Below are positions 1 through 64,000 of a stretch of DNA of 64,000 nucleotides, one piece after another. The stretch is taken from the NCBI GenBank assembly GCA_963828305.1, contig CAWHEJ010000012.1, positions 117,129 to 181,128 on the forward strand, written 5' to 3'. The notes under the pieces were generated by a model. It was not told the origin of the DNA and did not search any database. It saw only the letters and a program-made list of their open reading frames with translations. A program made the translations under genes and the position numbers. Numbering within the stretch: the stretch's first letter is position 1; the number at the start of each line of letters is the position of its first letter. Source of the DNA: an uncultured delta proteobacterium. Its GTDB lineage: Bacteria > Desulfobacterota > Syntrophia > Syntrophales > UBA2192.

Positions 1-3000
1 GAGGACCGCACTTCCGCCGATGTCTTCATCAAGATCATGACGGACGGCATCCTCCTCATGGAGGCCCAGGCCGACCCCTTTCTCAACGGCTACGACACGA
101 TCATCGTCGACGAGGCCCACGAGCGCAGCCTCAACATCGACTTCGTCCTGGGGATGCTGAAAAATCTCCTGCGAAAACGCAGGGACCTCAAGGTCGTCAT
201 CACCTCCGCCACGATCGACACGGAGAAGTTCTCCGCCGCCTTCGGGGGGGCCCCCATCCTCGAGGTCTCGGGCCGCATGTACCCGGTAGACATCCGCTAC
301 GAACCCCTGGACGAGGGGATGGAGGAGCGCGAGGAGGTTACCCATGTCGAGGCCGCCGTGAGGGCCGTCGACGGGATCATCGATGAGGGCGAGGGCGGCG
401 ACATCCTCGTCTTCATGCCCACGGAGCAGGACATCCGCGAGTCCTGCGAGCAACTCGAGGGGCGGGAGCACCGGGGGGTGAAGATCCTGCCCATGTACGC
501 GCGGCTTTCCTCGCAGGAGCAGCGGCGGGTCTTTTTCCCGATGCGGGAGCGCAAGATCGTCGTGGCCACCAACGTCGCAGAGACCTCCATCACGATCCCC
601 GGCATCCGCTTCGTCATCGACACGGGGCTTGCCCGGATCTCCTACTACAACCCCAGGACGAGGACATCCAGTCTGCCCGTCCGGCCCGTTTCCCGAAGCA
701 GCGCCGACCAGCGGGCGGGCCGCTGCGGGCGCGTGGAGCACGGCGTGTGCATCCGCCTCTATTCCAGGGAGGACTACGAGAACCGGGCGCTCTACACGGC
801 CCCCGAGATCCTGCGCTCCAACTTAGCCGAGGTCATCCTGAGGATGCTCACCCTGCGGATCGACGACCCCGCCGCCTTCCCCTTTGTCGACCCGCCGGCG
901 CCGAAGAGCTTCCGCGCGGGCTACGACATCCTCGAGGAGCTCGGCGCCATCGAGCGGGAAAACGGGGAGGACGGGGCTGCCCGCTACCGCCTCACGGCCC
1001 GGGGTCGCAGGATGGCCCGCCTACCCCTCGACCCCCGGATCTCCCGGATGATCCTCGAGGCCGAAACGGAGGGCTGCCTGGGGGAAATCCTCGTCATCGC
1101 GGCGGCCCTCAGCACCCAGGACCCGCGGGAGCGTCCCTCCGGTAAGGAGAAGGACGCCGACGGGGCCCAGGCACTCTTCGTCAACCCCTCCTCGGATTTT
1201 CTCACCCTGATCAACATCTGGGAGCGCTTCCACGAAAACGGACCGAGCGCAAAATCCCCGGGCCGCCTCCGGAAGTACTGCCGCGACCACTTCCTTTCCT
1301 TTCGCCGGATGAGGGAGTGGCGGGACGTCCACGGCCAGATCCGGGAGATTGTCGAGGAGCAGGCCCCCCCGCCCGGGGAGAAGCACCCCGCCAGGAAGCA
1401 GGACGGCGACCCCCAGGCCTGGTATGGCCGTATTCACCGCTCGGTACTGAGCGGCTACCTTTCGAACATCGCCGTAAAAAAGGAAAAAAACACCTACGGC
1501 GCCACGGGCGGGCGCCAGGTCGTGGTCTTCCCCGGCTCGGGTCTCTACAACCGGGGCGGCGACTGGATCGTGGCGGCGGAACTCGTGGAGACGACACAGC
1601 TCTTTGCCCGCACGGCCGCCAACATCGACAGGGAGTGGCTCGAGGCCCTGGGCGGAAACCTCTGCCGCTCGATTTATCTGAATGCCCGCTGGGACCGCAA
1701 ACGGGGCGAGGTGACGGCCCTCGAACGGGTGAGCCTCTACGGGCTCGTGATCATCGAGGGAAGGCGCGTCTCCTACGGTCGCATCGATCCGCAGGAGGCC
1801 ACCCGGATCTTCATCCGCGAGGCCCTCGTGCCGGCGGAGATGGAGAGGCCCCTGCCCTTTCTCGCCCACAACCGCAACCTCATCGAACGGGTCCGGGACA
1901 TGGAGAACAGGCTCCGCAGGCGGACGTTCCTGACCACGGACGACGTCCTGGCCGCCTTCTACGAGGAGCGGCTCCAGGACATCTACGACGTCCGGACCCT
2001 CCAGAGAATGGTCAGAGACCGGGGGAGCGATTCGTTTCTGAGGATGACCGAAGAGGACGTTCTCCGTCAGGCCCCTGACCCGGCGGAGCTGTCCCTTTAC
2101 CCGGACACCGTCGCCGCGGGCAGGCTTGCGCTGCCGCTTTCTTACCGGTTCAGGCCGGGAGAAACCGACGACGGGGTTACCCTGAAGCTTCCGGCGAGCG
2201 CTCTCACGCGCCTGCGGCCCGAGGCCGTCGAGTGGGCCGTCCCGGGTCTTCTGCAGGAGCGGGTCACTGCACTCGTCAAGGCCCTGCCCCGGGACATCCG
2301 CAGGCACCTCATTCCCATCCCGCAGTCGGTCGAAACGATCCTGCGGGAGATGAAGCGCGGCGAAGGGTCGCTGCCCGCGGCCCTCTCGGAGTGCCTGAAG
2401 CGCAAGTTCTGGCTGGACGTCCCCCTCGCGGCCTGGGACCTGGGGGGACTGCCCGATCACCTGAAGCTCCGCTACGCCGTCGTGGACCCGAAGGGCAAAG
2501 AACTCCGCTCGACGCGCGACCTTGAATCCCTGAGAAAAGACCGTCTTGAAGAGGAGGAGTCCCGGGCGTTCGGCCGGGCCAGGGCGGCCTGGGAACGGAC
2601 GGGGATCGTACGCTGGGTGTTTCCCGATCTGCCCGAGGAGATCCCCGAGGAAATCCGCCTGGATGCGCAAAACGTCCTCGAGGGGATCGCCTACCCGGCC
2701 CTCGTCCCCGCCGGCGAGGCCGTCGACCTTCGGCTCATGAGAAACCGAAGGGAAGCCGACAAAGCCCACCGGGCCGGCGTAAGGACGCTCCTGACCCTTC
2801 ATTTCCGGAAAGATCTGGAACTCGCCCGCCGTTACCTTGCCCTCCGGGGAGAGATGAAGGTCTGGTCCGCCTATTTCGGCGGGACGAAGGTGCTGGAGGA
2901 GGCCCTCTTCCAGGGTCTTGTCCGCCGCCTCCTGGAAAAGGACATCCGGACCCGACAGGACTTCGAAGCGTATACCCGCCTCCTGGAGCCGACGCTTCTC

Positions 3001-3492
3001 AAGGCGCCCCAGGAGCTTCTCGGGGAAGTGGAGTCCGTTCTTCGCGCCTACCACGAGACACGTCAAGCCCTGGCGGGGCTCGAGGCGGCAAACCTCTCGA
3101 ACCGTACCGTTCTGAATTTCCTCGAAGAGATGCGCGCCGAGCTTCAGCGGCTCCTGCCCCTGACGTTTCTTGAGATCTATGACAGGGAGCGCCTCTCCCA
3201 GGTGATCCGTTACCTCAAGGCGCTCCAGGTCCGTGCCGAGCGGGGCGCCGTGCACATCGACAAGGACCGGGGCCGCCTCTCCGAGATCCGCCCCTACGAG
3301 GACAAGCTGGAGGAGTTCCGGAAAGGCGTCGCCCCGTCCGCCTCCGAGCAGAGACTCCGGGCCGTCGACGAGTACCGGTGGATGGTGGAAGAGTACCGGG
3401 TGTCGCTCTTTGCCCAGGGCCTGAAGACCCCCTACCCCGTTTCGCCGAAACGACTGCGGGAGAAGATCCGCGAGATCGAAGGCCTGACGTAA
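1..3492 (+). CDS. hrpA: ATP-dependent RNA helicase HrpA (DEAH-box), 5' end truncated by window edge
   Basis: Frame-1 reading from nt 1 runs continuously into ORF 37..3492. Motifs [16 protein letters not shown] (DEAH), [11 protein letters not shown] and the long HrpA-specific C-terminal extension are present. Confidence 0.9.
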
Positions 3493-3583
3493 AATTTTGC
3501 TGGGATTTCGGGTGCGGATGTAATAAGAAATAGCGTTTGAAAGACCGGGTTACACCCGCCCCACCCGACAAGGAAAAACATCC

Positions 3584-3967
3584 ATGGAAAAGAAGCTCCT
3601 CATCGTGGATGACGAGTTGACCGTCAGGGAGTTCTTCAAGGACTTCTTCAGCGCCTCGGGCTACCAGGTCCTGACGGCGGAGGGCGCCGAGAACGCCCTC
3701 GAGATCCTCCGGGACGAGGAGATCGACGTGATCTTTCTGGACCTCAGGCTCTTCGGTACGAACGGGCTCGAGCTGGGCCGGCAGATCCACAGGGAAAAGC
3801 CCCTTTCCATTCTCTTTGCCATCACGGGGTGGGCCGGCCTCTTCGAGGTCGAGGAGTGCCGGGAGGCCGGCTTCGACGACTTTTTCATCAAGCCCGTGCA
3901 ATTCGACATGCTCCTGAAAGCCGTCGAGGAAGCCTTCGCCCGGGTCGAGCGATGGAGGAAAAGGTAG
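3584..3967 (+). CDS. stand-alone response-regulator receiver domain protein (CheY-like)
   Basis: 127 aa. LIVDDE...DLRL...GLEL pattern places the phospho-acceptor Asp in [10 protein letters not shown]. There is no output domain. Confidence 0.8.
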
Positions 3968-4016
3968 GGCTCGCACCGTCGCGAGCTTGACAATCGGGCA
4001 AGCGGCATTAACTTGA

Positions 4017-5696
<1,680 letters not shown>

Positions 5697-5823
5697 GAAG
5701 TACCCGCCCCCTCACACCGCCAAACCGCATAAAAGCGTTCCGGCCCCCGGGGGAGCTCACCCTTCCCCGGGGGCTTTTCTCTCAAAAACAGAAAGACAAC
5801 CGGGAGGAGCAGCGGGACGTGCC

Positions 5824-7530
5824 ATGAAACCCCCATCGAAGCCCACATCACCGGACAACAGGGTTGAGATACCCGCCTCGCGCGGAAAGGAGCTCCTGCG
5901 TGAGTTCGACAGCCTCGGCGGCGGGGAGATCCTGGAGCGCATCCTCAACGAGAAGAATCCCCGCAAGGTGGTCGAGGAATTTCCCGCCGGGGATTTTTTC
6001 TGGCTCATCAAGAAGATCGGAAGCGACGACTCTCTGGCGCTGCTGGAGCTTGCCACCCCGGATCAGTGGCAATATATCCTCGACATGGAGATCTGGGACC
6101 GCGACGATATCAACACCGGCGAGACCCTGTCCTGGCTGAGGCGGCGCTTCGACACCGACAGCCGCAAAACGGTTGCCTGGCTGCTGGGAGAGGGAAGCGC
6201 CCTGACCTATTATATCCTGCAAAAGAGCATCGAGGTGATGGTCCGGGAGGAGGACGACAACGAGAAGGAGATCCCCGAGGGGTTCTTCACCCACGAGGGG
6301 GTCATCTATTTGAGGGCCGTTGATACGGAGTTCGAGCCATTTCTGAGGGAGCTGACGGGCGCCATCGCCGCGGCCAGTATGCCTGCCTTTCATGCCCTGG
6401 TGTCCAGTCTTGCCGGGGTGATCCCCTCGGAGCTGCAAGACGGGATGTCCCGGATGAGAAACGTGCGCCTGGCCGAGTACGGGTTTCTCCCCTTTGACGA
6501 GGCCATCTCCATCTATTCACCCCTTTCGCTCGAACAGATGAACCTCGCAGGAAAGCCTGCCGCAATCGTCGACATCACGGCCGATGAAGAGGACCGGGCC
6601 CTGGTCCCCTTCCTGCCGCTCCACGAGGGGCCGCAGGGAAGCTTCCTGCAGGAGGCGCTGAGAGCCGTGAATGACCCCCTCCTTCTGGACCGGATGCGCC
6701 TGGAGTTCGCGGGGCTTGCAAACCAGATCGCTTCGGTGGAAGGGCTCGCCCGCGTGGAGCTGGCCGGCATGGTACGTACGACCCGTAAGGCCGCCGGTTA
6801 TCTCAATATCGCACTGGAAGAAATGACGGGAAGGGACCCCGGCCGCGCAGGCACTCTCCTGGAGAGCAACACCCTGACATCGCTCTTCCGCGCCGGATTC
6901 GGTCTCACTCTCCGCGTAAAACGAGTGGCCGATACCTGGCTCAGAATGGCCTGGTTCCGCAGGAGCGGGTTCAAGGACGGTTTCTGGGGCGATGAACGGG
7001 GCTCGCTGTTGTCGGGCCTCCTTCTGAAGAAGCCCCTGCTGTACACCGGATTGCAGGAAGGGGAGCTCTACCGGGATTTCGCCGGTGCCGAGGACCTCAC
7101 CAGGGCAAGCAGGGCCCTCATGGGACTGATCGCCATGGACGGGCTGATGGATGCCCTGACAAAGGAAATCCCGATCGGTCCTGAGAGTTCCGGACGGGAG
7201 GACCTGACCTGCTTCCATCTGCTGTTGACGTTCTGGGCCCGCAGGCGGCTCGGGCTCGAGCCCGGGTTTGCGGCGATCGAGCCTGGAGAGGCCCGGGCCT
7301 TCTTTGCGATCCTTCGCGAGGGTGAAACGGCACCCCCTTACCAGATGGCCCGCTTCCGGGAAGTTTTCATCGAGGACATGCTCGGGATTGCATCGGTCCT
7401 GCCCGACGATCTGCAGGCCGCCCTGCGCGAGGAGCTATCCAACGTCTGGGAGGAGTTCCGGGACGAATACGAAGAGGTCCCCCCCGCCGACACGGACATG
7501 AAACACAATCCGTTCCTGATGATCAGCTAG
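5824..7530 (+). CDS. hypothetical protein (569 aa), no recognisable domain
   Basis: Long ORF with coding-like composition. Internal ATG at 5824 (MKPPSKP...) chosen because the upstream part of the ORF overlaps the groEL 3' end and its stop region. Confidence 0.55.
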   Translation: MKPPSKPTSPDNRVEIPASRGKELLREFDSLGGGEILERILNEKNPRKVVEEFPAGDFFWLIKKIGSDDSLALLELATPDQWQYILDMEIWDRDDINTGETLSWLRRRFDTDSRKTVAWLLGEGSALTYYILQKSIEVMVREEDDNEKEIPEGFFTHEGVIYLRAVDTEFEPFLRELTGAIAAASMPAFHALVSSLAGVIPSELQDGMSRMRNVRLAEYGFLPFDEAISIYSPLSLEQMNLAGKPAAIVDITADEEDRALVPFLPLHEGPQGSFLQEALRAVNDPLLLDRMRLEFAGLANQIASVEGLARVELAGMVRTTRKAAGYLNIALEEMTGRDPGRAGTLLESNTLTSLFRAGFGLTLRVKRVADTWLRMAWFRRSGFKDGFWGDERGSLLSGLLLKKPLLYTGLQEGELYRDFAGAEDLTRASRALMGLIAMDGLMDALTKEIPIGPESSGREDLTCFHLLLTFWARRRLGLEPGFAAIEPGEARAFFAILREGETAPPYQMARFREVFIEDMLGIASVLPDDLQAALREELSNVWEEFRDEYEEVPPADTDMKHNPFLMIS

Positions 7531-7562
7531 TTGGGAAATTGGGTATTGGGATATTGGGGATT
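7531..7562. repeat. tandem 8-bp-period array TTGGGNNN x4
   Basis: ttgggaaa/ttgggtat/tgggatat/tggggatt lies immediately after the stop of the 5824..7530 ORF. Confidence 0.6.
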
Positions 7563-7602
7563 AGAAATCCGGAAGCCCGAGTCCCAAATTCCTTCTTTTC
7601 TT

Positions 7603-7640
7603 CACTCAGACACTCAGACACTTAGTCACTCAGACACTTC
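7603..7640. repeat. tandem octamer array CACTCAGA x about 5
   Basis: cactcaga cactcaga cacttagt cactcaga cacttcc. Same family as arrays at 25891, 34350 and 59600. Confidence 0.65.
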
Positions 7641-7650
7641 CCTCTGGTCC

Positions 7651-8844
7651 CTAGTTTTTAGCCACCAGGCGGCGTACTGCCCCCTCGAGCCCGTCCAGCG
7701 TCAGCTCGTACATGGGGAAGACCTGGCGGATCATCCCGATGGTGCGGACGCGCTCCCACTCCCACAGCGGTGAGGGGTTGAGCCAGACGGCATGGCGGAA
7801 GCGGCCCGCAAGGAACTTGAGCCGGTCGATGCTGGGACGGGTGCTTCGCTGCGTGTAGTCGATGGCGCCCCCGGCATACATGAGCTCGTAGGGCGACATG
7901 CTCGCATCGCCCAGGACGATGAGTCGCGTCTCGGGGTCGCGATGGGCGAATTCGTCGAGCCGCTCGGGGCGATAGAAACGCTGGGCATCCTGCCAGATGA
8001 CGTCGTAGACGGAGTTGTGGAAGTAATAGGTGCGAACGTCCTTGAACTGGGAGCGGGCGTAGCTGAAAAGGGTCTGAACGAGCTCGACGTAGGGCTCCAT
8101 GGACCAGCCGCCGTTGTCGATCATGAGGATGACCTTGAGGCGGTCCGTAAGCCGGCGGTCGAAGACGATCTCGATCTCGCCTGCGTTGCGCAGGGTCTCG
8201 CGGATCGTCTTGTCCACGTTGACGAGGTCCTTGGGGCCGGCCGGCACCATCCGCCGAAGCCTCTTGAGGGCCTCGCCCATCTGGGCCTGCGTGAGGGGGC
8301 CTTCCTGGGAGTAATCCCGCCAGCGCCGGTCCATGGCCACCTTGATGGCCGACTTGTTCCGCGAGACCCCTCCCACGCGCATCCCCTCGGGGTGCGTACC
8401 CGAGTGCCCCACGGGGGAGGTGCCCCGGGTGCCGATCCAGCGGCTCCCGCCGTGGTGGGCCTCCGCCTGCTCCTTCAACCGGTCGAGGAAGTACTGGATG
8501 AGCTCCTCGGGGGTCATCTTCTTGAGCTTCTTCTCGTCGATGCCGAAGGCGGCGGCCACCCCTGCAGGGTCCTTCAGCCACTCTTCCAGCAAGGCCTTCG
8601 CGATGTCGGTCAGCTCGTGGGTCTCGGGGTCTTTCAGCTCCACGCCCCGGAAGTGATGGAGGAAGACCTGGTCGTAGAGATCGAAGTAGCGCTCGCTTTT
8701 AACCAGCAGCGACCGGGCGACGGTGTAGAAATCGTCGAGCGACGTGACGAGCCCCAGCGAGAGCGCCCTCTGGAGGCGCAGAAACGAGGTGGGCGTCACG
8801 GGGACGCCACGGTCCCGCAGGGTGTAGAAGAATTGAATGAACAT
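7651..8844 (-). CDS. VWA (von Willebrand factor A) domain protein, MoxR-associated (CoxE-like)
   Basis: 397 aa. The C-terminal VWA-like segment VILMIDNGGWSM...LIVLGDASMS carries a DxGxS MIDAS-like motif. It sits directly downstream of and co-oriented with the MoxR ATPase gene. Confidence 0.75.
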   Translation of the reverse strand: MFIQFFYTLRDRGVPVTPTSFLRLQRALSLGLVTSLDDFYTVARSLLVKSERYFDLYDQVFLHHFRGVELKDPETHELTDIAKALLEEWLKDPAGVAAAFGIDEKKLKKMTPEELIQYFLDRLKEQAEAHHGGSRWIGTRGTSPVGHSGTHPEGMRVGGVSRNKSAIKVAMDRRWRDYSQEGPLTQAQMGEALKRLRRMVPAGPKDLVNVDKTIRETLRNAGEIEIVFDRRLTDRLKVILMIDNGGWSMEPYVELVQTLFSYARSQFKDVRTYYFHNSVYDVIWQDAQRFYRPERLDEFAHRDPETRLIVLGDASMSPYELMYAGGAIDYTQRSTRPSIDRLKFLAGRFRHAVWLNPSPLWEWERVRTIGMIRQVFPMYELTLDGLEGAVRRLVAKN

Positions 8845-9041
8845 ATCCGGCGTATCGTCCGTACGGTTGGCTTATTGTAATCCCGTCCCTTCATTACCGC
8901 GAAGCGAGGAAGAGCGGACAAGAAAAGAAAAAAGTCACCTTCCACTCCGCGCTTCCGCTCTTCTTCACTTCCTAGCTTCGTCATCACCAATCTTAACGCC
9001 GGCTTAATGCTTGCCGCCTGCCGTGAGCCCGGAGATCATGC

Positions 9042-9896
9042 TCAGCGACGAAGACGGGCGATGGCCTTGGCGGCCAGGCCTAGATCGGCGCTTTTCTTGT
9101 AGAGGACCCCCAGGTACGGCACCTCGCCGCGCTGCAGGACGGCCGGCCGGAAGTCGGGGTCCGATCTCAGGGCGCGGATCCAGTTGATGAGCTCCCGCGT
9201 GGCGGGTTTCTTCTCGATACCCCCGATATCGCGGAGCCGGTAGAAGGTCTGCAGGCAGGCCGTGGCCATCTCGTCGCTGAGCTTCGGGAAGTGGACCTCC
9301 ACGATCCTGCGCATCATCTCGGGCTCGGGGAAGGCGATGTGGTGGAAGTTGCAGCGCCCCAGGAAGGGGTCCGAGAGGTCCTTCTTGGCATTCGAGGTGA
9401 TGACGACGACGGGGCGGTTTTTGGCCTTTACGGTCTTGTCGATCTCGATGATGTCGAAGGACATCTGGTCGAGCACGTCGAGCATGTCGTCCTGGAAGTC
9501 CGTGTCGGCCTTGTCGATCTCGTCGATGAGAAGCACCGTCTTGGCGTCGGCCACGAAGGACTGGCCGATCTTGCCCATCCGGATGTAGGCCTCGATGTCG
9601 CTCACGTTGCGCTTCGAGTCGCCGAAGCGGCTGTCGTTGAGGCGCGTGAGGGTGTCGTACTGGTAGAGGGCCTCGACAAGCTTCATGCTCGACTTCACGT
9701 TCAGGATGATGAGCGGCAGATCGAGGCTCTCGGCGATGGCGTAGGCGAGCATCGTCTTGCCCGTGCCCGGCTCGCCTTTCAGCAGGAGGGGCATCTCCAG
9801 GGCGATGGAGATGTTCACGATCTTGGCCAGTTCCTCGTCGAGGACGTATTTCGAGGCGCCGCGGAAGGAATTGGGTTTCTTTTCCTGTTCTTTCAT
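9042..9896 (-). CDS. MoxR-family AAA+ ATPase
   Basis: Walker A LKGEPGTGKTMLA, Walker B VLLIDEIDKA, and the sensor region VVITSNAKKDLSDPFLGRC are present. Start placed at MKEQEKK (9896) rather than the ORF-track 9968. Confidence 0.85.
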   Translation of the reverse strand: MKEQEKKPNSFRGASKYVLDEELAKIVNISIALEMPLLLKGEPGTGKTMLAYAIAESLDLPLIILNVKSSMKLVEALYQYDTLTRLNDSRFGDSKRNVSDIEAYIRMGKIGQSFVADAKTVLLIDEIDKADTDFQDDMLDVLDQMSFDIIEIDKTVKAKNRPVVVITSNAKKDLSDPFLGRCNFHHIAFPEPEMMRRIVEVHFPKLSDEMATACLQTFYRLRDIGGIEKKPATRELINWIRALRSDPDFRPAVLQRGEVPYLGVLYKKSADLGLAAKAIARLRR

Positions 9897-10021
9897 CTTT
9901 CGCTCCGTTGCAGATTCTCGCTCAGTGGCAATGCAAACCCCCGGGAAGCGATCCCGGGGGCGAGTCAATCTACTTCAAAATCCCGAAAAATTCCACAGCA
10001 AACAGCAGGGCTTCATTTACG

Positions 10022-11219
10022 CTACGAGAGATCGAACCCTTCCTCTTCCAGCTTTTTCTTGACCGAAGAGAGTTCCTTGTGTCCCTCGATGGCCGCCTGG
10101 ATCTCCTTCTCCCCCCGGAGATCCCCCAGGAGGATCGCCCCGGCGATGGAATTGTTCTCGATGACCAGTTTGCGGTAGATGCACTTCTCTTCATCTTCCT
10201 GGACGATGCACTCGTCGTCGCCCTCGGCGTCGATGTCCCCTATGGATACAAGGTCGATACCGGCTACCTTGAGCTTGTTTGCGGTCAAGGTTCCCTCATA
10301 AAGGGTCTCCTTGCCCGCCATGTTGGCCCCTGCGGCCCTGCCCTGGGCCATGGCGGCCGGCCAGCTCCCGTAATATCGCCCCCGGTGTTCGATATCGTCG
10401 CCGGCGGCAAAAATATCCTCGAGCCCCGCCTGCAGCCTGTCGTCGACCTTTACGGCCCGGCCGATGGGAAGGCCGATCTGCCGTGCCAGGGTCAGCTCAG
10501 GCTCCACGCCCGCCGAAAAGAGAACCATATCCGTATCGAGCCTGTTTCCGCTCTCGAAGAGAACGGTCAATCGCCCGTCCGCAGGGACGATCTCCCGTGC
10601 CCTCTCGCTGAGCAGGAAGGAAAACCCCATCTCTTCCATCCTGTGCTGAAGCAGCTGAGCCCCGGCCGGGTCCATCTGGCGGGGGAGCATTCGGGGGTTT
10701 CTCTCAACGAGCGTCACCTTGAGCCCTCTTTTGCGCAGCCCGTTTCCCGCCTCGAGGCCCAGAAGGCCGCCGCCGATGAGGGCGACGGATTTTGCCGACT
10801 CTGCGCGCTTCAGGATGGCATCGGCATCTTCCAGGGTCCTGAGCGTGAAGACGCCCGGTGCATCGGCGCCCTTGATGTCCGGACGCGAGGACCGGCCGCC
10901 CGTCGCCAGAAGAAGCCGGTCGTAGGAAAAGGCGTGGCCTTCCTTCGTTGTCACGGTCCGGGCGCCGGGATCGACACGAACGATCTCCGTCGAGAGGTGG
11001 AGATCGATCCGGTTCTTCTCGTACCAGGCCCCGTCGTGCAGGGTGAACGCTCTTGAGGGTCTTTTCCCCGGCCAGATACTCCGGCAGGGCCGGCCGGTAA
11101 TAGTAGAAAGCCCCCTCCTTCGTGAACATCCGGATCTCGGAATCCGGCTCGAGCTTCCGGATCGCCTCGGCGGCCGAATTTCCTGCCGCCCCACACCCCA
11201 CGATCACGTAACGGCTCAT
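10022..11219 (-). pseudogene. NAD(P)/FAD-dependent pyridine-nucleotide-disulfide oxidoreductase (NirB N-terminal/NADH-oxidase-like), apparent frameshift near 11046
   Basis: N-terminus MSRYVIVGCGAAGNSAAEAI (GxGxxG) is in frame 10704..11219. The protein continues (FTLHDGAWYEKNRIDLHL...VALIGGGLLGLEAG...) in frame 10022..11194. A single-base shift lies between about 11040 and 11060. Confidence 0.6.
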
Positions 11220-11383
11220 GCCTCATTCCCCTTTTACTATAGGCACTTGCAGATTCGTTATTACTGTACACTTCATGACAAAGGTCGTCAAGCTGCAATG
11301 CCTTGTCGGTATTGGTAGGAATATGTTATTTTTTGTTGCTCTTTGTCAGTCATTTTACTATGATCCCTGCTCCGGAGGGTATC

Positions 11384-12302
11384 ATGTCCGAAGAAATGAT
11401 GAACACAAAGGGTGTGGCCGCCTATCTGGGCATCAACGAAAAACAGGTCTATGCCCTGATCAAGGCGGGACGGATCCCGGGGACCCGCGTCACGGGAAAG
11501 TGGGTCTTCCCGAAGAAGCTCATCGACGAGTGGATCGAGGAGGATGCCCGCGGCGGATTGCACCAGGCAAGGGAACGCAGCCGATCGATGGAGGGGGCGC
11601 TCCTGGCCTCGGGAAGCAACGACCCTGTTCTGGACTTCCTGCTCACCGGGATGAGGCATTCCCATCCCGACTTCTACTTCTTCTGCGCCAACACGGGAAG
11701 CACCGAGGGTCTGAAGGCACTCGGCGGCGGGTACACCGACATCGCCTGGACCCATCTCTTCGACCAGGAGAGCGGCCGTTATAACGTTCCCTTCATTCCG
11801 AAATACCTGCCCGACATGAAAGCCGTGCTGGTGCACCTCTTTCGCAGGGAGATCGGCATCGTCGCGGCACCCGGCAACCCCATGGGAATCGCCGGCATTG
11901 AGGACATCGCCGGCAAGAAGGTTCGATTCGTGAACCGCCAGGCCGGCTCGGGCACGAGGAGTGCTCCTGGATTACCATCTGAAAAACTCCGGCATCCCGT
12001 CCGATGCAATCACCGGTTACGACCGGGAGGTTTACACCCACGTCGAGGTCGGGCTCTCGATCCTCTCGGGTGAGGCCGACGCCGGCATCGCCACGGTGGC
12101 CGTCTCGAGGCTCATGGGACTTCACTTCGTCCCCGTGACGCAGGAAAATTTCGACATGGTCCTGGGGCAGTCCACCTATTTCAGCAAGGGCATCCAGGCC
12201 CTTGTGGAAGTTTTAAGATCCCCCGGTTTCCGGGAGCGTTTCGAGCGTCTCGGCGGCTACGGTTTCGAGGATTCGGGAAAGATCCTTTATTCGAACATCT
12301 GA
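11384..12302 (+). pseudogene. HTH (excisionase/MerR-like) plus periplasmic-binding-protein (TupA/ModA-like) domain regulator, apparent +1 frameshift at about 11959
   Basis: N-terminus MSEEMMNTKGVAAYLGINEKQVYALIKAGRIPG is followed by a PBP-like domain. Frame 11303 ends just after ...RQAGSGTR, and the protein continues as VLLDYHLKNSG... in frame 11961..12302. The extra A lies in context cgagg-A-gtg. Confidence 0.6.
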
Positions 12303-12314
12303 AGGAGGGAAAAT

Positions 12315-13175
12315 ATGAAAAAGTGGCTGTTACCGGTACTGTTGAGCTTCCTTTTCCTCGTACCCGGCCTTTGCTGGGCACAGAAAGGCGGCTTTGTCTT
12401 CATGGCGAGCACCATCGGCCCCATCGACTCGGGGAGTCGTGGGAGCCCTGGAGGATCAATTCGAGAAGGATACCGGCATCCGGGTCCGCCATGTCGGCGC
12501 AGGCACCGGGGCCGCCCTGAAGATCGCCGAGAAGGGAAACGTCGATCTCGTCATGGCCCACGCCAAATCCCTGGAGGAGAAATTCATCGCCGAGGGCTAC
12601 GGAACCGAACGGATCCCCCTGATGTACAACGACTTTGTCATCCTGGGCCCCGCGGCCGACCCCGCCGGGATCAGGGGGATGAAAACGGGTGCAGAGGCCC
12701 TGAAGGCGATCGCCGCCAAGCAGGCCCTCTTCATCACCCGCGGCGACAAGTCGGGAACCCATGTGGCCGAGATGGAGATCTGGGCAAAGGCCGGGATCAA
12801 GCCCGCCGGCCCATGGTACGTCACCTACGAGAAGGGCTCCCAAGGAAATGCACCCACGACCCGATTTGCCGATTCGAGAAGGGGGCCTATGTCTTCATGG
12901 ATCGGGCGACCTACCTGGCGCTCAAGAAGGAGATCAAGCTCGTCATCCTCGTGGAGAAGGACGAGGCCCTGCTGAATTACATATCCATCATCCCCGTGAA
13001 CCCGAAGAAGTTCCCCCGCGTGAACCATGCGGACACGATGACGTTCGTGAAATGGCTCACCGACCCCGCGAAGGGGCAGAAGATCATAGCCGATTTCGGC
13101 AAAGACAAATACGGCGCCCCCCTCTTCTTCGCCAACTCGAGGGAGTGGCAGGCCGCGCAGAAGAAAACGAAGTGA
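12315..13175 (+). pseudogene. tungstate ABC transporter substrate-binding protein TupA paralogue with two frameshifts
   Basis: Signal peptide and start are in frame 12315. The core (GVVGALEDQFEKDTGIRV...GDKSGTH) is in frame 12394. The C-terminus (EKGAYVFMDRATYLALKK...IIPVNPKKFP) returns to frame 12315. An extra A sits at about 12435 (context gggg-A-gtc) and a second indel at about 12860. Homologous along its length to the intact TupA at 13230. Confidence 0.6.
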
Positions 13176-13229
13176 GGAAGCGCGGGAGAGCGGAAAGAGA
13201 TTTGAAAATAACGTAAAAGGAGTGACGAT

Positions 13230-14087
13230 ATGAAACGAAAATTCGCCTCAATGATCATGTTTGCGATGTTGGCTGCCCTGTTTGTGTTTCCAGCAACGAC
13301 GGCGGCCCAGCCGGCCCAGAAAAACGTCATCCTGGCCACGACGACGAGCACCCAGGACTCGGGACTTCTCGACGTTCTCATCCCCATTTTCGAGAAAAAG
13401 ACGGGCTACTTCGTGAAAACGATCGCCGTGGGCTCCGGCCAGGCCATGGCCATGGGCGCCAAGGGCGAGGCCGATGTGCTGCTCGTCCACTCGCCCGCGG
13501 CGGAAAAGAAGTTCATGGCCGACGGCAACGGCGTCGAGCGCCGGCTCGTCATGCACAACGATTACATCATCCTGGGCCCCCCTGCCGACCCGGCCAGGAT
13601 CAAGGGAATGAAAAAGGCCTCCGAGGCCTTCAAAAAGATCGCCGCAACAGGCAGCATCTTCATGTCCCGCGGTGACAACTCGGGGACCCACGCCAAGGAG
13701 AAGGACATCTGGAAGGCCTCCGGCGTGAAGTTCGAAGGCGAGAAGTGGTACCAGCAGACAGGGCTCGGCATGGGGCAGACACTGGCCGTGGCGGCCGAGA
13801 AGAAAACCTACGTCCTCGCCGACCGCGGGACATATCTGGCCCTGAAGAAGAACCTCGGCCTCGACATTCTGGTCGAGGGCGACGGGATCCTGCTCAACAT
13901 TTACCACGTCATCGAGGTGAACCCGAAGAAGTGGCCCAAGGCAAACTTCACCGGCGCCAAGGCCTTCGGCGACTTCATGGTTTCCAGGGAAACACAGGAG
14001 ATTATCAAGACCTTCGGCGTCGAAAAGTACGGCTCGCCGCTCTTCTTCCCCGATGCCGGCAAGAAAGAGGAGGCCCTGGGCATCTAA
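13230..14087 (+). CDS. tupA: tungstate ABC transporter substrate-binding protein TupA
   Basis: Signal peptide plus TTTSTQDSGLLD, SRGDNSGTH and VIEVNPKKWP motifs typical of TupA/WtpA-like PBPs. RBS AGGAG lies 7 nt upstream. Confidence 0.8.
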   Translation: MKRKFASMIMFAMLAALFVFPATTAAQPAQKNVILATTTSTQDSGLLDVLIPIFEKKTGYFVKTIAVGSGQAMAMGAKGEADVLLVHSPAAEKKFMADGNGVERRLVMHNDYIILGPPADPARIKGMKKASEAFKKIAATGSIFMSRGDNSGTHAKEKDIWKASGVKFEGEKWYQQTGLGMGQTLAVAAEKKTYVLADRGTYLALKKNLGLDILVEGDGILLNIYHVIEVNPKKWPKANFTGAKAFGDFMVSRETQEIIKTFGVEKYGSPLFFPDAGKKEEALGI

Positions 14088-14786
14088 ATGGACATCATCC
14101 TTGAAGGCATCCGTCAGGCCTTCATCCTGCTTATCACCTTTGACCCCGAGGTCCTGGGGATCACGTGGTTTTCCCTGAAGGTCTCGGGCACGGCGACGTT
14201 TATCAGCCTTTTTATCGGGATGTCCGTGGGGACCGTGGTGGCCCTCACGCAGTTTCCGGGCCGCAGCTTCGTCGTGAGCCTCATCAACACGGGGATGGCC
14301 CTGCCTCCCGTGGTGGTGGGGCTCTTCGTCACCATCTTCTTGTGGCGAAACGGGCCCCTGGGCTTCCTGGAGATCCTCTACACGCCGGCGGCCATGATCC
14401 TCGCCCAGGCGATCATCGCCACCCCCATCGTGATGGGGATCTCTCTTGCGGCCATGCAGCAGTTGCCCAGGAAGCTGCGCCTGCAGATCCTGGCCCTGGG
14501 GGCCACGCGCCTGCAGATGGTCCGGATCCTCATCCGCGAGGCGAGGCTCCCCCTGCTGGCGGCCATCATGGCGGGCTTCGGCAGTGTCATCTCCGAGGTT
14601 GGCGCTTCCATCATGGTGGGCGGAAACATCAAGGGCTACACGCGCGTGCTCACGACGGCGACGGTGATGGAAACTAGCCGGGGCAACTTCGACATTGCCA
14701 TCGCCCTGGGGATCATCCTGCTTCTCTTTGCCTACCTCATCAATCTCGTCCTCACGACCGTCCAGCAGAGGGAGAGGCCGCGATGA
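14088..14786 (+). CDS. tupB: tungstate ABC transporter permease TupB
   Basis: 232 aa, multi-TM, with the ABC permease EAA-like loop (AAMQQLPRKLRLQILALGAT). The stop overlaps the tupC start. Confidence 0.8.
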   Translation: MDIILEGIRQAFILLITFDPEVLGITWFSLKVSGTATFISLFIGMSVGTVVALTQFPGRSFVVSLINTGMALPPVVVGLFVTIFLWRNGPLGFLEILYTPAAMILAQAIIATPIVMGISLAAMQQLPRKLRLQILALGATRLQMVRILIREARLPLLAAIMAGFGSVISEVGASIMVGGNIKGYTRVLTTATVMETSRGNFDIAIALGIILLLFAYLINLVLTTVQQRERPR

Positions 14787-15871
14787 CGATCCTGGAGGCA
14801 AAGAACCTGAAGGTGATCCGCGGGGGAAGCCTGCTGGTCGATGTTGCGGGCATTGAGATCTTCGAGGGGGAGACCCTCTCGCTCATCGGCCCCAATGGCG
14901 CGGGAAAGACGACGCTCCTGCAGGCCCTGTCTTACCTGATGAAACCCTCGGCGGGAGAGATCTTCTTCCGGGGGCAGGCGGTGGGTGCAGAGCAGCGCAT
15001 ATTGGAATACCGGAGGCGGCTCGCCATGGTCTTCCAGGAGCCTTTGCTCTTCGATACGACTGTCTTCGGCAACGTCGTATCGGGGCTCAAGATCCGCGGG
15101 ACGGGCGGTGCCGAGGCCCGACGCATCGTGGAGTCGCAGCTGGATCGTTTCGGCATTGCGCACCTGGGCGACCGATCCGCAAAAACGCTCTCGGGAGGGG
15201 AGGCCCAACGGACAAGCCTTGCCCGGGCCTTCGCCATCTCGCCGGAGATCCTCTTTCTCGACGAGCCCTTCGCATCGCTCGACCCGCCGACCCGGGAAGC
15301 CATCGTCACGGACCTGGAGAAAGTCCTCGCCGAGACGAAGACCACCACGATCATGGCCACCCACGACCGCAACGAGGCCCTGCGCCTCTCGGACCGCATC
15401 GCCATCATGGAAGGGGGCCGAATCGCCCAGATCGACCGGCCTGCCGTCATCATGAACAGGCCCGTTGACGAGTTCGTCGCTTCCTTTGTTGGGACCGAGA
15501 CGATCCTGGAGGGACGAGTCGGGGACGTCAACGAAACGTCCCTGATCGTCAACGTGAACGGAGCGGAGATCGAAGTCGTGGGCAGAGGCAAGGCCGGCGA
15601 ACGGGTGCTTCTCTGCATCCGCCCCGAAAACGTCACCCTCACCATCCCCGAGGGGAACGTAAAGACCAGCGCCAGAAACGTATTCCGCGGGCGGATCGGC
15701 AGGATCGTCCCGCTGGGGCTCTTCCACAAAGTCGAAATTGCCTGCGGGTTCCCCCTGGTGGCCTACGTGACGACACACGCCCGCGAGGAACTGGCCCTGA
15801 GTGTGGGCATGGAGGTGACCGCCGCCTTCAAGGCCACCGCCATCCACGTCATCCGAAAGAGCGGCTCATAA
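14783..15871 (+). CDS. tupC: tungstate ABC transporter ATP-binding protein TupC with C-terminal TOBE domain
   Basis: Walker A GPNGAGKTT, signature LSGGEAQR, Walker B ILFLDEP. The C-terminal 120 aa resemble a Mo/W-binding TOBE domain. Confidence 0.8.
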   Translation: MTILEAKNLKVIRGGSLLVDVAGIEIFEGETLSLIGPNGAGKTTLLQALSYLMKPSAGEIFFRGQAVGAEQRILEYRRRLAMVFQEPLLFDTTVFGNVVSGLKIRGTGGAEARRIVESQLDRFGIAHLGDRSAKTLSGGEAQRTSLARAFAISPEILFLDEPFASLDPPTREAIVTDLEKVLAETKTTTIMATHDRNEALRLSDRIAIMEGGRIAQIDRPAVIMNRPVDEFVASFVGTETILEGRVGDVNETSLIVNVNGAEIEVVGRGKAGERVLLCIRPENVTLTIPEGNVKTSARNVFRGRIGRIVPLGLFHKVEIACGFPLVAYVTTHAREELALSVGMEVTAAFKATAIHVIRKSGS

Positions 15872-15910
15872 ACAAATGCGTACCTTTATTTGGAGGTCAA
15901 TCAGAAAACC

Positions 15911-16642
15911 ATGAAAGTATATATCGGCTTTGACGACACGGACAACCTGGACGCCGACATCGGCACGGGCAAACTGGCCCGCTGGTTCGAGGCATTGCTT
16001 CCAGAGGACTGTCGTCTCCAGGGTGTCGTGCGGCAGCAGCTTCTCGTCGACGACCGCATCCCCTACACCTCTCACAACAGCTCCGCCTGCATCATCGTGG
16101 AAGTTCCCGACATCGCCCTGCTGGAGACCATCAGGGAGAGGGCCGTCCGCCACATCGAAAAAGAGTCCCTGACGGGAAGCGACCCGGGGCTTTGCATCGC
16201 CTGGGGCGATAACGGGGTCTTCGAGCCCATCATGGAGTTCGGCCGCGGCTGCACGGAGCGCGTCGTCACCCAGAAAGATGCCCTTAAGGCAGCCAAAGGC
16301 TTCCATCTCTCCGGCCATGGCGGGACCAACGACGGGATCATCGGGGCGGCAGCCGGCGTGGGGCTCACAGCATCGGGCTGGAGCGGGCGGTTTATCGAAT
16401 TCGCCCGCCTTAGGGATTTTCCAAACATCGTCACCGTCGGGCAACTCGAAGAGCGCGGCATTTTCGTAGTCTCCATGGACCGCGACGCCGTCTCCCCGCA
16501 CCCAGAAGACCGGGTGGACACGAAGGGATGGCTCCGGCCGCGCCTTTTGGGCCACAGGGCGGTCGTTCCCGTGCTACCTTCCGGCAAGGGTTTGTGGTAC
16601 ACTCTCTGGGAGAAGCGCAGCAAAAAATCCCATGGGAGGTAA
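15911..16642 (+). CDS. hypothetical protein resembling the N-terminal kinase-like domain of archaeal TiaS (DDTD motif)
   Basis: MKVYIGFDDTDN...GTGKLA, IPYTSHNSSACIIVEV and GIIGAAAGVG match my recollection of TiaS N-domain motifs (GIDDTDS...CTTY, IPYKTRGNGAVSF). It lacks the TiaS C-terminal tRNA-binding domains. Confidence 0.45.
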   Translation: MKVYIGFDDTDNLDADIGTGKLARWFEALLPEDCRLQGVVRQQLLVDDRIPYTSHNSSACIIVEVPDIALLETIRERAVRHIEKESLTGSDPGLCIAWGDNGVFEPIMEFGRGCTERVVTQKDALKAAKGFHLSGHGGTNDGIIGAAAGVGLTASGWSGRFIEFARLRDFPNIVTVGQLEERGIFVVSMDRDAVSPHPEDRVDTKGWLRPRLLGHRAVVPVLPSGKGLWYTLWEKRSKKSHGR

Positions 16643-16647
16643 CGATC

Positions 16648-16896
16648 ATGCCAGGAAAAATATTCTACCGTGAGCGCGGAAAGATCGGCGAGGGGGAGAA
16701 AAAGCCCCGGTTCAAGATCGTAGCAGTCTCGGGGGTGGAGATCGATTTTTACTCCTACCATCTCCGGAAGAAGGAGCTGGAGCAAATCGCCAAGGCGGTC
16801 GGCGCAAAGCTCGTCCTGATGGAAAGGGGCACAAAGGGCAGCGAAGACGAGGTGGAAGTGGGTGAACCGACAAAAGGCAGAAAGTCAAAAAAGTAG
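16648..16896 (+). CDS. small hypothetical protein (82 aa), Lys/Glu-rich C-terminus
   Basis: ATG preceded by GGGAGG at 8 nt spacing. No recognisable domain. Positioned between the TiaS-like and MoSto-like genes. Confidence 0.45.
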   Translation: MPGKIFYRERGKIGEGEKKPRFKIVAVSGVEIDFYSYHLRKKELEQIAKAVGAKLVLMERGTKGSEDEVEVGEPTKGRKSKK

Positions 16897-16963
16897 CGGA
16901 GCCCGCCGGACTTTCAGGCTCACCCGCGGCAAGTAAACCCTAATAAACCAGTGGAGGCAGAAC

Positions 16964-17791
16964 ATGGCGCTGATCAGGGAGCGCGACGGGAAACGACTGC
17001 ACGTCAAGAGCAAGCTCATGGGGGAGAGTCTCGTCAGTAAATCCTTCGCCGAGGAGTACGACGTGGCCCCGCAGCAGAGGCTCTTTCCGGACGTGCACGT
17101 CCTGAAGATCGGCGGGCAGTCCATCTGTGATTTGGGCAAGAAGGCCCTGCCGGCAGTCGTAAAGGAAATCGCCGCAAACAAGAAGAAACACAAGATGTTC
17201 CTGCTCACAGGCGGGGGGACAAGGAGCCGTCACATCTATGCCATCGGCCTCGAGCTGGGGATGCCCACGGGGATCATCTCCAAGTTCGGCAGCTCCATCT
17301 CCGAGCAGAACGCGCTGCTGGTTGCCACGCTGCTTTCTCCCTGGGGCGGCGTAAAGATCGGCCATGACGAAGTCCTGAAGCTCCCGACTTACTTTGCCCA
17401 GGGCTGCATCCCCGTCATGCACGGGATGCCCCCTTACGACTACTACGCCCTGCCGTCGCCGAAATGGCGGATCCCCATCCACCGAACCGACGTGGGCACC
17501 CTGATCGTGGCGGATCTCATCGGGGCAAAGAGCTGCATCCTCGTGAAGGACGAGGACGGCCTCTACACGGACAACCCCAAGAAGAACAAGAAAGCGAAAT
17601 TCATCGCCGAGATCAGCGCCGGGGAGCTGATCAAAAGAAACCTCGACGATCTCATCATCGAGAGGCCCTGCCTGGAGATCCTCCAGAACAGCGAGGTCCT
17701 CGATCGCATCCAGATCATAAACGGTCTCAAGAAGGGAAACATCACGAAGGCCCTCAACGGCAAGCACGTCGGGACGATCATTTACAAGTAA
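16964..17791 (+). CDS. molybdenum storage protein subunit-like (MosA/MosB family, amino-acid-kinase/UMP-kinase fold)
   Basis: VLKIGGQSI, LTGGGTRSRHIYAIGLELGMP, HRTDVGTLIVADLIGAKSCILVKDEDGLYTDNPK and INGLKKGNITKALNGKHVGTIIYK align well with my recollection of A. vinelandii MosB (VIKIGGQSV, TGAGTRARHLYSIAAGLGLP, YRTDAGCFLLAEQFGCKQMIFVKDEDGLYTANPK, VNGLVPGNLTRALAGEHVGTI). RBS GGAGG at 6 nt. Confidence 0.65.
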   Translation: MALIRERDGKRLHVKSKLMGESLVSKSFAEEYDVAPQQRLFPDVHVLKIGGQSICDLGKKALPAVVKEIAANKKKHKMFLLTGGGTRSRHIYAIGLELGMPTGIISKFGSSISEQNALLVATLLSPWGGVKIGHDEVLKLPTYFAQGCIPVMHGMPPYDYYALPSPKWRIPIHRTDVGTLIVADLIGAKSCILVKDEDGLYTDNPKKNKKAKFIAEISAGELIKRNLDDLIIERPCLEILQNSEVLDRIQIINGLKKGNITKALNGKHVGTIIYK

Positions 17792-17957
17792 GACACAGCC
17801 TCCGGGGGATCGTCGCCGCCCTCGCTGAGAAGGCTTTTCGGGAAAGCGCAAAGGCAACGGCCATCCATGTCATCCGGCACGGGAGATATGCGTTATCTTC
17901 ATCGTGACTCAGGAGGATTTGCCGGAGGATCATTTCAATAGTAAAGGGGTATTGACC

Positions 17958-18449
17958 ATGAAAAAAGGATTGCTTGTTCTCGCCATCGTTCTCACCGTAA
18001 CGCTCGCGCTTTCGGGCATGCTCTTCGCGCAGGCCAAAAAGGGCCCTGCCACCGACGGCAAGTCCGTCTGGGACTTCATCCAGAAGGGGAAATACCAGAG
18101 CTGGAAGACGTGGCCCGGCACCGAGTCCCAGTATGCAGGGCCCGAGCCCCACGGGGCGTTTCTGACGACCTACGTCAACCAGGTTGCCTTCGACTCCATC
18201 AAGGCCAAGAAGGGCAAGTTTGCCGACGGGGCCATGATCGTGCAGGAGAACTTCGGCAAGGACAAGAAGCTCAAGCACATCGACGTGATGTACAAGGTGA
18301 AGGGCTACAACCCCAAGGGCGGCGACTGGTTCTGGGCGCAGTACAAGGCCAGCGGCAAGGTGGACCAGGAAGGCAAGATCGACGATTGCATCAAGTGCCA
18401 CGAGGCCCAGAAGACCAACGACTACGTCTACACGAGCAAGATGAAGTAG
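17958..18449 (+). CDS. periplasmic monoheme c-type cytochrome (P460-like)
   Basis: Signal peptide MKKGLLVLAIVLTVTLALSGMLFA and a single CIKCH haem-binding motif near the C-terminus. Size 163 aa. Confidence 0.7.
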   Translation: MKKGLLVLAIVLTVTLALSGMLFAQAKKGPATDGKSVWDFIQKGKYQSWKTWPGTESQYAGPEPHGAFLTTYVNQVAFDSIKAKKGKFADGAMIVQENFGKDKKLKHIDVMYKVKGYNPKGGDWFWAQYKASGKVDQEGKIDDCIKCHEAQKTNDYVYTSKMK

Positions 18450-18546
18450 ATTTGCAGGCGATTTGTCATACAGCGGCTCAAGTTGCGGCCGGCCCTGATC
18501 GGGAAAAAGGCTTCCCATCGGGCGCCGGCCGCCTTATATTGTCCCC

Positions 18547-18909
18547 ATGGCAAAAGCCCACCCCAGAATCGAGCGGGAGCGCAAAACACTGGAGACCATG
18601 ATCGGGATCTTCTGCCGGGACCGCCACGGCACAAAAGGGGAAATCTGCAGCGATTGCGCGGGACTTCTTGCCTACGCCGTAAAGCGTCTCGACAAATGCC
18701 CCTTCGGGGCGAAGAAGCCCACCTGCGCCCACTGCCCCGTGCACTGCTACAGGCCCGACATGCGGGAAAAGATCCGGGAGGTCATGCGTCATGCCGGCCC
18801 CCGCATGATCTGGAGGCACCCGGTCCTTGCCGCCTGTCACCTCATCGAGGGCCGACGCAAAGCGCCGGCCCTTTCCAGCCCCGAAGGCCGGGCCGCAAAT
18901 AAACCTTGA
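18547..18909 (+). CDS. nitrous-oxide-stimulated promoter family protein (YgbA-like, Cys-rich)
   Basis: 120 aa with the Cys pattern C..C..C...CP...C..CP.HC characteristic of the YgbA family. Confidence 0.65.
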   Translation: MAKAHPRIERERKTLETMIGIFCRDRHGTKGEICSDCAGLLAYAVKRLDKCPFGAKKPTCAHCPVHCYRPDMREKIREVMRHAGPRMIWRHPVLAACHLIEGRRKAPALSSPEGRAANKP

Positions 18910-19048
18910 CAATGATCAGGAAAAGCATTAAGTTACCCGTGCTTTGAACCGGTTATGACGCATATTGTCCCCAGAGAGCCCGTGAAAGGCCATGGGGATT
19001 TTTTTTGGCCTGATCTATGCACATTTTGCCGGTTCGCACAGGAGGAAC

Positions 19049-19213
19049 ATGGGAAAAAGAAATCACAACCAGTTCATCAAGCGACAGAAAGAATTGGAGC
19101 GCCTGAGAAAGGCAACCGAGAAGATGGCCAAGCGCCAGGGTAAGAACATGAGGAACGAGCCGGAAGTGGAGTCAGCCGGCGCGGAACCCGCCCAGGCAGA
19201 GGCAGAAGCGTAA
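19049..19213 (+). CDS. small basic hypothetical protein (54 aa)
   Basis: ATG preceded by AGGAGG. Lys/Arg-rich, immediately upstream of the DEAD-box helicase gene. Weak support. Confidence 0.35.
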   Translation: MGKRNHNQFIKRQKELERLRKATEKMAKRQGKNMRNEPEVESAGAEPAQAEAEA

Positions 19214-19306
19214 ACAATCCTTAATCAATAAACAATCGCCCGCCACGGTGGCGGGCAGACCGGTAATGTTGCCGGTAGAAATGCCAGAAAAGAGGTTTAT
19301 CTGTTA

Positions 19307-20632
19307 ATGAGTTTCAAGTTGTTCGAGTTACATCCACTGATTCAAGCGGGCGTTGAGGCCCTCGGCTACGAGGAGCCCACGCCGATCCAATCCGAATGCA
19401 TCCCACTCATACTCCAGGGCCGGGATGTCATGGGAATGGCCCACACCGGTACGGGAAAAACGGCCGCCTTTGGTCTCCCGATCCTGCAGAGACTAATGAC
19501 AGGGCCGCGCCGTCACGTTCGTGTGCTCATCATCGCCCCCACCCGGGAGCTGGCCGAGCAGATCCACGAGGCCATACGCGAACTGGGCCGAAAAACGAAA
19601 GTGAAGAGCGTTACCGTCTACGGGGGCGTGAAACAGACCTCCCAGGTCAGAAAGCTCCAGGAGGGCGCCGAGATCGTCGTGGCATGCCCGGGGCGCCTGA
19701 TCGACCTCATGGACCAGGGGGTCATTGACCTCACCCATCTGGAGGTCCTCGTCCTGGACGAGGCGGACCGCATGTTCGACATGGGGTTCATGCCCGATGT
19801 CCGGAAAATCCTGAAAAGAATCCCCGCCCAGCGCCAGACCCTCCTGTTCTCGGCCACCATTCCCGACGAAATCAGGCATCTGGCAAAGGAAGTGCTGCGG
19901 GACCCCGTCACCGTGCAGGTCGGCGAATCGACCCCGGTCTCCACGGTCTCCCACGCCCTGTACCCCGTGGAACAGCATCTCAAGACGGGCCTGCTGACGA
20001 AGATCCTCGACCGTACGGACACGGATTCGGTTCTCGTCTTCACCCGGACCAAAGCCCGGGCAACACGCGTGGCAACGCACCTGAAAAAAGCGGGATTCCC
20101 CGTCGCCTCCATGCAGGGAGATCTGTCTCAGGGCCAGCGCCAGGATGCGCTCAACGGCTTCCGCACCGGCAAGTACAGGATCCTCGTGGCGACCGACATC
20201 GCCGCCCGCGGTCTCGACATCTCCCGGATCTCGCACGTGATCAATTACGACATGCCGGACACGGTTGACGCCTACACGCATCGTATCGGCCGAACGGGCC
20301 GCGCCGAGAGAACCGGCGACGCCTTCACGTTTGTCACCCGTGAGGACAGGGCCTTCGTGTGGGCCATCGAGAATGTCCTGGGCGAAGAGATCGAGAGGCG
20401 GACGCTGGAAGACTTCGACTATACCGCGGCACCCAAGGAGAGCCCAAGAGGAGGCTTCCAGAGATACGGGGGCCGGGAACGTGAAGCGAGTCCGAAGGCT
20501 GGGCCGATGCGCCGCGAGCTTTCATCCTTTGCAGCTGCGCAGTCGGGCTCCGACTCGACGGAGGGAGCGCGGAAAGTGACGCTTTTCTCCACGCCCCGCT
20601 CGAGATCACGCAGGGCACGCAGTGTCCGCTGA
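19307..20632 (+). CDS. DEAD-box ATP-dependent RNA helicase (RhlE/DeaD-like) with basic C-terminal tail
   Basis: Q-motif FELHPLIQAGV...PTPIQ, motif I AHTGTGKT, DEAD (LVLDEADRM), SAT, HRIGRTGR. Confidence 0.9.
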   Translation: MSFKLFELHPLIQAGVEALGYEEPTPIQSECIPLILQGRDVMGMAHTGTGKTAAFGLPILQRLMTGPRRHVRVLIIAPTRELAEQIHEAIRELGRKTKVKSVTVYGGVKQTSQVRKLQEGAEIVVACPGRLIDLMDQGVIDLTHLEVLVLDEADRMFDMGFMPDVRKILKRIPAQRQTLLFSATIPDEIRHLAKEVLRDPVTVQVGESTPVSTVSHALYPVEQHLKTGLLTKILDRTDTDSVLVFTRTKARATRVATHLKKAGFPVASMQGDLSQGQRQDALNGFRTGKYRILVATDIAARGLDISRISHVINYDMPDTVDAYTHRIGRTGRAERTGDAFTFVTREDRAFVWAIENVLGEEIERRTLEDFDYTAAPKESPRGGFQRYGGREREASPKAGPMRRELSSFAAAQSGSDSTEGARKVTLFSTPRSRSRRARSVR

Positions 20633-20771
20633 GCAGGAAGCCTTAAAGAAGGGGGCATGATTAGCATTGCAGTCAGGCCCCGTATGTGATAACGACTCGT
20701 TCAGTATTCGGAAAAGTCGGAAGAGTTTCAGGCCAACATCACTAGAACCATTAATTTTTCAGGAGAGGTCG

Positions 20772-21083
20772 ATGAAGATTTACGTCGGGAACATGCCTTA
20801 CGGTGTCACGGAAGAGGATCTGAAGCAGTCTTTTTCAGCATTTGGCGAGGTCACGTCCGTGTCGATCATCAAGGACAAGATGAGCGGGCAGTCGAAGGGG
20901 TTCGGCTTTGTCGAGATGGCATCGGCTGAGCAGGGCCAGGCCGCCATCAGCGGGATGAATGGCAAGGAACTCAAGGGACGGAAGCTCAATGTCAACGAGG
21001 CGCGCCCCCGCCAGGACGACGGTCGTGGTGGTGGTGGTGGCATGAGACGCCCCGGTGGCGGCGGTGGCAGACCCCGTTACTAG
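20772..21083 (+). CDS. RRM-type RNA-binding protein with Gly/Arg-rich tail
   Basis: RNP-2 IYVGNM and RNP-1 KGFGFVEM. RBS AGGAGAGG upstream. Confidence 0.85.
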   Translation: MKIYVGNMPYGVTEEDLKQSFSAFGEVTSVSIIKDKMSGQSKGFGFVEMASAEQGQAAISGMNGKELKGRKLNVNEARPRQDDGRGGGGGMRRPGGGGGRPRY

Positions 21084-21290
21084 ACTCCGGCTTTTCTCAC
21101 TCTAAACAACAGTCAAAAAGCGGGGTCTCCCGGCAACGGGAGGCCCCCGACAATTTCATCGGCTCCCGTCCCGCCACAGGACCGCCCTCCGGACGGCCGC
21201 AGGCATGTACGCGCATGCAAAGGCCTCAAGTCCCCTTGACAAGGATCGGATGGGTGGCTTAATTAGCGGAAAACCTTAGGGAGTTGTACC

Positions 21291-21557
21291 TTGAACGTCA
21301 ATGGATCGGGCGGCAAGCCTGATATCGATTATCCCTGCCCCTGGGGCTACAAGGTCATCGGCTCGGACGTGGAACGTTTGCGAAGCGCCATCGCCGAGGT
21401 GATCCAGGAGCGGCCTCACACCATTACCCCCTCCAACACAAGCCTCACGGGTAAATACCACTGCCTCGACGTGGAGATCGTCGTCACGAGCGAGGAGTGC
21501 CGTATCGAGATCTACGAATGCCTGCGCAGGCACCCCGCCGTCAAGGTCGTTCTGTAA
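21291..21557 (+). CDS. DUF493 (YbeD-like) family protein
   Basis: 88 aa. The CPWGYKVIG motif is typical of the UPF0250/DUF493 family. Starts with TTG in the ORF track. Confidence 0.65.
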   Translation: MNVNGSGGKPDIDYPCPWGYKVIGSDVERLRSAIAEVIQERPHTITPSNTSLTGKYHCLDVEIVVTSEECRIEIYECLRRHPAVKVVL

Positions 21558-21563
21558 AAACAG

Positions 21564-21598
21564 CCACAAGCCGCAAGCCGCAAGCCACAAGCCACAAG
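21564..21598. repeat. tandem heptamer array CCRCAAG x5
   Basis: ccacaag ccgcaag ccgcaag ccacaag ccacaag lies 6 nt after the DUF493 stop codon. Confidence 0.7.
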
Positions 21599-21667
21599 TT
21601 AAAAGAAGAGGCCCCGACTGATGTCCGGCAGGGGCCTTTTTCCGCACACTTCCATTCGATTCGTCAC

Positions 21668-22714
21668 TCACTGAAAATAGTAGGTGCCGCCGTGGGGGAC
21701 GAGGGGTGTTTGCTCTGCCGTCAGGCCCATCATCCCGGCCGCCTTCCGGAAGTCCTTCGGCGGGAGATTCATCGGTTCGTCGGTGAGGTCGAAGACGCCC
21801 CACTGCTGGGGGATGAGAACCTTTGCGCGGAGGTCTTTGAAGGCCTTCAAGGCCTCGCTGGGGTCCATGTGGTAGACGGACATGAACCACCTGGGCTCGT
21901 AGGACCCTATCGGAAGAAGGGCGGCGTCCATGGGGCCGAACTTTTGGCCATACTCGGCAAAGCCCGGGAAATAGCCCGAATCGCCGGCGAAGTAGATCTT
22001 GCGACTGGCCGACTCGATCAGCCAGGAGCCCCAAAGCGAACGGTTCGTGTTGAAGGGAGTTCGCTTCGTCCAGTGCTGGACGGGCAGCAACCGGTAGGTC
22101 ACGCCGTGAAGCGTGTATTTCTGGAACCAGTCCAGTTCGATGACTCTTGCCCCGGGAAGAATGTCCTCGAACCACTCCCGGTAGCCCAGCGGTGTCAGGT
22201 AAAGGGGCCCCGTACCGAGTTTGCGGAGGCTGTCCTTGTCGAGATGGTCATAATGGTTGTGGGAAATGAGGACGACCTGCATGGGGGCCAGTTCCCCGGG
22301 CGGCAGGGGAAACGGGGCATGGCGGCCGATGAACCAGACGATGTCGCCGAAGACGGGGTCCGTTATGATGTTCTGGCCGTTGACCCGTATCCAGAGGGTT
22401 GCATGCCCGAGATAGGTGACGGAGTCTTCCCCCTGCACGATGGCCTTCACATCGGGCCTGGTCACCGAAAAGTACGGCTTCTGCTTTTTTTCTTTCCGGT
22501 AGGGGTTGGGGCTGACCTTCCACTCGAGAAGCCGCATCGTGCTGCCCGCCCGCTCGTCGGATATCCAGGGGTTGCGAAAGCCCGGGTTTGTGTGATGGGC
22601 CCTCTCCCGGGCCAGCGTCTCGATGTCCTTCACCTGCCCCCAGGCCGGAGCGGGGCCGGCAAAAACGGCCGTCAGGAAAGCAATAAAAAAGATCAGATTC
22701 GACAACGCCTGCAT
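21668..22714 (-). CDS. secreted MBL-fold metallo-hydrolase (NAPE-PLD-like)
   Basis: Signal peptide MQALSNLIFFIAFLTAVFAGPAPAWG and metallo-beta-lactamase motif VLISHNHYDHLD. RBS GGAGGG upstream of 22714. Confidence 0.75.
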   Translation of the reverse strand: MQALSNLIFFIAFLTAVFAGPAPAWGQVKDIETLARERAHHTNPGFRNPWISDERAGSTMRLLEWKVSPNPYRKEKKQKPYFSVTRPDVKAIVQGEDSVTYLGHATLWIRVNGQNIITDPVFGDIVWFIGRHAPFPLPPGELAPMQVVLISHNHYDHLDKDSLRKLGTGPLYLTPLGYREWFEDILPGARVIELDWFQKYTLHGVTYRLLPVQHWTKRTPFNTNRSLWGSWLIESASRKIYFAGDSGYFPGFAEYGQKFGPMDAALLPIGSYEPRWFMSVYHMDPSEALKAFKDLRAKVLIPQQWGVFDLTDEPMNLPPKDFRKAAGMMGLTAEQTPLVPHGGTYYFQ

Positions 22715-22875
22715 ATTCTCCCTTCCGTCTGGCCTTCGAAGGCCCGCCTGCCGGCCAGCCAACGGCTAGCGCAATACATATAATCATGAGGACCTGACAA
22801 TCAACAGAAATCTTGCCCCGCCGGCCGGGACGATCCCCCTATCTTTTTGCCCGGTTCTCCGGTAAAAAGGTCTCC

Positions 22876-23994
22876 ATGCGGCCAACCCTTGTCATTGCAG
22901 CCATCGCGCTGATCATTTTTGCCGGCGCAACCCCCGCGTCCGTCGTTTCCGGTGCCGAACCCAGTCTCGAAGTGAAGGCGGGGCAGATGATCATGGTGGG
23001 ATTCCGCGGGCTTTCCGTAACCGACGAACACCCTGTCGCCCGGGATATCCGGGAGCGGCGTATCGGCGGCGTGATCCTCTTTGATTACGACGTCCCCACG
23101 CGCACCTACGGGCGCAACATCGAATCGCCGAAGCAGCTGAGGGCCCTCACGGCCTTCCTGCAGAGCCGGACGGACATCCCCCTTTTCATCGCCGTCGACC
23201 AGGAGGGGGGCAGGATCAGCCGCCTCAAGGAGAAAAACGGATTTCCCCCGACCCTTTCCCAGAAACGGCTCGGTGCGCTTGACGACTTGAAGAAAACGGC
23301 GCGGCAGGCGGAGGTTACGGCAAAAACCCTGGCGGGGCTTGGCATCAACCTGAACTTCGTCCCCGTCGTGGACCTCGACCTGGACCCCGAAAACCCCATC
23401 ATCGGCAAGCTCGAGAGGAGCTTTTCCCGCAGCCCCGCCACGGTGACCCGCCATGCGGTGGCCGTCATCGACGCCCACCGGCGCAACGGGGTCCTGACGG
23501 CCCCGAAGCACTTCCCGGGGCACGGAAGCGCCGCGGGGGACACTCATGATGGGTTCGTCGACGTGACGGACCGATGGTCGGCCGTGGAACTCGAGCCTTT
23601 CCGCAGCCTGATCCGGCAGGACAAGGCCGACATGGTCATGACGGCCCATGTCTTCAACGGGAAGCTCGACCCCGCCTGGCCGGCAACCCTTTCGCGGAAA
23701 ACACTGACCGATCTTCTGCAACAGGAGATGGGGTTTACGGGCGTGGTGATCTCCGACGACATGCAGATGAGAGCCATAGCCGCCCGCTACGGCCTCGAGA
23801 CGGCCATCCGGCAGGCGATCCTCGCCGGCGTGGACATCCTGCTGTTTGCCAACAATTCCGTCTACGAAGAGGACATCGCCGCCCGGGTCGCGGCGATGAT
23901 CCGCACCCTCGTCGAGAAGGGCGAGATCCCCCGGGCGCGGATCGACGCCTCCTACGGGCGGATCATGAAACTCAAGGAACGACTGAAAAAATAA
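22876..23994 (+). CDS. nagZ: glycoside hydrolase family 3 beta-N-acetylhexosaminidase (NagZ-like), secreted
   Basis: Signal peptide plus GH3 N-domain motifs (GGVILF, KHFPGHG, ISDDMQM). Confidence 0.75.
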   Translation: MRPTLVIAAIALIIFAGATPASVVSGAEPSLEVKAGQMIMVGFRGLSVTDEHPVARDIRERRIGGVILFDYDVPTRTYGRNIESPKQLRALTAFLQSRTDIPLFIAVDQEGGRISRLKEKNGFPPTLSQKRLGALDDLKKTARQAEVTAKTLAGLGINLNFVPVVDLDLDPENPIIGKLERSFSRSPATVTRHAVAVIDAHRRNGVLTAPKHFPGHGSAAGDTHDGFVDVTDRWSAVELEPFRSLIRQDKADMVMTAHVFNGKLDPAWPATLSRKTLTDLLQQEMGFTGVVISDDMQMRAIAARYGLETAIRQAILAGVDILLFANNSVYEEDIAARVAAMIRTLVEKGEIPRARIDASYGRIMKLKERLKK

Positions 23995-24158
23995 CAAACC
24001 GCGCCGCAGATCGATTTCCCCCCTTGCGAAAAAAATTCGGCGTATTTCCTTGATCCGCAGAGGCCTGTCCATTACATTGAGCCATGCGGCCCGGCCCTTG
24101 CAAAGGGACGTCGATGATCTACTCTCGCAGGAAATTTGATCAGGGGCGGTGTCTCTTC

Positions 24159-25661
24159 ATGAAAAGAATCCCGGCTGTCTTCATTGCACTCCTGTTCCTC
24201 TTCGCCTTCTCGAACTTCAGTCCCGCAGCTGCCGAAACGGTCGATCTGACGATCCTTCACATCAACGACTTCCACGGCAACCTCCTTCCCAAGCCCGGCA
24301 AGGAAGGCAAGCCGGCAACGGGGGGCATGGCCTACCTCGCGAATATGGTCACTCAGGAGCGGGAGAAAAACCCTGACGGGACCCTCCTGCTGTCGGCGGG
24401 GGACATGTTTCAGGGAACGCCGATTTCCAACCTTTTCCGCGGAAAGCCCGTCATCGAGACCATGAACCGGATGCGGTTCGACGCCATGACCCTGGGCAAC
24501 CACGAGTTCGACTGGGGGATGGAGGCCTTCGGCGACCTGCGAAAAGCGGCGGCCTTTCCTTTCCTGTCGGCCAATATCGTCGACGAAAAAGGGGCGCTCC
24601 TGCCGGGGGTAAAGCCCTACGTCATCGTCCAGAGAAAGGGCCTGAAGGTGGCCATCATCGGCATTACGACGCCCGAGACGCACTACGCCACGAAATCGGG
24701 AAACCTCAAGGGTTACCGGGTGATCGCCGTCGAGAAGGTGCTCCCGGCACTCATTGAAAAAGTCAAAAAGGAAGGGGCCGGCCCCGTCGTCGTCCTGTCG
24801 CATATGGGTCTCGATGAAGACAAGGGGATGGCCTCGCGGATCAGCGGAATCGATCTGATCGTGGGCGGTCACAGCCACACGGAGGTAAAGACCCCGGTGG
24901 TGGTCGTCGGTGCCACGATCATCCAGGCAGGCTACTACGGCCAGCAGCTTGGGGTCATGAAGATCACCGCGGATACCGACACGAAGAAGATCATCCGGTA
25001 CAGCGAGCGCGGAATTCTGCGAAAGGTCAAAGCGGGCCCCCATGACGCCTATGACACCGCCGTGGCCGAGATCATCAAGAAATATGACGACCAGATCCGC
25101 GGGGAATTCGGCCGCGTCGTGGGCGAGACCCGTGTCGATCTCGCAAAGCGGCCCTTCGAGTCCAATCTCGGAAACCTCGTCTGCGATGCGATGCGCGAGT
25201 CGGCGGGGGCCGATGCGGCCATCCAGAACAACGGGGGGATCCGCACGACCATCCCGAAAGGGAAGATCACCCTGGAGCAGGTCTACATGCTGCTGCCCTT
25301 CGACAACAACCTCATGACCATGGATCTCACGGGCGCACAGATCGTCGACATCCTGGAGCAAAACGCGAAAACGGAGGGCATGCTGCAGGTCTCGGGCCTG
25401 AAGGTGGTCTACGACATGGCGGCAGCGGAAGGCTCGCGGGTCAAAGAGCTGGTCATCGGCGGCAGACCGGCGGACCGGTCGCGCAGCTACCGGGTGACCA
25501 CCAACGACTTCCTCGCCGCGGGCGGCGACCGTTTCGGGATGTTCCGGGACGGGAAAAACGCCGTGATCGGCGACAACGTGAGGGATGCCTTTCTGGATTA
25601 CCTCAAGAAACACTCCCCCGTTTACCCCCGGACCGAGGGAAGGATTGTGGTGACGCCATGA
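24159..25661 (+). CDS. bifunctional metallophosphatase/5'-nucleotidase (UshA-like), secreted
   Basis: Signal peptide. The ILHINDFHG metallophosphoesterase motif is followed by a 5'-nucleotidase C-terminal domain. Confidence 0.85.
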   Translation: MKRIPAVFIALLFLFAFSNFSPAAAETVDLTILHINDFHGNLLPKPGKEGKPATGGMAYLANMVTQEREKNPDGTLLLSAGDMFQGTPISNLFRGKPVIETMNRMRFDAMTLGNHEFDWGMEAFGDLRKAAAFPFLSANIVDEKGALLPGVKPYVIVQRKGLKVAIIGITTPETHYATKSGNLKGYRVIAVEKVLPALIEKVKKEGAGPVVVLSHMGLDEDKGMASRISGIDLIVGGHSHTEVKTPVVVVGATIIQAGYYGQQLGVMKITADTDTKKIIRYSERGILRKVKAGPHDAYDTAVAEIIKKYDDQIRGEFGRVVGETRVDLAKRPFESNLGNLVCDAMRESAGADAAIQNNGGIRTTIPKGKITLEQVYMLLPFDNNLMTMDLTGAQIVDILEQNAKTEGMLQVSGLKVVYDMAAAEGSRVKELVIGGRPADRSRSYRVTTNDFLAAGGDRFGMFRDGKNAVIGDNVRDAFLDYLKKHSPVYPRTEGRIVVTP

Positions 25662-25876
25662 GTGATGACAAGATGACCGTATTCGTAAACGGGCAGCAGG
25701 TGCTCCTTCACCGGGGCATGAAGGTCAAGCACGCCCTCATCGCCTGCGACCAGTCCCTCTGCGACGCCGCCGAGGCGGGAGATCTGGCCGTGCGCGATGT
25801 CGACGGCTTCAATGTCGGCCTCGAGGGGAGCCTGCGCGACGGGGCGAAACTTTTCACCGGCAAGCCCGACGAATAG
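25658..25876 (+). CDS. small hypothetical protein (72 aa), translationally coupled to the 5'-nucleotidase gene
   Basis: ATGA start/stop overlap with the upstream gene. No recognisable domain. Confidence 0.4.
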   Translation: MSDDKMTVFVNGQQVLLHRGMKVKHALIACDQSLCDAAEAGDLAVRDVDGFNVGLEGSLRDGAKLFTGKPDE

Positions 25877-25890
25877 AGCCTGACGGCTCC

Positions 25891-25926
25891 AGTGTCTGAG
25901 TGTCTGAGTGCTTGAGTGCGTAAGTG
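25891..25926. repeat. tandem octamer array (reverse orientation of the CACTCAGA family)
   Basis: agtgtctg agtgtctg agtgcttg agtgcgta agtg is the reverse complement of the CACTCAGA-type units. Confidence 0.65.
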
Positions 25927-26035
25927 ATTGAACGCTTCGAGATATTCTTCACTAAAGCACTATCGCACTTCTGCACTGCACCGCTTTTTGACCAGCCCAA
26001 AGAGGAATCCTCCTTATCGTGGCGGACGGGTGCCG

Positions 26036-27043
26036 ATGAAGAAGCTGTTTGACGTGATCATCATCGGGGCGGGGCCGGCGGGGATCGCTTGCGCACAGGC
26101 CCTCGCGGGCTCGAGCCTGAGCGTTCTCCTCGTCGAAAAAAATGAGACCGTCGGCCCCAAGATCTGTGCCGGCGGCCTGACCCGCATGGCCTTTGACTTC
26201 GGCATCCCCGAGGATCAGGCTCGCACGTTCCACATCCAAACGGTGCACATCAATGGGCGCCCGCCCTGCCGAATCGTCCTGACCAACCCCCTGAAAATGG
26301 TGGACAGAACCTCCCTGGGCCGATACCACCTGTCGAAAGTAGAAAACGCCCGCAACATCGAACTGCTCACCGGGGCAAAGCTCACGGCCGTGGATCAGGG
26401 CTCCATCGTGACGACGAAAGGGGCCTTCCGATACCGGCAACTCATTGCGGCCGACGGGTCCCTCTCCCCGGTTCGAAAACACCTCGGGCTGCCCTCCCAA
26501 TTCGGCGTCGGTCTCTACTACGAGGTGCCCCGGATTTCCGACGACGTCCTGTTTCACTTCAAGCCCGGGATCGTCCGCTCGGGCTATCTCTGGGTCTTTC
26601 CCCACCTGAAGCACACCAATATCGGGATCTGTTTCAATCCCGGCACGTTCACGGCCGGCCTGGCAAAAATCATTCTGCAGCAGTATATTCAGGAAAAGGG
26701 GTTTCAGCAGGAGGGCGCCCGCCTGAAGGGGGGCCTGATCAACCATCTCTATTGCGGTTTCCATTTCGGAAATATCTTCCTGGCCGGGGATGCGGCAGGG
26801 CTGGCCTCCCGGCCCTCGGGAGAGGGCATCCACTTTGCGCTCGCGAGCGGCCGCGAGATCGGCCGCAAGATCCTCGACCCGGGGTACGACATGAAGGAAT
26901 TCCGCACACTTCTCTCCCTGAAGCGCAGGCAGGAGGGCTATTCGCGGCTCTTCGAGAGCGTGCCCCGGTTGCAGAAGATATTCCTGGCAGGCTACTTCAG
27001 GATGATGAGGCAACCGTGGATGCAGGCCCACATGGGCTATTGA
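26036..27043 (+). CDS. geranylgeranyl reductase family FAD-dependent oxidoreductase
   Basis: DVIIIGAGPAGIACA dinucleotide fold, GDAAG motif, about 335 aa. Confidence 0.75.
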   Translation: MKKLFDVIIIGAGPAGIACAQALAGSSLSVLLVEKNETVGPKICAGGLTRMAFDFGIPEDQARTFHIQTVHINGRPPCRIVLTNPLKMVDRTSLGRYHLSKVENARNIELLTGAKLTAVDQGSIVTTKGAFRYRQLIAADGSLSPVRKHLGLPSQFGVGLYYEVPRISDDVLFHFKPGIVRSGYLWVFPHLKHTNIGICFNPGTFTAGLAKIILQQYIQEKGFQQEGARLKGGLINHLYCGFHFGNIFLAGDAAGLASRPSGEGIHFALASGREIGRKILDPGYDMKEFRTLLSLKRRQEGYSRLFESVPRLQKIFLAGYFRMMRQPWMQAHMGY

Positions 27044-27187
27044 CGACCCATGCCTTAGTCTTCCTCTCCCCTCCGGGGGAGAGGATAAGAGGTGAGGGGG
27101 ACTAATCCCCTTCCGCTTTTACCCTCATGCCAGCGGCAGTGGTCAGTGACCCGTGAAGAAAAAGGAAATCGCCCGGCAAAGTTCGTT

Positions 27188-27937
27188 ATGAGAGAATCGT
27201 CGGAAAGCAAAGTTCGCTACAATCCCGGCAACTTGGGCGATCTGCTCAAGCATGGCTGGCTTGTGGAGATCGTGCGGTTTCTCCGCCGGCTCAAAGGCGG
27301 GGAGCCCCTACACTATGCCGACACCTTTTGCGGCTTCGCGGAATATGACGTCGGCGATGAGGTGGCCCAGCGCATCCGCGACCGGTTCCATGTCCTGACC
27401 TTCCGGAGGCTGCAGGAACCCTTCCTCGACCGCGGGAAATATGCCGGGAGCGTCACCCTCGCGAGACTTGCCGCGGAGGGAAATCTCAGGGCCTCCATCT
27501 TCGACAACAACCCGGAAGCCCTGGCCAGCTTTCCCTCCGGCGAGGCGGAGATTCTGGAAATTCGTTCCGGCTGTGATATACTGGATTCAGCAGAACCCTA
27601 CGACCTGATTTTCCTCGACCCCTACGACGATATCCTGGATGTCTGCCAGACCGTTTTGGCAAAGAGCGCGGCCCGGCGCAGTCTCTCATCGGTTCTGATC
27701 TTCTTTCCCTTCCAGACGGAGGCGCAGGGCGATCTCCTGTCAACGGCCATCGACCGGCTTGGCGTCAACTGCCAGCTGGGGATCGTGATGAACCCCGGGA
27801 GCCTGCAGGACGGGCGGTGTCACTCCGCCGCAGTTTTCCTGCCGGTTTCTTCCCTGAACCTGGGCGCAGTGCTTGGCCTGTTCGGTGAGCTGAATATCGT
27901 CACGGCCCGGGTCAACTCCCTGGCCGCCGATCCCTGA
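27188..27937 (+). CDS. rlmJ: 23S rRNA (adenine-N6)-methyltransferase RlmJ-like (DUF519)
   Basis: YNPGNLGDLLKH, HYADTFCGFAEY, YAGSVTLARL, LIFLDPYDD and GIVMNP align with RlmJ motifs (HAGNHADVLKH, YLDTHAGAGRY, YPGSPLIA, LILIDPPYE, GMIVINPPW). Confidence 0.65.
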   Translation: MRESSESKVRYNPGNLGDLLKHGWLVEIVRFLRRLKGGEPLHYADTFCGFAEYDVGDEVAQRIRDRFHVLTFRRLQEPFLDRGKYAGSVTLARLAAEGNLRASIFDNNPEALASFPSGEAEILEIRSGCDILDSAEPYDLIFLDPYDDILDVCQTVLAKSAARRSLSSVLIFFPFQTEAQGDLLSTAIDRLGVNCQLGIVMNPGSLQDGRCHSAAVFLPVSSLNLGAVLGLFGELNIVTARVNSLAADP

Positions 27938-28007
27938 CCGGGGCACGGTCCCTGCAAAGAAGTCATCGGATGCACGCCATTGCGTGAATGTCGGCCTGGA
28001 GGACTGG

Positions 28008-29363
28008 ATGAAGGAATACGAAGTCATCATCGTCGGCGGCGGCCCCGCCGGGATCTTTGCGGCATTGACGCTGGCCGGGGGCGGCGCCAAAGACGTTCTG
28101 CTGCTCGAGCAGGGGAAAGGCAGCGGGGAGCGAAGCCGCCAGTGCGCAGGCGACATGCTCTGCGGCTGGGGCGGTGCCGGGGCCTACAGCGACGGCAAGC
28201 TGACCCTCTCCACGGAGGTGGGCGGCCACCTGGGAGAATTCCTCGACGACAACTCCCTCTTCGATCTTTTGACCGAGGCCGACGGGATCTACGTGGATCA
28301 CGGCGCCCCCGACAGGCTCTTCGGTGACATCTCCCCCGAGGTGGAGGAGCTGGGCGAGAAGGCGCGCCTTGCGGGCCTGGAGTTCATCCCGTCGCGGATC
28401 CGCCACATCGGCACGGAGAACTGCCTCGATGTGCTTGGCCGGATGCACGAATCACTCTCCGGGAAAATCGAGATCTGTACGGACTGCCGGGTCCAGTCCC
28501 TGCTGGCCCAGGAAGGGAAGATCATCGGCGTGAAGCTCGCCGACGGCGAGATCCGTTACGGTCGTCACGTGATCGTGGCGCCGGGCCGCTCGGGCGCCTC
28601 CTGGATGAAGGGCGAGGCAAAGAACCTCGGGCTCCGGACACAGTCGAGCGCCGTTGATATCGGTGTCCGTGTGGAACTGCCCGCGACGGTCCTCAAGCCG
28701 CTCACCGACGTGAGCTACGAATCCAAGCTTGTTTACTACTCGAAGAGTTTCGACGACCGGGTCCGCACCTTCTGCATGAATCCCTTCGGCGAGGTGGTGG
28801 CGGAGAGCAACGGCGGGCTCATCACCGTGAACGGCCACAGCTACGCATCGAAGAAGTCCGCCAACACCAACTTCGCCATCCTGGTGAGCAGCTCCTTCAC
28901 GGAGCCCTTCGACGACCCCATCGCCTACGGCCGCTACATCGCTCAGCTCGCCAATCTCCTGGGCCAGGGGGTCATCGTCCAGCGGCTGGGGGATCTGCTG
29001 CAGGGGCGGCGCTCCACGAAAGAGCGCATTGCCAAATGTCTCACGCGGCCCACGCTTGCCGACGCCACCCCGGGGGACCTCAGCTTCGTCTTCCCCTACC
29101 GGCATCTCAAAAACATCATCGAGATGCTGCAGGTCATGGACACCCTGGCACCGGGTGTCAACTCCCGCCACACGCTACTCTACGGCGTGGAGGTGAAGTT
29201 CTACTCGAACCGCATCGAGGTGTCGAACGAGCTCGAGACGAAGATCGCAAACCTCTTCGCCATCGGCGACGGGGCGGGAATCACACGGGGGCTCCTGCAG
29301 GCTTCGGCCAGCGGGATCCTCGCCGCGCGGGCAATCGCCGAGCGCCTCGGTCACGGCCACTAG
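28008..29363 (+). CDS. FAD-dependent protein (COG2509-like uncharacterised dehydrogenase)
   Basis: EVIIVGGGPAGIFAA Rossmann motif, 451 aa. RBS GGAGGA lies 6 nt upstream of 28008. Confidence 0.7.
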   Translation: MKEYEVIIVGGGPAGIFAALTLAGGGAKDVLLLEQGKGSGERSRQCAGDMLCGWGGAGAYSDGKLTLSTEVGGHLGEFLDDNSLFDLLTEADGIYVDHGAPDRLFGDISPEVEELGEKARLAGLEFIPSRIRHIGTENCLDVLGRMHESLSGKIEICTDCRVQSLLAQEGKIIGVKLADGEIRYGRHVIVAPGRSGASWMKGEAKNLGLRTQSSAVDIGVRVELPATVLKPLTDVSYESKLVYYSKSFDDRVRTFCMNPFGEVVAESNGGLITVNGHSYASKKSANTNFAILVSSSFTEPFDDPIAYGRYIAQLANLLGQGVIVQRLGDLLQGRRSTKERIAKCLTRPTLADATPGDLSFVFPYRHLKNIIEMLQVMDTLAPGVNSRHTLLYGVEVKFYSNRIEVSNELETKIANLFAIGDGAGITRGLLQASASGILAARAIAERLGHGH

Positions 29364-29467
29364 CGCCCGGCTGAATCACAACGTCCGGGAAAAATGAATC
29401 TGGAGAGGGTGTGCCGATGAGATGACTGGGAGCGCTGCTCGCCGTTGCGGGCCTCGCGAGTCTCTGG

Positions 29468-29722
29468 ATGGTTTTCCTGGCCCTCCGGGCGGGCGATATG
29501 AGCGGAGCCCTTCTCTTCTTCGGCTTCGCGATGTTGCTTGGCCTTATCGCCTTCGCCTTGATCAGGCAATGGGATACGGGATGCGCGAGCGATGCCGACG
29601 GGGAAAAATCCCCCCCGCCCGCCCCGGTCCGGTTTGTCCCGCACCGTTTCATGATGGCCGCGTTGATCCTGACCGCCCTGGCCGTCCTGGCGGCCATCGT
29701 AATCCCCTTCATTACGCGCTAG
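29468..29722 (+). CDS. small two-TM membrane protein, hypothetical
   Basis: Two hydrophobic helices. Weak support. Confidence 0.3.
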   Translation: MVFLALRAGDMSGALLFFGFAMLLGLIAFALIRQWDTGCASDADGEKSPPPAPVRFVPHRFMMAALILTALAVLAAIVIPFITR

Positions 29723-29887
29723 GCAGCCCGGTCCGAACACAGATCGGAAACGATCCCTTCGAAGAGATCCCCGACCGCCCTGCTGCCGTGCACGTTTAGT
29801 TTTTCTCTTTCTTTTCAAATGCTTCTTCGGTATGCTTTCCATCGAGGGCTGCAAAGGACAAACGACATCATCCAAGGAGGGGGAAAG

Positions 29888-30355
29888 ATGAAAAAAGTCG
29901 GGTTCACACTTGGGTTGGTTGTGGCATTTTGCCTGGTGTTCTCGTCGGCCTGGGCGGCAAGTCCGGACGACATCATAGGGAAATGGCTGAACGGGAAACA
30001 GACAGCCCACGTGGAGATCTACAAGGCCGACGGGAAGTACCACGGAAAGATCGTCTGGCTGAAGGAGCCCGTTTACCCCGCCGATGACAAGAAAGGCATG
30101 GCGGGAAAGCAGAAGGTGGACCGTGAAAACCCGGATGCTGCAAAGCGCAACCAACCCATCCTGGGCCTGGCCATTCTCCGGGATTTCGTTTTCGTGAAGG
30201 ACGGCCTCTGGGAAAACGGGATGATCTACGACCCGGAAAACGGCAAGGACTACAAGTGCAAGATGACCCTGGAATCACCGGACGTGCTCAATGTCCGCGG
30301 CTACATCGGCATCTCCCTTCTCGGCCGGACGGATACGTGGACGAGGGTTAAATAG
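29888..30355 (+). CDS. DUF2147 domain secreted protein
   Basis: Signal peptide plus the IIGKWLNGKQTAHVEIYKADGKYHGKIVW motif typical of DUF2147. RBS AGGAGG. Confidence 0.7.
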   Translation: MKKVGFTLGLVVAFCLVFSSAWAASPDDIIGKWLNGKQTAHVEIYKADGKYHGKIVWLKEPVYPADDKKGMAGKQKVDRENPDAAKRNQPILGLAILRDFVFVKDGLWENGMIYDPENGKDYKCKMTLESPDVLNVRGYIGISLLGRTDTWTRVK

Positions 30356-30361
30356 CACAGG

Positions 30362-30388
30362 ATCGAGGTTCGAGGAACGAGGTTAAGG
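30362..30388. repeat. tandem heptamer array CGAGGWW x3 (GGA-rich)
   Basis: cgaggtt cgaggaa cgaggtt aaggaaa. The core cgaggaacgagg also occurs at 57662. Confidence 0.55.
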
Positions 30389-30390
30389 AA

Positions 30391-30456
30391 AAAAGAAATC
30401 CCCCTTACATCCCCCTTTCATAAAGGGGGAAAAGAGGGGGATTTTTTATTGCCTGA
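30391..30456. repeat. 66-bp two-tier palindromic element, copy 1 (terminator-like hairpin plus T-run)
   Basis: aaaagaaatcccccttacatccccctttcataaagggggaaaagagggggattttttattgcctg has outer stem aaatccccct/agggggattt and inner stem cccccttt/aaaggggg. Confidence 0.8.
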
Positions 30457-31043
30457 ATCCCGAATCCTCACGCGCAAATGACAGACCGTGGGTGTCAACC
30501 CGGGCATTAACTTCTTCCTGCATCCGATAAACATCACTTTTCGCATTATGGCGGATTACAATCGGCAATACTGGCCGCTCCCTTCAATTTCCCCAAAAAA
30601 AAACACAAGATTCAGCTGAAAATGTCGAAAAGGATAGATGAAGACTTATCGTAATGGCCGCAATAGTCGAAGAGGTTGCCGAACTCATTCTCTGGCTGAT
30701 TTCGGCTTTCTCTCTGCCTAGACGGGCGAAATAGTCTTATTTGTCGTGACGCCAGGAAAACACAAACCAAGATGGGATCTTTATACGACATACTCTCCGG
30801 TCCGGTTTGGGCTCTTCTCAGACATCAGTTTTTGGATCGGCATGGCTTTCCGGGTTGTGATGCTTGTCGCGCTCTATGAGCGATTGCTTGAGTGATGGAA
30901 TAATACAGAGAACGTATAACCGGCACGTCCAGCGAAGCCGCGAGAGACGCGTCTCGGTGACGCCGGTGTTGGGCTTTCAATCTCGCTGGAGCAAGTACTC
31001 TAAGCCCAAAGGGCATTGAGAATACACAAGAAGGAGAACTACA

Positions 31044-32957
31044 TTGATAACAGGAATGATAGCATTGATTGCTGCAGGTATCGTTGTTATTGGTGTCCTG
31101 CTGCTTATCCTTGGCGGTTTTTGTTTGATTGGCCCCAATCAAGTCGGCATCCTTACGAAAAACATGTTTGGCAAAAAAATGCCTGAAGGACAAATCATCG
31201 CGCGTAACGGGGAAATAGGGGTTCAGGCGAGGACTTTGATGCCGGGGCTCTATTGGAGGATGCCTGTAATCTGGTCATTTGCCAAAGTTCCGGTAGTGGC
31301 GGTAGATATTGACAGTATCGGCATCGTCGAATCTATTGACGGCGAACCACTCCCCAAAGGGAGAGTGTTGGCCGACGAAGTCGAGTGTAATCAATTTCAA
31401 GATGCAGAGATGTTCTTAGCCAATCATGGAAAAAAGGGGCCGCAGGTCGGAATTCTGCGTCCAGGCACCTACCGGATCAATTCCAGACTGTTCAATATTA
31501 CCGCAGCTCCCGCGGTGAAAATAGATGAGAATACGGTTGGTATCGCCGTTGCCAAGGATGGGATTCCCTTGCCGACTGGCTATGTCATCGCCCCGAAGGC
31601 TCAAAATAATGACGGCACCGAAGCAGACCACAAGGCGTATCAAAATGGGCAGCTCTTTATCGACAGCAAAGGGTACCGGGGACCGCAGTTGGATACCCTG
31701 CAGCCGGGAATCTACTTCATCAATCCGAACTTATTTGACATTAAGATTGAAACGGTTGCAGAGGTCCTTCCAGGATACGTGGCGGTAATCAGGTCCAACG
31801 TGGGATTGGAGTTGGAGAGGACATCCGAGGGGCCAGATAAAACTTCCGGTGAAGGAAGACTGGGAGGTCCGATCCATGAAGATGTTGAGAAAATACTGAT
31901 CACCAATAAATATACTCGCGGCATTTGGAGAGAGCCGATCGCGCCAGGGAAATACAATCTGAATACGATTGCTTTCTCTGTCTATCAAGTGCCTACTTCC
32001 GCCGTCACCATCGATTGGGCAAGCGAGGGAAGAATCGGGACAGAGGTAAAGGGAGTTAAACCGACGGAGGCTAAGGCCGCGGGGGTACTGTACAGTTTTG
32101 ATCCCTTGAAGGTGACTTCTAAAGACGGCTTTCAATTGGAAGTCAATGTTCGAATGGTGATTCGAGTTCAGCCGGGCAATGCGGCCTACATCATAGCCCG
32201 GTTCGGGTCCGTGGCCAATCTGATCGATCAAATCGTCCATCCGCTGATCGATTCGTCTTTCAGGAATAAAGCCGGCGAGAAGAAAGCGATTGACTTTTTC
32301 CAAAGCCGGACGGACTTGCAGACCGAAGCACTGGCACACGCCAAAGAAAGATTTTCCGAATACAACGTAGAGGCTCAAAACCTGCTCATTGCCTATATCG
32401 ATATCCCGAAGGATTTGTTGGATACTCAAACCAAGAAGGAGATTGCCAATCAGCAGCAAGCCCAGTATGACCAGGAGGCACTGGCCCAGGAAAAACGCAT
32501 TGCGGTCATGGAGAAATCGTCTCGGGCGGATAAACAGAAAGATGTTATTGATGCCAAATTATCTATCGACATCAATAATGATCGGGCTGAGGCCAAAGTG
32601 AAGGAAGCTGACGGGAACAGGCGCTCTGTGATTCTTCAAGCTCAAGGGACAAAAGACTCCACAATCCTGATGGCTCAAGGGACTAAAGAATCTACCATAC
32701 TGGTGGCCGATGGCAATTCTTACAAAAGCAAGATTGAGGGCGACGGTGTTGCCGCTGCCTACATTGCCCAGAAGGAGGCCATTGGTCAGCAGAATGTAGC
32801 GATCATCAAACTCATTCAGGAAATAGCGGCCGGTAAGATTCAGATTGTGCCCCAGGTTCTGGTTGGGGGTGGGGAGGGCTCGGCGAGCGGCAACCTGTTC
32901 AATGCGTGGTTATCTCAAATGATTTCTCAAAACGCACCGAAAAATGAGGGAAAATAG
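31044..32957 (+). CDS. flotillin/SPFH (band-7) family protein, YqiK-like, N-terminal TM anchor
   Basis: TTG start 7 nt after AAGGAG. The N-terminal TM helix is followed by an SPFH-like region and a long Ala/Glu/Gln-rich coiled coil (EALAQEKRIA...). The gene is about 48% GC against about 64% in its surroundings. Confidence 0.7.
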   Translation: MITGMIALIAAGIVVIGVLLLILGGFCLIGPNQVGILTKNMFGKKMPEGQIIARNGEIGVQARTLMPGLYWRMPVIWSFAKVPVVAVDIDSIGIVESIDGEPLPKGRVLADEVECNQFQDAEMFLANHGKKGPQVGILRPGTYRINSRLFNITAAPAVKIDENTVGIAVAKDGIPLPTGYVIAPKAQNNDGTEADHKAYQNGQLFIDSKGYRGPQLDTLQPGIYFINPNLFDIKIETVAEVLPGYVAVIRSNVGLELERTSEGPDKTSGEGRLGGPIHEDVEKILITNKYTRGIWREPIAPGKYNLNTIAFSVYQVPTSAVTIDWASEGRIGTEVKGVKPTEAKAAGVLYSFDPLKVTSKDGFQLEVNVRMVIRVQPGNAAYIIARFGSVANLIDQIVHPLIDSSFRNKAGEKKAIDFFQSRTDLQTEALAHAKERFSEYNVEAQNLLIAYIDIPKDLLDTQTKKEIANQQQAQYDQEALAQEKRIAVMEKSSRADKQKDVIDAKLSIDINNDRAEAKVKEADGNRRSVILQAQGTKDSTILMAQGTKESTILVADGNSYKSKIEGDGVAAAYIAQKEAIGQQNVAIIKLIQEIAAGKIQIVPQVLVGGGEGSASGNLFNAWLSQMISQNAPKNEGK

Positions 32958-32970
32958 ACAACAGCGACTG

Positions 32971-33036
32971 AAAAGAAAATCCCCCTTGCAGCCCCCTTTC
33001 ATAAAGGGGGCTGCAAGGGGGATTTTTTATTGCCTG
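32971..33036. repeat. 66-bp two-tier palindromic element, copy 2 (about 90% identical to copy 1)
   Basis: aaaagaaaatcccccttgcagccccctttcataaagggggctgcaagggggattttttattgcctg. Confidence 0.8.
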
Positions 33037-33054
33037 TGCCCTTTACCCTGGACC

Positions 33055-33705
33055 CTAGTCTGAGACGACTTCTGGGCGCATGGACACGATCGCCGTCCTG
33101 CCTTCCTTCGGTTCGCTGCCGTACTGCTTGTACAGGGCCAGGACACGCTTGACGTAGCCCTTCGTTTCCGCGTAGGGAGGGATGCCGCCGTATCTGGCCA
33201 CGGCCTTTTCGCCCGCGTTGTAGGCTGCAAGGGCAAGGGGAAGGTGGCCGTTGTAAACGTTCATGAGATAGCGCAGGTACTTGACGCCGCCTTCGATGTT
33301 GGACTCGGGTTCGAAGCTGTCCTTCACCTGCAGGGTCGAGGCGGTCTTCGGCATGAGCTGCATGAGGCCCTGGGCGCCCTTGGGCGAGACGGCCTTGTGG
33401 TTGAAGTTGGACTCGGCCTTAATGACGGCCTTGACGAGGGAGTAATCGACCTTGTACTTGTCGGAGGCCTTCTGGATCAAGGGCCCGTATTTCGTCATGT
33501 CGATGCCGGCCTTGATGATCACCCGCCGCTCCTTGATCCAGAGCTTGTAATCGGGGCTGGTGGGCAGGTTGGTGATGTGCATGACCCCTTTCTCGTCCGT
33601 GTAACGGTAGATGTCGGCATGGGCCGGCACAGCCGGGAAAAGGACGCCAAGCGTCAACATCCCGAGCACGACGGCAACGAAAACGGGCTTTGCATAGGGG
33701 TTCAT
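33055..33705 (-). CDS. lytic transglycosylase domain protein (Slt/MltE family), secreted
   Basis: Signal peptide MNPYAKPVFVAVVLGMLTLGVLFPAVPAHA and catalytic motif AVIKAESNFNHKAVSPKGAQGLMQLMP. Upstream ATGs at 33798 and 33828 are alternatives. Confidence 0.7.
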   Translation of the reverse strand: MNPYAKPVFVAVVLGMLTLGVLFPAVPAHADIYRYTDEKGVMHITNLPTSPDYKLWIKERRVIIKAGIDMTKYGPLIQKASDKYKVDYSLVKAVIKAESNFNHKAVSPKGAQGLMQLMPKTASTLQVKDSFEPESNIEGGVKYLRYLMNVYNGHLPLALAAYNAGEKAVARYGGIPPYAETKGYVKRVLALYKQYGSEPKEGRTAIVSMRPEVVSD

Positions 33706-34063
33706 ATACGGCACCGACGGGTCATCGAATTCTACCCAGGCGATTCTTCTATCAAAATTATGGGTTGGGAGAAAGCGGAAACTTTCCCGGCCCATCATGC
33801 CTGAAAAGAGCTTCAAGAACCATACCACCTCTATTTCCTATCGGCATCGCCCGCCATAACCTGAGCCTCAGCCGCGCAATCCGATGGACCGTCCGGGGAC
33901 GCCTGGGGAGTTTTGGCCCTACATCCCGGGGCAGACCGGCCCTGACTCGACGACAATCTAAATTTTCCTAATGATATTGAATAAGTTACCGATAATTAAC
34001 TTCAGGGGCCGGTCGAGGCCCGATGGAAAACGGCCCGCCAACAGCGACCCCCAAGGAGCGGTG

Positions 34064-34294
34064 ATGAGCGAAAGAATCCATGTAATTTTTTCGAGTACGA
34101 ATAAAAACTTTCTCTACAACTGCGAGATCCCGATCTCCATGCTGCCCAGAATCGGCGAGCGCATCCGGCTGAGCATCCCGGGCCACTCCGACATCCGTTG
34201 CTACGTGGAAGACATGGAGTGGCAGTATGCCGAGCTGGAAAAGATTATCGATATCTCTATCGTTGCACGGATCAAGATGCTGCAGGAGGACTAA
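34064..34294 (+). CDS. hypothetical protein (77 aa)
   Basis: Internal ATG of ORF 33971..34294. No recognisable domain. Weak support. Confidence 0.3.
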   Translation: MSERIHVIFSSTNKNFLYNCEIPISMLPRIGERIRLSIPGHSDIRCYVEDMEWQYAELEKIIDISIVARIKMLQED

Positions 34295-34295
34295 A

Positions 34296-34385
34296 GGATA
34301 GTGTCAAAGTGCATGAGTGCGAAAGTGTCGAAGTGAAGAAATCAAAAACGAAAACACTCAAACACTTAGACACTCAGACACAGCC
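34296..34385. repeat. inverted pair of octamer arrays (AGTGNNNN x4 then CACTNANA x3)
   Basis: agtgcatg agtgcgaa agtgtcga agtgaaga ... cactcaaa cacttaga cactcaga. The two halves are roughly reverse-complementary and could form a long hairpin. Confidence 0.6.
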
Positions 34386-34394
34386 GCACAGCGG

Positions 34395-34598
34395 CTAAAG
34401 CCTCCTGGCGATCATCTGCAGCAACATTCCCGCAATGAGCAAAAAGATGTACCATCGCCCGATTTCCAGAATCTGCGCCGACGAGATCGTTCCCAGCGTT
34501 CCCAGGATGATCACTACCACGAAGAATGCCAGCCCCCCCAAGATGAGCCAGTAGACGATTTTCGCCTTTTTCAGCCATTCACGCCAGGGCGTTTCCAT
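34395..34598 (-). CDS. small two-TM membrane protein, hypothetical
   Basis: 67 aa with two hydrophobic segments. Confidence 0.35.
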   Translation of the reverse strand: METPWREWLKKAKIVYWLILGGLAFFVVVIILGTLGTISSAQILEIGRWYIFLLIAGMLLQMIARRL

Positions 34599-34672
34599 CG
34601 GTTTCCCGTTCTCCGGGTCGTTTGCGAGTTGACAGGCCGTTCGTTTTCACATAAAAAAGCTCAGGGGATGCC

Positions 34673-35128
34673 ATGAATCGACGGGTCGTAACAATCATGC
34701 TCTCATGCACGCTGCTGGTAGCGGGGTGTGCTGGGCTTTTTTTTGACGAGCCCACCATCACCTTGAAAGAAATCCACGTCCGCCAGCTTTCCCTGACCGA
34801 TGCGTCGCTTGTCTTCGTCGCCGAGATCCAGAACCCCAACAGCTATGAGCTTCGACTGAAGTCGCTCGACTACACCGTCCACCTTAGCGGACGAGAGGCC
34901 GGCAACGGGTCGTTGCAGAAAGAGATTTTAGTCCCCGCTTCCTCCTCGACCCCGATCGAGATCCCCGTTTCGGCGCGCTTCGGCGGCCTGGGAGGAATTG
35001 CCAGAATGTACCTCTCCGGCCAGGAGCTTCCCTACCGGATCGAGGGTAAAGCCCTCGTAAAGGCGGGCCTCTTCGACCGCACCTTCCCCTTCTCCCGCAC
35101 CGGCACCCTGTCGACGAAAAAGTCCTGA
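34673..35128 (+). CDS. LEA type 2 (NDR1/HIN1-like) family lipoprotein
   Basis: Lipobox LVAGC. The pattern ITLKEIHVRQLSLTDASLVFVAEIQNPNSYELRLKSLDYTVHLSG is typical of LEA_2. Confidence 0.65.
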   Translation: MNRRVVTIMLSCTLLVAGCAGLFFDEPTITLKEIHVRQLSLTDASLVFVAEIQNPNSYELRLKSLDYTVHLSGREAGNGSLQKEILVPASSSTPIEIPVSARFGGLGGIARMYLSGQELPYRIEGKALVKAGLFDRTFPFSRTGTLSTKKS

Positions 35129-35189
35129 GGATTTAATCTCTCAGTTCTTCCTGAAGCCTGCTGCCTGTAGCCTGCAGCCGCAAAGCTGC

Positions 35190-36572
35190 TTATATTTCGT
35201 AGCTTTCCCCCAATGCCGGCACTCTCGTCAAAAAACCCAGCTTCTCCTTCACCTGCTTCTCGAAATCGAGGGCCGCTGTCTCCTCGCCGTGGACGATGAA
35301 GACCTCAGGCTTGTTTTTAAAGAGGCCCAGCCACTCCAGCAGTTCCTTCTGGTCGGCGTGGGCGGAGAAGCCGCCGATCGTGAAGACGCGGGATCGGACG
35401 GCGACCTTGTCGCCCAGGATCCAGACCTCCTTTGCCCCGTCGACGATGGCCCGCCCCAGGGTCCCTTTGGCCTGGAACCCCACGAAGACGACGCTGCACT
35501 CCGGGCGCCAGAGGTTGTGCTTGAGGTGGTGGCGGATGCGCCCGCCTTCACACATCCCGCTTCCGGCCATCACGATGACCCCCGAGGTGATCTGGTTGAG
35601 CTTCATGGATTCCTGGACGGAGGAGGTGAAGTGCACGCGTAAGGCTTTGCCCTTCTTCTTCCCGAAGAGGCCTTTCGCATCTTTGTCGAAGAGCTCGGGA
35701 TGGGAAGAGTAGACCTTTGTGACTTCGTCGGCCAGCGGGCTGTCCACGTAGACGTCCAGCGGTGAGGCCAGCCGTCCCTCGCGAACGAGCTTGTTGAAGA
35801 TGTAGATGAGATCCTGTGTGCGCCCCACGGCAAAAGAGGGAATGTACACGTTCCCGCCCCGCTTGAAGGTGGTCTCGACAGCATCGGCGAGCTCCTCGAG
35901 GCTGTCTCCCGTCCCCTTGTGGAGGCGGTTGCCGTAGGTGGACTCGACGACGACGTAGTCGGCCTCGGCTGCGTGTTCAGGATCCTGGATGATGGGGTTG
36001 CCCTTTTTCCCGATGTCGCCGGAAAAGATGATTTTCTTCTCCGGGTTATTCCGGTACCAGAGCTCCAGGGTCCCCGACCCGAGGATGTGCCCCGCGTCAC
36101 AGAAGCGGTACCGGATCACGCTGTCCAAAGCATAGGTTTCCCCGTACTGTTTCTTCTCGAAAAAGGGAATGGCGGCAATGGCATCCTCGACGGTGTAGAG
36201 GGGCTCGAAAACCTTTTCGCTTCCGGAGCGCCGGGCCTTCTTCGTCATCCACTTGGCGTCCATCTCCTGGATGTGGGCCGAGTCGGCCAGCATGACCCTC
36301 GAGAGCTCCGCTGTGGCGGCCGTCGTGATGATCCTGCCCTTGAAGCCCTCCCGGACCAGGCGCGGCACGAGCCCCGTGTGGTCGATGTGGGCGTGGGTCA
36401 AAAAGACGCATTCGATCTCCCGGGGGTTAAAGCCGAAGGGCTTGCGGTTGAGCTCGTCGGACTCGATCCCCTGGTGCATCCCGCAGTCCACGAGGAACTG
36501 CCGGCTGTTTACGGAGAGGTGAAAACACGACCCCGTGACTTTACGCGCCGCGCCGAGGAAGGTGATCTTCAT
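35190..36572 (-). CDS. MBL-fold beta-CASP ribonuclease (RNA-metabolising metallo-beta-lactamase)
   Basis: FLGAARKVTGSCF...HAHIDHTG, with a beta-CASP region and C-terminal RNA-specificity domain. 460 aa. Confidence 0.85.
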   Translation of the reverse strand: MKITFLGAARKVTGSCFHLSVNSRQFLVDCGMHQGIESDELNRKPFGFNPREIECVFLTHAHIDHTGLVPRLVREGFKGRIITTAATAELSRVMLADSAHIQEMDAKWMTKKARRSGSEKVFEPLYTVEDAIAAIPFFEKKQYGETYALDSVIRYRFCDAGHILGSGTLELWYRNNPEKKIIFSGDIGKKGNPIIQDPEHAAEADYVVVESTYGNRLHKGTGDSLEELADAVETTFKRGGNVYIPSFAVGRTQDLIYIFNKLVREGRLASPLDVYVDSPLADEVTKVYSSHPELFDKDAKGLFGKKKGKALRVHFTSSVQESMKLNQITSGVIVMAGSGMCEGGRIRHHLKHNLWRPECSVVFVGFQAKGTLGRAIVDGAKEVWILGDKVAVRSRVFTIGGFSAHADQKELLEWLGLFKNKPEVFIVHGEETAALDFEKQVKEKLGFLTRVPALGESYEI

Positions 36573-36690
36573 GAGGTAGCCTCGCTAGGTTTCGCTGGTG
36601 AAGGAGAATAGGACAACCGATGGACAACACATTATTCATATAATAAAATAATCGGGCCGCGCAACAGAATAACACAGGCGGGATCGAATC

Positions 36691-37335
36691 GTGACAGAAA
36701 ATCGAAATGACACGCTCACGGCGGAAACCAAGTCGCGGTGGGACCGTCTTGCGAAACACTACGGCCTCGTCGAGTTCGTCTCGGAGTGGTACCTGAAGCC
36801 CTTCCGAAGGATCCTGTGGGCTTATGCCGCGGGACGCATCCTCGAGGCGGGAGCCGGGACGGGGCTCAATATAGCTTTCTACCCGCCGGGGGCCCGGGTC
36901 ACGGCGACGGATCTGTCCGGAACCATGCTGAGGAGGGCCCGGGAGCGCGCCCGCGAGCAGAAGGTAGATGTCACCTTCGAGGAGGCGGATCTCTGCGCCC
37001 TCCCCTTCGCAGACCACGCTTTCGATACGGCCGTGGCGACCTTCGTCTTCTGCTCCATGCCGGACCCGGTTGCGTGCCTGCGCGAAATGGGTCGTGTGAC
37101 CAGACCTGGCGGGCAGATCCTTCTTCTGGATCACGTGCGGATCGAGAGCCCGCTGATCGGCCCGCTGATGGACCGGCTCAACTCCGCAACGGTCCGCCTC
37201 GCCGGCGAGCACATCAGTCACCGGATGGATGAATTCGTGCGTGAGGCCGGAATTGAAATCCTGGAAAAACGCCGCCTTGGTCTGATGGGCATCATCCAGT
37301 TCATCGTCGCCCGGCCTGGAAAAGACAGAAGTTGA
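36691..37335 (+). CDS. class I SAM-dependent methyltransferase
   Basis: GTG start. Motif I ILEAGAGTGLN and post-I ATDLS. Confidence 0.75.
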   Translation: MTENRNDTLTAETKSRWDRLAKHYGLVEFVSEWYLKPFRRILWAYAAGRILEAGAGTGLNIAFYPPGARVTATDLSGTMLRRARERAREQKVDVTFEEADLCALPFADHAFDTAVATFVFCSMPDPVACLREMGRVTRPGGQILLLDHVRIESPLIGPLMDRLNSATVRLAGEHISHRMDEFVREAGIEILEKRRLGLMGIIQFIVARPGKDRS

Positions 37336-37358
37336 GAAGGTAAGAAGTTGAGAAGGTA
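37327..37358. repeat. 16-bp direct repeat x2 (agaagttgagaaggta)
   Basis: It begins within the methyltransferase stop codon (gaagtTGA). Confidence 0.6.
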
Positions 37359-37513
37359 AGAAAAAACCGGGGAAAGAGGTTTGTAACGAAAGCGTCGAGC
37401 CATAACGCGGGAAGCGGCTGCAGGCATTCTCTTGACAGCTCGGAAATGCTTCCCTAGACTCATTTTGCAACCATTAACCGCGCATCGTGCGGACAAAGAG
37501 GAGAAACGGGCCT

Positions 37514-39166
37514 ATGAACACCTTCAAGCAGGCCGCCGTGAAGATATACAACGACGCAAAGAAAGAGAAGCGCCTCACCGAGGGCCGCACCCTCGATGAG
37601 CTCAAGCGCATCGCCCTGCGCCATGAGGGCGTGATCCAGACGCAGGCCGGCTCGGTTGCCGCCGACTCGGAACCCATGAGCCGCTCGGCCCCCCACACCC
37701 GCAACAACATCGATCACGCCTTCGGCGAGCCTGAGGAGAAGCTCGCGCATCAGGCCGTGGAGCGCCTCTCGAAAGAAAAGATCGTCTGCCTCGACACGAT
37801 GGTGGGCGACGGCCGCGATGGGGTCACGGCGCGGTTCATCATGCCCGAGCAGTACGCCCAGATCGCTTACGGGCTCAAGCTGCTCATGGACTACCCCGCA
37901 GCGAGGGTCGTCGAGGAGCCCACCTACACGATCATTTTCTTCACCGACGAGGCTTTCGAGCCGAACAAGAAAAAGAAGCTCCTGGACAAGGACATCACCG
38001 TGCGCCTCTGGATGGGCGAGAAGCGGGGCGAGCAGGTCAAGATCTGCCGCAACACCGTCTACCTCGGTGAGGGGAAAAAGGGCGTCTTCATGTTCGAGGA
38101 CTGGCGCGTGAAGGCCATCGACAGGACGGGCATCTTCCTTCACGCCGGCGCCCGGAGGGACTGGCTCTGGATCCACGACCTCGAGACGGACAGGCCGGAG
38201 CTGACGGAAGTCGTCACGGCCATCTCGGGGCTCACGGCCACCGGGAAAACGACGACGCTGTGCCGCCGTCTTGCCCGCCTGCCCCGGGAGACCTCCGAGA
38301 TGATCGGCGACGACGGCGGGGCCTTCGCCTTCGACGGCGGCTATGCCGCCTACGAGATCGGCGGGCTCTACGTAAAGACGGAAGGCCTTGACCAGAGCCA
38401 GCCCGAGATCCTCCGGGCGGCCGAGTCGAGGGACGCCTTCCTGGAAAACGTGGCCGTCACGAAGTACCCCTACATGCCGGACTTCAAGGACACCCGCAAG
38501 ACCGGCAACGGCCGGGCCATCGTGACACGGGAGAAGCTCGAGATCGCAAGCCCCGGGCTTCGCGCCGACCGGCTGCACTACATCGTCATGCTCACGCGAA
38601 ACCCTCTGGCCAATGTGATCAGCAAGCTCACGCCCGAGCAGGCCACCATGCAGTTCATCTATGGCGAGTCCATCGAGAGCTCAGGCGGCAACCCCGAGGA
38701 GGCGGGCAGGTTCAAGCGCGAGTTCTTCCTCGACCCCTTCGTGGCGGGCGACCGGCTCGAGCACGCTATGATCTTCTACGAAATCCTCCGGAAGAGCCGC
38801 ATCAAGTGCTACCTGGCCAACACGGGGACCATCGGCCAGGACGAGCAGAAGGTGACGCTGAGGCAGTCGCTGGCGACCTACAACGACTTGCTTCGCTACC
38901 AGCTCCGCTTCAGCTACGAACCGGACTACCTCGGGCTGCACTACCCGATCAAGTGCGACCGGGCAAATCTCGATTTCATGATCGCCCACCGCCTCTTCCC
39001 CGACAAAGAGCTGCTCAAGAAGAAGCTCAGCGATTTCTTCCGCGGCCGCGAGCAGTACCTGGAGGCCTTCGAAGGCAAATACGGGAAGATCCCCGAGGCG
39101 ATCCGCGAGTCCGTCCCCTACCGCTACCGCGACATCAACGACAGCGAGAGGATCATGGCGGAATAG
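37514..39166 (+). CDS. phosphoenolpyruvate carboxykinase (ATP)-family protein, divergent
   Basis: Kinase-1a-like GLTATGKTTTL, FDGGYAAYEIGGLYVKTEGL (compare hDEWgW..GvFNfEGGCYAKt), and CYLANTGTIG (compare LVNTGWnG). 551 aa. Confidence 0.6.
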   Translation: MNTFKQAAVKIYNDAKKEKRLTEGRTLDELKRIALRHEGVIQTQAGSVAADSEPMSRSAPHTRNNIDHAFGEPEEKLAHQAVERLSKEKIVCLDTMVGDGRDGVTARFIMPEQYAQIAYGLKLLMDYPAARVVEEPTYTIIFFTDEAFEPNKKKKLLDKDITVRLWMGEKRGEQVKICRNTVYLGEGKKGVFMFEDWRVKAIDRTGIFLHAGARRDWLWIHDLETDRPELTEVVTAISGLTATGKTTTLCRRLARLPRETSEMIGDDGGAFAFDGGYAAYEIGGLYVKTEGLDQSQPEILRAAESRDAFLENVAVTKYPYMPDFKDTRKTGNGRAIVTREKLEIASPGLRADRLHYIVMLTRNPLANVISKLTPEQATMQFIYGESIESSGGNPEEAGRFKREFFLDPFVAGDRLEHAMIFYEILRKSRIKCYLANTGTIGQDEQKVTLRQSLATYNDLLRYQLRFSYEPDYLGLHYPIKCDRANLDFMIAHRLFPDKELLKKKLSDFFRGREQYLEAFEGKYGKIPEAIRESVPYRYRDINDSERIMAE

Positions 39167-39265
39167 CGATCAATGAACAATCCTGTCATTCCCGCGGAGG
39201 CGGGAATCCAGAAAAGATTGGATGCCGGATCAGGTCCGGCATGACATATTCACACAACAAATCGA

Positions 39266-39297
39266 AGCCGCCCCTCGTTTCGAGCGGGCGGCTTTTC
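39266..39297 (+). terminator. rho-independent terminator candidate after the PEPCK-like gene
   Basis: agccgccc-ctcgtttcgag-cgggcggc followed by ttttcatt. Confidence 0.5.
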
Positions 39298-39312
39298 ATT
39301 ACACGATCCGGT

Positions 39313-39356
39313 GATTGCCTCTAACGCAGAATAACACGACTGCCCCCAACTGCACC
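39313..39356. repeat. 44-bp direct repeat, copy A (partner at 40669..40710)
   Basis: gattgcctctaacgcagaataacacgactgcccccaactgcacc is about 80% identical to copy B. It shares cagaataacac with 36664. Confidence 0.65.
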
Positions 39357-39497
39357 CCAGGAGCGCCCAGGCCGCGCCTTTCACCTGTTTATCCTCAAAC
39401 TTCCATAATGTTGAAGTGTGACGATTACGTAAAGTAAGGTTCGATTTCTCATGAACTTTCGGCGATCGTATTTTCCGCTCGCTCTCACGTGGCACTC

Positions 39498-40250
39498 TCA
39501 TATCAGCCCTAATTTCCGTCCGAGGGAGAACCCGAGTTTTTCCAGCCGTCTCATGTACCAGTAGGTCCCCGCATTGTCGAGTGAGTCGAGTGATGCAATC
39601 AGATCGGTAAGGTAATCCCCCATGTGAGAGAAGTAGTCAAGCTCCCTGCGCTTCGTGAAATACGGACCGGAAAAAAGCCGCATCAAATCACGCAGAGCGA
39701 TGATCCCTCCCCTTTTTTCCTTGTTGAATTCTCCCCACTTGCGAAGATGTTCTTCCGACCGGAAGAAGTGCATCGTGCTTCACGAGTAGGGTACGTTGAG
39801 CATCCACCTTCCGATGGGTACGGAGACATGGCCAATCAACCCTTTCGGCTCCTCCGTCTCGATCTTGCCGTCCTTCACCTCCACTCTTATGGGCTCGCCA
39901 CAATCAAGACACACTGAATCGATACGCACCGTCTTCCCCGGAAAAAGCCAGCAGACCGCCAGCGATTCAAACGCTCACTGGCCGAACCATTTCTGAATGC
40001 CATCGATAGTCAAACGGTAATGTGTTGGGAGATTGTTGAAGGGTGCGAAAGACACGATATTGTCGGTTTTCGGGTAAAGCCACCCCGGAAAGCCGAGGGT
40101 CGAAAAGAGCTTGCGGAGTGTATTCCTGCCTTTCTCGGGCGACACACCCAGCGCGGCTGCTATCTCTGTGTAGTGCGGCGCTTGTCCGGTTGCAATCATC
40201 TTTTCGATGATAATGTGAAACGTCTGATCCAGTTCACTTGGCGTTGACAT
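39498..40250 (-). CDS. organomercurial-lyase (MerB)-like protein with two in-frame TGA codons at the positions of the MerB catalytic cysteines; candidate selenoprotein
   Basis: Three same-frame segments (40250..39978, 39974..39783, 39779..39498) are separated only by TGA at 39975..39977 and 39780..39782. Each nucleotide was hand-verified, and there are no other stops. Context ...KWFGQ-U-AFESLAV... matches MerB YAWC96ALD99TL, and ...PYS-U-STMHFFRS... matches MerB FC159CHVHFFAS. Strong SD AGGAGGT lies 6 nt upstream of ATG 40250. Hairpin UUCUUCC-GGUC-GGAAGAA starts 13 nt after the second UGA. Confidence 0.7.
39750..39767 (-). promoter_or_regulatory. SECIS-like stem-loop downstream of the second in-frame UGA
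   Basis: The perfect palindrome ttcttccgaccggaagaa forms a 7-bp stem with apical loop GGUC, 12 nt after UGA 39780..39782. Spacing is typical of bacterial SECIS. Confidence 0.45.
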
Positions 40251-40668
40251 GTCTTTACCTCCTTTTTCACAGGCAGGTGAATGCATGAATTTGTTTTATG
40301 CAAAAATAGATATTCTGAGTCTCGTAAAACGTGATTCCCCACAGAGGTATGGTAACCGCCATGGAAGCCGTAATATCGGCACCAGCCGATAACTCCTTTT
40401 CACGGCGGACTCCAGAAGGTAAAGGGGAAGGTTGATGGGTTTATTGAGCTAATAAGAGAAACGACGATTGATGAATGCTCTTATGAGAAGGTAAAGTCAA
40501 AAGAAAAATAGTCTCGGTTCTGAGCCCAAATTGAAGATACAGGGTTGTAAAAATTCGATTATTGGGAAAACCAACAGTTCCGTCAGGAAGGATTACTGTC
40601 TGAAAGGGTTATCTTTTGCAGAATTGCCGGACGCTTTGTTACAGGAAGAAGTAGATGCCCGCCCCCAT

Positions 40669-40710
40669 TATTGCCTATCACGCATAATAACGTGACTCTC
40701 CCCAACTGCC
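40669..40710. repeat. 44-bp direct repeat, copy B
   Basis: tattgcctatcacgcataataacgtgactctccccaactgcc. Confidence 0.65.
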
Positions 40711-40814
40711 AATCTGATGGTGACAAACCGGGTCATCTGCCATAAAATGGATACGCTGACTGTTTCGTATGGAGTCTCGAAAGATGGTATAATGAGTTGG
40801 TCGGAAGGAGCTGC

Positions 40815-41243
40815 ATGATGCTCGAGGAAACAACCCTGTCCAGAAAAGAGATGCGGGGCAAACGCAAGCCGTCGATGCTGATTCTTGGCAGCTTCGAGAA
40901 GCTGAAGCAGGATCTGATCCCCGCGCTTTTCCGCATCGCCGGCGATCATGGGATCGGGCATATCGACATCAAACCGTCGACGGAGGCTGTCGATGTGAAG
41001 CAGCTCAAGGGATACACCCTGGTCTTTGTGGCTTTCGAGATTTACAGAGACAATGAATCCTTCTTCCGCTTGCTGCCGGAATCCATCCAGGAACGGATCA
41101 CCATCCTGTCAAGGCCCGCAGACTTCCCTTCCGTGGCCCCGGATATCAAATGCGCATGCTACTGCTCTGAGTTGAAGGCTCTCCTGCCCAGGGAAGAGGC
41201 GCAACTCTTCGACCACCACACCGAGTCCCCTAAGCCCCGATAG
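40815..41243 (+). CDS. hypothetical protein (142 aa)
   Basis: ATGATG preceded by GGAAGGAG. No recognisable domain. The segment is AT-richer than its surroundings. Confidence 0.45.
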   Translation: MMLEETTLSRKEMRGKRKPSMLILGSFEKLKQDLIPALFRIAGDHGIGHIDIKPSTEAVDVKQLKGYTLVFVAFEIYRDNESFFRLLPESIQERITILSRPADFPSVAPDIKCACYCSELKALLPREEAQLFDHHTESPKPR

Positions 41244-41319
41244 CGTAAAGTTCGAGCAGGACCCCGATTAATTCTCACGCAAATCCAAATCTGCAAATGT
41301 GAAGGGATGCCCCTGGTTT

Positions 41320-41673
41320 CTATACTTCGACCAGGACCTTGAATCCGCCGTATACCATCCGCTTGATGTCGAAGGGCATCTCCTTCATATCGCCCATTTT
41401 TTCCATTTCTTTCATCACCTTTGCATTGACGCGATCGCGATGTGCCCGCGACTTGAATACGATATACGAGAAAACCACGGTTTCGCCGGGCTTCAACTTC
41501 ATCAGGCGCGAAAATGGCATCCCCCACTTGGTCTTTAAGTCCTCACCGACGCATTCCTTGTAATCAAGGGCACCGTGTTTCATCCATATCTTTGCTCCCA
41601 TCCTGGCCATGCGTGCATAGGTTTTCAGGTTTTTCTTCGGGATAGGTAAAACGTATCCATCAACGTATCTCAT
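41320..41673 (-). CDS. DUF1428 family protein
   Basis: MRYVDGYVLPIPKKNLKTYARMARMGAKIWMKHGALDYKECVGEDL is typical of DUF1428 (YbaA-like). RBS AAGGAGGT lies 5 nt upstream of 41673. Confidence 0.7.
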   Translation of the reverse strand: MRYVDGYVLPIPKKNLKTYARMARMGAKIWMKHGALDYKECVGEDLKTKWGMPFSRLMKLKPGETVVFSYIVFKSRAHRDRVNAKVMKEMEKMGDMKEMPFDIKRMVYGGFKVLVEV

Positions 41674-42123
41674 CGTAACCTCCTTTTGCGTCAATGATGA
41701 AGTTGTCACGGCTATAGGCTTAATCGCTGTTCTACGAACGTTAGAAATGAGGTAGTTGGATTGACGGGACGACAGACGGGAACATCTACAAACTCATTTG
41801 TAAATACGTCCATACTGAAGGGCAGTCAAGAGCAATCGTAATGATGACATGCATTTGAAATGTGAGAGGGCGGTATTTCTTTACACCATCGGGTCTTATT
41901 CGAGAGTCATTGTCCGTGATTTATTTGCGGGAGTTATTATAGACATCTGAGAGTAAACATATGTCAATGTTCAAGGCTGATGCCGCTTTTACAATGCACG
42001 CAGCTCATGCAAAGCCAAATCTGCAAATGTGAGGGGCGTCCCCGATTTTCCACTCTTGAGGGTTAGGAGGTTATGTTCAGCGTCTAGGTTCGCCAGCATT
42101 CTATCCAGATAAATGCTTCATCC

Positions 42124-42576
42124 TTAATCGGGTACGTTACGCGGGAGCGGTTGCCCCTTCTTAACAATTTCCACCGCTTGTGCGAACCTCTTATGATAAG
42201 TACCTTCTGTCAGGGTCGTTGCAATGTTCACCGTGACTCTTCGTTTTGTGACAACGGTGACTTTTGTGTTCTTCTTATCAACGGGCTCAATCCACGCCCC
42301 CATAACGGCTCCCCATGAAACCAGATTCATTCCACTGCTGGTCAGCATGTAACCCTGATCCCTGTGCTCTTCAATTGCATCGGAGCCCTCCCACCGGAAC
42401 ACGGTTTTTGAGATTTCCCATGCTTGATCGACATTAACAGGGTAAACCTTTGTTGTGCCTTCCGACCCGTCCTCCTTGACCCGCACCACATCGTTCATCG
42501 TGGCACATCCACTAAGCAGCGCAACAAATGACAAGAAAATGATCCATGCCAAGACCCTGCATCCCTTTTCCTTCAT
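42124..42576 (-). CDS. hypothetical lipoprotein
   Basis: Lipobox LLSGC after an N-terminal hydrophobic segment. 150 aa. Confidence 0.6.
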   Translation of the reverse strand: MKEKGCRVLAWIIFLSFVALLSGCATMNDVVRVKEDGSEGTTKVYPVNVDQAWEISKTVFRWEGSDAIEEHRDQGYMLTSSGMNLVSWGAVMGAWIEPVDKKNTKVTVVTKRRVTVNIATTLTEGTYHKRFAQAVEIVKKGQPLPRNVPD

Positions 42577-42781
42577 GTGCCGACCCCCTTATTGGTATTT
42601 GCCATAAAAAACCGGACTTACCAAAGATTTAGCTTCAGCAGTCCGGTTGATACACGCATTTCAACTACCATACTCCGCATCCCGCGTTCACAGGTGTGGC
42701 TATGTAAAAATGTTCTTTGCTCATTAATGAATTGACTCATAAAACTCGATGAAGCCGGATCAGGCACCCGATTGTACTGCA

Positions 42782-43960
42782 TCAAAGATATGAGAGCCAC
42801 CAATCGTGACGCCGAGCCTTGACTCCCGCGAACCATGCACAGGCGGGGTACATGGTAACAACGGTGAGCAACCACACGATATAGACGCCGCCGAGTGAAA
42901 GCCCGAAGTTTGGTGGAGTCTCAAGAAAGACAACGGCCATCTCGCGCAGAGTGAATCCCTGCCAAAGCCCGATGGAAACGGCGATCGCGTGAATGAGGTA
43001 AAGATGGAGGATATAGTAGAAAAATGACACCCGCCCGATAGTCACCAGGATTGTGACGGCTTTCCCCGTTAGCCGCTCGAACCATCCGAGCAGCATGAGT
43101 GCGGGCCCCAGCGTCATAAGCAGGAACTGCAGGGAAACGGGATACTTCGTGACATTGAGAAAGCTGATAATCGTTGCAGCCGTGTTCTGCTGTGGCGCCC
43201 AAACCGCCGGGTCGCCGTAGAGATTTGTCAGGCGAAGCAGGAGGAACGAGAGCGTCAGGACTGCACCGGTGAGCAGGAGACGCCCGGGGCGCTCAGGGTT
43301 GGGGCCCACAAAATAGGGGCCTATCGCGTAACCGAGTGCCATGACGCCGATCCACGGAATCAGCGGGTAGATAATGAATGCCACAGGCGTGCCGCCAACC
43401 TCGAGAGTCCCGGGGATGTGCAGAATAATCCACAGGGGCGAAGCCTCGGAGAGCACCGGCTGAATGCCGTCCAGTCCATTATGCGCAGCGATCATCACCA
43501 CGCCGAAACCCGCGATGGCAGCCCGGGGCAACCAGACGAGAGCGGAGAGCGCGATCATCGACCACCCGATTGCCCAGATCACCTGCAGCAAGAGCTTTGA
43601 GTGCAGGTTGAAGGACCAGGCGAATCCGATGACGGTCAATTCGAGGAAAACAAGCCACACACCGCGGCTTGCCAAAAAGCGCGTGACCTCGCCCGTGGAC
43701 CGTTGCCGGGTCGCGCCGTACATGAACGCGCTCACACCCGCGAGCAGCACGAAGGTCGGCGCGCAAAAATTCGTGATCCAGCGGGTGAAAAACAACGCAC
43801 CTGCCGAACCGGCGAAATCCACCGCTGCCGAATAATTGGCACTCTGCGGGTGTGTCACCATGTCGCGCACGTGGTCGAGCGCCATGATGACCAGGACGAC
43901 GCCGCGCAACATGTCGATCGAGGTGAGACGATTTCTGCGAGCCGGCGCTTCTACGCCCAT
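42782..43960 (-). CDS. DUF1624/acyltransferase-family integral membrane protein (heparan-alpha-glucosaminide N-acetyltransferase-like)
   Basis: RLTSIDMLRGVVLVIMALDHVRD N-terminal motif and about 10 TM segments. Confidence 0.6.
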   Translation of the reverse strand: MGVEAPARRNRLTSIDMLRGVVLVIMALDHVRDMVTHPQSANYSAAVDFAGSAGALFFTRWITNFCAPTFVLLAGVSAFMYGATRQRSTGEVTRFLASRGVWLVFLELTVIGFAWSFNLHSKLLLQVIWAIGWSMIALSALVWLPRAAIAGFGVVMIAAHNGLDGIQPVLSEASPLWIILHIPGTLEVGGTPVAFIIYPLIPWIGVMALGYAIGPYFVGPNPERPGRLLLTGAVLTLSFLLLRLTNLYGDPAVWAPQQNTAATIISFLNVTKYPVSLQFLLMTLGPALMLLGWFERLTGKAVTILVTIGRVSFFYYILHLYLIHAIAVSIGLWQGFTLREMAVVFLETPPNFGLSLGGVYIVWLLTVVTMYPACAWFAGVKARRHDWWLSYL

Positions 43961-44271
43961 TCAGTCATGTTCTCCCTATCTCTGCAAAATAGCGCCCGTA
44001 TTTGAACGGATCCTGACCCGAAAGGTCTTCACGAATAGCGTCGTTACCTGGGGTCGTGTCTTGCATTTCAACTTCTCCATCCTCTCCCGGAAAGCTCAAA
44101 ATGCAAAAGACCCCGCTCTCTTCCGAGGTACGGGGTCTGTTAACTCATTGTACTCCTCCCTAGGAGGGTTCGGAGGTTATGTTGGGTTATGCCTGCTTCA
44201 TTTCATCCGGTGCATTTGTAAACGGATTATCCATCCATTTCAAGAGCTTTGTTTATGGGTACCCGCTTGTT

Positions 44272-46098
44272 TTACGGTAGAGGCGGCCGCTCTGCGATCT
44301 TGCGAATCCGGCAGTGCTGCCTGATGATGTCCAGGACAACGTCTCCGTATTTCTCGAGTTTCGCAGCGCCTATGCCGTGGATCCGGGAAAGACCGTCCTT
44401 GGTTTGCGGCAGATGGGTCGCCATTTCCTTCAAGGTACGGTCATGGAATACCGTATAGGGAGGGATGTTCAGCCGGTCGGCGATCTCTTTGCGTTTTTTC
44501 CGCAGAAGCTCAAAAAGGCCGGGGTCGTATTGACCTGGGGCTTCCGCCCTGGAATCGAGGCCCGCAACCTCCTTCTCCAAAAGCCCCGAGACGGATTCCT
44601 TTCCTCTCAAAACCTCCCATGCCTTGTGGGTCAGCTTCAGGGCTCCGTGCTCCAGATCCTGGATCATCAGGCCCTTGCGAATAAACTGACGGGCCAGGTG
44701 GCGCCATTGCTTTGCCGAATGCGCCTTTCCTATGCCATAGGTGGATAACCGGTCATGCTCATGTTGTAGAATTTTGATCGATTTCGAGCCCCGCAAAATG
44801 TCGACGACATGACCGGCGCCGAAGCATTCACCGGTTCGCTTGACACAGGAAAGAAACATCTGCGCGGGAATCGTGATATCGGACAGATCCCTCTTCTCGA
44901 TTTTGCAGTTGTCGCACATCCCGCAGGCAGCATGTTCAGCTTTTTCGCCGAAATACTCCAGCAGGGGGACGCGCCGGCAAAGCTCCGTCTCCGCGTAGCC
45001 CAGGATGGTGTCCAGAAGAACATTGGCGATCACCTGTTCATTCCCGGTTTTTTGCTGGATGAAGTACCGGACATTCCGCACGTCGCCATAACCGAACAGC
45101 ATCAGGCAGCGGGCGGGCAGACCGTCCCGTCCGGCCCGTCCGATCTCCTGGTAGTACGTTTCCAGGCTTTTCGGCAGGTCGTAATGGATAACGAAACGGA
45201 CATTGGGCTTGTTGATTCCCATGCCGAAGGCAATCGTCGCCACGATGATCTGGATGTCATCCTTGACGAAGAGGTCCTGATTTTCCGTGCGCACCTCGTC
45301 GGACAGGCCGGCATGGTAAGGCCTGACGGAATAGCCCTTTTCGTGGAGAAATGCATGGAGATGGTCCGTCTGCCTGCGCGAAAAGCAATAGATGATCCCC
45401 GATTCGTTCCGGCAGGATTTCAGGAATTCCGCGATTTGCTCGAGAGGCGCGATCTTGGGTTCGACTTCCAGGAAGAGATTCGGACGATTGAAACTGCCGA
45501 TGAATTCTTCGGTCGCACCGATCTGCAGGGACTTTTTGATGTCGTCGCGAACCCGCCTGGTTGCGGTGGCGGTCAGGGCGACACAGACTGCGTCCTTGAA
45601 CAGATCGCGCAACCCGCCCAGTTGACGGTATTCCGGCCGGAAATCATGGCCCCACTCCGAGATGCAATGCGCTTCGTCAATGGCGATGCAGTCGACTTTC
45701 ATCGTCGATAGCAGGGCAAGGGTCCTGGGACTCAACAGGGCTTCCGGGGACAGGTAAAGCAGTTTCACCCTGTTCGCCTTGAGCTTCTCGACATGACGGC
45801 GATACTCATCGGGCTTCAGGGTACTGTTCAGAAATACGGCCGCAACGCCGCATTCCTGCAGCTCGTCCACCTGGTTTTTCATCAGCGAGATCAGGGGAGA
45901 GATGACGATCGTCAATCCCTCGTAGATCAGGGCCGGGATCTGATAGCAGAGGGACTTGCCTCCCCCTGTCGGCAAGACGACAAGGGCATTCCTCTTTTCC
46001 AGGAGATGGGCGATGATGGCCTCCTGGAGGGGCCAGAAGTCATCATAGCCGAACACGTTTTTGAGAACGGACTTCGCCCCGGCCAGCCCTTCACTCAT
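44272..46098 (-). CDS. recQ: ATP-dependent DNA helicase RecQ
   Basis: Motifs LPTGGGKSLCYQIPAL and DEAH (AIDEAHCISEWGHDFR), a zinc-binding Cys cluster and an HRDC-like C-terminus. RBS GGAGG lies 5 nt upstream of 46098. Confidence 0.9.
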   Translation of the reverse strand: MSEGLAGAKSVLKNVFGYDDFWPLQEAIIAHLLEKRNALVVLPTGGGKSLCYQIPALIYEGLTIVISPLISLMKNQVDELQECGVAAVFLNSTLKPDEYRRHVEKLKANRVKLLYLSPEALLSPRTLALLSTMKVDCIAIDEAHCISEWGHDFRPEYRQLGGLRDLFKDAVCVALTATATRRVRDDIKKSLQIGATEEFIGSFNRPNLFLEVEPKIAPLEQIAEFLKSCRNESGIIYCFSRRQTDHLHAFLHEKGYSVRPYHAGLSDEVRTENQDLFVKDDIQIIVATIAFGMGINKPNVRFVIHYDLPKSLETYYQEIGRAGRDGLPARCLMLFGYGDVRNVRYFIQQKTGNEQVIANVLLDTILGYAETELCRRVPLLEYFGEKAEHAACGMCDNCKIEKRDLSDITIPAQMFLSCVKRTGECFGAGHVVDILRGSKSIKILQHEHDRLSTYGIGKAHSAKQWRHLARQFIRKGLMIQDLEHGALKLTHKAWEVLRGKESVSGLLEKEVAGLDSRAEAPGQYDPGLFELLRKKRKEIADRLNIPPYTVFHDRTLKEMATHLPQTKDGLSRIHGIGAAKLEKYGDVVLDIIRQHCRIRKIAERPPLP

Positions 46099-46376
46099 TA
46101 TGGCCTCCGGGCATCTGCGTCTGGAATGGCCCGTCATCGATGCGGTTCGTCGTTCTCATGAGTTCGCTGCTCCATGCCATATTTTATGGACGCATGAATA
46201 TGCATGGAATATGGGCCGATGTCGAGGTTATTGTAAAATGATGATTGATTTCCCCGGGCTTTGGAGATAAAAGCACTACTTCGCCAAGAACGATAAGGTG
46301 GGGCAGTCTACGCTTTGGAATCCAAAAACGAATATTACACCGCTCCGCTCCCAAGAAGCAGCACCATTTCAGGGAG

Positions 46377-46417
46377 GGGAAAATCCCCCTCTATCCCCCT
46401 TTATGAAAGGGGGAGGT
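46377..46417. repeat. third, degenerate and inverted copy of the palindromic element family
   Basis: ggggaaaatccccctctatccccctttatgaaagggggagg. The inner hairpin loop ttatgaa is the reverse complement of ttcataa in copies 1 and 2. Confidence 0.5.
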
Positions 46418-46459
46418 CCTTCGCAATGACACTGACGGTTGAACATTGACTTTCGTCCT

Positions 46460-47413
46460 ATGACTTTACTGAAAAAGATAGCGCGGCTCCTCCTCATCGC
46501 GGTTTTCCTCCTGGCGGGGGCGGTCCTCGTCTACACCACGACGGCCTTCTACTACGACGACGTCGCGGCGCTGAAGAAGAAAAACCCCGGAAAGACCTCC
46601 TTCATGACCCACCGGGAGTTCGAGTGGGAGTTCAAGGGGCTCAAGAACAAGAAGATCCACCAGGTCTGGGTCCCCCTCTCGAAGATCTCCCCCTACGCCG
46701 CAAAGGCCGTCCTCATCGCCGAGGACGACAAGTTCTGGCAGCACGAAGGATTCGATGTGGAGGCCATGCAGAAGGCCATCGAGAAGGACATCAAGCTGGG
46801 CAAGCTCAAGTACGGCGGCAGCACCATCAGCCAGCAGCTCGCCAAGAACCTCTTTTTGTCCCCTTCGAAGAATCCCTTGCGGAAGGTCAAAGAGGCCATC
46901 CTCACCTGGCGAATCGAGAACAACCTCTCGAAGCGCCGTATCCTGGAGATCTACCTGAACGTGGCCGAGTGGGGCGACGGGATCTTCGGCATCGAGGCCG
47001 CCTCGCGGCACTACTTCGGCAAGTCCGCCGCGGAGCTCACGCCGATGGAGGCGGCCCGGCTTGCCGTCGTCCTTCCCAACCCGCTCAAGTACAACCCCAC
47101 GGGCACGTCGAAGTACGTGGAGAAGAGGGCCGAGATCGTCTACGGGATCATGGTGAGGCGAGGCATTGTCATCGAGGACTTCGAGGACATCATGACGGCG
47201 CCCCCCGACGGGCCGCCGTCTGACACGGGGGCCCCCAGGCCGCCCGGAATGACCTCCGGTACGTTGGATGTCGCAGAAAAGAAAGAAAGTGTGCCGGACA
47301 GGCAGCAGGCCGCTGCCGCGCCGGAGACAAAGGAGGCGACGCCCCCGCAGGCGGCAGAAAAGGCAAGGGAGAAGGCCGAAGCGCTTCTCCCTGCGTCAAA
47401 GGAGGGGAGGTAG
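46460..47413 (+). CDS. mtgA: monofunctional biosynthetic peptidoglycan transglycosylase (MtgA) with Pro/Ala-rich C-terminal extension
   Basis: TM anchor plus GT51 motifs (IAEDDKFWQHEGFD, GGSTISQQLAKNLF, RKVKEAILTWRIE, RILEIYLNVAEWG). A TTG start at 46439 is an alternative. Confidence 0.8.
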   Translation: MTLLKKIARLLLIAVFLLAGAVLVYTTTAFYYDDVAALKKKNPGKTSFMTHREFEWEFKGLKNKKIHQVWVPLSKISPYAAKAVLIAEDDKFWQHEGFDVEAMQKAIEKDIKLGKLKYGGSTISQQLAKNLFLSPSKNPLRKVKEAILTWRIENNLSKRRILEIYLNVAEWGDGIFGIEAASRHYFGKSAAELTPMEAARLAVVLPNPLKYNPTGTSKYVEKRAEIVYGIMVRRGIVIEDFEDIMTAPPDGPPSDTGAPRPPGMTSGTLDVAEKKESVPDRQQAAAAPETKEATPPQAAEKAREKAEALLPASKEGR

Positions 47414-47466
47414 ACAAGGCTGTATTCTATGGAACGGTCAGCCGGGGCTCATCGTTCGCTCGATCC

Positions 47467-47847
47467 TCATTTCGACCTGGCGTAGTCGAGCATTCCCTGG
47501 AAATCGACAACCACGACCGGTTCGTTGCCTACCACCCAGGCATCGTGACCCACCGGCAGAAGCGTCACGTCGCCGGCCCTGCTGTCGAACTCCGTCCCGT
47601 CGTCCATGACGATGTGAATGGTCCCGGACAGTTGATATTGGAAGTGCGGGGCTTCGCAGCTCTTGGTCTTCGCCAGGGGCTTCACCGAGGTGGACCACTT
47701 CCAACCCGGCTCGAAGGTCGCCCGGCCGATCATGCCCCCCCCTATTTTTACCAACTCGACTTTCCCCTTGGGAAACGTCCTCACCTCGTCGGGTTTGCCG
47801 AAGCTCTTCAGTTCCGCTTTTTTCTGGTCGCTTTTCATGGAGTCCTC
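47467..47847 (-). CDS. cupin domain protein
   Basis: The C-terminal beta-barrel pattern GTIHIVMDDGTEFDSRAGDVTLLPVGHDAWVV is cupin-like. Start chosen at MKSDQ with GGAGGA 5 nt upstream. Confidence 0.55.
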   Translation of the reverse strand, partial: EDSMKSDQKKAELKSFGKPDEVRTFPKGKVELVKIGGGMIGRATFEPGWKWSTSVKPLAKTKSCEAPHFQYQLSGTIHIVMDDGTEFDSRAGDVTLLPVGHDAWVVGNEPVVVVDFQGMLDYARSK

Positions 47848-48113
47848 CATGTCATTCAGTTTCGATGTTTCAGGGAAATTCTGATTCTTGGAATCGTTTG
47901 CCGCAGAATACTCTGGACTTTCATTGGCCCTTTTTACATGGTGCACGTTGCCCCGCATTCCCTCAATCAGGGGGCGGATGAATTCCCCTTTGCCAAATGC
48001 CTTAGCAACCATCGGGGAATGGCTGAGAAGAAAGAAAGGGGTACCCCGCGTTGAAAATCAACGGCTTTGGTGGTATCGTGGCAAATGTGTGATGTTCATG
48101 CCGGGGGTACTCG

Positions 48114-48563
48114 ATGAAACATGGCCTTATCCCCTTTCTGATCGTCGGTCTTATGATCCTGACAGGCTGCCCGAAAACGGTTCCGGGAACGACCGGCCTG
48201 ACGGCGGACGGCAAGCTCCGGCCCTGCCCGGACAAGCGAAACTGCATCTGTACCCAGGACCCGGCGGAGCAGCACCGGGTCGAACCCATCCGCTACGCCG
48301 TCGCACAGGACGAGGCCCGGGAAAAGCTCCTGGGGATCATCCGGCACATGACGCAGTCAACCCTCGTGAAGGCCGACCCGGATTACATCCATGTCGAATT
48401 CCGGTCTGCCTTCTTTGAATTCGTCGACGACGTGGAGTTCCTCTTTGACGACGGCGCAAAGCTCATCCACTTCCGCTCCGCAGCGCGCACGGGGTCCTAT
48501 GATTTCAACGTAAACCGCAAACGGATGGAGGACATCCGCAAGCGGTTCATGGGGCCCGGATGA
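48114..48563 (+). CDS. DUF1499 family lipoprotein
   Basis: Lipobox ILTGC. The FRSAARTGSYDFNVNRKRMEDIRKRF C-terminal motif is typical of DUF1499. Confidence 0.6.
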   Translation: MKHGLIPFLIVGLMILTGCPKTVPGTTGLTADGKLRPCPDKRNCICTQDPAEQHRVEPIRYAVAQDEAREKLLGIIRHMTQSTLVKADPDYIHVEFRSAFFEFVDDVEFLFDDGAKLIHFRSAARTGSYDFNVNRKRMEDIRKRFMGPG

Positions 48564-49264
48564 GCCGGGCGATGGCACCGTCCGTCTCCGTCATCATCCC
48601 CATCCTGGGGGAAACCCGGCCAATCGATTCGCTGATCGATCACCTCTTGCAGACCGCAGACGGCCAACCCGTCGAGATGATCGTCGTCGACGGGAGCCCC
48701 GATGGGGCATCGATCAAGGCCGTTTCCCGCGAAGGCGTGACCCTGCTTGCCGCCCCGACGGGCAGGGCCCGGCAGATGAACGCGGGGGCGGCAGCGGCAA
48801 GGGGGGCTTATCTTCTCTTCCTCCATGCCGACACCCTCCTTCCGCCAGGGGCCTTCCGGCGCATCGAAGAAACCCTCTCGGAGGGCGATTGCGTGGCCGG
48901 GGCCTTCGACCTGCGCTACAACTCGGAGCGGCCGTCGATGCGGTTCATCGCGCGGGTGGCCTGCATGAGATCGCGCCTCACGCGAATCCCCTACGGCGAC
49001 CAGGCCCAATTCTTCCGGAGGGACTATTTCGAGAAGCTCTGCGGGTTTGCGGACATCCCCTTGATGGAGGACGTGGAGATCATGCGCCGCATCAAGGATC
49101 GCGGAGACCGCATTTCCATTCTGCCCGAGGCCGTGGTAACATCGGCGCGCCGCCACGAGAAGGAAGGCATCGCCTTCTGCACGCTGAGAAACTGGACGAT
49201 CATCACTCTCTACCTGCTGGGGATGTCGCCGGAGCGGCTGGTGCGCTTCTACAAGAACCACTGA
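48560..49264 (+). CDS. family 2 glycosyltransferase (TIGR04283-type)
   Basis: VSVIIPILGE N-terminal GT-A motif and a DxD-like HAD/ED region. 4-nt overlap with the upstream gene. Confidence 0.7.
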   Translation: MSRAMAPSVSVIIPILGETRPIDSLIDHLLQTADGQPVEMIVVDGSPDGASIKAVSREGVTLLAAPTGRARQMNAGAAAARGAYLLFLHADTLLPPGAFRRIEETLSEGDCVAGAFDLRYNSERPSMRFIARVACMRSRLTRIPYGDQAQFFRRDYFEKLCGFADIPLMEDVEIMRRIKDRGDRISILPEAVVTSARRHEKEGIAFCTLRNWTIITLYLLGMSPERLVRFYKNH

Positions 49265-49274
49265 AAGGGCCTTC

Positions 49275-49985
49275 ATGCAAAAAAAGCCGGTCACTGCCGG
49301 GGCGCAAGGGAAGGACATCTTGAAGCTGGTCCTCTTCGCGGCGGTTGTCCTTTCGCTGATCGTTCTTGCCCGCCTCTTCGGGCTGGGTGACAGGCTCTTG
49401 GAGCTTCGCGACTGGATTGCGGGCATGGGCAACCTGGGGATGGTGGCCTTCGTGGCCCTCTATATCGTGGCCGTCGTGGCCGCCGTGCCGGGGCTGCCCA
49501 TCTCGATCGCCGGGGCGGCCATCTTCGGGGCCCTGAAAGGGGTGATCCTGGTGAGCATCGGCTCCACCCTGGGCGCGAGCCTTGCCTTCCTGATCGCCCG
49601 CTACCTCGCCCGGGACGCCATCTATGGCCGGCTCTCGGGAAACGAGAAGTTCCAGCGCCTCGACCGTCTGACGGAGCAGCACGGGGCCATGATCGTCGCC
49701 ATCACCCGCCTCGTGCCCCTGTTTCCCTTCAATCTGCTGAACTACGGCTTCGGGCTCACGCGGGTGCCCTTTCCGACGTACGCCTTCTGGTCCTGGCTCT
49801 GCATGCTCCCGGGGACCATCGTCTACCTGGTGGGGACTGACGCCATCGTCAGCGCAGCCACAACCGGTGAGGTCCCCTGGCTCATCGTGGGGGTCTTTGT
49901 TGCCGCCCTGGTGGTCGTCATCCTGGCCGTGCGCATCGCAAGCGGCAAATTGAAGGAAAAGGAAAAAGCCCAAGCACAGAAATGA
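49275..49985 (+). CDS. TVP38/TMEM64 (DedA-type) family membrane protein
   Basis: FPFNLLNYGFGLTRVPF signature. Multi-TM. Confidence 0.75.
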   Translation: MQKKPVTAGAQGKDILKLVLFAAVVLSLIVLARLFGLGDRLLELRDWIAGMGNLGMVAFVALYIVAVVAAVPGLPISIAGAAIFGALKGVILVSIGSTLGASLAFLIARYLARDAIYGRLSGNEKFQRLDRLTEQHGAMIVAITRLVPLFPFNLLNYGFGLTRVPFPTYAFWSWLCMLPGTIVYLVGTDAIVSAATTGEVPWLIVGVFVAALVVVILAVRIASGKLKEKEKAQAQK

Positions 49986-50027
49986 GAGAGAAAAGTACGC
50001 AGATGCCGCCTTTCACGCTTATCTTGA

Positions 50028-50055
50028 CACGCTACACGCTACACGCTGCACGCTG
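50028..50055. repeat. tandem heptamer array CACGCTR x4
   Basis: cacgcta cacgcta cacgctg cacgctg lies downstream of the DedA stop. Confidence 0.6.
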
Positions 50056-50124
50056 CCGGCGTTCATTTAAGGATGGCCGGTCGCTTCCAATTGAACAGTC
50101 GGCAGACACCCATGGAGGCACACC

Positions 50125-51138
50125 TTGCTTCTAGCCGGCGACATCGGGGGCACAAAGCTTCACTTCGGCCTCTTTTCGAAAGAAAGGGGGCTCCGCAGGC
50201 CCCTGGCAGAGGCCGTCTACCCCAGTTCCGATCACGACAGCCTCGGGGGCGCCGTCAACCGCTTCCTCGGTGAGACGCGCCGCCGCGCAACGAAGGCCGT
50301 CTTCGGCGTTGCCGGGCCGGTATTCGAGGGAAAGTCGCAGATCACGAATCTCCCCTGGGTGATCGACGAGGGTCTCCTGCTGGAGTCCCTGAAGATGAAG
50401 TCCGTGAGGGTTATCAACGACGTGGAGGCCATCGCCTCCTTTGTCCCCTTCCTTCGCGCGGAGGATGTCATCACCCTTCGGGAAGGGATGCCCGTGCGCC
50501 ACGGCGTCAAGGCCGTGATCGCCCCCGGGACGGGCCTGGGCGAGGCATGGCTCGCCTGGGACGGAAAGCAGTACCGGGCCTATCCCTCCGAGGGGGGGCA
50601 CGCCGACTTTGCGCCGGCAGCGGAGCTCGAGAATGACCTGCTGGCAACTCTGCGCGGCCTCCACGGCCACGTGAGCTACGAGCGGGTCTGCTCGGGAATC
50701 GGGATCGTGAACATCTACAATTTCCTGAAGAAAAGCGGAGTTGCCGCTGAACCGGCCTGGCTCGCCCAAAGGCTGAGCCAAGAGGCCGACCCCGTCCCGG
50801 TGATCGTCGAAAAAGCGCTTGACCGGGAAACTCCCTGTGATATCTGTGTCAGGACGCTCGGCCTTTTCGCCTCCATCCTGGGGGCCGAGGCGGGCAACAT
50901 GGCCCTCAAGATCCTGGCCACGGGAGGCATCTACCTCGGGGGAGGGATACCGCCGCGGATTCTCCCATTTCTCGAAAAAGGACAATTCACGGAGGCGTTC
51001 CTCCGGAAGGGACGGATGCGGGATCTCGTCGCGCGGATCCCCGTTCACGTCATCACCAATCCGAAGACGGCACTCCTGGGAGCGGCCGCACAGGGGCTCA
51101 GACCCAAAGCACAAGCGAGGAGCAGATCATCAAGATGA
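50125..51138 (+). CDS. glk: glucokinase
   Basis: [17 protein letters not shown]-terminal ROK/Glk motif. TTG start 6 nt after GGAGG. Stop overlaps the tkt start. Confidence 0.8.
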
Positions 51139-53174
51139 GTCAAACCGACACCCTTTGCATCAACACCATCCGCATGCTTGCCGTCGACGCCATCGAGAAG
51201 GCGAAATCGGGCCACCCGGGCCTGCCGCTGGGTGCGGCCCCGATGGCCTACGTCCTGTGGACGCGGCACCTGCGATTCACCCCGGCAAACCCGCGCTGGC
51301 CCAACCGCGACCGCTTTGTCCTGTCCGCCGGGCACGGCTCCATGCTTCTCTATGCGATGCTCCACCTGACGGGCTACGAGCTGCCTCTTGCCGAGATCAA
51401 GAAATTCCGCCAGTGGGACAGCTTGACGCCCGGGCACCCCGAGCGGGGGCAAGACGGGGTCGAAGTCACCACGGGTCCCCTGGGGCAGGGGATCTCGAAT
51501 GCCGTGGGGCTTGCCATCGGCGAGGCCCACATGGCGGCCCGTTTCAACCGGGAAGGGTTTCCCCTCGTCGATCACTATACATATGTTCTTGCCAGCGACG
51601 GCGACCTGATGGAAGGGGTTGCAAACGAGGCCTGCGCCCTGGCCGGCCATCTGGGCCTGGGCAAGCTCATTGTCCTGCACGATGACAACCGGATTACCCT
51701 GGCGGGCAGCACGAACCTCTCCTTCACCGAGGACCCTGCGAAGCATTACGAGGCCTGCGGCTGGCATGTTCAAACCGTGAACGACGGCAACGACATCGAC
51801 GCGATCGATGCGGCCATCGAGGCCGCAAAGAAGGAGACCGGCAGGCCGTCGCTGATCTGCGTGCGGACGATCATCGGCTACGGCTCGCCCCACAAGCAGG
51901 GGTCCTACGAATCCCACGGCTCGCCCCTCGGCCCCAGGGAAACCGAGGAGACCAAGAAAAATCTCGGCTGGCCGCTGGAGCCCGCATTCCATGTGCCCGA
52001 AGAGGCACAAAAGGTTTTCTGCGAGGCCCCGTCGAGGGGAAAGCAACTCGAAGGCCGGTGGTCCGGCATGCTCATCCAGTACGAGAAGGCCTTCCCGGAA
52101 ATGGCCGACGAGTTCAAGCGGCGCCAGGCCGATCTCCTCCCGAAAGGCTGGGACAGGGGGCTTGCCGAGTACCCCGCGGGCAAATCCGTCGCCACCCGCA
52201 AGGCCTCCGAAGAGATCATGCAGGTCCTCGGGAAAAACATCCCCGAGCTGATCGGCGGCACGGCCGACCTCAACAATTCCGTCTTCGCCTGGCTCAAAGG
52301 CATGGGCGACTTCCAGAAACCCGGCGAAAAGCCCGCCGGAGTGCAGGGCGCCGCCGGAGGCGAGTGGGGCTGCGGGGGCCGCAACATCCACTTCGGGGTG
52401 CGCGAGCATGCCATGGGCTCGATTGCCAACGGGCTTGCAGCCTATGGCGGCATCCTGCCCTTCACGGGGACCTTCTTCGTCTTTTCGGACTACATGCGGC
52501 CGCCGATCCGGCTTGCCGCCATCTCGCAGCTCCACGTCCTGTTCATCTTCACCCATGACAGCATCGGCGTGGGCGAGGACGGCCCCACCCACCAGCCCAT
52601 TGAACAGCTCATGGCCCTGCGGGCCGTGCCGAACCTGACGGTCCTGCGGCCGGCCGATGCCAACGAGACGCTTGCCGCATGGAAGGTGGCCCTGCAGCGC
52701 CGCAACCCCACGGTCTTTGTCTTCTCGCGGCAGAACCTGCCGATCCTCGATGCCTCGAAATACCCCGTCGCCGACGGGGTGAGCCGCGGGGCCTATGTGC
52801 TTGACAGCGGGGGCGACAACCCGGACATCGTCCTCATCGCCACGGGCTCCGAGGTGTCACTCGCCCTGCGGGCGGCCGACGAGCTTGCGGCCAGGAAGGT
52901 GCGCGCCCGCGTCGTCTCCATGCCCTCCTGGGAGCTCTTCAGGGAGCAGGGACAGGGCTACCGCGACGCCGTGATCCCGCCGGAAACGAAAAAGCGCCTG
53001 GCCATAGAGGCCGGGGCGACACTCGGCTGGTGGCGCTGGGTGGGCGACGAGGGCGACGTGATCGGCCTGGATCACTTCGGGGCCTCGGCGCCGGGAGACG
53101 TGCTCATGGAGAAGTTCGGCTTCACCGTGGAGAACGTCGTGAACAGGGCACTGAAGCTGCTTGGAAAAGAATAG
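51135..53174 (+). CDS. tkt: transketolase
   Basis: TPP motif [25 protein letters not shown] and the [17 protein letters not shown] signature. Confidence 0.9.
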
Positions 53175-53299
53175 ATCGAAAAGGACTTTGATTTCGAATC
53201 CTGTTTGTGATGTACTGAAAACAAGTTAAGGCTCTCCCGATAAAGCCAAACCCTTCGCAAGGAGGGGACGGAAAGCGGCGGGTCTTGGAACGAAGATGG

Positions 53300-53343
53300 C
53301 CGAGCTGCCGGAGGAGAACCCTTCGGTGCGCTCGGTTTTTTTA
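53300..53343 (+). terminator. rho-independent terminator candidate after tkt
   Basis: Stem ccgagc/gctcgg encloses an inner hairpin and is followed by ttttttatt. Confidence 0.45.
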
Positions 53344-53370
53344 TTCAACGTGCAGACAGGGGATGGACAC

Positions 53371-54663
53371 ATGGCTCAACAACAAACCCCTTCAACCTTT
53401 GACGCCATCGTAGTCGGTTCAGGGCCCGGGGGAGCCACAGTCACGCGGGAGCTTGCGCGGGCAGGGAAAAATGTGCTGCTGCTCGAATGGGGGGGCAGAC
53501 CTGAAATCCGGGGCAGCTTTATCCAGCTCGCGAGCATGGTGCGCCGGCCCGGCAGAGGCGTCCTGGTCACCCCCGACGGTCTTGCCTTGTTCCGTAATAT
53601 CACCACGGGAGGCTCCTCGATGTCTTACTATGCGACGGCCTGGGAGCCGCCCGTTGAAGCGTTGAAGCGTTACGGAATCGATGTTTCGAGGGAGCTGGAG
53701 GAGATCCGGAGCGAACTGCCCATCAACGTCCTTACAGACGAGTTGATCGGACCGTTTGCCCGACGAATCACGGATAGTGCCCGGGATCTCGGTTACGATT
53801 GGGACAAGTTCCGGAAGTTCGTATACCTGGAAAAGTGCAGACCGGACTGCGACAAATGCATTTACGGATGCCCGCACGGCGCCAAGTGGACGGCACGGAT
53901 GTACGCGGAGGAGGCCGTCGGATCGGGTGCGACGCTTCTGAACGGGGCGCGGGTGACGCAGGTCCTCGTGCAAAACGGAAAGGCCGTCGGGGTTGAGTTC
54001 CGGATGAACGGTGAGGAACAAAAGGCCCTGGCGCCACAAGTCGTGCTGTCTGCCGGGGGAATCGGTTCGCCCGTTATCCTCAGGGCGAGCGGGATCAGGG
54101 CAGCCGGCCGGGACTTCTTCTTCGACCCGCTGATTGGCGTCTTCGGTACGGCAAAGGGGATCAGGGGCGGCCGTGAATTCCCCATGGCGACGGGCTGTCA
54201 TTTCGAGGAGGAGGGCTACATCCTGTCGGACTACAACCTTCCGGCGCCTCTCTACATGGCCTTTGCCTGCGAGGTCCTTCGATTCGACCGCGCCTTCTCC
54301 CACTCCCGCACCCTCCAGATCATGGTCAAGGCCAGGGACCCCCTCGGGGGACGGTTGACGGATCGGGGCGGGGTGAGGAAACGGCTGTCCGCGGCAGATA
54401 AAGACCGGCTGCATCATGGCTGCGAGAGGGCGAAGGACATTCTGAAACATGCAGGGGCAAAGAACATCTTCAGGAGCGGGTACATCGCGGCCCATCCTGG
54501 AGGCACGGTTAAGATCGGCGACCTGGTGGACTCCGATCTCCAGACGGAAATCGAGAACCTCTACGTCTGCGACAGCTCCGTCATCCCGGCTGCCTGGGGC
54601 CTGCCGCCCGTCTTCACGATTCTCTGCCTGGCCAAGAGGCTCGCAGGACATCTCTCCGCATGA
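53371..54663 (+). CDS. GMC-family FAD-dependent oxidoreductase
   Basis: FDAIVVGSGPGGATVTRELA and a GMC C-terminal region (CDSSVIPAAWGLPPVFTILCLA). Confidence 0.7.
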   Translation: MAQQQTPSTFDAIVVGSGPGGATVTRELARAGKNVLLLEWGGRPEIRGSFIQLASMVRRPGRGVLVTPDGLALFRNITTGGSSMSYYATAWEPPVEALKRYGIDVSRELEEIRSELPINVLTDELIGPFARRITDSARDLGYDWDKFRKFVYLEKCRPDCDKCIYGCPHGAKWTARMYAEEAVGSGATLLNGARVTQVLVQNGKAVGVEFRMNGEEQKALAPQVVLSAGGIGSPVILRASGIRAAGRDFFFDPLIGVFGTAKGIRGGREFPMATGCHFEEEGYILSDYNLPAPLYMAFACEVLRFDRAFSHSRTLQIMVKARDPLGGRLTDRGGVRKRLSAADKDRLHHGCERAKDILKHAGAKNIFRSGYIAAHPGGTVKIGDLVDSDLQTEIENLYVCDSSVIPAAWGLPPVFTILCLAKRLAGHLSA

Positions 54664-54852
54664 AAGCGGCGATGGGTGTGCTTGTGTTCCGCATGCGGAT
54701 TGTGTATAAATAAAAGTGTGTCGATAAACCTGCCTTTCCTTTTGAAGATACACTTGGGGAATGTCGACAAGCGTCCCTTTTCCGTCCCGGATCGAAACGA
54801 ACCTACCGCTCTCTAATGCCCGTTGCGCCCGTCTTGCTCAAGGAGGGGCCCC

Positions 54853-57642
54853 ATGAGCAGAATCAAGGAATTAAACAAGCTCGGCCAGTCCGTCTGGCTC
54901 GATTTCATCCGCCGCTCGCTGATCACCTCCGGCGAGCTGGACGCCCTTATCGCCCGGGGCGTCTCCGGCATCACCTCCAACCCCACCATCTTCGAAAAGG
55001 CCATCGCGGGAAGCTCGGATTACGACGAGGCCCTCCGGGAACTCGTGGCCGAGGGAAAATCGAATGACGAGATCTACCTGGCGCTCGTTCTCGACGACAT
55101 CCGGCGGGCCGCTGATTTCTTCCGGCCGGTCTGGGACGCCACGGGGGGCACCGACGGCTATGTGAGCCTCGAGGCAAACCCGAAGCTCGCCTCTGACACC
55201 GAGGGGACCATCGCCGAGGCGAAAATGCTCTTCAAGGCCCTCGACCGGCCCAACGTGATGATCAAGGTCCCCGCCACGGCGCAGGGGGTTCCGGCCATCG
55301 AGGCCCTCATCGCCACGGGCGTCAACGTCAACGTGACGCTCATCTTCTCGCTGGCTCACTACGAGGCCGTGGTCCGGGCCTACATCGCCGGCCTCGAGAA
55401 GCTGGCCGCCAGGGGGGGCAATCTTCGCAAGGTCGCCTCCGTGGCCTCCTTCTTCGTGAGCCGCATCGACACGGCGGTGGACAAAAAACTCCAGGCCCTC
55501 GGGAATCAGGGCCTCCAGGGAAAGGCGGCGATCGCCAGCGCGAAGCTGGCCTACGACCGCTTCCGTGCGATATGCTCCTGGAAGCGCTGGGAAAAGCTCG
55601 CAGGCCAAGGGGCCCGCGTGCAGCGGGTCCTCTGGGGGAGCACGGGCACCAAGAACCCGCGCTACCCGGATACGCTCTACGTCGACGAGTTGATCGGACC
55701 CGACACGGTGAACACCCTGCCGCCGGCCACCCTCGAGGCCTTTCTTGACCACGGAAAGGCTGCCCCGACGCTGCGCAGGGGCGTGCGGGAGGCCAGGCAG
55801 GTTTTTAACGGAATCGAAAAGCTGGGCATCCACCTGGACGGAATCACCGAGGAGTTGCAGCGCGAGGGCGTGCTTGCCTTCGAGACTTCCTTCGATGCGC
55901 TGATGACAAGTATCCGCTCCAAACGGGACGAGATCCGGGCGGGATGGAAGCCCGAGTCCACCGAGGCCGGCACCTTCCGCGGGCAGATTGACGAAGCCCT
56001 CATCGGACTTCGCAAGGACCGCATCCTGGACCGCATCTGGGCGAAGGACCACACCGTCTGGAAACCCGATCCGAAGGAGATCGCCAATCGCCTCGACTGG
56101 CTCACGAGTGCTTCCGACATGATGGAGCGCCTCGACGAGATCGAGGCCTTCGCGAAGGGCGTACGGTCTGACGGTTTCACCCAGGTGCTGCTCCTGGGGA
56201 TGGGCGGCTCGAGCCTCGCCCCGGATGTCTTCGCGAAGACCTTCGGCAGCGAACCCGGGTGGCCAACGCTTGCCGTCCTGGACAGCACCGACCCGGGCGC
56301 CGTGTTTCGCCGCGCGGGAGAGCTCGACCCGGCAAGGACCCTCTTCATCGTCTCTTCGAAATCGGGGACGACCGTCGAGATCCTCTCGTTTTTCAAGTTC
56401 TTCTATAACTGGACCTGCGAGCGGCTCGGAAAGGAAATGGCGGGCGGACGCTTCGCGGCCATCACTGACCCCGGATCGAAACTCGAGGGGTTGGCACAAA
56501 AGTATGGTTTCCGCCAGGTCTTCCTGAACGACCCGGACATCGGCGGCCGCTTCTCGGCCCTGTCCTTCTTCGGCCTGGTGCCTGCGGCGCTCACCGGTTT
56601 CGATATCAGGAAACTTCTCGAGCGGGCCATGACGATGGCCGCCAACTGCGATGCCGCCAACTGCCCCGTGACGGGCGACAACCATGGAGCAAGGCTCGGC
56701 GCTTACCTGGGAAGGCTCGCACAACTCGGCCGCGACAAGCTCACCCTGATCACCTCGCCCTCGATCCAGCACTTCGGCGACTGGGTGGAGCAGCTCATCG
56801 CCGAGAGCACCGGGAAGGAGGGCAAGGGCATCCTGCCCGTACTCCGCGAGGCCCCGGGCAAGCCCGACGTCTACGGGCCGGACCGGCTCTTCGTGGGGTT
56901 GGAGGCGGCGGGGGAGCCGCTTCGCGCAACGTTCCTCCGGTCCCTGGAGGATGCGGGCCACCCCGTGGAGATATTGCGCCTCCATGACCCTTATGACCTG
57001 GGCGGGCAGTTCTTCCTCTGGATGATGGCCACCGCCGTGGCGGGCCGGTTCCTGGGCATCAACCCCTTCGACCAGCCCGACGTAGAGGCCGCCAAGGCGG
57101 GCGCCCGCGAGGCCGTGGAAGCCTACAGGACAAGCGGCAGGCTTCCCGAGGAGAAGCCGGCCTTGAGCTACGGCGGCGTCGACGTGTACGGCAGCGTGAA
57201 GGGGAAGGACACGGTGAGCGCCCTGGAGGGATTCCTGGAAGATGCGGCGCCGGGGAGCTACATCGCCGTCATGGCTTACGTAAACGCTTCGGACGAGACG
57301 GACATCCTGCTGCAGGTCTTCCGCACGAGGCTGCGCGACCGCTACCGGGTCCCCGTGACCGTGGGTTACGGCCCCCGCTTTCTCCACTCGACAGGACAGC
57401 TCCACAAGGGCGACGGCGGGCGGGGGCTCTTCATCCAGATCACGGCGGACGGCGAAGAGGACGTCCCGATCCCCGACGCGCCGGGGGCGGCGGCGTCTTC
57501 GATCACCTTCGGGACCCTCGAGGCGGCCCAGGCCATGGGCGACCGGCAGGCCCTTCTGGGGAGAGGGCGCCGGGTCATCCGGCTCCACCTGGGCCCCGAT
57601 ATCGTCGGAAGGCTGGCTCTTTTGACAGAAGGGATTCTCTGA
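54853..57642 (+). CDS. bifunctional transaldolase / glucose-6-phosphate isomerase fusion
   Basis: N-terminal transaldolase (QSVWLDFIRRSL...TSNPTIF, KVPAT). The C-terminal PGI (LGMGGSSLAPDV, sugar-isomerase signature) gives 929 aa. RBS AGGAGG. Confidence 0.9.
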   Translation: MSRIKELNKLGQSVWLDFIRRSLITSGELDALIARGVSGITSNPTIFEKAIAGSSDYDEALRELVAEGKSNDEIYLALVLDDIRRAADFFRPVWDATGGTDGYVSLEANPKLASDTEGTIAEAKMLFKALDRPNVMIKVPATAQGVPAIEALIATGVNVNVTLIFSLAHYEAVVRAYIAGLEKLAARGGNLRKVASVASFFVSRIDTAVDKKLQALGNQGLQGKAAIASAKLAYDRFRAICSWKRWEKLAGQGARVQRVLWGSTGTKNPRYPDTLYVDELIGPDTVNTLPPATLEAFLDHGKAAPTLRRGVREARQVFNGIEKLGIHLDGITEELQREGVLAFETSFDALMTSIRSKRDEIRAGWKPESTEAGTFRGQIDEALIGLRKDRILDRIWAKDHTVWKPDPKEIANRLDWLTSASDMMERLDEIEAFAKGVRSDGFTQVLLLGMGGSSLAPDVFAKTFGSEPGWPTLAVLDSTDPGAVFRRAGELDPARTLFIVSSKSGTTVEILSFFKFFYNWTCERLGKEMAGGRFAAITDPGSKLEGLAQKYGFRQVFLNDPDIGGRFSALSFFGLVPAALTGFDIRKLLERAMTMAANCDAANCPVTGDNHGARLGAYLGRLAQLGRDKLTLITSPSIQHFGDWVEQLIAESTGKEGKGILPVLREAPGKPDVYGPDRLFVGLEAAGEPLRATFLRSLEDAGHPVEILRLHDPYDLGGQFFLWMMATAVAGRFLGINPFDQPDVEAAKAGAREAVEAYRTSGRLPEEKPALSYGGVDVYGSVKGKDTVSALEGFLEDAAPGSYIAVMAYVNASDETDILLQVFRTRLRDRYRVPVTVGYGPRFLHSTGQLHKGDGGRGLFIQITADGEEDVPIPDAPGAAASSITFGTLEAAQAMGDRQALLGRGRRVIRLHLGPDIVGRLALLTEGIL

Positions 57643-57643
57643 C

Positions 57644-57712
57644 AGGTTCGAGGTCCGAGGAACGAGGACCGAGGAAAATCCTCGAGCCTCGAACCTCGTT
57701 CCTCGAGCCTCC
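57644..57712. repeat. GGA-rich heptamer array (MCGAGGA x4) forming an imperfect large palindrome
   Basis: ggttcgaggtccgaggaacgaggaccgagga...cctcgaacctcgttcctcgagcc contains a 12-bp inverted repeat cgaggaacgagg/cctcgttcctcg. Confidence 0.55.
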
Positions 57713-57784
57713 TCCTGCATGACGCGATCACAACGAAATCCGTAAAGAGGCAAATTAACGATACGGCACGGCAAGGAGGGTCCT

Positions 57785-58519
57785 ATGGGCGTCGATGCTG
57801 CAGAGCTGAAAAAACAGGCGGCGGCCTATGCCGTCGATCTCGTTCAATCGGGAATGATCGTCGGGCTCGGCCACGGCAGCACGGCGATCCATGTCGTGGG
57901 ACTTTTGGCGGAGAAACTGAAGGCCGGTCAACTCAAGGATGTCATCGGCGTGCCCAGCTCCTACCAGGTCGAGGAGGAGGCCATGCGGTTCGGACTGCCC
58001 CTCAGGACACTCGACGAAAACCCCACGATCGACCTGACCATCGACGGGGCCGACGAGGTGGACCCGCAGCTCAACCTGATCAAGGGGGGCGGAGGGGCGC
58101 TGCTGCGCGAGAAGATCATCGCGCAGGCCAGCCGGCGGGAGATCATCGTCGTCGACGAGGCCAAGCTCACGCCCGTCCTCGGCCGGAAACGCTGCGTGCC
58201 CGTGGAGGTGATCCCCTTCGGGTGGAAATCGCAGGTGATGTTCCTCGAATCGCTGGGCGCAAAGGTGACCATGAAGCGCAACGCCGACCGAAGCCCCTTC
58301 AACACGGACTGCGGAAACTGGCTTTTCGAGTGCAATTTCGGCCCCATCGAGAGGCCCCACATCCTTGCCGAGAAGATCAAGAACCGCGCCGGGATCGTGG
58401 AGCACGGGCTCTTTCTGGGCCTCGCCTCGGACGTGGTCGTCGCCGGCGTCGGCGGCATCCGGCACCTCAAGCGCGGCGAGGGCGGGATCTCGCCGAGCGA
58501 TTTCGGGAAGGAGTTTTGA
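57785..58519 (+). CDS. rpiA: ribose-5-phosphate isomerase A
   Basis: MIVGLGHGSTA, DGADEVD and KGGGGALLREK motifs. RBS AAGGAGGG. Confidence 0.9.
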   Translation: MGVDAAELKKQAAAYAVDLVQSGMIVGLGHGSTAIHVVGLLAEKLKAGQLKDVIGVPSSYQVEEEAMRFGLPLRTLDENPTIDLTIDGADEVDPQLNLIKGGGGALLREKIIAQASRREIIVVDEAKLTPVLGRKRCVPVEVIPFGWKSQVMFLESLGAKVTMKRNADRSPFNTDCGNWLFECNFGPIERPHILAEKIKNRAGIVEHGLFLGLASDVVVAGVGGIRHLKRGEGGISPSDFGKEF

Positions 58520-58520
58520 A

Positions 58521-58572
58521 AAGGATAGAAGCGCGGAATAGCAGAAGATCGGAAGAGCGGATAACGGACCAA
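58521..58572. repeat. GGA-rich 8-bp-period array (6 GGA motifs)
   Basis: aaggatag aagcgcgg aatagcag aagatcgg aagagcgg ataacgga lies immediately after the rpiA stop. Confidence 0.55.
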
Positions 58573-58673
58573 CCTATCTGTTTTGTTTTTCTGATCCGAT
58601 CTTCCTGACTTCTGAGCTTCTTAACTTCACGTTCACATGGCGCCAGGCCGCCTCGAAGCAACGGGATTGCAAT

Positions 58674-59585
58674 ATGGAAATCGCAGTGATCGGACTGGGA
58701 CGGATGGGGGCGAATATCGCCCGGAGGCTCGCCCGTGGCGGGCACCGCGTGGTGGTGTTCAACCGCAGTGAGGCGAAGGCCCTCGAACTGGCGAAGGAAG
58801 ACCCGCGCATCGAGGCGGTACCCTCTCTTGCCGAAATCGCAAAGAAACTCAAGCCGCCGCGCCGCGCCTGGGTCATGGTCCCCGCGGGCGAAGCCACGGA
58901 CGAGATGATTGCGGATCTCACGGGAATCCTCTCCCCGGGGGACGTGATCATCGACGGCGGGAACTCGAACTTCCGCGATTCCATGCGGCGGGCCGAAGAG
59001 ATCAAGCGCAAGGGGCTCCACTTCGTCGACTCGGGTACGAGCGGCGGGATCTGGGGCCTCACCGAGGGCTACAGCATCATGGTGGGCGGCGAGAAGCCCG
59101 TCGTGGAGGGGCTCCGCCCCGTTTTCGAGACGCTGGCGCCGGCGCCGGATCGCGGCTGGGGGCACGTGGGGCCGGCAGGCTCCGGGCACTTCGTCAAGAT
59201 GGTCCACAACGGCATCGAGTACGGCCTTATGCAGGCATTCGCCGAGGGCTTCGAGATCCTCAAGGCCCGCAAGGACTTCGACCTCGACCTGCACCAGGTG
59301 GCCGAGATCTGGCGCTCGGGGAGTGTTGTGCGCTCCTGGCTCCTCGACCTCATCGCCGAGAGCCTCTCGGAAGACCGGGAGCTGAGCGGGATCAAGGGCT
59401 GGGTGGCCGACTCCGGCGAGGGCCGCTGGACGGCCTTCGAGGCAATCAACGAGGATGTACCGGCCCCCGTGATCACGCTGGCCCTCATGATGCGCTTTGT
59501 GAGCCGCCAGGACGAGAGCTACGCAGCAAAGCTTCTGGCCGCCATGCGCAACAAATTCGGGGGACACGCAGTGAAGACGAAGTGA
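58674..59585 (+). CDS. gnd: 6-phosphogluconate dehydrogenase, short (YqeC/Gnd-like) form
   Basis: IAVIGLGRMGANIARRL Rossmann motif and the 6PGDH signature region. 303 aa. Confidence 0.8.
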   Translation: MEIAVIGLGRMGANIARRLARGGHRVVVFNRSEAKALELAKEDPRIEAVPSLAEIAKKLKPPRRAWVMVPAGEATDEMIADLTGILSPGDVIIDGGNSNFRDSMRRAEEIKRKGLHFVDSGTSGGIWGLTEGYSIMVGGEKPVVEGLRPVFETLAPAPDRGWGHVGPAGSGHFVKMVHNGIEYGLMQAFAEGFEILKARKDFDLDLHQVAEIWRSGSVVRSWLLDLIAESLSEDRELSGIKGWVADSGEGRWTAFEAINEDVPAPVITLALMMRFVSRQDESYAAKLLAAMRNKFGGHAVKTK

Positions 59586-59625
59586 AAGAAGTGACTGATA
59601 GACACTTAGACACTCAAGCACTTTT
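59586..59625. repeat. octamer arrays (GTGA-type then GACACTYA x3), CACTCAGA family
   Basis: gtgaaagaagtgactgata gacactta gacactca agcacttt. Confidence 0.55.
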
Positions 59626-59679
59626 TCTGCCGACACGCTGTCTCTCTGTTGAACAGCAACAAACTTGTTTGAGGAAAGA

Positions 59680-61167
59680 ATGGCTGAGCCAAGGATTCTG
59701 ACCGATCCCTGCACCATCGTCATCTTCGGCGCCTCGGGCGATCTGACGTGGCGCAAGCTCGTGCCTGCGCTGCACAGTCTTTCCTGCGAAGGTCTCGTCC
59801 ACCCCAACACCGGGATCGTTGGGGTGGCGCGCACGCCTCTCGATAAAAAGGCCTTCACCGACCATCTCTATGAAGGGGTCCTCGGTTACGGCCGGCTCAA
59901 GCCCGAGAAAGATACCCTCTGTGATGCCTGGCAGCAATTCGCTCCCCGAATCGATTATATCCACGGGGACTACGATGATCATGAGTTGTATGTCTCCCTG
60001 GGTAAACTGCTGGACAACCCCGAGATACGGTCATGGGCGAAAGGAAACGTCCTTTTCTACCTGGCTACCCCACCTGAGCTCTTTCCTGTCATCGTGGGGC
60101 ACCTCGGATCCGCAGGAATGAACCGGAGCTACCCGGGATGGCGTCGGATCATCGTCGAGAAACCCTTCGGCCGCCACGTGAAGAGTGCCCGGAGATTGAA
60201 CGATGAACTCTACTCTGTCTTCACGGAAAATCAGATCTTCCGGATCGACCACTACCTCGGGAAGGAGACGGTCCAGAACATTCTCTCTCTGCGCTTCGCC
60301 AATGCGATCTTCGAGCCTCTGTGGAACCGCAACTACGTCGACCACATCCAGATCATGGTCGCCGAGCAGGTCGGTGTGGGCACCCGTGGCGGATACTACG
60401 ACCATTCCGGCGTCGTCCGGGACATGATCCAGAACCACCTGATACAGCTGCTTACCCTGATGACCATGGAGCCTCCCGTAGCCTATAACGCCCGGGCCCT
60501 GCGCGACGAAAAGGTCAAGGTGCTCCAGGCAGTCAGCAACGCCAAGCTCATGGACTGTGTCTGGGGCCAGTACCGCGGTTATCGGGACGAGCCTGGAGTA
60601 GCGCCCGACTCGAGAACACCGACCTACGCTGCCCTCAAAGTCTACGTAGACAACTGGCGGTGGCAGGGGGTGCCCATCTATCTCCGGACAGGGAAAAAGC
60701 TGGCCGAGCGGTCTTCCGAAATCTCCCTGCAATTCAAGCGGGTGCCCCATTTCCTGTTCCCGGAGAACTGCGATCCCACGCCAAACCACGTCTCCATCTG
60801 CATCGCCCCCGACGAGGGCGTTCACCTGGGCTTCGAGACAAAGGTCCCCGGCATCTCGATGAAGACGGACCCCGTCGACATGATTTTTCGATACTGCGAC
60901 CGGTTTCCGAGCTCTGTCATCCCCGACGCCTACGAACGCCTGCTGACGGATGCCATCCAAGGGGATGCTACCCTCTTTGCCCGCCGGGATGAAATTGAGT
61001 GGTCCTGGAACGTCGTGGATTGGCTCATCTCAGCCATGGAAAAGCCCGCAGCGCCGCCGCCTCTTCTTTACGAGCCGGGCAGTTGGGGTCCCGAGGAGGC
61101 GAATCAATTTATCGGCCGGGATGGCTTCACGTGGCACCATAGCTGCAGCCGGGGTGATGCTTCATGA
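59680..61167 (+). CDS. zwf: glucose-6-phosphate 1-dehydrogenase
   Basis: IVIFGASGDLTWRKL and the RIDHYLGKE signature. Confidence 0.9.
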   Translation: MAEPRILTDPCTIVIFGASGDLTWRKLVPALHSLSCEGLVHPNTGIVGVARTPLDKKAFTDHLYEGVLGYGRLKPEKDTLCDAWQQFAPRIDYIHGDYDDHELYVSLGKLLDNPEIRSWAKGNVLFYLATPPELFPVIVGHLGSAGMNRSYPGWRRIIVEKPFGRHVKSARRLNDELYSVFTENQIFRIDHYLGKETVQNILSLRFANAIFEPLWNRNYVDHIQIMVAEQVGVGTRGGYYDHSGVVRDMIQNHLIQLLTLMTMEPPVAYNARALRDEKVKVLQAVSNAKLMDCVWGQYRGYRDEPGVAPDSRTPTYAALKVYVDNWRWQGVPIYLRTGKKLAERSSEISLQFKRVPHFLFPENCDPTPNHVSICIAPDEGVHLGFETKVPGISMKTDPVDMIFRYCDRFPSSVIPDAYERLLTDAIQGDATLFARRDEIEWSWNVVDWLISAMEKPAAPPPLLYEPGSWGPEEANQFIGRDGFTWHHSCSRGDAS

Positions 61168-61910
61168 TGTCCGTCGAGATCTTCCCCGCCCCCATGCAGA
61201 TGTCCGAAGCTGCGGCAAAGCTGTTTACCGCAAGGGCGGCCGAGGCCGTGTCGGCGCGAGGCCTTTTCACCGCGGCCCTCAGCGGCGGGAAGACCCCGGT
61301 CGCGATCTATGCCTTTCTAGCGCAAGCCCCCTTCATATCGCAGATCCCCTGGGCGCACGTTCATCTCTTCTGGGGGGATGAGCGATGCGTGCCCCCCGAC
61401 CACGGGGACAGCAACTACCGGATGACCCGGGAATTCCTTCTCGATCATGTCCCCATCCCGCCGGCCAACATCCACCGGATGCCGGGAGAGATGGACCCCG
61501 CGGAGGCCCCGGCCCGATACGAAAAGGAACTGAGGGAATTCTTCGCACCGCACGGGGATGACTTTCCCGTCTTTGACTTCATCCTTCTCGGCCTCGGTGA
61601 AGACGGCCACACGGCCTCGCTTTTTCCCGGCACCCGGGCAATCCGCGAATCGGCACGTTGGGTTGCCGGCCACTTCGTGGATGCGCAGAAGGGCTGGCGG
61701 ATCACCCTGACACCGCCTGTCATCAACTCCGCACGCATGGTAGCCTTCATCGTTGCAGGAGCCGGGAAGGCAGCCGTCCTGAAGGAGATCCTGGAGGGGC
61801 CCTTCCGGCCCGATACACTCCCCGCGCAGATCGTCAGGCCTGCTGACGGCACTCTTTTGTGGATGCTGGACTGCGAGGCGGCAGCCCTGCTGAAAAGAGG
61901 GAAAACATGA
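61164..61910 (+). CDS. pgl: 6-phosphogluconolactonase
   Basis: LSGGKTP, LFWGDERCVP and LLGLGEDGHTASLFP motifs. Confidence 0.85.
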   Translation: MMSVEIFPAPMQMSEAAAKLFTARAAEAVSARGLFTAALSGGKTPVAIYAFLAQAPFISQIPWAHVHLFWGDERCVPPDHGDSNYRMTREFLLDHVPIPPANIHRMPGEMDPAEAPARYEKELREFFAPHGDDFPVFDFILLGLGEDGHTASLFPGTRAIRESARWVAGHFVDAQKGWRITLTPPVINSARMVAFIVAGAGKAAVLKEILEGPFRPDTLPAQIVRPADGTLLWMLDCEAAALLKRGKT

Positions 61911-62620
61911 CCCGCACGGCGAAAACGATGTTCCTGTTTCTTGTCATCATCCTTCTGCCTGCCCTCGCGGCCGCTCAGGGGAGAGTCCTGCTGCGTGAGG
62001 AATTCAATGACCTCGCCAAATGGCGGCCCGTCACGTTCCCGAAGATCAAGGAGCACACGCAGTACACCATCGAAGACCAGGGGCGCGAAAAGGTCCTCCG
62101 GGCCGAAAGCCGCGCCTCGGCCTCGGCCATCGTCTACCGGAGCCCCTTCAATGTTTTCGATCATCCCCGGCTTCACTGGAAATGGAAGGTCGAAAACGTT
62201 TACGACAAGGGCAATGCCCGGACGAAAGAAGGCGACGATTACCCCCTGAGGATCTACGTCCTTTTCGAGTACGACCCGGACAAGGCAGGCACCTACGACA
62301 AAGCGAAATATGGGCTTGCCAAGGCGCTCTATGGCGAATACCCGCCCCACAGCGCCTTGAATTACATCTGGACGAGCCGGGAGGACGAGAGTGGCATCAT
62401 CACGAACCCCTACGCGTCGAATACGAAGATGATCGTACTCCAGAAGGGAAAGAAGAACCTCGGCCGGTGGATCGTGGAGGAGCGAAACATCCTTGACGAC
62501 TACCGCAAGGCCTTCGGGAGCGACCCGCCCACCATGGCCACCCTCGGGATCATGAACGATTCGGACAACACCAAAGAGGCCTCCGTCTCCTACGTGGGGT
62601 TTATCGAGGTGTACCGATAG
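61907..62620 (+). CDS. DUF3047 domain secreted protein
   Basis: Signal peptide. The YPLRIYVLFEYDP and NYIWTSRE motifs are typical of DUF3047. 4-nt overlap with pgl. Confidence 0.6.
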   Translation: MTRTAKTMFLFLVIILLPALAAAQGRVLLREEFNDLAKWRPVTFPKIKEHTQYTIEDQGREKVLRAESRASASAIVYRSPFNVFDHPRLHWKWKVENVYDKGNARTKEGDDYPLRIYVLFEYDPDKAGTYDKAKYGLAKALYGEYPPHSALNYIWTSREDESGIITNPYASNTKMIVLQKGKKNLGRWIVEERNILDDYRKAFGSDPPTMATLGIMNDSDNTKEASVSYVGFIEVYR

Positions 62621-62660
62621 GAGGCGCGAGGATCGAGGACGGAAGAAGAAAAGGGAGCGG
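62621..62660. repeat. GGA-rich heptamer array (GMGAGGA x3 and following)
   Basis: gaggcgc gaggatc gaggacg gaagaag aaaaggg agcggag. Confidence 0.5.
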
Positions 62661-62669
62661 AGTTTTATC

Positions 62670-64000
62670 ATGGCGAAATATGATTTTGACATCGGCATCA
62701 TCGGCGGGGGGTCGGCGGGGCTGACGATCGCGGCAGGGGCTGCGCAGCTCGGCGCAAAGACCCTGCTGATCGAAAAGGAAAAGGTACTCGGTGGGGACTG
62801 CCTCCACTTCGGTTGCGTGCCCAGCAAGACCCTGATCAAGACGGCCAATGTCTATCACCAGATGAAGAACGCGATGACCTACGGTCTGCCCGAGATGGAT
62901 GTTAAGCCCATCGACTTCGCAAAGGTCGTCGGGCGAATCCGCTCCGTCATCAGCACGATCCAGAAGCACGACTCGGCGGAGCGCTTCTGCGGCCTCGGCG
63001 CCCGCGTGGAATTCGGAAGCCCCGCCTTCGTCGACGAGCACAGCGTGAGCCTCGATGGGATCCCGTATACTGCAAAGACCTGGGTCATCGCGACGGGCTC
63101 CTCCCCGGTCATCCCGCCCATTGCGGGCCTCGAAAAGACCGGCTGCATGACCAACCGGGATATCTTCACCCTCGAGCGCCTGCCGAAATCGATGATCATC
63201 ATCGGCGGCGGGCCTGTCGGCATCGAGATGGGCCAGGCGTTCAACCGGCTCGGGACAACCGTGACGATCGTCGAGATGGGGGCCGCCATCCTGCCGAAGG
63301 AGGACAAGGACATGGCCGATCTCGTCATGGGCGTGCTCCAGGCCGAAGGGGTCCGCTTCCGTCTCGATGCCACGGTCCTGAGGGCGGTGAAAACCGGGAC
63401 GGAGCATGAGGTCGTGATCAAGATCGGCGACACGACGGAGGCCCTGTGCGCGGAGACGATCCTCGTGGCCGCGGGAAGAGAAGCCAACCTGAAGGGACTC
63501 GGCCTGGAAATCATCGGGGTCGAATTCGACCGGCGGGGCCTCAAGCTCGATGAGCGGCTCAGGACCACTCAGAAACACATCTACGGCGCAGGGGATGTGA
63601 CGGGCGGCTACCCGTTCACGCACGCGGCGGGATATGAAGGCGGCGTCGTCGTAACCAACGCCGTCTTCCGCCTCCCCCGCAAGGTGGACTACACGTACCT
63701 TCCCTGGTGTACCTACACGGACCCGGAGCTTGCAAGCATCGGCATGAACGAGACGGCAGCGAAAGAGGCGGGGATACGGTACGATGTCTGGTCCGAGAAC
63801 TTCCGCGACAACGACCGCAGCCTCGCGGAAGGAGAGGCGACGGGGAAGATCAAGATGCTCCTCGACGAGAAGGAGAAGCCGATCGGCGTGCAGATCCTGG
63901 GCCCGAGGGCGGGGGATCTCCTCGCGGAGTGGGTCGCTGTGTTCAACGGAAAAACAGGACTATCCACACTGGCTGCGGCCGTGCACCCCTACCCCACGCT
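62670..64000 (+). CDS. pyridine nucleotide-disulfide oxidoreductase (dihydrolipoyl dehydrogenase / mercuric reductase family), 3' end beyond window
   Basis: DIGIIGGGSAGL FAD motif, redox-active disulfide GGDCLHFGCVPSK, NAD site IIGGGPVGIEMG. The reading frame stays open to the window edge. Confidence 0.8.
   Translation, partial: MAKYDFDIGIIGGGSAGLTIAAGAAQLGAKTLLIEKEKVLGGDCLHFGCVPSKTLIKTANVYHQMKNAMTYGLPEMDVKPIDFAKVVGRIRSVISTIQKHDSAERFCGLGARVEFGSPAFVDEHSVSLDGIPYTAKTWVIATGSSPVIPPIAGLEKTGCMTNRDIFTLERLPKSMIIIGGGPVGIEMGQAFNRLGTTVTIVEMGAAILPKEDKDMADLVMGVLQAEGVRFRLDATVLRAVKTGTEHEVVIKIGDTTEALCAETILVAAGREANLKGLGLEIIGVEFDRRGLKLDERLRTTQKHIYGAGDVTGGYPFTHAAGYEGGVVVTNAVFRLPRKVDYTYLPWCTYTDPELASIGMNETAAKEAGIRYDVWSENFRDNDRSLAEGEATGKIKMLLDEKEKPIGVQILGPRAGDLLAEWVAVFNGKTGLSTLAAAVHPYPT

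What the first reader, a model, noticed from the sequence alone, without database searches (positions are those of the whole stretch)
39498..40250. MerB-like (organomercurial lyase) gene with two in-frame TGA codons at the catalytic-cysteine positions: candidate double-selenocysteine enzyme
The ORF track splits this locus into two unrelated-looking minus-strand ORFs (39975..40286 and 39498..39773). They share one frame and are separated by 201 nt. Translating that stretch codon by codon shows:
- no stop other than a single TGA at 39780..39782;
- the first ORF also ends in TGA, at 39975..39977.
Reading through both gives a 250-aa protein. The residues around the first TGA (IDGIQKWFGQ-U-AFESLAV) align with MerB ...RRLYAW-C96-ALD99TL (Asp99 becomes Glu). 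The residues around the second (NVPYS-U-STMHFFRS) align with MerB ...QSF-C159-CHVHFFAS. Two nonsense mutations landing exactly on both active-site cysteines, both as TGA, is very unlikely by chance. It is the expected signature of Sec replacing catalytic Cys.
A near-perfect hairpin (UUCUUCC-GGUC-GGAAGAA) starts 13 nt after the second UGA, which is SECIS-like geometry. A consensus SD (AGGAGGT) sits 6 nt before ATG 40250, so the locus looks expressed, not decayed. A Sec-Sec organomercurial-lyase homologue would be a more nucleophilic C-Hg or C-metal bond-cleaving enzyme. I am not certain such a protein has been described.
Basis: partly seen in the sequence, partly recalled or inferred. Interest (0 to 1): 0.9.

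Follow-up and report, generated by a model that had tools for sequence, protein, structure and literature searches.

The report
Double-selenocysteine MerB-like enzyme gene
This is an intact gene for a relative of the mercury-carbon bond-cleaving enzyme MerB in which both catalytic cysteines are encoded as selenocysteine. It belongs to a widespread family, mostly from anaerobic bacteria, that public annotations cut into fragments.

Summary
The minus-strand frame 40250→39498 holds exactly two in-frame TGA codons (39975-77 and 39780-82). Read through, it gives a 250-aa MerB-family protein (Pfam PF03243, 81 bits). U92 aligns with MerB Cys96, E95 with Asp99, and U157 with Cys159.

It is not a pseudogene. 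In 164 homologous loci from genomes and metagenomes, 145 have TGA at both sites, 18 have Cys/TGA and 1 has Cys/Cys.

Each TGA is followed by a nearly nucleotide-invariant hairpin with an E. coli fdhF-like GGUC loop, 11-12 nt downstream. Synonymous variation collapses exactly there. Stem pairs show compensatory changes. Hairpin 1 is missing in 18 of 19 loci where site 1 is a Cys codon, and hairpin 2 is missing in the one locus where site 2 is Cys.

TGA is an ordinary stop elsewhere in the window.

The family fails the curated cut-offs of both MerB and SaoL, the only described MerB-like selenoprotein, which has one Sec. It has no mer or SAO gene context.

Public gene calls truncate it at the UGAs or translate them as Trp.

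The biochemical function (C-metal bond lyase with a bis-selenolate/Glu site) is inferred, not shown. The Sec machinery could not be checked in a 64-kb window.

The parts
39498..40250 (-). Complete coding sequence of the MerB-like selenoprotein: 250 codons including two UGA = Sec, plus the terminal TGA stop
   Evidence: Translation. Pfam PF03243 81.3 bits. Full-length homologues at 50-81% identity.
40257..40263 (-). Shine-Dalgarno AGGAGGT, 6-nt spacer to ATG 40250
   Evidence: Read directly. The N-terminus MSTPSELDQTFH aligns with the starts of homologues.
39975..39977 (-). UGA codon 92 (Sec), at the MerB Cys96 position
   Evidence: TGA in 145 of 164 homologous loci, Cys codon in 19.
39966..39968 (-). 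GAA codon for Glu95, at the position of MerB proton donor Asp99
   Evidence: Alignment to MerB. Glu in 164 of 164 loci. Asp occurs in some database homologues.
39947..39963 (-). SECIS hairpin 1: GCUGGC-GGUCU-GCUGGC. 6-bp stem, 5-nt loop, 11-nt spacer after UGA-92, 17 nt from the UGA to the loop
   Evidence: RNAalifold consensus. 99.4% of cells paired, with a G-C to C-G compensatory pair in 10 distinct sequences. Codons 96-100 have near-zero synonymous entropy. Intact in 142/145 TGA loci against 1/19 Cys loci. -7.9 kcal/mol in a 28-nt context.
39900..39911 (-). Invariant Cys114-Leu-Asp-Cys117 motif between the two Sec codons. The first Cys aligns with MerB Cys117; the second has no MerB counterpart
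   Evidence: Invariant columns C114, D116 and C117 in A1. 82/82 with free synonymous variation. Its role is unknown.
39780..39782 (-). UGA codon 157 (Sec), at the MerB Cys159 position
   Evidence: TGA in 163 of 164 homologous loci.
39750..39767 (-). SECIS hairpin 2: UUCUUCC-GGUC-GGAAGAA. 7-bp stem, 4-nt loop, 12-nt spacer after UGA-157, 19 nt from the UGA to the loop
   Evidence: 97.7% of cells paired and 4 of 7 pairs show compensatory changes. Codons 163-166 are invariant at synonymous sites in 82/82. Intact in 158/163 TGA loci and destroyed in the one Cys locus.
39501..39698 (-). C-terminal helical extension of about 65 aa, beyond the region that aligns with MerB sequences
   Evidence: Pfam and PDB alignments end near residue 190. 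Conserved in full-length homologues. Predicted helical at high confidence in the Cys/Cys orthologue, apart from the low-confidence last residues.
39498..39500 (-). Terminal TGA stop with no SECIS-like hairpin behind it
   Evidence: It shows that UGA also terminates translation in this gene.

Best explanation
**What it is.** The locus is one intact, monocistronic gene for a 250-aa selenoprotein of the MerB (alkylmercury lyase, PF03243) superfamily. It belongs to a distinct, widespread and so far unannotated family.

**How the two UGAs are read (inferred by analogy, strongly supported).**
- Both UGA codons (92 and 157) are recoded to selenocysteine. Each is served by its own in-frame bacterial SECIS hairpin.
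- During translation, SelB-GTP-Sec-tRNA(Sec) would bind the GGUC(U) apical loop. The loop lies 17 nt (site 1) or 19 nt (site 2) downstream of the UGA in the ribosomal A site, and Sec is inserted instead of terminating.
- This happens twice per polypeptide.

**How the protein most likely works.**
- It adopts the MerB fold (shown for the natural Cys/Cys orthologue).
- Sec92, Glu95 and Sec157 occupy the places of MerB Cys96, Asp99 and Cys159.
- The most likely chemistry, by homology only, is MerB-type protonolysis of a carbon-metal(loid) bond. Two selenolates would bind the metal of R-M and Glu95 would protonate the leaving carbanion. This gives R-H and a metal held by two Se ligands.
- The substrate and the route of product release are unknown. 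Candidate substrates are methyl- or organomercury, or another soft organometal(loid).
- No merA, merR, merT/P or SAO genes accompany the gene.

**My estimates.**
- Genuine double-Sec selenoprotein: about 0.93.
- C-metal lyase of some kind: about 0.55.
- Organomercurial lyase specifically: about 0.35.
For: **Sequence and family**
- Two in-frame TGAs fall exactly on the MerB catalytic Cys columns, with Glu on the Asp99 column.

**Conservation**
- 80 of the 80 best species genomes have TGA/TGA. They come mainly from Desulfobacterota, with single Acidobacteriota, Nitrospinota, Spirochaetota, Poribacteria and Abyssobacteria genomes and two Chloroflexota.
- Across 164 loci the counts are 145 U/U, 18 C/U and 1 C/C.

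**Translation continues past both UGAs**
- Invariant residues lie between and after them, such as C114, D116, C117, G128, P135, P145 and W149 (250-aa numbering).
- These residues vary freely at synonymous sites.

**RNA-level selection**
- The nine lowest synonymous-entropy codons of the whole gene are exactly those that form the two hairpins.
- Mean normalised entropy is 0.088 inside the hairpins against 0.869 outside (permutation p <= 1e-5).
- RNAalifold independently returns the two hairpins.
- Compensatory changes occur in 1 of 6 stem pairs (hairpin 1) and 4 of 7 stem pairs (hairpin 2).

**Hairpin presence tracks the codon**
- Hairpin 1 is intact in 142/145 TGA loci against 1/19 Cys loci.
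- Hairpin 2 is intact in 158/163 TGA loci and destroyed in the one Cys/Cys gene.

**Match to the bacterial SECIS model**
- The published criteria (PMC13188914) are a 3-9 nt loop, a 4-16 bp stem, G in the first two loop positions, a 16-37 nt spacing and an MFE <= -7.5 kcal/mol.
- Both hairpins meet them, at -7.9 and -9.8 kcal/mol in context.
- The proven E. coli fdhF element has the same 11-nt spacer and a GGUC loop.

**Other support**
- TGA terminates Pfam-confirmed genes in the same window and this gene itself.
- The AF2 model of Cys/Cys orthologue P0025 has pLDDT 93.8. All 11 PDB matches with E <= 0.001 are MerB/MerB2 structures (E 8e-10).
- The host is a Syntrophaceae-like bacterium (transketolase 87% identical to a Syntrophaceae MAG). 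From my own knowledge, not tested here, this is a Sec-using lineage.
Against: - No selA, selB, selD or tRNA-Sec lies in the 64-kb window. The Sec-decoding trait of this genome is therefore assumed, not shown.
- There is no experimental evidence of expression, Se incorporation or activity.
- The hairpin-1 stem alone is only -6.5 kcal/mol and contains two G-U pairs.
- No gene neighbourhood is conserved across 80 genomes, and no mer or hgc genes are adjacent. Context therefore gives no support for a mercury function.
- Hg(II) bound by two selenolates should be very hard to release without a partner. This argues against a simple catalytic MerB-like cycle with mercury.
- Glu replaces Asp, and an extra conserved CxDC motif and a C-terminal extension are unexplained.
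Confidence: 0.85

Rival explanations
1. The locus is a decaying merB-like pseudogene with two nonsense mutations that happen to lie in Cys codons. TGC/TGT to TGA is a single-base change.
For: The ORF lister shows fragments only. The gene lies in a low-GC island that may have been acquired horizontally. Public gene calls treat relatives as fragments.
Against: - The same two TGAs occur in 145 loci at 54-81% protein identity.
- There are no other stops or frameshifts.
- Strong purifying selection acts downstream of both TGAs, with free synonymous change.
- Conserved hairpins with compensatory changes follow each TGA.
Confidence: 0.01
2. UGA is read as a standard amino acid (Trp, Gly or Cys). This could be through a reassigned genetic code (table 4 or 25) or through SECIS-independent near-cognate readthrough, so the protein would contain no selenium.
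For: Many database homologues are deposited with Trp at both positions.
Against: - Those Trp residues are TGA in the DNA. They are most simply explained as gene-calling artefacts on short contigs.
- TGA is the stop of many Pfam-confirmed genes in this window and of this gene.
- Carriers span at least six phyla with ordinary codes.
- The columns hold Cys, not Trp, in non-TGA homologues.
- SelB-type hairpins accompany the TGAs and are lost when the codon is Cys.
Confidence: 0.03
3. It is a genuine double-Sec protein but not a C-metal lyase. The Sec92/Sec157 pair, perhaps with Cys114/Cys117, would form a high-affinity soft-metal binding or sequestration site. The protein would then be a chaperone, sensor or single-turnover scavenger for Hg, Cd, As or Cu. 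Alternatively the pair would be a low-potential diselenide redox centre.
For: - No MerA or other acceptor is encoded nearby.
- An extra invariant CxDC motif is present.
- The N-terminal region resembles winged-helix domains in the fold search (ranks 16-30).
- Haft & Gwadz discuss binding versus catalysis for SaoL and the other SAO selenoproteins (bioRxiv 10.1101/2022.07.06.499078, sections 33-34).
- From my own knowledge, Hg-Se bonds are extremely stable.
Against: - The complete catalytic geometry of MerB, including the carboxylate proton donor, is retained and is invariant (Glu in 164/164).
- The MerB fold has no known non-lyase function.
- Using two costly Sec residues suggests that catalysis is being selected.
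Confidence: 0.25
4. The UGAs act mainly as programmed termination or attenuation sites. The functional products would be the 91-aa and/or 156-aa N-terminal fragments, and the hairpins would be regulatory pause or terminator structures.
For: Hairpin 1 plus its U-tract matched a terminator-like pattern. Sec insertion is generally inefficient (my own knowledge), so truncated products will exist.
Against: - Residues downstream of each UGA are conserved at the protein level, including the second catalytic position and the FFRSEEH..W motif.
- Cys-codon homologues encode the uninterrupted full-length protein.
- The hairpins have SelB-type GGUC loops at SECIS spacing.
Confidence: 0.02

Closest known systems
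SaoL, the MerB-like organometallic lyase selenoprotein (NCBIfam NF040728; Haft & Gwadz 2022, bioRxiv 10.1101/2022.07.06.499078)
   Same: Both belong to the PF03243 superfamily and are found in anaerobes. Both have Sec at the MerB Cys159 position. Both were truncated at UGA in databases. Neither lies in a mer operon.
   Different: - SaoL has one Sec in a C-U dipeptide and keeps Cys at the Cys96 position and Asp at the Asp99 position. It is encoded inside the nine-gene SAO locus and is about 213 aa long.
- Here both catalytic positions are Sec (Q-U-[AG]-F-E and [SA]-U-[STA]) and the acid is Glu.
- This protein also has a CxDC motif and a C-terminal extension of about 65 aa.
- The gene stands alone.
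- The SaoL HMM scores 47.8 bits against a cut-off of 140, and 31-47 bits for relatives.
Canonical organomercurial lyase MerB (plasmid R831b; PDB 3F0O/3F0P/1S6L) and MerB2 (5C17)
   Same: The fold is the same (Foldseek E 8e-10, TM 0.57-0.68 for the Cys/Cys orthologue). The positions and spacing of the catalytic triad are the same.
   Different: - Sec/Glu/Sec replaces Cys/Asp/Cys.
- About 20% sequence identity.
- Scores are far below the NCBIfam MerB cut-offs (52 against 193; 46 against 200).
- There is no merA/R/T/P context.
- Carriers are anaerobic Desulfobacterota rather than mer-plasmid hosts.
E. coli fdhF SECIS (the experimentally defined bacterial SECIS)
   Same: A hairpin lies inside the ORF. 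The spacer after UGA is 11 nt, the upper stem-loop is 17 nt and the apical loop is GGUC (read from NC_000913.3). The core GGUCUGC is shared with hairpin 1.
   Different: - The stems differ in sequence and have no bulged U.
- Two such elements are present in one mRNA.
- Both are more stable than the fdhF mini-hairpin (-6.5 and -7.4 kcal/mol for the isolated 17-18-nt hairpins against -4.2 kcal/mol).
Other bacterial selenoproteins with two Sec, such as the UxxU metal-binding protein NF041115 and the FmdB-family UxxU protein (table in PMC13188914)
   Same: They have two Sec residues in one polypeptide, presumed to bind soft metals.
   Different: There the two Sec lie 3 residues apart in one motif. 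Here they are 65 residues apart, each has its own SECIS, and they replace the two residues of an enzyme's catalytic pair.

Membership tests
MerB / alkylmercury lyase superfamily (Pfam PF03243) | Match to the Pfam model above its gathering score | tested here: met
   81.3 bits against a cut-off of 27, residues 73-192 on profile positions 3-120 of 126.
MerB / alkylmercury lyase superfamily (Pfam PF03243) | MerB three-dimensional fold | tested here: met
   AF2 model of the natural Cys/Cys orthologue P0025 (53% identical) has pLDDT 93.8. All 11 PDB matches with E <= 0.001 are MerB/MerB2 structures, best E 8e-10. The window protein itself could not be submitted.
Organomercurial lyase MerB proper (EC 4.99.1.2; NCBIfam NF009710, NF033555) | Score above the curated equivalog cut-offs | tested here: not met
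   52.3 against 193 and 46.4 against 200. Relatives score 23-43 bits.
Organomercurial lyase MerB proper (EC 4.99.1.2; NCBIfam NF009710, NF033555) | Catalytic residues Cys96, Asp99 and Cys159 | tested here: not met
   The columns are occupied by Sec92, Glu95 and Sec157. The positions are conserved but the residues are chemically related, not identical.
Organomercurial lyase MerB proper (EC 4.99.1.2; NCBIfam NF009710, NF033555) | mer operon context (merR, merT/P, merA) | tested here: not met
   The neighbours are PEPCK, DUF1428, an acyltransferase and RecQ. No neighbour is conserved across 80 genomes.
Organomercurial lyase MerB proper (EC 4.99.1.2; NCBIfam NF009710, NF033555) | Protonolysis of Hg-C bonds | not testable with these tools
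   This needs an enzyme assay.
SaoL (NF040728) | Score above the curated cut-off | tested here: not met
   47.8 against 140.
SaoL (NF040728) | C-U dipeptide with a single Sec at the Cys159 position | tested here: not met
   The motif here is S-U-S. Sec is present at that column, but there is a second Sec at the Cys96 column.
SaoL (NF040728) | Location in the nine-gene SAO locus (saoTECXLBPAD) | tested here: not met
   No ABC transporter, efflux pump or thioredoxin-like genes are adjacent. The only ABC system in the window, at 13.2-15.9 kb, has PBP_like_2 and TOBE domains (molybdate/tungstate-type, my reading) and lies 24 kb away.
Bacterial selenoprotein gene (SelB/SECIS-dependent UGA recoding) | In-frame UGA aligned with Cys in homologues | tested here: met
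   Site 1: 19 loci with TGC/TGT. Site 2: 1 locus with TGC, plus database proteins P0025 and P0039 (P0025 is that same locus, L086).
Bacterial selenoprotein gene (SelB/SECIS-dependent UGA recoding) | bSECIS model: 3-9 nt loop, 4-16 bp stem, G in the first two loop positions, 16-37 nt from UGA to the loop, MFE <= -7.5 kcal/mol (PMC13188914, Fig. 2) | tested here: met
   - Hairpin 1: 6 bp, loop GGUCU, spacing 17 nt, -7.9 kcal/mol in a 28-nt context (-6.5 for the bare 17-mer).
- Hairpin 2: 7 bp, loop GGUC, spacing 19 nt, -9.8 kcal/mol in context.
Bacterial selenoprotein gene (SelB/SECIS-dependent UGA recoding) | Coding conservation downstream of the UGA and RNA-level conservation of the hairpin | tested here: met
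Bacterial selenoprotein gene (SelB/SECIS-dependent UGA recoding) | selA, selB, selC (tRNA-Sec) and selD present in the genome | not testable with these tools
   None lies in the 64-kb window. The rest of the genome is not available, and the window's proteins are not on record in the contig collection.
Bacterial selenoprotein gene (SelB/SECIS-dependent UGA recoding) | Selenium incorporation into the protein | not testable with these tools
   This needs 75Se labelling or mass spectrometry.

The most novel reading that the evidence does not exclude
This family would be a widespread, overlooked bis-selenolate carbon-metal lyase of anaerobes, for example a mer-independent methylmercury demethylase in Syntrophales and Desulfobacterales, or a lyase for another organometal(loid). 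It would be the first enzyme family in which both residues of a catalytic Cys pair are encoded as Sec, each through its own SECIS. Current merB surveys cannot see it. They use standard gene calls and screen for Cys96/Asp99/Cys159.
Probability: 0.3. Interest if true: 0.9.

Novelty: new variant of a known kind. Interest (0 to 1): 0.74.

Why it matters
**Selenoprotein catalogue**
- It would add a family with two Sec residues replacing both catalytic Cys of an enzyme, each with its own SECIS.
- I found no such family in the May 2026 catalogue of prokaryotic selenoproteins (PMC13188914), in NCBIfam 20.0 or in Rfam.

**Mercury and organometal cycling**
- Relatives were found in 396 species genomes and in at least 569 metagenome stretches. 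The loci I examined are mostly from Desulfobacterota.
- merB surveys rely on Prodigal proteins and on the Cys96/Asp99/Cys159 screen (PMC12484752, Methods). They would therefore discard this family.
- If it cleaves Hg-C bonds, estimates of anaerobic demethylation potential are incomplete.

**Enzyme chemistry**
- Cys/Cys, Cys/Sec and Sec/Sec forms occur naturally within one family.
- This gives a ready-made series for testing what Sec contributes to C-metal bond cleavage.

**Annotation**
- It shows a systematic artefact. The genes are fragmented at UGA, or are translated with Trp at UGA on short contigs.

Tried and rejected
- **Rfam** scan of 39300-40500 at E <= 10 found no SECIS family. This was expected for 17-18-nt elements.
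- **Single-sequence folding** gave z-scores of only +0.5 and -1.3. One sequence alone does not establish the hairpins. The comparative data do.
- **Gene neighbourhood** across 82 loci showed nothing conserved. One block (Fe-S CCG protein plus FAD oxidase) recurs in only 12-14 Syntrophaceae loci and looks like lineage synteny.
- **Sec machinery and other selenoprotein genes in the window**:
  - There are no tRNAs.
  - There are no SelA, SelB or SelD domains among about 50 ORFs.
  - A scan for TGA-interrupted frames gave no convincing second selenoprotein.
I used the natural Cys/Cys orthologue instead. No coordinates are returned, so Se-Se and Cys114/Cys117 distances could not be measured.
- **Exact-sequence look-ups** of window proteins found nothing on record. 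The source assembly stayed unidentified, and only a Syntrophaceae-like affiliation was obtained.
- **An alternative 6-bp helix** that includes UGA-92 itself (CAGUGA/UCGCUG) was rejected. It is broken in homologues with CAA before the UGA, and it competes with hairpin 1.
- **A lower stem for hairpin 2** (GAUG/CAUC) was rejected. The His codon varies freely between CAT (49) and CAC (33).
Full report
**1.

On the minus strand, ATG 40250 opens a frame that runs to TGA 39500-39498. AGGAGGT at 40263-40257 precedes the ATG with a 6-nt spacer. The frame contains only two internal stops, both TGA, at 39977-39975 (codon 92) and 39782-39780 (codon 157). The two listed ORFs (39975..40286 and 39498..39773) share this frame and lie 201 nt apart.

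With U written as C, the 250-aa product matches Pfam MerB PF03243 at 81.3 bits against a cut-off of 27. phmmer against solved structures finds MerB and MerB2 chains, plus one E = 0.77 chance-level hit. It aligns U92 with Cys96, E95 with Asp99 and U157 with Cys159.

**2. It is not a pseudogene**

A protein search returned three kinds of relatives:
- Full-length proteins of about 232-236 aa from short contigs, with Trp at both columns.
- Proteins of about 155 aa with Cys at the first column that end just before the second column.
- Two full-length Cys/Cys proteins.

The DNA of two 'Trp/Trp' entries shows TGA at both positions. The Trp residues are most simply explained as gene-calling artefacts.

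A scan of one genome per species found 396 genomes that encode a relative. All 80 best have TGA at both columns. Most are Syntrophales, Desulfobacterales and other Desulfobacterota. The rest are:
- a Thermoanaerobaculaceae genome;
- a Nitrospinaceae genome;
- a Spirochaetales genome;
- a Dehalococcoidia genome and a Chloroflexia genome;
- a Poribacteria genome;
- an Abyssobacteria genome;
- the Olavius algarvensis Delta 3 symbiont.

A metagenome scan seeded with the Cys-at-site-1 forms still returned mostly TGA/TGA genes. Over the 164 loci analysed, 145 are U/U, 18 are C/U, 1 is C/C and none is U/C. The acid residue is Glu in all 164.

Protein identity to the window gene ranges from 54 to 80% in the 82-sequence set. 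Residues between and after the UGAs are invariant while their synonymous sites vary freely. Examples are C114, D116, C117, G128, P135, P145 and W149. The ribosome therefore reads through both UGAs.

**3. Each UGA has its own SECIS-type hairpin**

- After UGA-92: an 11-nt spacer, then GCUGGC-GGUCU-GCUGGC (39963-39947).
- After UGA-157: a 12-nt spacer, then UUCUUCC-GGUC-GGAAGAA (39767-39750).

The evidence that these are functional RNA elements is as follows.
- *Consensus folding.* RNAalifold on the homologues returns exactly these two helices.
- *Codon choice.* In 82 sequences the codon choice inside the hairpins is almost fixed:
  - Ser TCG 80/81
  - Leu CTG 75/82
  - Val GTC 74/81
  - Cys TGC 67/67
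  - Phe TTC 82/82
  - Arg CGG 82/82
  - Ser TCG 82/82
  - Glu GAA 82/82

  Equally conserved residues elsewhere use all their codons.
- *Synonymous entropy.* The nine lowest synonymous-entropy codons of the gene are exactly these. Mean normalised entropy is 0.088 against 0.869 (permutation p <= 1e-5).
- *Pair counts, hairpin 1.* 99.4% of cells are paired. The outer pair switches G-C to C-G in 10 distinct sequences.
- *Pair counts, hairpin 2.* 97.7% of cells are paired and 4 of 7 pairs show compensatory changes. One C-G to U-A switch is paid for by a Glu-to-Lys replacement.
- *Slid-partner controls.* Pairing collapses to 12-65% in these controls.
- *Published criteria.* Both hairpins meet the bacterial SECIS criteria of PMC13188914, Fig. 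2. These are a 3-9 nt loop, a 4-16 bp stem, G in the first two loop positions, 16-37 nt from the UGA to the loop, and an MFE <= -7.5 kcal/mol. The spacings are 17 and 19 nt. The energies in context are -7.9 and -9.8 kcal/mol.
- *Comparison with E. coli.* The fdhF element, read from NC_000913.3, has the same 11-nt spacer and a GGUC loop in a 17-nt hairpin.

**4. A natural control**

The hairpins track the codon.
- Hairpin 1 is intact in 142 of 145 loci with TGA at site 1, but in only 1 of 19 with a Cys codon there.
- Hairpin 2 is intact in 158 of 163 TGA loci.
- Hairpin 2 is destroyed in the single Cys/Cys gene, where the sequence is CTC TTT CGA TCG CGG.

A neighbour-joining tree places Cys forms inside U/U clades. 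This suggests repeated Sec/Cys switches at site 1 (rough tree with a midpoint root).

**5. UGA is otherwise a stop in this genome**

Pfam-confirmed genes in the window end in TGA. These include glucokinase, G6PD, 6PGDH and RpiA. So does the MerB-like gene itself. Reassigned genetic codes are therefore excluded.

**6. Which family it belongs to**

The window protein and its relatives score 23-52 bits on the NCBIfam MerB equivalogs, whose cut-offs are 193 and 200. They score 31-48 bits on SaoL, whose cut-off is 140. This is a third branch of PF03243.

An AF2 model of the natural Cys/Cys orthologue P0025 is confident (pLDDT 93.8, pTM 0.88). All 11 PDB matches with E <= 0.001 are MerB/MerB2 structures (E 8e-10, TM 0.57-0.68).

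Three features are specific to this family:
- Glu instead of Asp.
- An invariant C-L-D-C motif.
- A helical C-terminal extension of about 65 residues.

The library of protein representatives shows how the family is hidden. Of the best 150 hits, about 40 end at profile position 89-90, about 14 end at 153-155, and 3 start at 159 (counted by eye).

**7. Genomic context**

The window is chromosomal and from a Syntrophaceae-like bacterium. Its transketolase is 87% identical to that of a Syntrophaceae MAG. The neighbours of the gene are PEPCK, DUF1428, an acyltransferase and RecQ. There are no mer, hgc, SAO or sel genes and no tRNA genes in the 64 kb. No neighbour is conserved across 80 genomes. The gene lies in a 3.6-kb stretch of 45-53% GC within DNA of 60-65% GC.

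**8. Likely mechanism**

*Shown:*
- An intact frame.
- Two UGAs on the catalytic columns.
- Two conserved, covarying SelB-type hairpins.
- The MerB fold, shown for the orthologue.

*Inferred:*
- SelB-dependent insertion of Sec at both sites.
- An active site of two selenolates plus Glu95.
- Protonolysis of a carbon-metal(loid) bond in the manner of MerB.

*Unknown:*
- The substrate.
- The acceptor of the tightly bound metal.
- The roles of Cys114/Cys117 and the C-terminal helices.

A binding or sequestration role, or a redox role, cannot be excluded.

**9. Comparison with what is known, and novelty**

The only described MerB-like selenoprotein is SaoL. It has one Sec in a C-U motif, keeps Cys and Asp at the other catalytic positions, and lies in the SAO locus. 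The 2022 and 2026 catalogues of prokaryotic selenoproteins list only that entry for MerB-like proteins. Full-text searches found nothing on a double-Sec MerB. I rate this as a new variant of a known kind. One caveat is that subscription-only literature was not searchable.

A recent merB survey used Prodigal proteins and a manual Cys96/Asp99/Cys159 screen. That procedure would exclude this family.

Noticed in passing
window 39200-42800: A low-GC island (45-53% GC against 60-65% in the flanks). It contains the MerB-like gene, two ORFs with no Pfam match (40797-41243 +, 42124-42576 -) and a DUF1428 gene (41320-41709 -). It may have been acquired horizontally, which would fit the patchy multi-phylum distribution of the family.
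   Followed up: partly
proteins P0001-P0051; loci L001 524-1225 and L002 402-1100: Dozens of database proteins of this family carry Trp at both Sec positions, although the DNA has TGA. Short contigs were evidently translated with a TGA=Trp code. This annotation artefact can hide selenoproteins.
   Followed up: partly
representative library hits P0121-P0270: Public gene calls fragment the family exactly at the two UGAs. By eye, about 40 of the best 150 hits end at profile position 89-90, about 14 end at 153-155 and 3 start at 159. One 155-aa fragment is named 'organomercurial lyase' by NCBI (P0089, Candidatus Sulfotelmatobacter).
   Followed up: partly
L127 and L131 (metagenome contigs Ga0208819_1000036 and Ga0116132_1000081): A one-base insertion in the hairpin-2 loop (CCGGGUCGG) shifts the frame and shortens the ORF after UGA-2 to 47 codons. 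This is either a real pseudogene or a sequencing error.
   Followed up: no
L085 6001-6720: This Cys/Sec member still carries an intact hairpin 1 (GCUGGC-AGUUU-GCUGGC) after a TGC codon and nests inside a U/U clade. It looks like a recent Sec-to-Cys switch.
   Followed up: partly
window 39947-39963 plus the following U-tract: SECIS hairpin 1, followed by UUUUU, matches a simple intrinsic-terminator pattern inside the coding region. Whether this affects transcription is unknown.
   Followed up: no
window 54823-57642 (+): A 939-aa ORF fuses transaldolase (TAL_FSA) and phosphoglucose isomerase (PGI) domains. It lies within a pentose-phosphate cluster (glucokinase, transketolase, RpiA, 6PGDH, G6PD, 6PGL) at 50.1-61.9 kb.
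   Followed up: no
window 4071-7530 (+): A gene with a Cpn60_TCP1 (chaperonin family) domain is followed by a DUF6178 gene. An unusual chaperonin type for a bacterium, in my reading.
   Followed up: no
window 17904-18449 (+) and 19307-21083 (+): A cytochrome P460 domain protein, and a DEAD-box helicase followed by a small RRM_1 RNA-binding protein.
   Followed up: no
L046, L063 and about 10 other Syntrophaceae loci, 0.5-4 kb downstream of the gene: A block recurs in 11-14 loci. It holds a CCG-domain Fe-S protein, a FAD-linked oxidase, and a 195-aa protein that by eye resembles the C-GCAxxG-C-C family (a family with known Sec forms). It is probably lineage synteny, but it is the only repeated context found.
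   Followed up: partly
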